From the NCBI GenBank assembly GCA_003056265.1, contig NBVN01000002.1, positions 360,001 to 392,000 of the forward strand: a stretch of DNA of 32,000 nt. Direction: 5' to 3'. Origin of the DNA: Zestosphaera tikiterensis. GTDB lineage: Archaea > Thermoproteota > Thermoprotei_A > Sulfolobales > NBVN01. Positions 1 through 32,000 of the stretch are shown in pieces; the stretch's first letter is position 1, and each line of letters opens with the position of its first letter. The translations under genes and the position numbers were made by a program. A model generated the notes under the pieces. That model had not been told where the DNA came from. It searched no databases and saw only the letters and a list, made by a program, of their open reading frames with translations.

Positions 1-1
1 A

Positions 2-355
2 ATCCCGGCGGAGTATAGAGGTATAGGTCAACCTGTGTTAATACCGGGTTCTATGGGTACAGCGAGCTACTTAATGATTGGAATACCTGAAGGTAGCTAC
101 ACGTTCTATTCCGCCGCTCACGGAGCAGGTAGGTGGATGTCTAGAAATGAAGCGTTAAGATCCGCTAGAGCAGACACCGTAACTTCAAAACTTCTCGAGA
201 AGGGCATATATGTTAAAGCAGCTTCAAAAGAAGTTATAGTTGAGGAAATGCCGGAAGCGTATAAAGACGTTGATAGAGTGGCTATGGTAACTCATAAAGT
301 GAAGATAGCGGCTTTAGTAGCTAGGATGAGACCTATAGGCGTAGTTAAAGGTTAG
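2..355 (+). CDS. rtcB: RNA-splicing ligase RtcB, C-terminal fragment (5' end lies outside the window)
   Basis: The frame is open from the window edge. The translation ..GQPVLIPGSMGTASYLM..AAHGAGR..EEMPEAYKDVD..MRPIGVVKG matches conserved RtcB C-terminal motifs. A T7 run follows at 382-388. Confidence 0.85.
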   Translation: MPAEYRGIGQPVLIPGSMGTASYLMIGIPEGSYTFYSAAHGAGRWMSRNEALRSARADTVTSKLLEKGIYVKAASKEVIVEEMPEAYKDVDRVAMVTHKVKIAALVARMRPIGVVKG

Positions 356-381
356 GAAACTTCCTATCATTAACATCCATC

Positions 382-388
382 TTTTTTT
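382..388 (+). terminator. Oligo-T tract downstream of rtcB (candidate archaeal intrinsic terminator)
   Basis: A run of 7 T begins 27 nt after the rtcB stop codon. Archaeal RNA polymerase terminates at oligo-T tracts. Confidence 0.4.
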
Positions 389-428
389 ACAACTGAAAGC
401 CTCGCCCTTAAGGGCGGGGATGGAAAGC
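387..428 (+). repeat. Short repeat F1, copy 1: TTACAACTGAAAGCC followed by a GC hairpin
   Basis: Near-identical to 6075-6117. The hairpin is CCTCGCCC-TTAA-GGGCGGGG (400-419). Confidence 0.5.
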
Positions 429-559
429 TTATAAGTTGTTTCTTCTAACGTTTTTATGGTGATGATGTTTAATGTGTGTGGGAGGTAAACCTCAAGCAAA
501 TCAATTAAAGCATATATATATAACACACATAACGCCTCCCACATGAAGTTTTGAGGCCT

Positions 560-728
560 TCTAAAGGTCGATGATAAATGAAGATATCCCATAACCCTAA
601 GTCCCCCGAAGGGGGATAGGGGTAATGGGCCGGAAGCCCGGCCCGGAGGTGAATAAAGAAAGATGTACCTCCAAACCAATGAACCGCCCGAAGGGAGACC
701 CTACCCTTCAGGACGGGGAGGAGGTCAG
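560..728. other. GC-rich multi-hairpin intergenic block, candidate ncRNA or structured 3' UTR of the phosphatase gene
   Basis: Consecutive strong hairpins: TCCCCC-GAA-GGGGGA (602-616), GGGCCGG-AAGC-CCGGCCC (627-644), GGAGGT..ACCTCC (645-672), and an imperfect long stem at 684-717. The block ends in GGGGAGGAGGTCAG (715-728), identical to 6104-6117. Confidence 0.4.
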
Positions 729-1678
729 TCAATAACTTTAACATAGCTTTTAATATCCTTAAGCGAGATTTCAGCTGAGGTGTCTACAAACATATACGCC
801 GCTCGCTTGTTGAAGTATGGCTCGCCAACACGGCTAAATAACGTTACAACTCTACCGTTATGGTTTAGCTTAAATCCTTCATAAGCTGGTTCATGACCTC
901 TAACGACAAATTTAAAGTTATACTTTCCTAAAAACCAATTAGTTACGGAGGAACCGAAAAGATAACCAGCCCCTCTCGGCGATGGTTTTCTATCCACATT
1001 AGTTATGTCTATAGGGTCATTCCACAGGATCTCGGTAAGCAACCTGTTAAATTGATCTTCAGATACCCCCATAAAAAACTCTACTAAAGTAACTTCCCTC
1101 CTATAATTCTCTGTTGGAAGTCCTCCATGCAACGCTACGAAAGTTTTATTTACGTACTGAACTAAAGGCATGCTACTAAACAACTCTTGAAATTTAGCGT
1201 AGATGTTAGTTCCCTTCTCATAGCCGAACAAGAGCCTTAATTCGTGGGGGAAGTCGTGAGGTGATGGGATTAAAAACGGTGGTGGTTCGTGATTACCCCT
1301 AAGTATGGTAACACATTCGGGGAACTCTGCCTTAAGCTCTAAAACAGTTAGTATAGTCTCAAGTTGGTTAGGCCCTCTATCTATATAATCACCCAAGAAA
1401 GTTAGCTCAAGTTCTTTACAACCCTTCATAACTGATACATCAACTTTATTGAGTATCTTCTTTAACGTGTCTAAATCACCGTGAAGATCTCCTATAATTA
1501 AGAATTTACTTCCAGGCTCTTTACCCACCATATAACTTCTTCGTTGCTTATACTCGCTAATTAAAACTTCTTGATATCTTTCAAGAGACTTAACTAAGGC
1601 ATTATAATCGCTTAAAGCCTCTGCTAACCTACTTACCATGAAATCCGCTAACGAGCTCATTACATACCCTATATCCAC
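725..1678 (-). CDS. PPP-family serine/threonine protein phosphatase (metallophosphoesterase)
   Basis: Carries the motifs GDLHGD, GDYIDRG and RGNHE in the canonical order and spacing of PP1/PP2A-type phosphatases. Confidence 0.8.
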   Translation of the reverse strand: MDIGYVMSSLADFMVSRLAEALSDYNALVKSLERYQEVLISEYKQRRSYMVGKEPGSKFLIIGDLHGDLDTLKKILNKVDVSVMKGCKELELTFLGDYIDRGPNQLETILTVLELKAEFPECVTILRGNHEPPPFLIPSPHDFPHELRLLFGYEKGTNIYAKFQELFSSMPLVQYVNKTFVALHGGLPTENYRREVTLVEFFMGVSEDQFNRLLTEILWNDPIDITNVDRKPSPRGAGYLFGSSVTNWFLGKYNFKFVVRGHEPAYEGFKLNHNGRVVTLFSRVGEPYFNKRAAYMFVDTSAEISLKDIKSYVKVID

Positions 1679-1690
1679 TTTAAAACAATA

Positions 1691-1755
1691 ATTTAAGTTG
1701 GTTTAGGTTTGTTTACCTAAGAGTGACGATTTAAGTTGGTTGTTTACTTAAGGTG
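1691..1755. repeat. Imperfect tandem direct repeat (ATTTAAGTTGGTT..GTTTAC(C/T)TAAG, two units) in the phosphatase upstream region
   Basis: The units at 1691-1725 and 1729-1755 share ATTTAAGTTGGT and TGTTTACNTAAG. They lie 13-77 nt upstream of the start codon at 1678. Confidence 0.35.
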
Positions 1756-2039
1756 TTTAGGGCTGTTACCTTCGGTTATTCGTAGCACAGTCCGGATTCA
1801 CACAGTTTGCCTGCAACCCTGAAAAATTAGGACTCACTAATATGTGCTATATACGCGACATATCAGGAATGTCAGAAAGAACATAAAACTTTCTAAAAGT
1901 TGTGAAAGAACTTAAACAACCTAATCTGCCCTAAACATCATCTCCATTTTAGAGGCCGCTTTTCGGAGACTTGATATGTGTTGCTGTAAGTAATGGGTAT
2001 GTTGGGGTTTTGACTGTTGACAAGTAGTTAGTTGTGAAA

Positions 2040-2167
2040 TAAGGGTGAAGACTCTCCAAACCCCCTCTGCATTCGCCTGAGGGAGTCTAAGGCAATGAAG
2101 TTAAGCTCTCAAAAAGCGGGGGTGGAGGAAACTATGAGAAATGAAGACCAAACACAAAAGTCAGACC
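2040..2167 (+). repeat. GC-rich structured repeat family F2, copy E1 (subfamily a)
   Basis: Matches the reverse complement of 7017-7213 (TAAGGGTGAA.., TCTAAGGCAATGAAG.TA, AAAAGCGGGGGTGGAG, ATGAAG..CAGA(A)CC). Its 3' end lies 65 nt from the stop of the convergent TRAP permease gene. Confidence 0.55.
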
Positions 2168-2232
2168 TCCAGACTTAAAGCACCTTTCCTATAGCATAGG
2201 TAGTCAGTTACATCATAGGAAACGACATTAGA

Positions 2233-4350
2233 TCAACTTGCCTTTCTACTTCTAGTGTTTAAGTAGTAGAGAAGTATGTAGGTTAAGAGGGCAGCTACCG
2301 TTATTATATCATAAGGCGTTAAGTTAAGCAACGCTAACGCTATTAGCAAAATCCTTTGTGGTTTTCCGATAGGACCTCCATGCCATCCTATGATACCAGA
2401 GCTTAAAAGAAGTATTGTTAATACCGTGTTAAAAACGCCGTAACCTAACCTGTAAAGCGTGTAGAGATCCCATTGTGATACAGGTATTATAAGTAATGTA
2501 GGGTCTAAAGCAAATATGTAGGGTATTAAATAACCGGCTAAAGCAAACATGGTGGCGTTTACCGCGGTTTTCCAGAAATTCGACTTAGCTAAAGCTGCGC
2601 CAGCGTATGAAGCTAACGCTACCGGAGGTGTTACGTCAGCTAATATACCGAAGTAAAATACAAACATATGAGCTACTAGTAAAGCTGAGGCTAGGGGGAG
2701 GTTATTCCATGACGCTATAGCTCTACCTAAAGCAGCTCCAGATATTGTGGATGTTATTATGTAGTTGGCTGTTGTTGGGACGCCCATACCTAATATTAAA
2801 CTTATAACCATAGCTGAAGCCATCAACAAGTAGATGTTGCCGCCTACTACGTCTATCAACCTATACCCTATTTGAGTGGCCCAGCCAGTCATGGTTAAAA
2901 TGCCTTGAATCACGCCAGCAGATGAAGCTGCTAAGAATACCGTTACAGAACTCCTTAGGGAAGCATCAAAAGCTTCTATAATACTCTTAACCATTGCCTT
3001 ACCTCCCCTCACTATGAAACCTACAATCACAGACAATAGTAGGGAGGCAACTCCTGAGAAGTAGACTGAGGCGCCTACGGGTATGCCCAGATAGAAAGCG
3101 GTCAAACCAGACGCTATGACCGCAGTTGCGAATATCAACTTACCTTTAACTGATAACGAAGGCTGCGCCATCCAAGCGGTAATTAAAGCAACTCCTAAAG
3201 AACCCGTTACTGCGTATTGAGGCTCTAACCCAGCTAAAAGCAAATACGTAATTACAGGTATTGGAAGTAAAAGATATGCTTTAGTGATTAACGACCTAAA
3301 ATTAGGAAGTTCCTCACCTTCTAAAGGTTTAATCCCAAGTTTCTTAGTAACCTTGTCTATGAATACATAAACCGACGTAAAGTATAGGATGGCTGGAATA
3401 GCTGCGGCGATCATTATATCCCTGTAAGGCCTGCCTAAGAACTCAGCCATAACGAAGGCTGCCGCACCCATTACTGGCGGCATTAACTGACCGCCGGTTG
3501 ATGCTGTTGGTTCCACAGCTCCAGCAACTTCAGGTGGGTACCCAGCCCTTTTCATTAAAGGGATTGTAAACGTACCCGTAGTTAATACGTTTGCTACGGA
3601 ACTCCCTGAGACAGTACCTACAAGCGCACTTGCTACTACAGCAGTTTTTGCGGGACCTCCTACCTTCCTACCAACTAAGCTTAATATAAAATCCGTAATG
3701 TATTTACCCACGCCTACCTTCTCAAGGAAAGATCCAAAAAACACGAAAGCAAATACGTATGACGTCATGACATATAAGGGAATCGAGAAAATCCCCTCCC
3801 TAGCGTAGTATAGGTGATTAACCAAGATCCTAACGTTAAATCCCTCAGCATATAAACCTAGAAGTAATATAGTTAAGGCTATTAAGGGTAAAGCAACACC
3901 TAAAGATCTACGCGTAGCTTCCAACAAGAAAGCAAAAGCCAGTATAGGAAACAACATGTTTGCCAACGTAGCTTCTACGTAGCCTGTTTTGACGACTTCA
4001 GGGTATATTATAAAAAGGTAAAATACGGAAGCAAAGGCCATTATCCCAAGCACGTAATCATATAGGGGTATTTTCTCACCGTTTTTAGTTCGTAAAGGAT
4101 TTAAAAGGAAAGCCGTGAGTAGGATGATCCCCAACAAGAAAGACATGCTTTGTTGTATGTCTGGAACGTAAAGAAGGTATGGTATCGCAATACCTAAATT
4201 TTTGAGCATGGTATATACTATAAAGTTAAGCCCCATAACCGCGAAGATTTCATAAAGTGCGAACACTACGGCTAGAGCTAATATTAACTTACGTGGGAAT
4301 CCTGCCTTAGCTCTTTCAACCTTAGCTAAAGCCTCACCCAAACAAACCAC
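2233..4350 (-). CDS. TRAP transporter fused permease subunit (TAXI-type system, DctQ/DctM-like fusion)
   Basis: A 705-aa polytopic membrane protein. It is the last gene of an operon with a TAXI solute receptor and a DUF1850 protein, which is the typical TAXI-TRAP arrangement. Confidence 0.8.
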   Translation of the reverse strand: MVCLGEALAKVERAKAGFPRKLILALAVVFALYEIFAVMGLNFIVYTMLKNLGIAIPYLLYVPDIQQSMSFLLGIILLTAFLLNPLRTKNGEKIPLYDYVLGIMAFASVFYLFIIYPEVVKTGYVEATLANMLFPILAFAFLLEATRRSLGVALPLIALTILLLGLYAEGFNVRILVNHLYYAREGIFSIPLYVMTSYVFAFVFFGSFLEKVGVGKYITDFILSLVGRKVGGPAKTAVVASALVGTVSGSSVANVLTTGTFTIPLMKRAGYPPEVAGAVEPTASTGGQLMPPVMGAAAFVMAEFLGRPYRDIMIAAAIPAILYFTSVYVFIDKVTKKLGIKPLEGEELPNFRSLITKAYLLLPIPVITYLLLAGLEPQYAVTGSLGVALITAWMAQPSLSVKGKLIFATAVIASGLTAFYLGIPVGASVYFSGVASLLLSVIVGFIVRGGKAMVKSIIEAFDASLRSSVTVFLAASSAGVIQGILTMTGWATQIGYRLIDVVGGNIYLLMASAMVISLILGMGVPTTANYIITSTISGAALGRAIASWNNLPLASALLVAHMFVFYFGILADVTPPVALASYAGAALAKSNFWKTAVNATMFALAGYLIPYIFALDPTLLIIPVSQWDLYTLYRLGYGVFNTVLTILLLSSGIIGWHGGPIGKPQRILLIALALLNLTPYDIITVAALLTYILLYYLNTRSRKAS

Positions 4351-4907
4351 CTAAGACTATATTCAAGGCAGTTTTTAAATATTTGGTTTAACTTTAGTAG
4401 AGAACGTATTAACGTGCTTAAGACATTTTCTTGAGATAGCTTGATGACCACCTCCTTAAATCTGCCCGCAACTTCAACATTATTAATTAGGAGACGTGGT
4501 TCAATCATTTGAGACATACCTATGCGTAGTTCCCTACCTAAACATAGCTTTAGATCCTTAACTATTAAAGCCCCGTTAACTATCTCAACCTGCCTCCCCA
4601 GGACTTCTAAGTCTTTAATCGATGAAGGTGCTCCAGCACCGTAAGGAGGCCATTTAAGCTCTTTAACGCATATCTTACCGTCTCTTATTTCATAAACCTC
4701 CACAACCTCAACTAACTCAACGCTATGCTTGTAAGCCAGGGTTATGTTGACATCTTTAAATTCTTCAATTATTATATCCTCCCCATCAAAACCGATTATT
4801 AAGACCTCCGTCTTTACGTACGTAACGTATAAAACTACTACGCTAACTGCTAAGACGAATGTTATTAACGGAAAAAGACAGTAACGTTTTTCACGAGTTA
4901 GTTTCAA
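4326..4907 (-). CDS. DUF1850-like small membrane-anchored protein of TAXI-TRAP operons
   Basis: Has an N-terminal TM helix, a ..AYKHSVELVEVVEVYE.. segment and a PPYGAGAP segment. It sits between the TAXI receptor and the permease and overlaps both neighbours. Confidence 0.6.
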   Translation of the reverse strand: MKLTREKRYCLFPLITFVLAVSVVVLYVTYVKTEVLIIGFDGEDIIIEEFKDVNITLAYKHSVELVEVVEVYEIRDGKICVKELKWPPYGAGAPSSIKDLEVLGRQVEIVNGALIVKDLKLCLGRELRIGMSQMIEPRLLINNVEVAGRFKEVVIKLSQENVLSTLIRSLLKLNQIFKNCLEYSLRWFVWVRL

Positions 4908-5935
4908 GGTTTAAGCTCACTCGGGACTGTAATGCCTTTCTCCTGGTAATATTTCACAGCTCCTGGGTGGAGCGGTATGCTCATACCGTTTAAGGCTTTA
5001 TTCAAAGCTATAGCACTAGCTCTAGCGTGTGCTTGCTGCAGTTCTGAGAGATGGCTAAACATAATGTCTAGCAACGTATACACTATATCGTCGGGAACGT
5101 CGCTACGTACGGCAAGCATAGCCATAACAGCAGCGGTTTTAACGTCTGAAGTCATGCCGCTATACGTTTCCTTAGGAACGACTATAGGCACGAAGAACCT
5201 ATATCCTTGACTAACTAACTTGCTGATGATATCGTCTGGAATTTCAACTAAGTTTACGGGTGTTGTAGCAGCAAGCTGAGTTACTGCTGCTGTGGGTATT
5301 CCAGCAACTACAAACGCCGCATCCACTTGACCTAGCTTAATTGCTTCAGCAGCTTGCGTAAAGTCAAGGTTCTGCACGGTTATTTTATCCCATACACCAG
5401 CAGCCTTAAGTATTAACTCCGCCTCAACTGCTGTGCCGCTACCGGCTGCGCCCACAGCAACTCTCTTACCAGCTAAGTCGTAAATACTTTTTATACCGCT
5501 GTCCGCCTTAACTATAATTTGAATTATCTCAGGATATAGAACAGCCACACCCCTTATAGATTTAGCTGGGGATCCTTCGAACATGTAAATGCCTTTATAT
5601 CCGTAATACGCGATATCGTTTTGAACGAATATTAAGTGAGCGTCGCCTGCCTCTAAAGCCTTAACGTTAGCTACGGAAGCCCCGCTGGATTGAGCTGAAG
5701 CTTCAATCCTTCCTTTAGAGTATTTATTAAGTAGCTCAGCAAGAGCGTTGCCTATAGGGTAATACACGCCTCCCGTACCGCCTGTAAATATCTTCATCTT
5801 AAACGTTGTTACGGTAGGTTGTGCGGTGAAGTACCAAACAACTGCTGCGATAGCCACTATAACGACGACTGCTAAAACTATAGCGAAAGTTTTTGAAAGA
5901 CCCGCGGTCAACAACTTCATTTTTAGTAACACCAC
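4904..5935 (-). CDS. TAXI-family TRAP transporter solute-binding protein
   Basis: Has an N-terminal TM/signal anchor and then the TGGTGGVYYPIGNALAELL motif typical of TAXI receptors. It is the first gene of the three-gene operon. Confidence 0.8.
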   Translation of the reverse strand: MVLLKMKLLTAGLSKTFAIVLAVVVIVAIAAVVWYFTAQPTVTTFKMKIFTGGTGGVYYPIGNALAELLNKYSKGRIEASAQSSGASVANVKALEAGDAHLIFVQNDIAYYGYKGIYMFEGSPAKSIRGVAVLYPEIIQIIVKADSGIKSIYDLAGKRVAVGAAGSGTAVEAELILKAAGVWDKITVQNLDFTQAAEAIKLGQVDAAFVVAGIPTAAVTQLAATTPVNLVEIPDDIISKLVSQGYRFFVPIVVPKETYSGMTSDVKTAAVMAMLAVRSDVPDDIVYTLLDIMFSHLSELQQAHARASAIALNKALNGMSIPLHPGAVKYYQEKGITVPSELKP

Positions 5936-6074
5936 ATATATAAGTTAACGAGTTAATTTAAATGTTTTGATTTACTTACGTTGAATAAAGCATATGAAGC
6001 AGACGATATGGGTTAGTATCTAAAGTTTTTAATGTTTAACCTTAAGGAACGCTTATAACAATTCATAACTAAGT

Positions 6075-6117
6075 TTACAACTGAAAGCCCGTCTTTTAAG
6101 GGCGGGGAGGAGGTCAG
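6075..6117 (+). repeat. Short repeat F1, copy 2; it supplies the Shine-Dalgarno-like GGAGGAGGT of gene 6120
   Basis: TTACAACTGAAAGCC followed by a hairpin and GGGGAGGAGGTCAG. The hairpin keeps pairing through two C-to-T changes that give G.U pairs on the + strand. The ATG at 6120 follows 2 nt later. Confidence 0.5.
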
Positions 6118-6119
6118 AT

Positions 6120-7016
6120 ATGTGGAGATGCTTTGATGCTTGGAGTAACTACAACTTAGCAAACACGTTGAGAGTTAGCTATACCTACCCGCTATTTAAG
6201 AAAGTAGGGAATGCTTTCGTTAAGATTTACGGTTTTAACAAAGGTTTAAAGCTTAAAGAAGTAAACGGTAAGCTTTGCTTTAGCGGATGTTGCGAGATAA
6301 CAGCATCTATGTTAAGCGGGTTATGGTTTAATCCCTATGATTACGTTAAATACTTAAGTAGGTCGAGTAAGGGTCTTGCTTACGAGCTGCTCGACAAATT
6401 CGACGGTGTTAGCGTAAGTATAGATCCTTGGGATTTAAAAACTATGTTTGTCATCATGTTTTTATCGCGTAATACAGACTTCCATAAAAGAACTGTGCCG
6501 TGGGTTAAAGCTCTTATCAATATAGTCGATATAGAACATATGGAGGTTCCCGAAGGTTTAGATTTAAAAGCTGTTGGAAGCAGTTATCAAATACTTCAGC
6601 TCAATGAAGTTTTACCTTTGCTAAACGAGGTGTTTAGAAAAAGTGGTAAGCTTAACAACGTAGGTTTAACTTATAGGCGGACTTTCTTCAATGCCATTAA
6701 GGAAGACCTTCTTAAGATAAAGTTCGTAGGTCCTAAGACCGTATATGCTTTCGCTCTATATGCTTTAGGTTTGACTACTTACGCCCCCGTAGATAGGCAT
6801 TTTGCCGATTTCCTAATAAGGAATTCTATAGCCGACGAGGATTTCACCTACCCTAACAAGAAATACTGCTTAAAATACAATTGCTTAATGAATTCGCCTT
6901 GCCCATTACGTAAACATTGTTTATTCTTTAAAGCATATGAAAAATTCAACGTATTAACTGGTTGGGTTCAGGTAGTTGCGTACTACATAGGCAAACTTAA
7001 AAGGATACGAACTTAA
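6120..7016 (+). CDS. HhH-GPD superfamily protein (endonuclease III/AlkA-like DNA glycosylase candidate) with a C-terminal 4-Cys cluster
   Basis: Helix-hairpin-helix-like segment LLKIKFVGPKTVYAFALYALG followed by APVDRH. An upstream segment DPWDLKTMFVIMFLSRNT resembles the family core. The Cys cluster is C-x4-C-x5-C-x5-C (CLKYNCLMNSPCPLRKHC). Confidence 0.5.
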   Translation: MWRCFDAWSNYNLANTLRVSYTYPLFKKVGNAFVKIYGFNKGLKLKEVNGKLCFSGCCEITASMLSGLWFNPYDYVKYLSRSSKGLAYELLDKFDGVSVSIDPWDLKTMFVIMFLSRNTDFHKRTVPWVKALINIVDIEHMEVPEGLDLKAVGSSYQILQLNEVLPLLNEVFRKSGKLNNVGLTYRRTFFNAIKEDLLKIKFVGPKTVYAFALYALGLTTYAPVDRHFADFLIRNSIADEDFTYPNKKYCLKYNCLMNSPCPLRKHCLFFKAYEKFNVLTGWVQVVAYYIGKLKRIRT

Positions 7017-7213
7017 GGGTTCTGGCTTCATCGTTTTTAATTACTCACCTTCATCACCCTTATCTTCGCTCCACCCCCGCTTTTCGGAAGCCTAGCTTCA
7101 TTGCCTTAGATTCCCGCATCGCTCCGCCAGACTCCCCCAAGCGAAGGTAGGAGCTTCATCGAGTGTGGTTTCACCCTTACCTCCGTCTCCTCATTGGATC
7201 GTCCACACACCCT
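7017..7213 (-). repeat. GC-rich structured repeat family F2, copy E2 (subfamily a)
   Basis: Begins (on the + strand) GGGTTCTGG immediately after the TAA stop at 7014-7016. Shares CCACCCCCGCTTTT..CTTCATTGCCTTAGA.TCCC with the reverse complement of E1. Confidence 0.55.
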
Positions 7214-7389
7214 CAAATAGAATTAGATAGTAGCATTTATATGCTTTATAACATTGTTTATTAGTTTTAAGGTGATGTAAAGCCCCTCTACTGTTGAAAA
7301 ACCCTTCATTAGCTCCAGATAAAAATTACTTAACCATACACAAGCTTTAAAGATAGAGAGAAAAGAATCAAGAAATTATACAGAACAGG

Positions 7390-8550
7390 CTAAGGCTCTG
7401 GAGCTTCTCTTAACTGCTTCAAGACATACTCTCTAATTTCTCTAACGCTTGGTAATTCGCGAACGATTTTACCGTTTTCTAACCACTTAATCATTAAATC
7501 TTCTTTGCATCTTATTGGATTAAAGTTGAAGGGCGTTATCTCGTAGTCTAACGTGCCACATCTCCACACTTTTTTAGCTCCAGGCCACTTACCTTTCTTT
7601 GTGTGTGGAATCCAAGAACCGTTAACTAACTTCTCCACTATGTCCATGCTAAGGTCTACGGAGGGCGGAAACGTCACTGAAGTCCCTATACCAAAACCAT
7701 CCACTAACTCTCTTAATTCCTTAACCTTCTCTTCGTTTAACCCCCCACTTACGTATATTTTAACGTCGTCCCTTCCTATGAGTTTTAACGTCCACTTAAT
7801 CTCTTCAACTATGGCTTTAATGTCTCCTCTTCTACTCCTGGGAGTGTCTATTCTCACACCATGTATTCGTTTACCTAAAGCGTTAACGGCTTTTACGGTG
7901 GCAAACCTTTCGTCATTATATGTGTCTATTAAGGCTATCCTCGGGACTTCCGGTTCCACCACTTCATCAAAAGCTTTCCAAGCATCTACTTCATCATCGA
8001 ACACAAGTATTAAGGCATGAGGCATAGTCCCCATAGGCGGAACTCCTAAAGTTTCTTTGTTAAATGAGCCTGAAACGCCATCAACACCCCCTATATATGC
8101 TGCTCTATCAAGCATTGGATGTATAGCTGGGTGAGCGCTTCTCAACCCAAAGTAAAGCACTGTTTTGTTTAATGCTAATTTCTTAAATCTAGCTGCTTTA
8201 GTAGCAACTGAGGTATAGTGTCTTAAAATACCTAAGAGAGGGGTTTCAAACTCACATATGTCGTAATATCTTCCTTCAACGATCATGACTGGCGTGTTCT
8301 CCTTTATTAAGGTTCCTTCAGGAAGTGAGTAAACATCTATGGGTTTGCCTTTAAGTAGATGCAGAGCTTCTTCTAAGCCTGCGTAAACAACCCATTGATA
8401 GTTCTCCGGTAAGTCAAGCAAGTGAACCTCCATACGTACCTTAACTTCCTTCAATCCTTTAGCCTCGATTATCTTCTTGGTTCGTAGGAAGTATATGTCA
8501 GTGATTTTACCGTTCAGTATTTCATCCTCGCTAGCTATGTAAAACCTCAT
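7390..8550 (-). CDS. Nicotinate phosphoribosyltransferase (archaeal ~390-aa type)
   Basis: The N-terminal ..[11 protein letters not shown].., the GTMPHALI segment and the ..IDTYND.. and VRIDTP.. segments are characteristic of the NAPRTase/QPRTase-like family. Confidence 0.75.
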
Positions 8551-8607
8551 CGCTACATCACCATAATTAGAGATGACGGCGGTTAATTAATGCTTTAAAT
8601 CTAAAGC

Positions 8608-9003
8608 CTAACTTTCGGGTTGGTGGGAAGTCAACGATTCAAACCATTTAATTACTTCCTCAGCTACTTCAGCACTTACAGCGTTAAACGCAAGTAGATC
8701 ATTTACGTACTCTTTAAAACTTTCGTAATCCATTACATAAAGCACTTCATCACGGACGTCAAGTACGTATGGAGGTATAAATACAAACTCTGAAAATCTT
8801 CCGTCCTTATATGCTATGGAATACGTAGGTAAGCTAAGCCTATCTAACGCTGTTTTAACTACACATAACTCACAGCCTTCATATTTTAAACCGTCAACTA
8901 AGTTGATAGCTTTAACGCGTTCTACGTCACATACATCAGCACAACTAGATATGAATTCATCCAGGTTTTTCAGAATGTATTCCTCAAACTCACCAGCCAA
9001 CAC
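8608..9003 (-). CDS. Hypothetical protein (131 aa) with CxxxC...CxxC cysteines
   Basis: A long ORF with ordinary codon composition and no recognisable family. The cysteines are CADVC and CELC. Confidence 0.5.
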   Translation of the reverse strand: MLAGEFEEYILKNLDEFISSCADVCDVERVKAINLVDGLKYEGCELCVVKTALDRLSLPTYSIAYKDGRFSEFVFIPPYVLDVRDEVLYVMDYESFKEYVNDLLAFNAVSAEVAEEVIKWFESLTSHQPES

Positions 9004-9082
9004 GACTCCATCACCTCTTACCTGAGTTTGTCATTTATGAGGAAGTAAAATTTTTAAGTTTTTCTTGTTTAATGTTTTTAGT

Positions 9083-9239
9083 GTTGGGTGTGGGCAACCG
9101 TAGCTTGGGATGAGACCCACACCTTCCCGAAGCTGGCGGCGGGAACTGATAGATGATGCACCCTCAGTGAGGGGCTTCAGAGAGGTGATGCAAGCCCTAG
9201 AGGGAGAACCTCCGCCATTCATGGCGGAGAGCCGTCAGC
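9083..9239 (+). ncRNA. Structured ncRNA family F3, copy A (unknown function)
   Basis: A GC-rich 157-nt segment paralogous to 18416-18571. It has a 5' hairpin GGTGTGGG/CCCACACC, a 9-bp closing helix (9132-9140 with 9231-9239) containing one G.U, and internal hairpins. A TATA-like box at 9047-9058 lies about 30 nt upstream. Confidence 0.65.
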
Positions 9240-9374
9240 CTAACCACTCCGTTTAAACATCTTAAAAACGCTTCTTAACTTGAATTTCGGCCTGACTCTT
9301 AGAAAAGAATCACTGCTTTCTTCTTAAAACACTTAACGCATGAAGCCATTTTGCCTTCTATTTAATTCCTCGGT

Positions 9375-9557
9375 ATTCTATCGTAGGGATAGAATGAAAG
9401 AGTGGGTAAGCGTGTGCGGGGGTGCCCGGGGTCGCCCCTAAGAGCCTCCGCAGTGAAGGATGAAGCCAGACGGAGCGGAGGAACAAAACATGAGGGGATG
9501 AAGAAAATAATTAAAAGTATTTGAGAAGGATTAGGAGTATCGTTCAGACCCGAACCC
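9375..9557 (+). repeat. GC-rich structured repeat family F2, copy E3 (subfamily b), candidate sRNA
   Basis: By eye about 85% identical to the reverse complement of 25772-25980. It has a 5' hairpin ATTCTATC-GTAGG-GATAGAAT, and helices GGGGTG/CGCCCC and CCTCCGC/GCGGAGG. It ends ..CAGACCCGAACCC 3 nt before the stop of the convergent radical-SAM gene. Confidence 0.6.
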
Positions 9558-9560
9558 ATT

Positions 9561-10340
9561 CTAAACCATGTCGTCAGGGATTTTCCCAGGGTGCACGCTT
9601 TTAGTGGGTGTTAATCTATACTTCTTTAAGATCTTCTCCACATGTGGGTACATGATGACGTATTCCCAATCTATATCAAGTAGTTCTTCGCTGATTTCAG
9701 CTATCTTTAAAGTGAACTTAGCTATGTTTTCATCGCTACTAAAACCTATCATAGCGGCAACGACTACCTCCCTTCCGGGCTTTAAACCTGCGTTGATTAA
9801 GTTCTCAACCGCCTTAAATTGATATAGAAACGCCGTTGGTTCAGCACCTGTTAGTAAGCTGAACTCCTCTGGTGTCGTTCCTTTGAAGGAGACCCTAACT
9901 AAAACGTTGTTAAATTTAGCTAATTCCTTAGAGAAGGTTTCATCAACTCCTAACAGTATACCATTAGTTTCTAAGATGAAGATATGTTTATGCTCTTCGT
10001 CATTTAACTTAAGCAGATTTAATAGATGTGTTTTTGAAAGGGTTGGTTCGCCGCCGGTCAGCCTTAAGTACTTATATCCCCCCTTAAAAGCTATTCTCAC
10101 TAATCTCTCGTAAGCCGCTTCAGGAGATAAATAAAATCCTAAATCATACCTATCACGAAAATACCAAGCCCAGCAGAACTTACATTTAAGGTTGCAACCT
10201 ATGACATCAGCTGAGGATATTCCACCATACCATCTACCCCCTCTAAACCTGAAGTATTTCCTCTCCTCTATATTTCCTGAATATCTAGTTACTAACTTCT
10301 TAACCTCATCAGATACTTTAACTGGGTCGTAAAGCTTTAC
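9561..10340 (-). CDS. Radical SAM domain protein; the N-terminal region has no canonical start codon
   Basis: The CNLKCKFC (CxxxCxxC) motif at 10173-10196 and ..YLRLTGGEPT.. lie in one open frame running from 10373 to 9561. The first ATG/GTG/TTG in that frame is the GTG at 10100, downstream of the Cys motif. The start is set provisionally at the VKLYDP.. codon (10340). Confidence 0.6.
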   Translation of the reverse strand, partial: VKLYDPVKVSDEVKKLVTRYSGNIEERKYFRFRGGRWYGGISSADVIGCNLKCKFCWAWYFRDRYDLGFYLSPEAAYERLVRIAFKGGYKYLRLTGGEPTLSKTHLLNLLKLNDEEHKHIFILETNGILLGVDETFSKELAKFNNVLVRVSFKGTTPEEFSLLTGAEPTAFLYQFKAVENLINAGLKPGREVVVAAMIGFSSDENIAKFTLKIAEISEELLDIDWEYVIMYPHVEKILKKYRLTPTKSVHPGKIPDDMV

Positions 10341-10341
10341 G

Positions 10342-11220
10342 TTATCTTCCTTGTATTCCGTAAAGATCCCTCCTTAACGCCTCAAGCAATTCAGGCTCTC
10401 GTCCCATAAATTCAGCTGCTGTAATTACGTTAACGTTTCCAACGTGTTTCCTCACTTCATCGTAGAAAAGTCTATAATTAACGTCTCTAAGTAGATGATG
10501 ATCGATTATCAAGTGCTCAGGCCTTACTGAGTTCAGAAATTCAACTATGTTTTTAAGCGCTATCCTAACGTCGCTTACGTGCTGTTTAACGCCTGACAGG
10601 TATGTAGGCGGCCCATCCACAACTACCGTTTTAGCTGGGTTTTTCTTCATGAAATCTAACGCGTCTCCGTTGACAGGACCTTCGACGTCCGACGTATGAA
10701 GGAAGGAAGAATCTTCATCTGATATAAATACCTGTATCACGTAACCTAAGTTTGTTGTTGGTCCGTGAGGGGTTGGCGGTGAAAACTTTAAAAGGGTTTT
10801 CCCTACCGTAAAGGAGGTGCTATCACCTATTCTTAACTCTTTAACGAGGTTTTCAATCTTACTTAAGAACTTCCTAGCTCTAAGCCTTTGGGAGAAGTTT
10901 ATCTTTTCTGTAGGGTTTTTAATCACTACTAACTTGCCTTTATAGATGTCGAGGGGTATGTGAACTCCCAAGTCGTGGTGATCGTAGTGGTAATGTGTTA
11001 CTACTATGATATCGGATTCGAACGCTCTTCTATATATGATTTCAGCAACCTCTTCAAGACGTTTAAGCTCTATAGGGTGTGGCGGCAATGAAAACCGCAG
11101 TGGTGCTATAGAGACTGAAGGATCTATAAATACGGTTACGTCGTTGGTCTCTATGAAAGTAGCCATTGATCTAATTCCTACACTATCAAAACCTATTAAC
11201 TCTATTTTCGTGCTTAGCAC
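10342..11220 (-). CDS. MBL-fold metallo-hydrolase (archaeal UPF0282-like)
   Basis: Carries the THYHYDHH (HxHxDH) metallo-beta-lactamase motif and downstream His/Asp ligand positions. Confidence 0.7.
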   Translation of the reverse strand: MLSTKIELIGFDSVGIRSMATFIETNDVTVFIDPSVSIAPLRFSLPPHPIELKRLEEVAEIIYRRAFESDIIVVTHYHYDHHDLGVHIPLDIYKGKLVVIKNPTEKINFSQRLRARKFLSKIENLVKELRIGDSTSFTVGKTLLKFSPPTPHGPTTNLGYVIQVFISDEDSSFLHTSDVEGPVNGDALDFMKKNPAKTVVVDGPPTYLSGVKQHVSDVRIALKNIVEFLNSVRPEHLIIDHHLLRDVNYRLFYDEVRKHVGNVNVITAAEFMGREPELLEALRRDLYGIQGR

Positions 11221-11240
11221 CCGAGGCTAAGTCCAAGTTC

Positions 11241-11720
11241 CTACTGTTTCTTCTCCAACTCTTTAAGTATTTCCTGAGGTAAAGCTTCCTTCTCTTTAAT
11301 CACGTCTAAGATTATCGCCGGGTATAGATTAACAACGCCAGTTATGTTTCTAATGCTGTCTAGCTCCTTACTTAACTGAGTGGAGTCTTTAGCCCACAAC
11401 TCAACCAGCAGGTCATGATCGCCTGAAGTCAACGCTACAAACGTAACGTTATCTTTGCTTCTTAAGTAGTTAGCCACATCTAATATCTTATCGGGCTGTA
11501 CATTAACCCCTATATATGCTACTGCGTTGTAATCAAGTCTCTTGTTATCAATTATTAACGTATACCTCCTTATAACACCGCTTTTCTCTAATTTACTCAT
11601 TCTCTTCTTAACTGCTACGTCGGATATACCTAGGGTTTTAGCTATCCTAGTTACTGGTGTCCTAGCGTTTTTAGAGAGTTCCTTCAATATTATCAAGTCT
11701 TTTTCATCCATCTCAATCAT
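11241..11720 (-). CDS. Lrp/AsnC-family transcriptional regulator
   Basis: An N-terminal wHTH (DLIILKELSKNARTPVTRIAKTLGISDVAVKKRMSKLEKSGVI) followed by a RAM-like C-terminal domain, in a protein of about 155 aa. Confidence 0.85.
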   Translation of the reverse strand: MIEMDEKDLIILKELSKNARTPVTRIAKTLGISDVAVKKRMSKLEKSGVIRRYTLIIDNKRLDYNAVAYIGVNVQPDKILDVANYLRSKDNVTFVALTSGDHDLLVELWAKDSTQLSKELDSIRNITGVVNLYPAIILDVIKEKEALPQEILKELEKKQ

Positions 11721-11850
11721 TGAATCATCTCCTTTACTCTAACCTTAGAAGGTTAATAACTTTTAACTTCTTAAGTTAGTTATTTGAAGTTGAAAAGCCT
11801 TCACGATTTTATTGAATGGTTGCAGTGCTTACTTTATCCTCTATAATTTC

Positions 11851-12180
11851 TTACCCGAATAGTGATGAGATGCCTTCAGCTATTTCTTCCTCACTTACTT
11901 CCTTCTTTTCTTCTTCTTTCTCCTCCTTCTTAGCTTCAGTCGCTGGAGCTGGTTGTTGAGCTGGGGTCGTTGGTGCTGGTGTAGCTACTGCCGGCATCGG
12001 AGCTACGGTTGCCTGCTTTATAACTTCATCTATGTTTACCTCCTTCAGAGCTGCTACTAACATCTTAACTCTTACTTCGTCTACTTGAATCCCCGCTACC
12101 TCAAGTAACCTCTTGATGTTTTCCTCATTTATTTCCTTACCTGCGGAATGCAACAGCAACGACGCGTATATATACTCCAT
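11851..12180 (-). CDS. rpl12: Ribosomal stalk protein P1 (aL12)
   Basis: [22 protein letters not shown].., then an Ala/Pro hinge, an acidic EEKKEE tail and a terminal ..GISSLFG. The track ORF starts 5 codons earlier; MEYIYA is the conserved N-terminus. Confidence 0.85.
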
Positions 12181-12237
12181 ATTCACTACCTCCAAATACT
12201 TGGGGATTGAGAATATTTAAGCGTTTAAGAAGAAGTT

Positions 12238-13629
12238 TTATGAAGACTCGTTTTGCTTAAGTCTTTCCCTCACTCTATAGTAGTTTATGAGTGCCGCCAT
12301 AGTTGAAGCAGCTCTTTCAGGCATTGGATACGCTGGAATACCAGCACTATTTAACTTCTGTATAGCCCAGTAAACCTCTTCACCACCTATGAAGGATATC
12401 ACTAAAGGTTTGTTAAGACCGCCTAACTCCTTAACTTTCCTTATTATTTCGCTTGCTATCACGGTAGGGTCTGTAACGGCTGTTTGGCAGTAAATCCCTA
12501 AAACAGCGCCTACTTTATCGTTAGTTAAAGCTGTCATTAAAGCGTCAACATATCCCTCGTTAGTGATCATCCCTGTGACGTCTATGGGATTGCCTAGCGA
12601 AGCAAATCCAGGTAGCTTAGGCTTTAAATCAGCAACGAGTTTCTCCGGCGGTGGAGACAGCAAAACGTTGTTTAAAGCTAGAGTATCCGTTACTAAAACC
12701 CCAGCTCCACCACCGTTAGTTACTACTACTAAATCACCTTCCCTATATTCTGGCAGGTATGAGAAAGCTCTAGCCCAATCGAAAGCTTCTTCAACGGTTC
12801 TAGCTTCTAAAATCCCGGTTTGTTTAAATACGGTGGTGTAGATAACCACATTGCCTGCTAGGGATCCTGTATGGGAAGCTACGGCTTTAGCACCGACGTG
12901 TGTTTTACCCGCTTTAACTACGATAATAGGCTTCACCTTAGAAACTTTACGTGCTACTTCAATAAACCTCCTCCCGTCCTTCACCCCTTCAAGGTATATC
13001 AGTATAACTTTTGTATGTTCGTCATGCATTAAATACTCGAGTAGGTCGGCATCATCTATATCTGACTTATTACCTATGCTTATGATGGCTGACACACCTA
13101 TCCTCTCAACGATAGTCATACCCATTAGAGCTATGCCTAAAGCACCTGACTGCGTTATAAACGCTACATGACCTGGAATCACGTCTTTAGGACCGAATGA
13201 CGCATTCATCCTTACCGGCGTGTAAATCATACCGAATATGTTAGGTCCTAAAACACGCATACCATATTTCTTAGCTATTGAAACAACCCGATCTTCTAAG
13301 TCTTGCCTTCCAACCTCCTTAAACCCTGAAGATATAACAACCGCGACTTTAGCACCTTTCTTGCCCGCATCTTCTATTACATCAGGAACTAAATTAGCTG
13401 GAACAGATACAACCACCATATCGACTTCATCAGGTATGGCTGAAACCGACGGATAATTTTTTAAACCTAAGATCTCTTCAGCCTTAGGATTTACTGGATA
13501 TATCTTACCTGAGAATCCATATTCTATTAAATTCCTTAATACTTCATAACCTATCTTTCCAGGCTGTCTAGAGGCGCCGACTACAGCTATAGACCTAGGC
13601 TTAAACAGGCTTTCCAAGCCACGATCCAT
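12238..13629 (-). CDS. acdA: Acetate--CoA ligase (ADP-forming) alpha subunit / CoA-binding domain protein
   Basis: N-terminal LFKPRSIAVVGAS..PGKIG CoA-binding Rossmann segment, SQSGALG and the HTGSLAG phosphohistidine segment. The length of 463 aa is typical of ACD alpha. Confidence 0.75.
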   Translation of the reverse strand: MDRGLESLFKPRSIAVVGASRQPGKIGYEVLRNLIEYGFSGKIYPVNPKAEEILGLKNYPSVSAIPDEVDMVVVSVPANLVPDVIEDAGKKGAKVAVVISSGFKEVGRQDLEDRVVSIAKKYGMRVLGPNIFGMIYTPVRMNASFGPKDVIPGHVAFITQSGALGIALMGMTIVERIGVSAIISIGNKSDIDDADLLEYLMHDEHTKVILIYLEGVKDGRRFIEVARKVSKVKPIIVVKAGKTHVGAKAVASHTGSLAGNVVIYTTVFKQTGILEARTVEEAFDWARAFSYLPEYREGDLVVVTNGGGAGVLVTDTLALNNVLLSPPPEKLVADLKPKLPGFASLGNPIDVTGMITNEGYVDALMTALTNDKVGAVLGIYCQTAVTDPTVIASEIIRKVKELGGLNKPLVISFIGGEEVYWAIQKLNSAGIPAYPMPERAASTMAALINYYRVRERLKQNESS

Positions 13630-13776
13630 TATCGATCCCTATACTTCGTAAAACTGTTGTATTTATATATATATTTATATTTTATTTGTAAAACACTAAT
13701 ATTGCCTGATGCGGCTTAAGCCATTGACCTACTGTAATTAAACGCTTTAAACTAACTCAACTATTGTTTTGAAGAC

Positions 13777-14337
13777 CTACGTTTTTAAATACGTATGGCC
13801 AAAGACCTTCATTAAAGATAGTGCTAAAAGCGTCTTAACGTCGGCAACCCTACTTTCAATTAACTCCTTAATTGCTTTATCTAAGTCAACCACAACAACG
13901 TTGAGTAACTCCCCAGGTTCTAAGGCCTGCCCGACAAAGCTTAAGTCCTTAGCTACGAATAGGTGAAGTACTTCATCGCTATAGCCTGGACTCATGTATA
14001 ACGAAGTTACCTTAACTAAGGTCTTAGCGTCATATCCGATCTCTTCAATTAACTCACGTCGAGCTGCTTCATAAACGTCCTCACCTACCTCAACCTTACC
14101 TGCCGGTATCTCAAGAACCCAATCATTAACAGAAGCTCTAAACTGCTTTATTAAGATCACATCACGTTCATTAATAAACGGCACAACAGCTACAGACTCC
14201 CCAAACTTTACAACGTCTCTCACGAACCTTACGGTATCTAACTCGTAAATTCTTTGAATTAACGCGACTCTCCTGCCCTTGCATAGAACTTCCTCAGAAA
14301 CTAACCTCAATTGAGCGGAGTTATCCAAAGCCCTCAC
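13777..14337 (-). CDS. NUDIX hydrolase (ADP-ribose pyrophosphatase-like)
   Basis: Carries the Nudix box GKVEVGEDVYEAARRELIEEIGY (GX5EX7REUXEEXGU). Confidence 0.8.
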   Translation of the reverse strand: MRALDNSAQLRLVSEEVLCKGRRVALIQRIYELDTVRFVRDVVKFGESVAVVPFINERDVILIKQFRASVNDWVLEIPAGKVEVGEDVYEAARRELIEEIGYDAKTLVKVTSLYMSPGYSDEVLHLFVAKDLSFVGQALEPGELLNVVVVDLDKAIKELIESRVADVKTLLALSLMKVFGHTYLKT

Positions 14338-14423
14338 CGATATTAAACTTTTGAAGAAATTTTAATCCCTCATACTCGCCTTTTAACCGTCGTTGACTTA
14401 ACTGTTTAGGGCGGTGGTTTGAG

Positions 14424-14867
14424 GTGCATACCTACGAAGACTTAATGCGTTTCTTAGGTGATTACGTAAAATTAGATGATATTCTATGGTTGCTATCTGA
14501 TTCTGAAGTTCATAGCTACGGGCAGGTTATAATATCCTTCAATACAAACTCGAAAGTTGTTTTAGGGGTTAACGTGATTTTCACACATAGGCTTGGGGGT
14601 GGTTTGGAGGATGTTAGAGTAGAATTCCTCATATCTACCGATATAAGTGCTTCTAAGTTTTTGACAAGTCAATACATGGACCTAATAAAATCCGGTGCTG
14701 AAGTCTTGGTTAAGAAGGAAGGTATTTCAGTCTTTTACAGGGTTAAGTCCTTAGGCAACACTAGTTTAAAGCAATACGTAGATAATGTGTGTAAGATATT
14801 AGAAATCGACTCAATTAACTTAAGCTTTCTTAAATATAGCTTTTTGGAGGGGTTGAATGCCGGGTAA
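14424..14867 (+). CDS. Hypothetical protein (147 aa), first gene of the dphB-ribL operon
   Basis: A GTG-start ORF that overlaps the dphB start by 11 nt. No family was recognised. Confidence 0.45.
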   Translation: MHTYEDLMRFLGDYVKLDDILWLLSDSEVHSYGQVIISFNTNSKVVLGVNVIFTHRLGGGLEDVRVEFLISTDISASKFLTSQYMDLIKSGAEVLVKKEGISVFYRVKSLGNTSLKQYVDNVCKILEIDSINLSFLKYSFLEGLNAG

Positions 14868-15648
14868 GTTTTACATCGTGGGTGCCGGTCTCTCCGCAGA
14901 TTTAATCTCGTTAAAAGCCGTTAAAATATTGAAAAACGTTGACTTGATCTTCATAGATATGTATACAAGCATACTACTTGGTGATGCGGAAGAACTTAAG
15001 AAATATATAGGTGCGAAGGAGTTCATACCTCTACGTAGGTCAGACGTGGAGGAAAAACCGCATGAAACCATATTTAAACACATAGAAAGTGGTTTAAACG
15101 TGGCTTTCTTAGTTCCAGGCAACCCTTTAGACGCTACAACACACGCTTCACTAGTTGTTGAAGCTTGGAAGAAAGGCATAGATTTTGAGATAATCCCAGC
15201 TCCCGGCATCATACCCAACGCCGTCAGCATGTCTGGTTTGATGGTCTATAAAGTAGGTAAGGTAGTTACTTTAACGTTTCCAAAACACGGTATATATTCG
15301 GAGTATCCTTACGACGTAATTAAAGATAACGACTTAAGAAACCTTCATACGTTACTGCTATTGGATCTAGACCTAGAAAATAATAAAGTCATGCAGGTTA
15401 GTGAGGCGGTAGACCTACTTTATCAGCTTGAGAACTTAAGGAGGGAAGGCGTAATATCGCCGCGTAGGTTAGGTATAGCTGTGTCAGGCTTAGGAGGTCC
15501 TAAACAAAGGATATGCTTCGATACGTTAGAAAAGCTTAGAGGGTTGCCTAATCACGACGGGCCTAACACGTTAATAATAACTTCACCAAAGCTTCATTTT
15601 ATGGAGGAGGAGGTTGCGAAGGTGATAAGTAATGTTTACTGTAGATGA
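14857..15648 (+). CDS. dphB: Diphthine synthase
   Basis: N-terminal FYIVGAGL..DLISLKAVKILKNVD.IF.DMYTS and LVPGNPL of the tetrapyrrole-methylase fold. The 263-aa length and overall layout match archaeal Dph5/DphB. Confidence 0.8.
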   Translation: MPGKFYIVGAGLSADLISLKAVKILKNVDLIFIDMYTSILLGDAEELKKYIGAKEFIPLRRSDVEEKPHETIFKHIESGLNVAFLVPGNPLDATTHASLVVEAWKKGIDFEIIPAPGIIPNAVSMSGLMVYKVGKVVTLTFPKHGIYSEYPYDVIKDNDLRNLHTLLLLDLDLENNKVMQVSEAVDLLYQLENLRREGVISPRRLGIAVSGLGGPKQRICFDTLEKLRGLPNHDGPNTLIITSPKLHFMEEEVAKVISNVYCR

Positions 15649-16345
15649 AGTTGCCTTTAGAGTTAAAACCTACATAGAAATGTTTGAAAGGGCTTTGTCT
15701 GATCTGAAAGTGTTAAACACGGATTCTAAAGTTGATGAAGTTTTAAACATGGCTAAGCTTTACTTAGCAGATTCCAAGCATTACTTCAACTTAGGTGATT
15801 ACATAACCTCCCTATCGTGCATTGCTTACGCTGAAGGCTTGCTAGACTCACTAAGGCTTCTGGGGTTTATAGACGTTAAGTGGGTGAGGGAGAAACCTAA
15901 AAAGGTGTTAGTGGGGGGTACATTCGATTTACTTCACGTGGGACATATTCATTACTTAAGTGAAGCGTCTAAAAAAGGATTAGTTTACGCAGTAGTGGCA
16001 ACAGACGCGAACGTTAGAAGAATTAAAGGTAGGGATCCTATATTACCACAGAACGCTAGACTAGCTTTAATTTCGTCAATTAAATACGTCTATAAAGCAC
16101 TGCTAGGTGATGAGAAAGACTTTCTAAAGCCCGTGGAGGAGGTAAAACCTGACATCATACTTTTAGGCCCTGATCAGCCCATAGATGAAGGCTTTATAGT
16201 TAAAGAACTTGATAAGAAAGGCTTGCGGGTAAGTGTTGAGAGACTTCGCAAAAGGATAAGCGACAACGGTTTAAGCTCATCTTCAGAGATTGTAAAGGAA
16301 ATAATACGTAGGTATTGCTTATCTAGCTCTGAAACCCAACCTTAA
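15632..16345 (+). CDS. ribL: FAD synthase RibL-type nucleotidyltransferase with an N-terminal DUF357-like domain
   Basis: GGTFDLLHVGHIHYL (HxGH), ..RRIKGRDPILPQNARL.. and ..KPDIILLGPDQ.. closely parallel archaeal RibL. The start overlaps the dphB end. Confidence 0.65.
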   Translation: MFTVDEVAFRVKTYIEMFERALSDLKVLNTDSKVDEVLNMAKLYLADSKHYFNLGDYITSLSCIAYAEGLLDSLRLLGFIDVKWVREKPKKVLVGGTFDLLHVGHIHYLSEASKKGLVYAVVATDANVRRIKGRDPILPQNARLALISSIKYVYKALLGDEKDFLKPVEEVKPDIILLGPDQPIDEGFIVKELDKKGLRVSVERLRKRISDNGLSSSSEIVKEIIRRYCLSSSETQP

Positions 16346-16358
16346 AAAGAATAAAGCG

Positions 16359-17075
16359 TTACCTCTTCTTAAGACCTGTTCTTCTAGCGGCTATATGACC
16401 TACCTTTCTCCCAGGCGGCGCGTTACGCGATACCGTTGAAGGATGAGACTTCCTTTGATGGATACCGCCACCGAACTTATGGCTTACGGCGTTCATGGCA
16501 ACGCCTCTAACTCTAGGCCATTTATGAGCTTTAACCTTCCATTTATGGTATGCCGCACCAGCCTTCAATAAGGGCTTCTCTATCCTCCCCGCTCCAGCGG
16601 GAACTCCTACGGTTGCTCTAGCCGTGCTTAAAATAGGTCTTTGCTTCTTACTCGGCAGGAGAACTATCGTGTAATTGCCTGACCTACCTAAAACTAAGGC
16701 GTAACTACCTGCTTGCCTTGCTAGCTTACCGCCGTCTCCAGGATTTAACTCTATATTGTATACTTTAGTACCTTCAGGTATCTTACCTAATGGGAGGGTA
16801 TTGCCTACTAAAGGTGGTGCGTCCGGACCTATTGAGACTTTCTGACCTACGTACATACCTTCAGCAGCAGGTATGTAATATTCAACACCGTTTTCTAATT
16901 GAATTCTCGCTAAGGGAACCCAACGCCCCGGATCGTGAATAAACTCCATCACAACACCGGTTAACGTATGTTCTGAAGGCGGGGGATATTTGGCGGGGGC
17001 TGGATGTAGGTGTCCAGGACTTCTAAAGTTTTGACCTCCTCTACCAGCCCTCTGCTGTAACGTTTTCTTACCCAT
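16359..17075 (-). CDS. rpl2: 50S ribosomal protein L2
   Basis: MGKK..QRAGRGG.., ..GDGGKLARQAGSYA.., ..GGG.H.. and the basic C-terminus are unmistakably uL2. A GGTGA Shine-Dalgarno lies 6 nt upstream of the ATG. Confidence 0.95.
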   Translation of the reverse strand: MGKKTLQQRAGRGGQNFRSPGHLHPAPAKYPPPSEHTLTGVVMEFIHDPGRWVPLARIQLENGVEYYIPAAEGMYVGQKVSIGPDAPPLVGNTLPLGKIPEGTKVYNIELNPGDGGKLARQAGSYALVLGRSGNYTIVLLPSKKQRPILSTARATVGVPAGAGRIEKPLLKAGAAYHKWKVKAHKWPRVRGVAMNAVSHKFGGGIHQRKSHPSTVSRNAPPGRKVGHIAARRTGLKKR

Positions 17076-17101
17076 CTCAACTCACCCCATACCTAGCTTC
17101 G

Positions 17102-18223
17102 CTATTTATGGCGGAGTAAATGTTTATAAGTTTTAAGTGCCCAGTATAGGGGTATCTCATCTCTATCTGCCTTGAAACTGCATTTACTGCATATCATTAT
17201 CCTAGTTCTCTTTGTCTTTTTATATACTGTTAGCTTATTCCCACATTTTGGACAAAAAGATGAATATAGCCTTTCTTCAATCCAGTATATCCCATACCAC
17301 GACAATATGTTCTTTAAGCTCCTCGCAAAGCTTAGCAATGTTTTCTGAAGTCTTGTATCACGTAATGAGGTGTGCTCTGGTATATCTATTACTATAAGAG
17401 GTCGTTTGTTATGTCTTTTAGCGATTCTTCTAATCTTCCTGACCACTCTTGCAACACTTTGCTGGATCCACCCTTTATAGGAATATGATAGTGCCCTTCT
17501 TATCAGTACTGGGTAGATGTTAATCTGTCTCTCAGTTAAGCAACCCATATTGTATAACCTGTCTCTAAGCATCATAAGTCTCTTGGTGTAAACCCTTTTG
17601 TTGGATAGGTTCGGCGGTCTAAGCTTTATGGTTTTAATAAGCTTCCCATCCCAGAAATGCACCACAATGCCGTAATCTGAGTTTATGTCTGCTACCACGA
17701 GCAGGGGGTCCTCTGGAACGTCTACAACATTCTTTTTATGAAGAACTATCTGCACTACAAGCTCGTTGTTCCTCTCAAGCACTCTAACATACCTTTCATC
17801 TGGAGACTCTTTAAGTCTCTTCTCAAGCAATCTTAGTGCTCTCTTAGGTATTGGGTACTCCCTAGTTTTATCTAACCTGAGAACGAGCTTTCCATCTCTA
17901 ATATACGCTCCTTTCCTCTCATGAATAGCATCGACAAGCGGTATGTTTAGTATTACTTTATATGGTATGGGAGTTCTTTCAATGTTTTTGAATAGATATA
18001 GGGGATCCCCTTCATCCAGAAGATTATCACGCCAATAGCTCTTAACGGATCTAGTGAGTGTATTAACGACCTCTGAATCAGGATCTATACTGAGTCTCTT
18101 ACACCAGTATATATGAGATGCCAGAACTCTATACTTATAGATAAACTCCTTCACATAGCTATCTAGAGGATATTTAAGTGTGAGAACCCTATAGCCTTCA
18201 AGGGTTCTCAATTTCGAAGACAA
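17102..18223 (-). CDS. TnpB-like protein (IS200/IS605 OrfB family; RuvC-like nuclease with a zinc ribbon)
   Basis: Ordered motifs VVADINSDYG (RuvC-I Asp), LIVIDIPE (RuvC-II Glu), YSSFCPKCG..x..CSKCSFKADRDE (CxxC..CxxC zinc ribbon and RuvC-III Asp), in 373 aa. The putative start is a TTG at 18223 or 18211. Confidence 0.7.
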   Translation of the reverse strand: MSSKLRTLEGYRVLTLKYPLDSYVKEFIYKYRVLASHIYWCKRLSIDPDSEVVNTLTRSVKSYWRDNLLDEGDPLYLFKNIERTPIPYKVILNIPLVDAIHERKGAYIRDGKLVLRLDKTREYPIPKRALRLLEKRLKESPDERYVRVLERNNELVVQIVLHKKNVVDVPEDPLLVVADINSDYGIVVHFWDGKLIKTIKLRPPNLSNKRVYTKRLMMLRDRLYNMGCLTERQINIYPVLIRRALSYSYKGWIQQSVARVVRKIRRIAKRHNKRPLIVIDIPEHTSLRDTRLQKTLLSFARSLKNILSWYGIYWIEERLYSSFCPKCGNKLTVYKKTKRTRIMICSKCSFKADRDEIPLYWALKTYKHLLRHK

Positions 18224-18343
18224 CTACTATCATCTCTTTTCTAGCTTTGTATAGGTTTTCAGCTTTATGCGTGAGCACCTTCGGAATAGTTATGATGTAC
18301 TTACCTTTTCCATGGGACGATATCCTAGCCTTGAAGCACATCA
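18197..18343 (-). CDS. Small ORF (48 aa), possible AbrB/SpoVT-like DNA-binding protein
   Basis: Not in the supplied track because it is under 60 aa. MMCFKARISSHGKGKYIITIPKVLTHKAENLYKARKEMIVVVFEIENP, where the ..YIITIPK.. segment resembles the AbrB swapped-hairpin motif. It overlaps the TnpB-like start by 27 nt. Confidence 0.35.
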
Positions 18344-18382
18344 TAGTTCCATACCTTGTTCCGTGATATTTAGTTCCAAAAA

Positions 18383-18390
18383 TTTATAAA
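18383..18390. promoter_or_regulatory. Palindromic TATA box TTTATAAA between the divergent small ORF/TnpB-like genes and ncRNA F3-B
   Basis: The box lies 26 nt before the conserved start of the RNA (18416) on the + strand and about 40 nt before the ATG at 18343 on the - strand. The equivalent A/T box of copy A is at 9047-9058. Confidence 0.45.
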
Positions 18391-18415
18391 CTTTTTACAA
18401 TTTAATATGTATTGA

Positions 18416-18571
18416 GTTGGGTGTGGGCAACCGTAGCTTGGGATGAGTCCCACACCTTCCCGGAGTTGACGGCGGGAGCTGATGGGTGATGCGCCCTCAG
18501 TGAGGGGCTTCAGAGAAGTGATGGAAGCCCTAGGGGAAGAACCCCTGCCACAAATAACAGGGGCCGTCAGC
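18416..18571 (+). ncRNA. Structured ncRNA family F3, copy B (unknown function)
   Basis: Paralogue of 9083-9239. One hairpin is replaced compensatorily (CCCCTG-CCACAAATAA-CAGGGG at 18542-18563 against TCCGCC-ATTCAT-GGCGGA in copy A). The closing helix 18465-18473 with 18563-18571 has one U.G. No ORF of 60 aa or more crosses it. Confidence 0.65.
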
Positions 18572-18788
18572 TAATTCAATAACAGTTTCTACTATATAAA
18601 CATAACTTTCCATTTCTTTAAAATAAGAGAAATACATTAACTTCTCAATAAATATTAAGTATGGTTTTCATATATAATGTATGTTTTACAGCACCATTAG
18701 CATGATTTAGTCAGTTTAAGAACAGCCATGTTTCTGTAGTAGTAAAGAGCTAAACTTCGTCCTTTAACTATAGTTATTACTACTTAAG

Positions 18789-19508
18789 CTATGCTATATG
18801 GTTAGGATAATGATTAGTATATAATGTTTCTAAATAATGCTTTAAAATTTTCCTTTCTGCTTTTCTAATGTATTCAAGAACGGTTGGTTTTGATAAATCA
18901 AGCTCTTTAGCAAGGTTATTCAAGTCTATTCTTCTAGGCCATTCAAAATATCCTTCTTCATAAGCTTTCTTGAGTACTTGAAATTCACGTTCGGTTAGAT
19001 TTAGGGTTGTTGTTAGATGTAGAGAACTTAGAAGAGGCGATTCGATATATCTTAAGTAAGTGGGTTTTGTCATTTTTGCCTTAACTTCAACGGGTGAGTA
19101 CTTCTTCACTAACATTTTTAGCTTATTTTCCTCTTCTCTAGGGATGAGAATAGGGAATTTTTTAACACCCTCACTCACTATTACCGGACCTACCTTAAGA
19201 CCTCTGACTTCCGCTAAAGCTTTTAAAACACCATAGTTCTTTTTAATCATAAAGAGAAATGGTTGAAAACCAGCACCTCTTAAAACTTCTGCGTATTTCA
19301 CGTCATCATAACTTTTACTTAAGTCTAGAGCCTCTTCAACTGAAGATTTACTTGAAGGCAATATCTGAAGTATCATGTGGCTATCTCCTTTAATCAAACT
19401 TAAATAGTTAATGAAAACTACCCTATTTTTCCTAGCCGTTAATTCTGTAAGGTAGTCACCGTAATGAACAACTTCAAGTTCTCTAATGGAGTAACGTATT
19501 TTCATCAT
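18789..19508 (-). CDS. HTH_10 (bacterio-opsin-activator-like) DNA-binding regulator
   Basis: The C-terminal LTEREFQVLKKAYEEGYFEWPRRIDLNNLAKELDLSKPTVLEYIRKAERKIL matches the Bat-type HTH_10 domain. The gene is divergent from the lyase/transporter/dehydratase cluster. Confidence 0.7.
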   Translation of the reverse strand: MMKIRYSIRELEVVHYGDYLTELTARKNRVVFINYLSLIKGDSHMILQILPSSKSSVEEALDLSKSYDDVKYAEVLRGAGFQPFLFMIKKNYGVLKALAEVRGLKVGPVIVSEGVKKFPILIPREEENKLKMLVKKYSPVEVKAKMTKPTYLRYIESPLLSSLHLTTTLNLTEREFQVLKKAYEEGYFEWPRRIDLNNLAKELDLSKPTVLEYIRKAERKILKHYLETLYTNHYPNHIA

Positions 19509-19626
19509 ATGTATCCAAAGATGTAGAGCTAAGAAAGCTATTAAACTTAACTTAGAAAGTCGGTCAAACTTGTTAGGATTAATTCAATTAAGCTTTGTAA
19601 GTAGACACCTCTTATGGTGGATTAAT

Positions 19627-20544
19627 ATGAAGAAATCAACCGTATTTAGAAAAATGCTTAGTGAGTCAGGAGTTATTGTTATGCCTGGAGCTTACGATGC
19701 TTTAAGTGCTAAGATTATAGAGCTTGTAGGGTTTAAAGCTATTCAACATACAGGTTACGGTACTGCTGCGTCGCTTCTTGGCATGCCTGATATAGGGTTA
19801 GTTAGTTTTAAAGAGATGGTTGATAGGGTTGCTTCGATAGCTAGGGCTGTAAACATTCCAGTGATAGGTGATGCTGATACAGGTTATGGAAATCCAATAA
19901 ACGCATATAGAACTGTTAAGGAATATATCTGGGCTGGCGCTGCTGGGTTGTTCATCGAAGATCAAGTTTGGCCGAAAAGATGTGGGCATATGTTCGGTAA
20001 GATGATAATTGATAAGGAGGAGATGATGGGTAAAATAATGGCTGCTGTAGATGCGAAGAAAGAGGAAGATCCTGACTTCGTCATAGGTGCTAGGACAGAT
20101 GCTATAGCTGTTGCTGGTATAGATGAAGCGATAGAGAGGGCTAACGCTTATCATAAAGCGGGTGCTGATTTCATATTTATCGAAGCTTTTGAAAACGTAG
20201 AGCAGATGGAAAAAGCGGTAAAAGAGGTTAAAGCACCATTAATGCTTAACCTTATTGAGGGTGGGAGAACACCTCTCGTATCGGTGCAGGAAGCTGAAAA
20301 ACTAGGCTTTAAGATGGTTATATTCCCCTTAACCGCTCTATATTCTGCTGCTAAAGCTATGTTTGAAACTCTAACTTTACTGAAGCAAAAAGGCACAGCT
20401 CAAGTATATTTAGACATGTTAATGACGTTCCCAGAATTTGCCAAGATAGTTGAGATACAGAAGTTTAGGGAAATGGAGGATAAATACATACCTGAAAAAA
20501 TCCTAGAGAAGATGTACGGTAAAGGCCCTAGAAAAATCGTTTAA
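19627..20544 (+). CDS. Isocitrate lyase/PEP mutase family lyase (methylisocitrate lyase or dimethylmalate lyase-like)
   Basis: MPGAYDALSAK.., GDADTGYGN and the lyase signature PKRCGHMFGK (K[KR]CGH). The ATG at 19627 is preferred over the TTG at 19570 used in the track. Confidence 0.75.
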   Translation: MKKSTVFRKMLSESGVIVMPGAYDALSAKIIELVGFKAIQHTGYGTAASLLGMPDIGLVSFKEMVDRVASIARAVNIPVIGDADTGYGNPINAYRTVKEYIWAGAAGLFIEDQVWPKRCGHMFGKMIIDKEEMMGKIMAAVDAKKEEDPDFVIGARTDAIAVAGIDEAIERANAYHKAGADFIFIEAFENVEQMEKAVKEVKAPLMLNLIEGGRTPLVSVQEAEKLGFKMVIFPLTALYSAAKAMFETLTLLKQKGTAQVYLDMLMTFPEFAKIVEIQKFREMEDKYIPEKILEKMYGKGPRKIV

Positions 20545-20557
20545 AGGGTGTAAGAAG

Positions 20558-20788
20558 ATGAAGGAAGTAAGAACTTCTGTAGGTAGACTCCTCATAATGC
20601 TTGTCGTATTGTATATAGTCTTAGCAACTCCTTGGTATATACCTAAAGTCGTTGAGCCTTTAGTACTAGGTATACCTTTATGGGCGTTTGTAACCGTAAT
20701 CGTAATATTTAGTCTAGGTTATGCTTTAGTGTATCCAACCCTTCTAAAAATAGAAAAAGAATATGAGAAGGTGATGCGTGGTGGCTAA
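20558..20788 (+). CDS. Small two-TM membrane protein (DUF3311-like accessory peptide of SSS transporters)
   Basis: 76 aa with two hydrophobic helices. It lies immediately upstream of the SSS permease and overlaps it, which is a common pairing. Confidence 0.55.
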   Translation: MKEVRTSVGRLLIMLVVLYIVLATPWYIPKVVEPLVLGIPLWAFVTVIVIFSLGYALVYPTLLKIEKEYEKVMRGG

Positions 20789-22262
20789 AGAATTTACTTG
20801 GGGTATTGACCTACCTATATTGGTGGTTTTATATCTAGTTTTAATTATTTATATAGGATATTATTCTTATAAGAGAAGATTAGGAGTTAGCGTTAAAGAA
20901 TTCTTTGCTGCTAGTAAAACGTTAGGTTACGTAGCTTTAGGTTTAGGACTCTTTGCTACTATAGCAAGCGGTAATACGTTCTTAGGATATGCTGGTCAAG
21001 CATATAGAGCTGGTGGGTATGGGTTCCTAGTAGTTCCGGCATTTTACGTAAGCATACTTATAGGATTTATATTGTTAAGTAAAGCAATAATTTTATCAAA
21101 CAGGAAGGGTTATGTAACACCGGGAGATTACTTTATAGACAGATTTGACTCTAAAGCTTTAACTATATGGCTTTTAATCCTTATGTGGTGGTGTACTTTT
21201 GTGCAATTCTTTGAACAATCTATTGCTATGGGTTATATAGGGGAGGTAACGTCGGGTGGATACATACCTTACGCTGTAGCTGCTGCTCTATTTTTAATCG
21301 CTGTAGCTATCCTAATACTATTAGGTGGGTTTAGAGGAACAGCGTTGGCTAATTTCATTATGGGAGCAACTATGGTAGCTGCAATGATATCCGTACTCTT
21401 TGGCTTAATACCGATACTTGGAGGAGCAGAAACCTTATCTAAAGCCTTAAGTAGTAAAGGTGTGGTAGTAGCGTTAAGCGAGACTCCTCCAACATATTTA
21501 AAATGGGTAAGTACGGTTATCCTTATAATGTTTGGTGTAGTAGCTTACTATCAAGTATGGAATTTCATAATAGCTAACAAAGATTTAAAGAGTTTAAGAA
21601 TGCAATTTAAATTCACACCAGCTATATATGCCATCATACCGACTATATTCGTTATATTGGGTACGATCGGGCTTGCATTATTCCCAGGTCTTTCAAGAAT
21701 GGAGTCTGAGAAAGTACAGCTATATTTAATTAACGAAGCAGCGAGTAGAAGCCCAGCAGGTTATGTTTTAGGCGAATTGTTGTTAATAGCTGTGGTTGCT
21801 GCTACAGTATCAACAGCCGCAGCAGTCATCTTTGCTATGGGCTCCGTTATGGCTAAAGACTTCTACGTCAAGTTAATCAATCCGCAAGCGGATGATAAGA
21901 AAATAATAAACGTTAGCAAAATAATTATGATAGCGTTATGCTTATTTGCTTATTTCATCGTAATGACCCCCCAATTAACTTTATGGGAGTGGGTTGTCTT
22001 AAAATTCCAAGTGGGGCTTCAAGCAGTAAGTCCACTACTTCTAAGTATGTACATCCCTTGGGTAAATAGTAGAGGTGCTTGGGTAGGTTCCGTAACTGGA
22101 TTTGCTATAGTAGTAGCGTCATATCTAGGGAAATTTACAAGCATACAGGGGTTTGACACGGGAGTGTTAGCTTTCCTAATAAATATAGCGCTTGTTCTGT
22201 TAGTAAGTTATCTAACTAAAAAACCCGAGGAAATAAAGAGGGCTTTAGAGGTAATAACTTGA
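20778..22262 (+). CDS. Sodium:solute symporter (SSS) family transporter
   Basis: A 494-aa protein with about 13 TM helices and a GNTFLGYAGQAY.. segment typical of the SSS family. Confidence 0.75.
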   Translation: MVAKEFTWGIDLPILVVLYLVLIIYIGYYSYKRRLGVSVKEFFAASKTLGYVALGLGLFATIASGNTFLGYAGQAYRAGGYGFLVVPAFYVSILIGFILLSKAIILSNRKGYVTPGDYFIDRFDSKALTIWLLILMWWCTFVQFFEQSIAMGYIGEVTSGGYIPYAVAAALFLIAVAILILLGGFRGTALANFIMGATMVAAMISVLFGLIPILGGAETLSKALSSKGVVVALSETPPTYLKWVSTVILIMFGVVAYYQVWNFIIANKDLKSLRMQFKFTPAIYAIIPTIFVILGTIGLALFPGLSRMESEKVQLYLINEAASRSPAGYVLGELLLIAVVAATVSTAAAVIFAMGSVMAKDFYVKLINPQADDKKIINVSKIIMIALCLFAYFIVMTPQLTLWEWVVLKFQVGLQAVSPLLLSMYIPWVNSRGAWVGSVTGFAIVVASYLGKFTSIQGFDTGVLAFLINIALVLLVSYLTKKPEEIKRALEVIT

Positions 22263-22286
22263 TAGAAATAAAAGAGGGAATGATCT

Positions 22287-23563
22287 TTGACTACATCATT
22301 AACCGCGAAGATATTAGCTAAGGCATCCAGTAGAGAAAAAGTTGAAGTGGGAGAGCATGTAATCGCCAATGTAGATAGGGTTATGATACATGACGTTACG
22401 GGTCCCATATCTCTGGATGTAATTGAAGAATTAAAAGCTGAGGTATTTGATCCTAGTAAAATCTATATTTTTTAGATCATTACAGTCCTCCACCAACAAT
22501 CTCGGCTTCTAACATACACAGAAGGTTTAGAGAATTCTCTAAAGATAAGAAGATACTAAACTTCTTTGACGTTGGTGAAGGTGTTTGTCACCAGGTAATG
22601 GTGGAAGGTAATGTAAAGCCTGGGGAGGTTGTTGTAGGTGCGGATTCCCATACAGTAACCTATGGAGCATTATCATCATTCGCTACTGGCGTAGGATCAA
22701 CTGAAGCGGCTTACGCTATGGTCACGGGTAAGTTATGGTTTAAAGTGCCTGAACCTCTGTATATTCGAGTGGATGGTCGTTTACCATATTATATATGCGG
22801 CAAGGATGTGATATTAAAAATCTTAAGTGAAATAGGTGAGGAGGGAGCTAATTACAAAAGCATGGAATTCTTCGGCTCAGGACTTAAATCTTTAAGCATG
22901 AGTGATAGGTTAACCATAGCAAACATGAGTGTGGAGGGAGGCGCTAAAAACGCTATTTTTCCCTTAGATGAAATCACCTTAAGTTACTTTAAGGATTTAG
23001 GCATGCATATCGATATTGTGGATTTAGGTTTCCTTAAACCAATCGAACCCCAAGAGCAGAAGCCTGATATTGTAGTAGATCTAAGCTCATTAGAACCTAT
23101 GGTTTCAAAACCCCATAGTCCGGCTAACGCCGTCAGCGTTCGTGAAGTTGAAGGCATTAAAGTAGATATGGCCTTTATAGGTTCCTGCACTAACGGTAGG
23201 TATGAAGACTTATATCAAGCAGCAAAGATATTAAAGAGTAGGAAGGTCTCAAGAGACGTAAGGTTAATAATCACACCAGCTTCTAAGAAAGTCTTAATGA
23301 AGGCATTAAAGGAAGACTTAATAAGGATTTTAGTAGAAGCTGGCGCTATAGTAACACCACCAAGCTGTGGTGCCTGTTTCGGAGGCCACTTAGGTGTGGC
23401 AGGCGATAACGAGAACGTCATATCCAGTACTAACAGAAATTTCAAAGGTAGGATGGGATCCCCTAAAGCAAACATATATCTTGCTTCCCCACTTACGGTA
23501 GCTGCTTCAGCAGTCGAAGGTAGCATAACAGACCCTAGAAAATATTTAGGTGAAATCGCATGA
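22287..23563 (+). pseudogene. Aconitase-family dehydratase large subunit (LeuC/HacA-like) interrupted by a -1 frameshift at a T6 run
   Basis: The N-terminal piece (22287-22475) ends ..KIYIF-TAG. The -1 frame continues LDHYSPPP..GEGVCHQV..GADSHT.. and runs on to 23563. The joined sequence aligns colinearly with the LeuC/HacA N-terminus (..DH..PP...GI.HQ...DSHT). Confidence 0.8.
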
Positions 23564-24081
23564 GTTCTGAAGTAATTAAAGGTAAGGTACTCGTTGTAGG
23601 AGATAATATAGATACAGACCTCATAGTACCTGGTAAATATTTAACGCTGAAAGAAGCTAGCGATTTAGGAAAACATGTATTAGAAGGTTTAGATCCTTCT
23701 ATACCTGATAAAATTGAAAAGGAGGGGATAAGAGTTATAGTTGCTGGGAGGAACTTCGGCTGCGGGTCTAGTAGAGAACATGCTGTATTAGCGATTATTG
23801 GGGCGGGGATTAAAGCAGTTGTAGCAGAATCTTTTGCTAGGATATTCTATAGAAACGCTATTAATCGAGGGTTAATAGTTATAGAAGCGAAAGGATTAAG
23901 AAATAAAGTAAGGGACGGTGATATCATAACTATAGACCTCGATAAGCACTCTATAACGATTCCAACCGGAGAGGAAGTATCTTTTAAACCATTACCTGAA
24001 GAGGTTATGAAGATAATAAAAGCTGGAGGTCTTATAGAATATCTGAAAAAGCAAAAGGAGACAAAAGAGGCAACTAGATAA
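23560..24081 (+). CDS. Aconitase-family dehydratase small subunit (LeuD/HacB-like)
   Basis: GDNIDTD.I.PGKYL and GRNFGCGSSREHA motifs. The start overlaps the stop of the large subunit. Confidence 0.85.
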   Translation: MSSEVIKGKVLVVGDNIDTDLIVPGKYLTLKEASDLGKHVLEGLDPSIPDKIEKEGIRVIVAGRNFGCGSSREHAVLAIIGAGIKAVVAESFARIFYRNAINRGLIVIEAKGLRNKVRDGDIITIDLDKHSITIPTGEEVSFKPLPEEVMKIIKAGGLIEYLKKQKETKEATR

Positions 24082-24458
24082 TGAACGAGAAAATTAAGAA
24101 ACTAGACGAAATGCTTTTAAGTATGGCTGGGAAATACTGCCATCCAGACGCACCTAAAGAATTCATAATCATATCTGAAGAACCTATAAAACCTGAAACA
24201 TGTGAAAGTGATTTATTAAAACAGTTAAATTTAGCTGACAATAAGAATAAGGTTATTATAAAGCTACAAATAGAAGGTAGGGAAGTAGAGATTATTAAAC
24301 GTCCAGAGTTAGATGGTAGACTAGAAGTAGTGATCAAGAGAGAACCCAAAAATACTACATTAACTTACGGGGAAGTTTATAGTATATTAGGCATTTGTGA
24401 GAAATTGTTAGGAATTAAAATAGCTTGGAAGAAACCTTTCCCACGAGGTTCTTGTTAA
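24081..24458 (+). CDS. Hypothetical protein (125 aa), translationally coupled to the small dehydratase subunit
   Basis: Its ATG overlaps the TAA of the preceding gene (..AGATAATGAAC..). No family was recognised. Confidence 0.45.
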   Translation: MNEKIKKLDEMLLSMAGKYCHPDAPKEFIIISEEPIKPETCESDLLKQLNLADNKNKVIIKLQIEGREVEIIKRPELDGRLEVVIKREPKNTTLTYGEVYSILGICEKLLGIKIAWKKPFPRGSC

Positions 24459-24899
24459 GTAAAGTTAATAACCTTTCCTTAAGGAAATCTCAAATGAGAC
24501 GCCATTCTATGATAATGTAAAGTTAGCTTCAGCTATTTTCGCATCAAAGCTTTATAAACTTACCTTCGTTAAGATCCTTAACTAGAAGTCTATCCCACTA
24601 GTTTTCTGAGTTCTATTCAGGAAGAATCGTATGATAACATGCTACTACTGCCATGCCTTATATTCATCTCCTTAAGAACCTTTAAAAAGCTAAGGGCACA
24701 CGATCTTTAAGAGCTTAAACACATGGAATAACTATATTCATTCTTATCAACTGCTAGGTCTATTATAAGTCTCCCCTAAAAATCCTGCCTTCACCGTAAT
24801 CGCTCCTCAATGTGATGCCCTTTCCACATTTTAAAGACTTAAACAGTTTTATACATTCTATCGTAGATGTTATTACGATAGTATTTAATGAAGTGCGTT

Positions 24900-25570
24900 A
24901 ACGAAAGTCCAGAATGATGGTTGACCTTAAAGTTTTAGAAGGTAAATCCGTAATAAAAGGACAAATTCTGTAATTTCTGTAGTTATTATGTAACGGATGG
25001 GATCTAGAGGATATTTTTGAGAGAATATCTACATCTTTAAAAGAGAATGTATTAGCAACTAAGGTTTTTAAGAGAGGAGATTATCGTTAAAAGCCTAAAC
25101 ATCAACGAATGGAAACACGCCTTGAATTACTACTACTGCCCTTAAAGAAAATGGATATGAGATAACCTCAATCTTGGAACTTAAACTAGATATGAATAAT
25201 GAAGAAATAGCGAAAGTTAGCTATGAAAGAGTCGAGAACTTTAATAACCTTTTGAAGAAGATTCCGGAAATAGCGCTATTAAAATATAACATTACATTTC
25301 AGGGATATTTTTAGTAAGTTTTACTAAGGATACTGCCGTTAAATCTCCTGCACTCCTGTACGTAGTTAAAAGAACGTTCTCATCATTAATGCGATAGAGG
25401 ATCTATACAATAAGTATCGTGATCAAAAAGAGAACGGAAAGGTACTAGCATCACATCAACGCTTTTCTTTCAATGGCAATGAGAGTCTTACTTATTGGAG
25501 ATTTAGACATTGTTAAAAACGTAAATGCGGAATTAAACTATATATAAAAAATATAATATTTTAATGGATT
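24900..25570 (+). pseudogene. Heavily decayed copy of the DUF433/DUF5615 toxin-antitoxin module
   Basis: Colinear nucleotide similarity (by eye about 65-70%) to 26110-26742, for example GTTGACCTTAAAG..GGTAAATCCGTAATAAAAGGA against GTTGACCCCAAG..GGTAAACCCGTAATAAAAGGA. No open frame survives. Confidence 0.6.
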
Positions 25571-25615
25571 TAGTGAGCCCGCGGGGACTCGAACCCCGGA
25601 CCTCCGCCGTGTGAG
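25571..25615 (-). repeat. Partial duplicate of the 3' half of tRNA-Val (att-like remnant)
   Basis: 43 of 45 nt are identical to 26743-26787, covering the anticodon loop through the 3' end. Similarity stops exactly inside the anticodon loop. Confidence 0.85.
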
Positions 25616-25771
25616 AACGTAATGATATTCGCAAACTCGTATTATTGGTATTTATGTAATCCAAAGCGATAACCATAGCCGATATCAACAGTGATATTAT
25701 TTGTCTTACGATATGCATGTCTCGGTTAGAATAATCTATAAAGACCTTTGTTATAATAGTGTCTAGGGGGA

Positions 25772-25980
25772 GGGTTCGGGTCTGAACGTTACTTCTAATT
25801 ACTTTTAGATACTTTTAATTGTTTTCTTCATCCCTTCATTTTTTGTTCCCCCGCTCCGTCTGGCTTCATCCTTCACTGCGGAGGCTCTTAGGAGTGACCC
25901 AAGCACCCCCGCACACGCTTCAAATCTTCCCCAATCTCTACGTTATTTTCCTTAGGGATCCACCTACCCTACAGGTGGAT
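25772..25980 (-). repeat. GC-rich structured repeat family F2, copy E4 (subfamily b)
   Basis: Reverse-complement paralogue of 9375-9557. Its 5' hairpin has different arms but the same loop (ATCCACCT-GTAGGGT-AGGTGGAT). Its helices GGGGTG/CACTCC and CCTCCGC/GCGGGGG carry G.U pairs only in this orientation. Confidence 0.6.
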
Positions 25981-26099
25981 AAACCCCCTCATCAACCCCA
26001 AAACAAAACTACCCAACCAACATATATAAACCTTTAAAATAGAAAGAAATTAAAAACATTTAAGAATATCAAGGAATTACATAAAGGGCGATAGGGCTG

Positions 26100-26327
26100 T
26101 TGACCGAATTCGAGAATAGAATAGTAGTTGACCCCAAGATTATGGGGGGTAAACCCGTAATAAAAGGAACAAGGGTTCCCGTGTATTTTATCCTAGAGTT
26201 ATTATCTAATGGTTGGAGTATAGATGATATTTTAAGAGAATATCCGCATCTCTCAAGGGAAGACGTGTTAGCAGCTATTAAGTACGCTGCCAAGGTCTTG
26301 AGGGAGGAAGTTATTGTCAAAGCCTAG
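26100..26327 (+). CDS. DUF433 family protein (putative antitoxin)
   Basis: ..IVVDPKIMGGKPVIKGTRVPVYFILELLSNGWSIDDILREYPHLSREDVLAAIKYA.. matches the DUF433 consensus (dp.i.gGkP.i.GTRi.V..il..l..G.s.eeil..YP.Lt.edi.aAl.ya). Confidence 0.8.
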   Translation: MTEFENRIVVDPKIMGGKPVIKGTRVPVYFILELLSNGWSIDDILREYPHLSREDVLAAIKYAAKVLREEVIVKA

Positions 26328-26668
26328 ACTTCTAGCAGATTAAAATATACCTCGAACTGTTATTATTACACTTAGAGAAAAAGGATATGACATAGCCTCG
26401 GTTCGGGAGCTTAGTCCAGGTATGAGCGACGAGGAAGTAGTAGAGCTAGCTATAAAAGAGTCGAGAATTTAATAACGTTTGACAAAGACTTTGGAAGAAT
26501 AGCACTCTTAAAACCTAGAGTTCCAGGAATAATTTTACTAAGAATACCACCATTAAATCCCCTATACATAGCCGAAAGAATACTCTCAACATTGAAAGAA
26601 TAGAAAATCCATACAATAAGTTAATCATAGTCAGAAAGAAAACAATAAAAATAGTCATATTACGTTAA
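26314..26668 (+). pseudogene. DUF5615 (PIN-like, putative toxin) pseudogene
   Basis: ..RLLAD*NIPRTVIITLREKGYDIASVRELSPGMSDEEVVELAIKESR / ILITFDKDFGRIALLKPRVPGIILLRIPP.. / ..LIIVRKKTIKI. There is one in-frame TAA (26341-26343) and at least two frameshifts relative to the DUF5615 consensus. Confidence 0.7.
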
Positions 26669-26742
26669 CAATTATCCTAGGCGATGATGAGACGCCTTAC
26701 CCATTGCAGGTATTACTGAAGATGAAACTACGATATTAATTT

Positions 26743-26820
26743 TGGTGGGCCCGCGGGGACTCGAACCCCGGACCTCCGCCGTGTGAGGGCGGCGTCCTAA
26801 CCAGGCTAGACGACGGGCCC
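26743..26820 (-). tRNA. tRNA-Val (anticodon CAC), with CCA encoded
   Basis: A manual cloverleaf fold works: acceptor GGGCCCG/CGGGCCC, D stem GUCU/GGAC, anticodon stem CCGCC/GGCGG with loop CUCACAC, T stem CGGGG/CCCCG with loop UUCGAGU, discriminator A and CCA. There is no intron. Confidence 0.9.
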
Positions 26821-26846
26821 TATACCAGAAAATCAACGAGTAAGAC

Positions 26847-27299
26847 CTAATAAGTGTTTAGCTGTTGTTTTAGGTAGGTATCTAAGGTTTTAGTTATGTT
26901 TAGGTCTGCTAACACTCCAGCTATGTTTGGGGCTTTCTCTATAGTTTCTTTATCTATTTTTAATGTGTTGTTTACCTCCGTGTTTACGTCTAGCTTTATG
27001 AATTTCCAACCTATGTGCGGTAGTCTCACGGCTATGTATGGTATACCTCCAGCTCTTCTGGCGAAGTTCAGTAGCTTCTGAGTTTGTTCCTTACCTATGT
27101 ATATGTTCTCTAGCTTGGCTCTAGACTTAACTTCAAATACTGCTACCTTACCCTTCAATATAGCTACGACGTCCGGGTAGTCTGCTTTCTTTATTTTAGC
27201 TCCGCTGGCTGGAGCTCTCATTACGGCGAAGCCTAACCTCCATAAAAGCTCGACGAGTTCCCTCTCAGCTCTATATCCTTTAGCTCTTTTTCGACTCAC
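26847..27299 (-). CDS. hjc: Holliday junction resolvase Hjc
   Basis: KGYRAERELVELLWRLGFAVMRAPASG..PDVVA.....VFEVKS motifs of the archaeal Hjc nuclease fold (E..D..EVK), in about 150 aa. Confidence 0.8.
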   Translation of the reverse strand: MSRKRAKGYRAERELVELLWRLGFAVMRAPASGAKIKKADYPDVVAILKGKVAVFEVKSRAKLENIYIGKEQTQKLLNFARRAGGIPYIAVRLPHIGWKFIKLDVNTEVNNTLKIDKETIEKAPNIAGVLADLNITKTLDTYLKQQLNTY

Positions 27300-27360
27300 G
27301 TTAGAAACACCTACAACTCATTTCTATAATTAACTTATATTTCTCGAATGCTTTTAAAAA

Positions 27361-28170
27361 TTGGTGGGTAAAGTGTCTATAACGGATTTAATAACCATAT
27401 TGTTTGCGTTGGTTATAATACTGCCTATAATAGCTTCAAGCGTGAAGATAGTTAGAGAATATGAAAGAGCTGTAATATTTAGGTTAGGTAGGCTTTTAGG
27501 AGCTAAAGGACCCGGTCTTTTCCTAATAATACCCTTCGTCGATTCCTTAATGAAGGTTGACTTAAGGATAGTGACTGTAGACGTGCCTAAACAGGAGATA
27601 ATAACTAAAGATAATGTAAGCGTTAAAGTAGATGCTGTGATATACTATAGAGTTATAGATCCGGTGGCGGTGATAACTAAAGTAAGTAATTACCACTACT
27701 CGATAATGTTATTGGGTCAGACCGTGTTGAGGGACGTCATAGGTCAGGTAGAGCTTGACGACCTACTACAGCGTAGAGATGAAATAAACAAAAGAATTCA
27801 AGCGATAATAGATGAGGTAGCGGTTCCTTGGGGTATTAAAGTTACTGCCGTAACACTAAAGTCCGTTGAGTTACCTGAAGGTTTGATGAGGGCTATGGCT
27901 AAGCAGGCGGAGGCTGAGAGATGGAGGAGAGCTAGGGTAATAGAGGCTGAGGGTGAGAGGCAGGCGTCGGCGGTGTTGGGTGAGGCAGCAGCGATATATG
28001 AGAAACACCCGCTAGCTTTAAGGTTGAGGGAACTTCAAACGCTTGTTGAAGTGGCTAGGGAGAAAGCCTTAATAGTAGTTACTGAGTCGGGCACCACCGA
28101 GTTGGGTAGGTCTATAGCCGCATATAAAGCACTTAAAGAATCTCAAGTGGAAGGTGTTGAGAAGAAGTGA
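27361..28170 (+). CDS. SPFH/band-7 stomatin-like protein
   Basis: An N-terminal TM helix, then VREYERAVIFRLGR..GPGL..IPF.D....VDLR and a coiled-coil ..AEAERWRRARVIEAEGE... The start is a TTG. Confidence 0.85.
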   Translation: MVGKVSITDLITILFALVIILPIIASSVKIVREYERAVIFRLGRLLGAKGPGLFLIIPFVDSLMKVDLRIVTVDVPKQEIITKDNVSVKVDAVIYYRVIDPVAVITKVSNYHYSIMLLGQTVLRDVIGQVELDDLLQRRDEINKRIQAIIDEVAVPWGIKVTAVTLKSVELPEGLMRAMAKQAEAERWRRARVIEAEGERQASAVLGEAAAIYEKHPLALRLRELQTLVEVAREKALIVVTESGTTELGRSIAAYKALKESQVEGVEKK

Positions 28171-29516
28171 AGGGTTACGTAACGAAGGACTTCAAACGTA
28201 AGCTTTTTCTATACTTTATAATTCTTACGTTAACTCTAGCCTTAACGCAAGCTGTGGTTAAAGCGGCTTACACGGAAAAAACGTTAAATACGGCCGTGGT
28301 TTTAAGTATAGAACCTCCTTGGGACACGATAGACGATGGTGTGAAGGAATGCTTTATTGAAGCCTTAGCGAAAGCTGAAAACGAGGGTAAGGCCTTCATA
28401 TATGTGGTTAATAGTTACGGAGGGTTGCTAGACGCTGGGTATACGATAGGCGATGCTGTAAGGAATTCTAAAACTGTGACTATAGCTTACGTAACGAGTG
28501 GTAAGGCCTTAAGTGCGGCAACACTTATAATACTTCCAGCTCATGTAATAGCTTTACATCCGAATTCAATCATAGGAGCTATGCAACCCGTTATGGTGAA
28601 CCCCACAACAGGCGAGGTAACCTTCATCAACGAGTCTAAAATCGTCAAACCGATTGTGGAGAAGGCCGTTGACTACGCCTTAGCAAGGGGTAGGAACGCT
28701 TCGTTAGTGTCTGATTTCGTTTGGAAAGCTGAAACAATCAACGCCGAGAAAGCCGTTAAGTACGGTGTGGCAGATTTTACGGCGTCGAGCTTGGAGGAAG
28801 CGCTTAAGGTTTTAGAAAATAGGGAGGTAAACGTCTCAGGATCTACCTATCGTTTAAAAATAAGTAACTTAGAACGCTATCAATGCAGTGTTAGGTCAAG
28901 ACTTATTTCAATACTTGAAAATTACACCGTGTTAAACATCCTTATGACGATAGGAGTTTTAGGGACGTTAATGGCTTTACTGTCTGGTAAGCTTCAAATA
29001 CTTCCGTTAACGCTTCTATTCGTATTGCTTGGCTTAATAGGTTCGGGATTTAACCCAAACCTCATATCGTTATTCCTTATAATTCTTGGTGGGGTTTTAC
29101 TAGCTGTGGAGTTGTTCGTGCTTCCGGGGTTTGGCATAGTTGGTATCAGCGGCATAATTTTAATAGCTTTTGGATTTGCTTTACTCCCCACATATGTTCC
29201 CGCAGGTTTAATGCCGAGTGAGGAATACCTAAACACAGTTAGAGCTTTAGTTCTTACTTTAACGCTTGTTTTAGGGACGTTCTTCGGGTTCGTAACGTTT
29301 AAATTAGTGAAGATTAGGAAGAAGAAACCCGAACCTTACGGCCCGATAGGTAAGGTTGGTAAAGCTTTAGAAGACTTAAAACCCGGCGTTGAGGGTTTCA
29401 TATTACTTGAGGGTGAGTACTGGCGGGCGATTTCAGAGGAGTTCATACCTAAGGACGGTGAAGTCATCGTTGTGGACATGATCGGATCCACGCTTAAAGT
29501 AAAGAAAAAGAGCTGA
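28167..29516 (+). CDS. NfeD-like membrane-bound ClpP-class serine protease (stomatin operon partner)
   Basis: An N-terminal ClpP-like domain (..VNSYGGLLDAG..SGKALSAATLI..), a central polytopic membrane segment and a C-terminal OB-like ..GEYWRAISEE..GEVIVVD.. domain. It overlaps the stomatin gene by 4 nt. Confidence 0.8.
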   Translation: MKGYVTKDFKRKLFLYFIILTLTLALTQAVVKAAYTEKTLNTAVVLSIEPPWDTIDDGVKECFIEALAKAENEGKAFIYVVNSYGGLLDAGYTIGDAVRNSKTVTIAYVTSGKALSAATLIILPAHVIALHPNSIIGAMQPVMVNPTTGEVTFINESKIVKPIVEKAVDYALARGRNASLVSDFVWKAETINAEKAVKYGVADFTASSLEEALKVLENREVNVSGSTYRLKISNLERYQCSVRSRLISILENYTVLNILMTIGVLGTLMALLSGKLQILPLTLLFVLLGLIGSGFNPNLISLFLIILGGVLLAVELFVLPGFGIVGISGIILIAFGFALLPTYVPAGLMPSEEYLNTVRALVLTLTLVLGTFFGFVTFKLVKIRKKKPEPYGPIGKVGKALEDLKPGVEGFILLEGEYWRAISEEFIPKDGEVIVVDMIGSTLKVKKKS

Positions 29517-29587
29517 CGTTTCTAACGTAACTTTTAAAAAGCGAAAATTTCATAAGTTTTGAAAACGTTCTTCTAATTAGATGGCGA

Positions 29588-30736
29588 ATGCCGTTATCCG
29601 GTTTTGCTGACTTGCCTCTTCATTGGGGTCACGTACCCCCTTGGTTAGCTAGGATTATGTTTAACCTCTCTAAAGCAATACTTGAGGTTATGTTAATTGA
29701 GTTTAAAACGGAGGACATACTTAAGAGGTTTTCAAACCCGTTATGGTTTCAAGCCTTTAACAACGTAATAGGTATGGATTGGGACAGCAGCGGCTCCACT
29801 ACAGTAACTACAGCTATGGTTAAAAACGCTTTAAACGAATTAAACGCTGATTTAAGGGTGGCTGGAGGTAAGGGTGTCGTTTCTAGAGAAACACCCGCTG
29901 AAATCCGTAGATACGGTGATGAGTTAAGCCTAAACAGTGGCGTAGTTGAAAACCTTATTAGAATCTCTAGGTTAGGAGCTAAAGTAGATAATGCCTTACT
30001 TCAAGATGGGTTTGACCTCTACCACCATACCCTACTTTTAGACTCTAAAGGTAATTGGGTTATAGTGCAGCAAGGCATGAATACGGAGTTAAGGCTTGCG
30101 AGGAGATATCACCTAGCGTGGTTTGTAAGCGATGACCTAACGTTAGAACCTCACGCAGGCGTAGCTTCAGACATAACCACAAACCCCCTAAACTTAACAG
30201 TTAAAGACTCCCTAAACTGTAGGAAGGTCGTGCTGGAGTTACTTAATGAAAAACCTTCTAAAATAGTTGGGGAGTTAGGTAAGGTTAACGCCTTACTTAA
30301 AGGTATTAAGCCTTTATTCGGTGAAGCACTTGTTAAAACACTCCCTACGAAACTTCCATATTATAAGCCTGTAAAGTTAAGTGAAGCTTTACTGAAGCAA
30401 TTAAATAAAGCTTATGAGGTTAAGCCTGTGGATTTTAATGAAGCTTTACTTATTGCTGGACTTGGTCCTGAAACGCTTAGGGCGTTAGCTTTAATTTCTG
30501 AGTTAATATATAGGGAACCACCTTCGAATAAAGACGTAGTCACACACTCTTACGACCCGTTTAAATATGCTTACGCTATAGGAGGTAAGGACGGCGTCCC
30601 ATACCCCGTTAAGAAGGAGGTTGCTTTGAGGGTTATTAAAGAGCTTGAGGATTTAGTGAGTAATGCCAGGTTAGGTGATAAGGAAAGGCTTTTAGCTTTT
30701 AGAGCGTTAAGTAGGTTAGCACCTAAGGACGTTTGA
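29588..30736 (+). CDS. DUF763 domain protein
   Basis: ADLPLHWGHVPPWL.., ..NPLWFQAFNNVIGMDWDSSGSTTVTTAMVKNAL.. resemble the conserved archaeal DUF763 family, recalled from memory. The size (382 aa) fits. Confidence 0.6.
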   Translation: MPLSGFADLPLHWGHVPPWLARIMFNLSKAILEVMLIEFKTEDILKRFSNPLWFQAFNNVIGMDWDSSGSTTVTTAMVKNALNELNADLRVAGGKGVVSRETPAEIRRYGDELSLNSGVVENLIRISRLGAKVDNALLQDGFDLYHHTLLLDSKGNWVIVQQGMNTELRLARRYHLAWFVSDDLTLEPHAGVASDITTNPLNLTVKDSLNCRKVVLELLNEKPSKIVGELGKVNALLKGIKPLFGEALVKTLPTKLPYYKPVKLSEALLKQLNKAYEVKPVDFNEALLIAGLGPETLRALALISELIYREPPSNKDVVTHSYDPFKYAYAIGGKDGVPYPVKKEVALRVIKELEDLVSNARLGDKERLLAFRALSRLAPKDV

Positions 30737-30782
30737 GAGATTACGTCTAAAGTTAATTAACCCTAGAGCTACTACATATCTG

Positions 30783-31847
30783 GTGTCTTTACTGACGTTA
30801 GGAACGATGTTCCCTTGCTTTAAAGGGGAATATAAAGGTGTGCCATACAGATATACAAACTTAATGCTAGGTAAGTTAGGAGGTCCTAACAACCCTAAAC
30901 ACCTAACCTCCACTATATATGTAGAGAATGTCTTAAGCAAGGCCGTACTTACGCTGTTAGTAAGGGGTAGGGATTTAAAGCCTAGGATAACGCCTTGGAA
31001 AATCTCTCTCAACGACGTTACGTTATCGAGAGAGTTTAAACCGCAAACGCTGTTGGAGTTTAGTGATTCTACTTACGCCCTCCTAGCGTATGAGGTCACC
31101 CCAATAGCTACTAACCCTGGGAAATACCTTCTAAAGATATCTTCAGAAACGTCAGAAACTCTGGAAGTCCTTCAAGCAAGTTTAACAGGTGTTTCAGAAT
31201 CCATGAATGTTTTAACTGCTGTAAGCCATTACTCAGGTATTGTAGGCCTAGCTCCAGGAGAATCTACGGCATTTGAATTACCTGATAAAGGTTTCTCTTT
31301 AGGCGCATATTTAAGTGTTAAAACGCCTTCTAAAAATTCAGCCTTAGTTATAGAGCATGGAGGTATAAAATCAAGGTATGCAAACCTACTTGAAGTTGAT
31401 GAGGTAGTAATTAAAGACATGACAACAGCAGTTGATGATAAGACGTTAAAGATAAAACACGAGGTTTTAAACAATAATAACGTCGGAAGCTTAAGTGTTA
31501 AAACACTTCTCTTAAGTGACGTTTTAATATATAAACCACTCAGCAGAGGTCCACAACTTAACCTAGACTTGATTAAAGCTAGTGACGGAAGAATCGAAGT
31601 TTTAGTGTCTAATGAAGGTGATGTCAACGCGGAAAAACCGCAGTTGGTTCTCTTAGCCAACGGTAGGTTAATTAATAAATACGTTATCGATAAGTTAATT
31701 CCTGGAGAAATTAAGAATTTAGAACTTAAGTTATCGGATAATGTAAACGTAAGTGGTTTAATACTCAGGCTAATCTACAATAGCGTTTGGGGGCAGACAT
31801 ACAAGTCGGTAAGGCTTGACGACCTTCTTAAAAAAGTAAAGCCTTGA
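30783..31847 (+). CDS. Hypothetical beta-rich protein with a CARDB-like C-terminal segment
   Basis: A 354-aa GTG-start ORF. The C-terminal ..IEVLVSNEGDVNAEKPQLVLLANGRLINKYVIDKLIPGEIKNLELKL.. resembles CARDB/Ig-like repeats. No signal peptide is evident. Confidence 0.45.
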   Translation: MSLLTLGTMFPCFKGEYKGVPYRYTNLMLGKLGGPNNPKHLTSTIYVENVLSKAVLTLLVRGRDLKPRITPWKISLNDVTLSREFKPQTLLEFSDSTYALLAYEVTPIATNPGKYLLKISSETSETLEVLQASLTGVSESMNVLTAVSHYSGIVGLAPGESTAFELPDKGFSLGAYLSVKTPSKNSALVIEHGGIKSRYANLLEVDEVVIKDMTTAVDDKTLKIKHEVLNNNNVGSLSVKTLLLSDVLIYKPLSRGPQLNLDLIKASDGRIEVLVSNEGDVNAEKPQLVLLANGRLINKYVIDKLIPGEIKNLELKLSDNVNVSGLILRLIYNSVWGQTYKSVRLDDLLKKVKP

Positions 31848-31873
31848 GGAGTGAATCTCCTAAGAAGGCTAGG

Positions 31874-32000
31874 ATGCCTAAAAATATCGAAACCTTAAGA
31901 TATGACCTCACCTTGCCCGCTATGACTTCAGGTTCGGAACTTCTTAACATGTTGAGAGAGTTTATTACGGAGTATATTATTAAGGCGTCAGTTGCTAACG
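31874..32000 (+). CDS. 5' fragment of an ORF running off the window (unknown product)
   Basis: The frame from the ATG at 31874 stays open to the window end (MPKNIETLRYDLTLPAMTSGSELLNMLREFITEYIIKASVAN..). An in-frame TTG at 31844 is an alternative start. Confidence 0.3.
   Translation, partial: MPKNIETLRYDLTLPAMTSGSELLNMLREFITEYIIKASVAN

Follow-up and report, generated by a model that had tools for sequence, protein, structure and literature searches.

F3, a GC-rich structured RNA encoded twice in the window (the whole 32,000-nucleotide stretch of Zestosphaera tikiterensis DNA that was analysed), is very probably the omega RNA, i.e., the guide RNA encoded at the right end, of a TnpB-only insertion sequence that is of the IS200/IS605 type and occurs in hyperthermophilic Thermoproteota. 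The kind of RNA is known; new are the inverted tnpB and the palindromic promoter between both genes. The preliminary description of this DNA regarded F3 as a free-standing family of two copies, which is contradicted by its occurrence beside tnpB, as the probable guide-RNA module of a TnpB element, at approximately 75 loci. The assignment identifies a conspicuous GC-rich RNA family of hot-spring archaea as a probable transposon guide RNA, extends the HgcC/omega-RNA class past the reach of Rfam thresholds, and documents tnpB and its guide RNA as divergent genes with one shared palindromic promoter.

Copies A (9083–9238) and B (18416–18570), both on the + strand, represent one RNA in duplicate, each with a TATA box approximately 30 nt upstream. 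The paralogy of the two segments, recognized in the preliminary description, is borne out by an ungapped 171-nt repeat (9047–9217 versus 18380–18550) with 84% identity and by a MAFFT alignment, in which the similarity sets in within the A/T-rich box and ends directly after GCCGTCAGC, i.e., right behind the 3′ helix, as had been stated. The first 47 nt of the copies contain a single difference. A covariance model constructed from 68 relatives recognizes both copies (Table 1) and, with filters off, no third full copy in the window, and both copies fold better than dinucleotide shuffles (z = −2.9 each). Exact-pattern scans of conserved F3 stretches against genome, metagenome, and viral collections yielded no matches. 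A coding explanation was dropped because the sole ORF across copy A, a minus-strand frame already noted in the preliminary description, is missing from copy B, and because the substitutions represent helix covariation; a tRNA or tmRNA identity was also dismissed.

Table 1. Positions of the F3 copies, of the element around copy B, and of associated features in the window.
Feature	Position	Strand	Basis and remarks
Complete element of copy B	17086–18570	RNA on +	From left end to last right-end base
TCAC, candidate transposon-adjacent motif (TAM)	17082–17085	+	Just outside left end; L071/L065 pair, L063 empty site, boundary survey
Left end of element	17086–17120	+	Subterminal hairpin 17097–17116 (CUUCGC-UAUUUAU-GGCGGAG); overlaps tnpB stop; covariance-model hairpin hit; boundary in relatives
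tnpB, gene for 373-aa TnpB/Cas12f-fold RNA-guided nuclease	17102–18223	−	Pfam Cas12f1-like_TNB; AF2 model; invariant acidic residues
Small ORF (48 aa) between promoter and tnpB	18198–18344	−	26-nt overlap with tnpB start; conserved at the protein level in relatives (MGLVAVFRAKLSSHGGGRLIIYIPK...)
Near-palindromic BRE/TATA promoter between RNA gene and small ORF–tnpB	18377–18400		TATA 18383–18389; family consensus
F3 copy B, omega-RNA scaffold	18414–18570	+	5′ GAGUUGGG to last right-end base ...GCCGUCAG; covariance model 130.2 bits, family alignment, covariation, boundary survey
Predicted guide segment, copy B	18571–18590	+	Flank CTAATTCAATAACAGTTTCT, read through from scaffold; predicted length
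Left part of mini-element A (putative)	9011–9058	+	TCAC 9011–9014, decayed left-end hairpin remnant, TATA-like box 9047–9058; by eye
F3 copy A, omega-RNA scaffold of gene-less mini-element	9081–9238	+	Covariance model 149.5 bits; weak full-length HgcC match, 20 bits
Predicted guide segment, copy A	9239–9258	+	CCTAACCACTCCGTTTAAAC; predicted length, reasoning as for copy B
CUGA-N3-4-RUGAUG motif, resembling box D′/C′ K-loop	9145–9160 (copy A), 18478–18493 (copy B)	+	Invariant columns in 68-sequence alignment

Copy B is arranged head-to-head with tnpB, which lies on the opposite strand and starts 192 nt from the RNA. The AF2 model of the encoded protein (pLDDT 84) matches cryo-EM structures of Cas12f and TnpB over its full length (E 1e-11 to 1e-7), and 16 homologues all share the acidic residues found at the RuvC positions (D179, D280, and D355). 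This TnpB has Asp where the second RuvC residue would usually be Glu. The protein database holds 85 homologues, several of which are named Vulcanisaeta and many of which are located on contigs of 1.3–1.8 kb, as is the case with multi-copy elements. Genomic neighbourhoods of the gene were retrieved first, and then 95 loci via the protein alignment. At approximately 75 loci, tnpB is accompanied by an F3 homologue in opposite orientation, with the 5′ end of the RNA approximately 195 nt upstream of the tnpB start. The carriers are genomes and metagenomes of hot-spring archaea, including Vulcanisaeta, Ignisphaera, and Desulfurococcaceae; in the group with approximately 55–78% identity, no locus with upstream DNA included was seen without an F3 match.

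The RNA and tnpB belong to one element, the ends of which are sharply defined. Similarity among insertions stops exactly after ...GCCGTCAG on the right, where the flanks beyond are unrelated, and the abrupt end after ...GAGCCGTCAG, followed by locus-specific sequence, is common to all insertions. On the left side, read in the tnpB sense, a hairpin at the 3′ end of tnpB (CCCCGCC-TTAAAA-GGCGAGG) is followed by 10–24 nt, by ...GTGA, and then by diverging flanks. On the RNA-sense strand, with a slash for the junction, the left end is TCAC/C...GCCTCGCC-TTTTAA-GGCGGGG (hairpin CCTCGCC-TTTTAA-GGCGGGG) and the right end is CCCTCGCC-CTTCAG-GGCGGGG-AGCCGTCAG/. The two subterminal hairpins thus have the same sense on the RNA strand, and the hairpin matches of the covariance model fall there too. 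A survey of TCAC across boundaries is partly circular, the boundary having been located via GTGA, and filled and empty sites were relied on instead. The filled site L071 and the empty site L065 have identical flanks, over 52 nt on the left, up to and including TCAC, and over 40 nt on the right; L071 has an additional 1,480 nt inserted between the two flanks, and no sequence is duplicated. In a second empty site (L063), TCAC is directly followed by the right-flank sequence of the L101/L102 insertion, the left junction of which was not recovered. The element is therefore inserted 3′ of TCAC without target duplication, and the scaffold ends on the last base of the element. The flank would serve as the guide, and because the flank downstream of the RNA follows TCAC in the empty site, the arrangement obeys the logic of a TnpB guide and its TAM. 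Judging from known TnpB systems, the guide would comprise 16–20 nt.

IS200/IS605-type elements have neither inverted repeats nor target duplications. The F3 element likewise shows insertion 3′ of a tetranucleotide, no target duplication, no terminal inverted repeats, and subterminal hairpins of the same sense at both ends of one strand. The preliminary description had named a simple MITE, bounded by inverted repeats and target duplications, as the finding that would speak against an RNA gene family; the copies are indeed parts of a mobile element, but inverted repeats and target duplications are lacking. No Y1 transposase domain was found among the window ORFs scanned against Pfam, and a Y1 TnpA is presumably supplied to this element in trans, as for IS1341-type elements. 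In locus L038 (1496–1661, 1469–1520), one insertion is nested in another: a second F3/right end lies within the left end of another element, and the tnpB reading frame is prolonged into the inverted RNA sequence.

The secondary structure was evaluated with an alignment of 68 distinct copies; most helices were obtained from RNAalifold, and the structure tested was drawn by hand. Briefly, F3 consists of a 5′ hairpin with an inner helix, a CCCCG/CGGGG hairpin, a two-helix central domain, and a terminal hairpin, and the loop of the CCCCG/CGGGG hairpin (GCUGRCGG) pairs with the 3′ tail (CCGYCAGC) to form a pseudoknot. Over 49 pairs, 95.4% of cells are paired and compensatory changes occur in 25 pairs; the pseudoknot helix is 97.8% paired. 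None of 500 shuffles reaches the observed values, and slid partners give 42–49% pairing. Covariation is present in seven helices across the 157 nt. All hairpins listed in the preliminary description were recovered, the 5′ hairpin, the long-range helix GCUGRCGGC/GCCGYCAGC, and the terminal hairpin covary in relatives, and the additional copies keep the helices. The helix described there as closing the RNA is supported by covariation, but actually contributes one arm to a pseudoknot that also involves the hairpin CCCG...CGGG. G.U cells (285) outnumber A.C cells (74), and pairing is higher on the given strand than on the complement (89.0%); thus the + strand of the window is the RNA strand, as the preliminary description had proposed. 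L005 has a C.A combination on the + strand at one pair of the pseudoknot.

The right-end hairpin of copy A is of the UUCA type typical of the family (CCUCCGCC-AUUCAU-GGCGGAGG), and that of copy B and its alleles has an unrelated sequence with pairing kept. The compensatory stem replacement seen previously between the copies is thus real and represents a swap of the subterminal right-end hairpin of the transposon in copy B; unrelated sequence with retained pairing suggests selection on the RNA and not on transposase recognition. A K-turn had been suspected in the loop containing GTGATG; the best K-turn-like motif is instead CUGA-N3-4-RUGAUG (Table 1), which by its sequence fits a D′/C′ K-loop. 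Rfam C/D models score at most 12 bits and a terminal C/D pair is absent, which speaks against membership in the C/D-box sRNAs.

At curated/gathering thresholds, tRNA-Val is the only Rfam match in the window; F3 reaches no family above threshold, the nearest being HgcC. In permissive mode, the HgcC model (RF00062, gathering threshold 50 bits) gives a weak full-length match to copy A at 20.0 bits and matches F3 relatives at 22.1 and 23.6 bits, and copy B shows no match to HgcC at E ≤ 10. With scores of 20–24 bits against 50, F3 lies outside HgcC by the criterion of Rfam. HgcC RNAs were discovered as high-GC islands in AT-rich hyperthermophiles and later seen as 3′-end transcripts of IS1341-type tnpB with a common UUCA hairpin resembling the right end (PMC4615843, PMC4247193). 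Since HgcC is associated with tnpB, gene context became the key question for F3. HgcC-type transcripts now go by the name of TnpB omega RNAs. HgcC and sot0042 (RF02656) are similar to F3 in that the loop of the first hairpin (CUGAC-like) pairs with the 3′ tail (GUCAG), and further in the terminal UUCA-type hairpin, the tail ...GAG(G)(A/C)(G/C)GUCAG, the hyperthermophilic hosts, and the full-length alignment to the HgcC model, whereas F3 has an additional hairpin at its 5′ end and differs in its central domain. Furthermore, most described HgcC RNAs overlap tnpB in the sense orientation, unlike F3; one HgcC RNA of P. furiosus was reported to be antisense to a transposase gene (PMC4247193) and may be a precedent for the inverted order.

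F3 shares with the omega RNAs (reRNAs) of IS200/IS605 elements, such as ISDra2, Geobacillus ISGst, and Sulfolobus SisTnpB1, a structured and pseudoknotted scaffold that stops at the right end and is followed by a flank-derived guide (predicted for F3), as well as the linked TnpB with a RuvC triad; the elements agree in the left-end TAM, the absence of target duplication, and gene-less mini-elements that bear the RNA. In F3, accordingly, linkage to tnpB within one element, coincidence of the scaffold end with the right-end boundary, and conservation of the pseudoknotted scaffold are all found. By contrast with the canonical omega RNA, F3 is a separate gene on the opposite strand with its own BRE/TATA and neither overlaps nor follows the 3′ end of tnpB, which itself overlaps the left end, and a conserved small ORF precedes tnpB. 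According to a survey of the diversity of TnpB, the gene terminates no more than 250 bp from the end of the transposon in most of the cases examined, and the omega RNA is placed downstream (PMC10691335). No description of an inverted order of tnpB and omega RNA was found in the searchable TnpB literature, a limited library.

The possibility that tnpB is itself followed by a canonical omega RNA was considered and dropped. The interval between the tnpB stop and the start of the gene for ribosomal protein L2 is just 26 nt, such that a canonical omega RNA cannot fit, and this stretch, which belongs to the left end, scores with the covariance model merely as a hairpin, on the strand opposite tnpB. 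TCAC is located 6 nt from the L2 start codon (17073–17075, −). With the TAM so close upstream, L2 would be expressed via read-through from tnpB or from a promoter within the degraded left end. In the region 17073–17120, the loop of the left-end hairpin reads ATAAATA on the L2 strand.

The same-strand position at or overlapping the 3′ end of tnpB is absent from the clade of the window and occurs in Thermofilales. In a Thermofilales genome, the TnpBs of which are approximately 35% identical, the F3 covariance model matches downstream of tnpB on the same strand, and the relatives concerned (L018, L020, L022, L024, L026) have a homologous TnpB and similar RNA helices, with the RNA downstream of tnpB on the same strand, whereas F3 lies upstream on the opposite strand. 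The Thermofilales RNA begins with GAGUUGG, contains the same helices, the central domain, AGAA, and the terminal hairpin, and its conservation stops sharply at ...GGGCGCGCGC. In its pseudoknot, the loop GCGCGCGC pairs with the 3′ tail GCGCGCGC, the sequence being wholly different and the complementarity kept. A homologous RNA at the canonical omega-RNA site, with a pseudoknot replaced in sequence and still complementary, supports both the identification of F3 and the pseudoknot. The canonical order in Thermofilales further implies that the head-to-head order of the clade of the window probably arose by rearrangement.

The preliminary description had predicted from the sequence that a promoter of its own accompanies the RNA. 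The TATA-like boxes of copy A (9050–9056) and copy B (18383–18389) correspond to the TTATAA conserved in the family and lie at the family-conserved distance, which bears out this prediction. In the family, TTATAA is the center of a palindrome upstream of the RNA (GCAAAAAGC-TTATAA-GCTTTTTGC), and the TATA is fixed at −33 to −27 from GUUGGG; by this spacing, archaeal transcription would begin right where the conserved scaffold does. The small ORF on the other side of the promoter encodes 48–50 aa across the family (consensus MGLVAVFRAKLSSHGGGRLIIYIPKSLQPKLREYYEKGVEFVVHLYTED) and has no Pfam match; it might regulate the promoter or be coupled to tnpB in translation.

Taken together, the + strand of the element reads as the TAM TCAC, the left-end hairpin, tnpB (antisense), the small ORF (antisense), the palindromic BRE/TATA, the 157-nt scaffold, the right-end hairpin to ...GCCGTCAG, and the flank. 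Transcription would start approximately 27 nt past the TATA box, at GAGUUGGG, and proceed through the scaffold into the flank, yielding the scaffold with a guide of approximately 16–20 nt, which TnpB would bind. After excision, the TnpB–RNA complex would recognize TCAC and the flank that matches the guide, i.e., the empty donor site, and cut it, and recombination with a sister copy would restore the element. For copy A, TnpB would be supplied in trans. The F3 RNA would accordingly be a separate, divergently transcribed gene and would not be excised from the tail of the tnpB mRNA; if it is made as predicted, its maturation is independent of TnpB cutting its own mRNA, which bears on the origin of separate guide-RNA genes. 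As a practical aspect, the element offers a compact nuclease of 373 aa, probably thermostable, with a 157-nt scaffold and TCAC as a candidate TAM.

A more far-reaching model can be put forward only tentatively, and we consider it doubtful as a whole: the guide RNA may be an independent transcription unit, one palindromic BRE/TATA may fire both ways, in one direction giving the omega RNA its mature 5′ end directly and in the other yielding the mRNA of the small ORF and tnpB, and CUGA-N3-4-RUGAUG may be a genuine K-loop that recruits host L7Ae into the nuclease complex. Literature searches for L7Ae with TnpB returned nothing relevant. Were this model true, a transposon guide-RNA system would require neither self-processing of tnpB mRNA nor TnpB alone for RNA folding, and would be a natural step toward stand-alone guide-RNA genes, as in CRISPR systems.

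Judged from its sequence, copy A (about 9011–9238) is a gene-less mini-element that keeps the promoter, the scaffold, and the right end. The weakest assignment is that of its left part, made by eye against the intact mini-element of L004 and L005, which reads TCAC-CTGTTTGAGGCTCCGCCTTTTAAGGTGGGG-TAAATGTTTTTAAG. In these two loci, which derive from other strains, the right flank of copy B bears a mini-element composed of TCAC, an intact left-end hairpin, the promoter, the RNA, and the right end; tnpB is absent and a different gene lies on the left. Relative to window positions 17102–18400, a mini-element and a gene for a P-loop (KaiC/RadA-like) protein replace tnpB and L2 at L004 7700–7973 and L005 7400–7756. 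This strain polymorphism implies a rearrangement with a breakpoint inside the element. Gene-less IS605-type elements that keep omega RNAs and depend on TnpB in trans are known (PMC10055086). Copy A, and likewise the allele of copy B in L004/L005, resembles PATEs (palindrome-associated transposable elements) in having a left and a right end without a protein gene and with the guide-RNA module kept, whereas the two differ from PATEs in the retained dedicated promoter and, for copy A, in the decayed left-end hairpin. As the left-end hairpins of the window copies are degraded and the right-end hairpin of copy B is replaced, these copies may have lost transposition.

Such a loss raises the alternative that the window copies were immobilized and exapted, with TnpB and two RNAs of fixed guide serving a host function in RNA-guided regulation or defence, like bacterial TldR-type derivatives. 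Four metagenome assemblies have, at this locus, the same exchange of the TnpA-type hairpin of copy B for an unrelated pairing hairpin, which is indicative of selection on the RNA; the element directly adjoins the start codon of L2, and the near-identity of the copies over their first 47 nt points the same way. Nevertheless, exaptation is unlikely: TldRs are nuclease-dead, having lost RuvC residues and element ends, whereas here the triad is intact and invariant and both ends are present, albeit degraded in the window copies; moreover, the guides are mere insertion flanks and the family overall is clearly mobile. The hairpin of copy B also bears on the possibility that conservation acts on the DNA alone, i.e., that F3 is a structured right end for transposase recognition without a functional RNA. 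The end hairpins of IS200/IS605 elements are recognized as single-stranded DNA, and the terminal hairpin is common to the left and right ends; however, copy B retains a pairing hairpin without the transposase-type sequence. A transposase needs just a subterminal hairpin and approximately 10–20 nt, against the 157 nt with seven covarying helices observed here, the BRE/TATA is conserved at a fixed distance from the 5′ end of the RNA, and the homologous module of the sister clade sits at the omega-RNA position, all of which make this explanation highly improbable.

Finally, F3 might be a free-standing cellular structured RNA, for instance one that binds L7Ae, located beside tnpB by chance and unrelated to mobile elements. 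This reading would account for its own promoter, the strong structure, the invariant CUGA...UGAUG motif, and the lack of a tnpB adjoining copy A. It is scarcely tenable in view of the head-to-head linkage in approximately 75 loci and the coincidence of the RNA end with the insertion boundary at filled and empty sites, and copy A itself bears left-end remnants and TCAC. The omega-RNA reading is consequently preferred over these alternatives.

Several other repeats are present in the window. At 553–741 (+), a second, classical HgcC/sot0042-like RNA scores 31.5 and 29.9 bits, both below threshold, and ends in CCCUUCAGG...GGGAGGAGGUCAG, and two fragments (386–430 and 6074–6117) have GCCTCGCCCTTAAGGGCGGGGAGGAGGTCAG in common; this RNA and the fragments probably stem from another family of TnpB transposons, as remnants or mini-elements, with no tnpB adjacent. 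A GC-rich repeat of approximately 160 nt with arms that are 89% complementary and the motifs GUGAAGGAUGAAGCC and GGGGAUGAAG is found at 9402–9564 (+), 160 nt downstream of F3 copy A, at 25767–25929 (−), and also at L004 195–334; it has no Rfam match and no linkage to TnpB loci, and is probably another small-RNA family. A third GC-rich repeat forms an inverted pair (2040–2170 and 7030–7160) with a 50-nt core of 86% identity and AAUGAAG/GAUGAAG motifs. Approximately 700 nt are duplicated between 24911–25615 and 26118–26787 with a spacing of approximately 1.2 kb and 72–96% identity; the former ends in a 47-nt copy of the 3′ half of tRNA-Val (25569–25615), the tRNA-Val gene itself being at 26743–26820 (−), which looks like an integration or duplication at a tRNA gene. 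The ORF for the aconitase large subunit (22598–23563, +) encodes 321 aa, compared with 320 aa in Logan assembly L006, whereas three further assemblies covering this locus give 425 aa, a difference that could reflect truncation, a frameshift, or an alternative start.

What the first reader, a model, noticed from the sequence alone, without database searches (positions are those of the whole stretch)
17076..18571. TnpB-like nuclease gene fused into the rpl2 transcription context, with an AbrB-like ORF and a divergent structured RNA sharing a palindromic TATA box
The 373-aa ORF has the TnpB/Cas12-ancestor architecture, and all three putative catalytic acidic residues appear to be present: RuvC-I D in VVADINSDYG, RuvC-II E in IDIPE, and a CxxC..CxxC zinc ribbon with RuvC-III D in ADRDE.

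The locus is atypical for an IS200/IS605 element in four ways.
- No tnpA is present.
- The stop codon is only 26 nt from the rpl2 ATG, which has its own GGTGA Shine-Dalgarno sequence. Little room is left for a right end or for the usual 3' omega-RNA scaffold, and the gene's 3' part is AT-rich with no obvious strong structure. TATA-like boxes for rpl2 (TTATAAA, CATAAATAG) lie inside the TnpB-like 3' coding region.
- A 48-aa AbrB-like ORF (18197-18343) overlaps the TTG start.
- A perfectly palindromic TTTATAAA box (18383-18390) lies at promoter distance from both the small ORF and the divergently oriented 156-nt structured RNA F3-B (18416-18571). The conserved scaffold of that RNA is followed directly by sequence that differs between the two F3 copies, which is the layout expected of a scaffold-plus-variable-guide RNA.

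Hypothesis (inference only): this is a domesticated or non-canonical TnpB-like module whose partner RNA is encoded divergently upstream rather than at the gene's 3' end. The orphan F3-A copy at 9083-9239 would be a second guide-type RNA acting in trans. The alternative is a degraded IS remnant that happens to lie next to an unrelated sRNA gene.
Basis: inference. Interest (0 to 1): 0.75.

Follow-up and report, generated by a model that had tools for sequence, protein, structure and literature searches.

The report
Archaeal TnpB transposon with back-to-front guide RNA
This is a small jumping gene of hot-spring archaea that carries a Cas12-ancestor (TnpB-type) nuclease, and its probable guide RNA is made from its own promoter on the opposite strand rather than from the tail of the nuclease gene.

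Summary
The 373-aa ORF (17102-18223, minus strand) is a TnpB/Cas12f-fold protein.

The locus is a 1,485-bp mobile element (17087-18571) of the IS200/IS605 kind, not a domesticated module or a decayed remnant.
- It sits just after a TCACC motif, 11 nt before the rpl2 start codon.
- Related Zestosphaera contigs carry the empty site, with rpl23 running directly into rpl2.
- The left-end hairpin overlaps the nuclease gene's stop codon, so the gene reads towards the left end, the reverse of the usual layout.
- F3 starts about 25 nt from a symmetric TATA box and runs across the right end into flanking DNA, the scaffold-then-guide layout of a TnpB omega-RNA.

F3 sits beside this gene in every related locus I could check. 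It shows covariation with strand-specific G-U pairs. It also occurs about twice as often alone, in 215-270-bp mini elements made of left end, TATA box and F3. F3-A (9016-9239) is one of these.

No RNA or cleavage data exist. The element's right-hand junction in this window may be recombinant or misassembled. The closest published relative is an archaeal "RHH/MazE-TnpB" clade, described as non-mobile.

The parts
17082..17086 (+). TCACC target motif flanking the left end. It is the presumed transposon-adjacent motif and overlaps the rpl2 Shine-Dalgarno sequence GGTGAG on the minus strand.
   Evidence: Homology with the empty-site contigs L138, L140 and L141 stops exactly at 17086. TCAC lies 4-9 nt left of the left-end core in 45 of 54 distinct copies, plus two outliers at 16 and 18 nt. 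Two reciprocal empty sites show insertion directly after TCACC.
17087..18571 (+). Full-length element, 1,485 bp, written in left-end to right-end (F3) sense.
   Evidence: Boundaries come from the empty-site comparison and from the point where copies stop being alike. Other full copies measure 1,463-1,484 bp.
17097..17116 (+). Left-end subterminal hairpin: CTTCGCT, loop ATTTAT, GGCGGAG. All seven positions pair on the + strand only if G-T pairs are allowed. The nuclease gene's stop codon (17102-17104) lies inside it.
   Evidence: Direct reading. The homologous motif GGAAGCCTCGCC-TTTTAA-GGCGGGGAGG occurs at the same place in all copies. It folds only weakly in this copy.
17102..18223 (-). TnpB-family nuclease gene, 373 aa, reading towards the left end. 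Invariant residues are D179, D280, C324, C327, C345, C348 and D355.
   Evidence: AlphaFold2 model with pLDDT 87 and pTM 0.81. The best Foldseek hits in PDB are all Cas12f or TnpB, E 1.6e-12 to 3e-8, TM 0.5-0.59. Invariant residues; profile alignment to TnpB-like chains.
18198..18344 (-). Small conserved ORF, 48 aa. It may be an AbrB/MazE-like DNA binder and presumed regulator. It overlaps the nuclease start codon by 26 nt.
   Evidence: Conserved upstream of the gene in L001, L002, L003, L004 and L007. Alignments; 42 homologues of 47-83 aa. One of 8 members hits PF04014 at E 0.0024. The model is beta-beta-alpha with no significant fold match.
18376..18398 (.). Shared divergent promoter: a near-palindrome (CCAAAAA TTTATAAA CTTTTTAC) around the TATA box at 18383-18390.
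   Evidence: In other full copies the arms form perfect 7-10 bp palindromes and change together, for example GAGCAAAAAG..CTTTTTGCTC against GTACCAAAAG..CTTTTGGTAC. Mini elements keep only the F3-side half.
18414..18571 (+). F3-B, the omega-RNA-like scaffold. It ends in the right-end hairpin followed by GCCGTCAGC.
   Evidence: Covariance model hit at 156 bits. Covariation: 18 of 35 pairs change on both sides, against 5.8 in shuffles, and 97.6% of cells pair. The G-U pair at model pair 6-52 is found in 79 of 81 sequences, which fixes the strand. Folding z-score -3.4. No Rfam family matches.
18572..18591 (+). Presumed guide segment: flanking DNA read through from F3-B. The length is assumed.
   Evidence: Sequence differs between copies from this point on. 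The same flank carries a mini element in L145 and L146.
9011..9015 (+). TCACC motif flanking the mini element.
   Evidence: Direct reading. The 48 nt from here align with the left end of the full copy (TCACCCCATACCTAGCTTCGCTATTTATGGCGGAGTAAATG against TCACCTCTTACCTGAGTTTGTCATTTATGAGGAAGTAAAAT).
9016..9239 (+). Mini element F3-A, 224 bp: decayed left end, TATA-like box TTTTTAAG (9051-9058) and F3 scaffold (9081-9239). It has no protein gene.
   Evidence: Covariance model hit at 173 bits. No nuclease gene lies upstream. Its architecture matches the mini elements in other contigs. The left-end hairpin is degenerate here.
9240..9259 (+). Presumed guide segment of F3-A. The length is assumed.
   Evidence: Divergence from F3-B starts here.
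16359..17075 (-). rpl2, the gene immediately downstream of the insertion. Here it is cut off from rpl3-rpl4-rpl23.
   Evidence: Pfam hit. 100% identical to Zestosphaera tikiterensis L2. The intact operon is seen in L138 and L142-L144.

Best explanation
Window 17087-18571 is a non-autonomous transposon of the IS200/IS605 ('peel-and-paste') kind. The host is a Zestosphaera-like crenarchaeon.

Layout (shown):
- The element inserted directly after a TCACC motif, between the rpl23 stop codon and the rpl2 start codon.
- It made no target duplication.
- Its two subterminal hairpins lie on the same strand and resemble each other.
- It has a two-gene operon: a small ORF followed by a TnpB-family nuclease with a shifted RuvC-II carboxylate. 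The operon is transcribed TOWARDS the left end.
- It has a separate RNA gene, F3. F3 starts about 25 nt from a symmetric TATA box and runs across the right end into flanking DNA.

Mechanism (inferred):
- F3 is this nuclease's omega-RNA: a 155-nt scaffold followed by a 3' guide copied from the flank.
- The F3-nuclease complex recognises the vacated site, TCACC followed by the flank sequence. It cuts that site so that recombination restores the element.
- A Y1 transposase supplied in trans moves the element. A candidate with an almost identical left-end hairpin lies on a contig that also carries F3.
- The small protein binds the palindromic promoter and limits expression.
- Mini elements (left end, TATA box and F3), such as F3-A, borrow the nuclease in trans.
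- rpl2 is now probably expressed by read-through from the element.
For: Mobility (shown):
- Empty against occupied alleles at rpl23|rpl2 in contigs with 98.9% nt identity. Homology breaks at 17086.
- Reciprocal empty sites in L059 and L073 show insertion after TCACC, an element end of ..CCGTCAGC and no duplication.
- Genomic contexts differ: aIF5B|NDK, lysJ|lysK and rpl2.
- TCAC lies 4-9 nt left of the left-end core in 45 of 54 distinct copies, with two more at 16 and 18 nt.
- Mini elements keep the last codons of the nuclease gene (GGTGCTTTATTGCC) or the start of the small ORF, so they are deletion derivatives.

Nuclease (shown):
- Confident model whose best PDB matches are all Cas12f or TnpB.
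- Invariant D179, D280, four Cys and D355.

F3 as an RNA on the + strand:
- Covariation and G-U pairs.
- The TATA box is kept at a fixed distance even in mini elements.

F3 as partner of the nuclease:
- F3 is present upstream in every close-family locus with enough sequence, in Vulcanisaeta, Ignisphaera, Desulfurococcaceae and Zestosphaera.
- There is no 3' untranslated region, because the left end overlaps the stop codon.
- A canonical TnpB never reads into F3 on the same strand.

Transposase candidate:
- L113 carries a 142-aa Y1 transposase plus a canonical tnpB. Its left end reads GCTTCGTCCTTTAGGGCGGGA, against GCTTCGCCCTTTAGGGCGGAG in the F3 family.

Precedents:
- Omega-RNA-only PATE elements that need TnpB in trans (PMC10055086).
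- The Arc repressor in IS605 elements (10.64898/2026.09.24.754181).
Against: - There are no transcript data for F3 and no binding or cleavage data.
- The RuvC-II glutamate is missing at its canonical position, so nuclease activity is an assumption.
- The fold of the small protein is unresolved.
- In this window both end hairpins are weak.
- F3-B looks recombinant. Its flank matches L145 at 99.5%, but the 5' two-thirds of F3 differs from L145 at several positions. Independent contigs stop at 18408 and 18520. The right-hand junction, and so the 'guide' of this copy, may result from recombination or from an assembly join across the repeat.
- No transposase lies in the window among the ORFs scanned. 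The link to the L113 transposase rests on hairpin similarity only.
- More distant relatives of the protein (L016, L017) have no F3 upstream.
Confidence: 0.7

Rival explanations
1. The module is a non-mobile toxin-antitoxin pair, as proposed for the archaeal RHH/MazE-TnpB clade. The small protein would be an antitoxin that blocks the TnpB toxin, and any guide RNA would lie in the 3' untranslated region.
For: [quoted passage not shown] It classes them as non-mobile and proposes a toxin-antitoxin role. Here the small ORF overlaps the nuclease start codon and always accompanies the gene.
Against: The element is mobile, with empty sites and many copies. There is no 3' untranslated region, because the left end overlaps the stop codon. 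A conserved RNA gene sits upstream instead. An addiction-type side effect of the two proteins is not excluded. It is not shown that this family is the clade the paper describes.
Confidence: 0.12
2. F3 is not a guide RNA. It would be the right-end DNA structure needed for transposition, or an outward-reading RNA that acts antisense on neighbouring genes. The nuclease would then work with another RNA or with none.
For: The last F3 hairpin resembles the left-end hairpin, so it also serves as a transposition signal. In L014 the read-through would be antisense to the end of lysJ. Two thirds of F3 copies have no nuclease gene beside them.
Against: Covariation spans all helices, not only the terminal hairpin. 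It includes many G-U pairs that would be A-C mismatches on the other strand. A TATA box is kept at a fixed distance in mini elements. The 155-nt scaffold followed by variable flank is the standard omega-RNA layout. The element has no other non-coding space.
Confidence: 0.13
3. This is a degraded insertion-sequence remnant that happens to lie next to an unrelated small-RNA gene.
For: Family-model hits to TnpB are weak. The end hairpins are weak in this copy.
Against: The ORF is intact and full length, matching 60 or more homologues at 55-78% identity. It is identical in independent assemblies. The triad and zinc ribbon are invariant. The linkage to F3 and the spacing between them are conserved across genera.
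Confidence: 0.02

Closest known systems
IS200/IS605-family TnpB (OMEGA) elements without tnpA (IS1341-type), e.g. ISDra2 TnpB and its right-end omega-RNA
   Same: TnpB/Cas12f fold with a split RuvC domain and a zinc ribbon. Subterminal hairpins on one strand, no target duplication, and insertion 3' of a short conserved motif at the left end. The RNA scaffold ends at the right end and continues into the flank as a guide. The transposase is supplied in trans (PMC10055086).
   Different: The nuclease gene reads towards the LEFT end, and its stop codon lies inside the left-end hairpin. The RNA is on the opposite strand, has its own TATA promoter and does not overlap the gene, so it cannot be processed out of the tnpB mRNA. 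A small regulator-like ORF precedes the gene. The RuvC-II carboxylate is an Asp shifted by one position.
Archaeal 'RHH/MazE-TnpB' clade (Altae-Tran et al. 2023, PMC10691335)
   Same: Archaeal, including crenarchaeal, TnpB with a rearranged catalytic site. It lies directly downstream of a small AbrB/MazE- or RHH-type gene.
   Different: The paper classes that clade as non-mobile, proposes a toxin-antitoxin role and expects the guide RNA in a long 3' untranslated region. Here the module is inside a mobile element, has no 3' untranslated region, and has a divergent upstream RNA gene plus mini derivatives. Whether this family belongs to that clade could not be checked, because no supplementary data are held. 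The group that paper links to RHH/MazE has RuvC-III Asp replaced by His, whereas D355 is intact here.
PATE / MITE-like derivatives of IS200/IS605 that encode only an omega-RNA
   Same: F3-A and at least 71 other copies consist of left end, promoter and RNA scaffold/right end, with no protein gene. The concept is described for Geobacillus.
   Different: These are archaeal. They carry a TATA promoter directly in front of the RNA, and they outnumber the full copies about two to one in this sample.
Arc (ribbon-helix-helix) repressor of IS605-family elements
   Same: A very small protein encoded in the element next to a palindromic promoter.
   Different: No sequence or fold relation was shown. The small ORF here gives only one weak MazE/AbrB hit. 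Binding is untested.
IscB/IsrB omega-RNA and tracrRNA genes of type V CRISPR systems
   Same: The guide RNA is encoded upstream of, or apart from, the nuclease gene.
   Different: The IscB omega-RNA is on the same strand as its gene with the guide at its 5' end (PMC10691335). F3 is divergent with the guide at its 3' end, and there is no CRISPR array.

Membership tests
TnpB / Cas12 superfamily | WED-REC-RuvC-zinc-ribbon fold | tested here: met
   AlphaFold2 model with pLDDT 87. All 49 Foldseek matches at E <= 0.001 are Cas12, TnpB or Fanzor; the best is E 1.6e-12 with TM 0.58.
TnpB / Cas12 superfamily | Three RuvC carboxylates (D, E, D) in motifs I, II and III | tested here: inconclusive
   D179 and D355 are invariant and align with motifs I and III. 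At motif II the canonical Glu position is hydrophobic, and the invariant D280 follows it. The model's coordinates could not be inspected.
TnpB / Cas12 superfamily | CxxC..CxxC zinc ribbon between RuvC-II and RuvC-III | tested here: met
   C324, C327, C345 and C348 are invariant. PF07282 scores 26.1 bits against a cut-off of 26.3.
TnpB / Cas12 superfamily | Curated sequence models (PF01385 OrfB_IS605, NF040570 guided_TnpB) reach their thresholds | tested here: not met
   No PF01385 hit. NF040570 scores 18 bits against a cut-off of 100.
TnpB / Cas12 superfamily | RNA-guided DNA cleavage next to a transposon-adjacent motif | not testable with these tools
   Needs biochemistry.
IS200/IS605 transposons | Similar subterminal hairpins at both ends on the same strand, with no terminal inverted repeats | tested here: met
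   The left end reads ..CCTCGCC TTTTAA GGCGGGG.. and the right end ..CCCCGCC CTTCAG GGCGGGG AGCCGTCAGC, both in F3 sense. The covariance model's 3' hairpin also hits the left end.
IS200/IS605 transposons | Insertion 3' of a conserved 4-5 nt motif at the left end, with no target duplication | tested here: met
   Shown by the empty sites and the TCAC statistics.
IS200/IS605 transposons | Mobilised by a Y1 (HUH) TnpA | tested here: inconclusive
   No TnpA lies in the element or among the window ORFs scanned. A Y1 TnpA with a near-identical left-end hairpin is on contig L113, which also holds an F3 copy.
IS200/IS605 transposons | tnpB reads towards the right end, with the omega-RNA overlapping its 3' end | tested here: not met
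   The gene reads towards the left end, and the RNA is divergent with its own promoter.
AbrB/MazE (SpoVT-AbrB) DNA-binding domain (small ORF) | Match to PF04014 or to a swapped-hairpin fold | tested here: inconclusive
   One of 8 members hits PF04014 at E 0.0024. No match in the PDB profile search. The model is beta-beta-alpha with pLDDT 83, and the best Foldseek match has E 1.6.
Any described RNA family (Rfam 15) for F3 | Covariance-model match | tested here: not met
   No match at gathering score or at E <= 10.

The most novel reading that the evidence does not exclude
This would be a lineage of archaeal TnpB transposons that has uncoupled guide-RNA production from the nuclease mRNA. The guide gene has its own promoter on the opposite strand, and it has multiplied as guide-only mini elements that outnumber the nuclease genes. 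The result is a dispersed set of stand-alone guide genes serving one nuclease in trans. This could be a natural intermediate between the overlapping omega-RNA of IS605 and the separately transcribed guide genes of type V CRISPR systems. It would also mean that a clade published as a non-mobile toxin-antitoxin system is in fact a working transposon.
Probability: 0.5. Interest if true: 0.75.

Novelty: new variant of a known kind. Interest (0 to 1): 0.62.

Why it matters
- In characterised TnpB systems the omega-RNA overlaps the 3' end of tnpB and can be processed from its mRNA. An element with an inverted gene and a separately promoted guide RNA shows that this coupling is not obligatory. It also gives a compact, promoter-defined scaffold of 155 nt from hyperthermophiles that could be tested as a genome editor.
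- The result questions the published reading of archaeal MazE/RHH-linked TnpBs as immobile toxin-antitoxin pairs.
- It shows such elements sitting inside essential operons (rpl23|rpl2, lysJ|lysK). This is presumably tolerated because the element reads out through its left end.
- The abundance of guide-only mini copies makes trans use of one nuclease by many guide genes directly testable.

Tried and rejected
- Rfam at gathering score and at relaxed thresholds gave no family for F3.
- Pfam, NCBIfam and a PDB sequence search with the single protein gave only zinc-ribbon noise.
- The first attempt to scan genomes with a 21-sequence alignment failed because no block was conserved enough.
- The covariance model with filters off found no F3 upstream of the distant relatives L016 and L017. 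It gave only a 12.9-bit hit at the 3' end of the L017 gene, too weak to use.
- F3 is absent from viral contigs. The protein is absent from the phage and plasmid collections.
The later model gave no significant fold match.
- I first took the TATA-like box right of the element (rc of 18592-18600) for rpl2's native promoter. The empty-site contig L138 showed that this flank is not rpl2's ancestral upstream region.
- I considered RNase P type T, H/ACA and C/D-box sRNAs for F3, from memory. I dropped them for lack of any model hit and because of the transposon architecture.
- I tested whether F3 is the 3' omega-RNA of the canonical TnpB found with the Y1 transposase. No canonical tnpB reads into F3 on the same strand.
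- Literature searches found no description of a divergent, separately promoted omega-RNA in a TnpB transposon. This is not proof of absence.
Full report
**1. What is in the window**

The window comes from a Desulfurococcales archaeon. Its L2 protein is 100% identical to that of the MAG Zestosphaera tikiterensis.
- ORF 17102..18223 (-), 373 aa, TTG start, with its stop codon 26 nt before the rpl2 ATG.
- A 48-aa ORF, 18198..18344 (-), overlapping that start codon.
- TTTATAAA at 18383-18390.
- Two copies of a GC-rich 155-nt sequence, F3, at 18414-18573 and 9081-9241. They are 84% identical, promoter included.
- Rfam has no family for F3.

**2. The protein**

Sequence models barely see it. PF07282 scores 26.1 bits against a cut-off of 26.3. 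NCBIfam guided_TnpB scores 18 bits, over the zinc ribbon only.

The database holds about 60 full-length homologues at 55-78% identity, and more distant sets at about 35% and 25%. An AlphaFold2 model built on 65 sequences is confident, with pLDDT 87 and pTM 0.81. Its best PDB matches are all Cas12f or TnpB:
- AsCas12f, E 1.6e-12, TM 0.58.
- ISFba1 TnpB, E 5.8e-11.
- ISDra2 TnpB, E 3e-8.

Invariant residues are D179, N181, D280, the four cysteines and D355. In a profile alignment to a TnpB-like chain, 'liDvp' lines up with 'VEDLN'. The usual glutamate position is therefore hydrophobic, and D280 follows it. This is a rearranged RuvC-II motif, so activity is plausible but unproven.

**3. The module recurs and F3 belongs to it**

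I fetched loci that encode relatives: Vulcanisaeta, Ignisphaera and Desulfurococcaceae MAGs, plus hot-spring metagenomes.
- The neighbouring genes differ from locus to locus.
- The small ORF lies directly upstream of the gene in all the loci compared.
- An F3-like sequence lies further upstream on the opposite strand.
- Similarity between loci stops exactly at GCCGTCAGC on the F3 side. On the gene side it stops just past a hairpin motif that overlaps the gene's last codons.

A covariance model built from seven F3 sequences found 132 matches in the DNA fetched.

On 85 distinct sequences the predicted structure is well supported:
- 97.6% of cells pair.
- 18 of 35 pairs change on both sides, against 5.8 in shuffles.
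- Shifted controls collapse.
- Many pairs are G-U, for example pair 6-52 in 79 of 81 sequences. These would be A-C mismatches on the other strand.

The alignment was fitted to the model, which inflates pairing. An independent RNAalifold run gave the same helices. F3 is therefore an RNA read on the window's + strand, divergent from the nuclease gene. It starts about 25 nt from the TATA box.

**4. It is a transposon, and the orphans are mini elements**

Counts of F3 copies (sites not de-duplicated):
- 34 have the nuclease gene at a fixed 172-208 nt.
- 71 have no gene.
- 26 could not be judged.

The gene-less copies share one architecture:
- Variable flank ending in TCAC(C).
- A left-end hairpin, ..GGAAGCCTCGCC TTTTAA GGCGGGGAGG..
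- A TATA box.
- F3, ending GCCGTCAGC, followed by variable flank.

The same hairpin lies at the 3' end of the nuclease gene in full copies, where it encodes the conserved C-terminus LPALKGEAS on the other strand. Some mini copies keep the last codons of the gene or the first codons of the small ORF, so they are deletion derivatives. Full copies are 1,463-1,484 bp. Mini copies are 215-270 bp, with one of 318 bp.

F3's own last hairpin resembles the left-end hairpin and lies on the same strand. This is the IS200/IS605 arrangement, not inverted repeats. TCAC lies 4-9 nt left of the left-end core in 45 of 54 distinct copies. Two further copies have it at 16 and 18 nt, and most of the remaining copies show one-base variants.

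Three sets of empty against occupied alleles fix the boundaries.
- L059 and L073 are reciprocal. Each carries a mini copy where the other is empty. Insertion is directly after TCACC, the element ends ..CCGTCAGC, and nothing is duplicated.
- For the window itself, contigs L138, L140 and L141 (L2 identical, 98.9% nt) carry rpl3-rpl4-rpl23-rpl2. They match the window only up to 17086. The empty site reads ..CTCACC|AGCTAAATAAG... An independent assembly, L139, has the occupied state.
- L145 and L146 carry a mini copy after ..AATCACC at the flank that lies right of F3-B in the window.

The full element is therefore 17087-18571 and F3-A is a mini element at 9016-9239. The first 48 nt after F3-A's TCACC align with the left end of the full copy.

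**5. Consequences for the layout**

In characterised IS200/IS605 elements the conserved target motif flanks the left end. tnpB reads towards the right end, and the omega-RNA overlaps its 3' end and continues into the right flank as the guide (established knowledge; PMC10691335 and PMC10055086).

Here the motif-bearing left end is at the gene's 3' end, so the gene is inverted. The only RNA that reads across the right end is F3. The element has no other non-coding space. F3 therefore has the position, size and scaffold-then-variable-flank layout of an omega-RNA. Unlike the canonical one, it has its own promoter and does not overlap the gene.

The promoter is a near-palindrome around the TATA box.
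- In other full copies the arms are perfect and change together (GAGCAAAAAG/CTTTTTGCTC against GTACCAAAAG/CTTTTGGTAC).
- Mini copies keep only the F3-side half.
- This fits one symmetric TATA/BRE unit firing both ways, or an operator for a dimeric small protein, or both (inference).

**6. The transposase**

No tnpA lies in the element or among the window ORFs scanned with Pfam.

Its left end is ..TTAC|AACTGAAAGCTTCGTCCTTTAGGGCGGGAATGG..GCTTATAAG. The hairpin is nearly the same as in the F3 family, but the target motif differs. Mobilisation in trans by such an enzyme is an inference. A canonical tnpB never reads into F3 on the same strand. In L042 a mini copy sits next to a canonical tnpB fragment that stops at the element's end, as if inserted into that gene.

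**7. Caveats specific to this window**

- The flank right of the full copy (the HTH_10 gene) is not rpl23.
- In L145 and L146 that flank carries a mini copy. The flank matches the window at 99.5%, but the 5' two-thirds of F3-B differs from the L145 F3 at several positions.
- Independent contigs stop at 18408 and 18520.
- The window copy is therefore either a recombinant between a full copy at rpl2 and a mini copy at the HTH_10 site, or an assembly join across the repeat. The 'guide' at 18572 onwards may belong to the mini copy.
- Both end hairpins fold weakly here.
- The left junction and the link to rpl2 are solid. rpl2 is cut off from its operon and lies 26 nt behind the nuclease gene in the same orientation. 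It is probably expressed from the element (inference). The lysJ|element|lysK case has the same orientation.

**8. The small ORF**

It is conserved. The alignment shows F..A..SSHG.G..II.IP. There are 42 homologues, and one cluster was seen on 110 contigs. One of eight members hits PF04014 (MazE/AbrB) at E 0.0024. The model is beta-beta-alpha with no significant fold match. 'AbrB-like' stays a lead. A repressor role, by analogy with Arc of IS605, is an inference.

**9. Comparison with what is known**

The closest published description is the archaeal 'RHH/MazE-TnpB' clade (PMC10691335).
- It classes them as non-mobile and interprets them as toxin-antitoxin pairs.
- It expects the guide RNA in the 3' untranslated region.

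If this family is part of that clade, which I could not verify, the evidence here revises that picture. Omega-RNA-only mini elements are known in bacteria. I found no report of a TnpB element with an inverted gene and a divergent, separately promoted guide RNA.

**10. Verdict**

The non-canonical TnpB module with a divergent partner RNA and a trans-acting orphan copy holds. Domestication does not.
- It is a new variant of a known kind.
- The transposon architecture is shown. The guide function of F3, the nuclease activity, the regulator role of the small protein and the identity of the transposase are inferred.

Noticed in passing
window 383-727 (+); stub at 6074-6118 (+): A second mini-element family. 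It has a left end TTAC|AACTGAAAGCCTCGCCCTTAAGGGCGGGGATGG, a TATA box GCTTATAAG, a different GC-rich structured RNA (folding z-score -4.69) and an end ..GACGGGGAGGAGGTCAG. The left end is of the same type as the autonomous tnpA-tnpB element in L113. At 6074-6118 a left-end hairpin is fused directly to the right-end tail.
   Followed up: partly
window 9408-9557 (+) and 25772-25921 (-): A GC-rich repeat of about 150 nt, 89% identical, in inverted orientation. One copy lies 170 nt downstream of F3-A. It has no Rfam match and its nature is unknown.
   Followed up: partly
window 24911-26820: tRNA-Val (CAC) lies at 26743-26820 (-). Its 3' half is duplicated at 25569-25615, within two diverged tandem segments of about 1.2 kb (24911-25615 and 26118-26787, 72-96% identity in blocks). 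This looks like a remnant of integration or duplication at a tRNA gene.
   Followed up: no
window 2078-2127 and 7069-7118: A 50-nt inverted repeat, 86% complementary, with arms 4.9 kb apart that bracket a TRAP-transporter gene cluster. Unexplained.
   Followed up: no
window 18179-18214: A near-perfect hairpin with an 11-bp stem (TGAGAACCCT..AGGGTTCTCA). It lies inside the first codons of the nuclease gene, where it overlaps the end of the small ORF. Other loci lack it.
   Followed up: partly
window 17086/17087 and 18400-18520; L138, L139, L145, L147: The Zestosphaera population is polymorphic at this locus. Some contigs have the intact rpl3-rpl4-rpl23-rpl2 operon, and others have the element in front of rpl2. 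The window's F3-B looks like a recombinant between two element copies or an assembly join across the repeat.
   Followed up: yes
L113 12400-14039: An autonomous IS200/IS605 element with a 142-aa Y1 transposase followed by a canonical tnpB. Its left-end hairpin is nearly identical to that of the F3 family, and the same contig holds an F3 copy (7106-7268).
   Followed up: partly
L042 29-453; L044 about 1070-1140; L072 about 5920-5960: Element copies lie in or next to other elements. In L042 a mini copy abuts a canonical tnpB fragment that stops at its end. In L044 a left-end remnant sits directly before another TCAC and left end. In L072 a second left end follows 25 nt after a right end.
   Followed up: no
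L014 2650-4151: A full element lies inside the lysine-biosynthesis operon, between the aminotransferase gene and the M20 peptidase gene. Its nuclease gene ends 8 nt before the next start codon, and its F3 read-through would be antisense to the upstream gene.
   Followed up: no
L017 4141-4276: In a 25%-identical relative of the nuclease, the only F3-like signal is a 12.9-bit hit (E 0.06). It lies at the gene's 3' end on the same strand, which is the canonical omega-RNA position. It is too weak to interpret.
   Followed up: no
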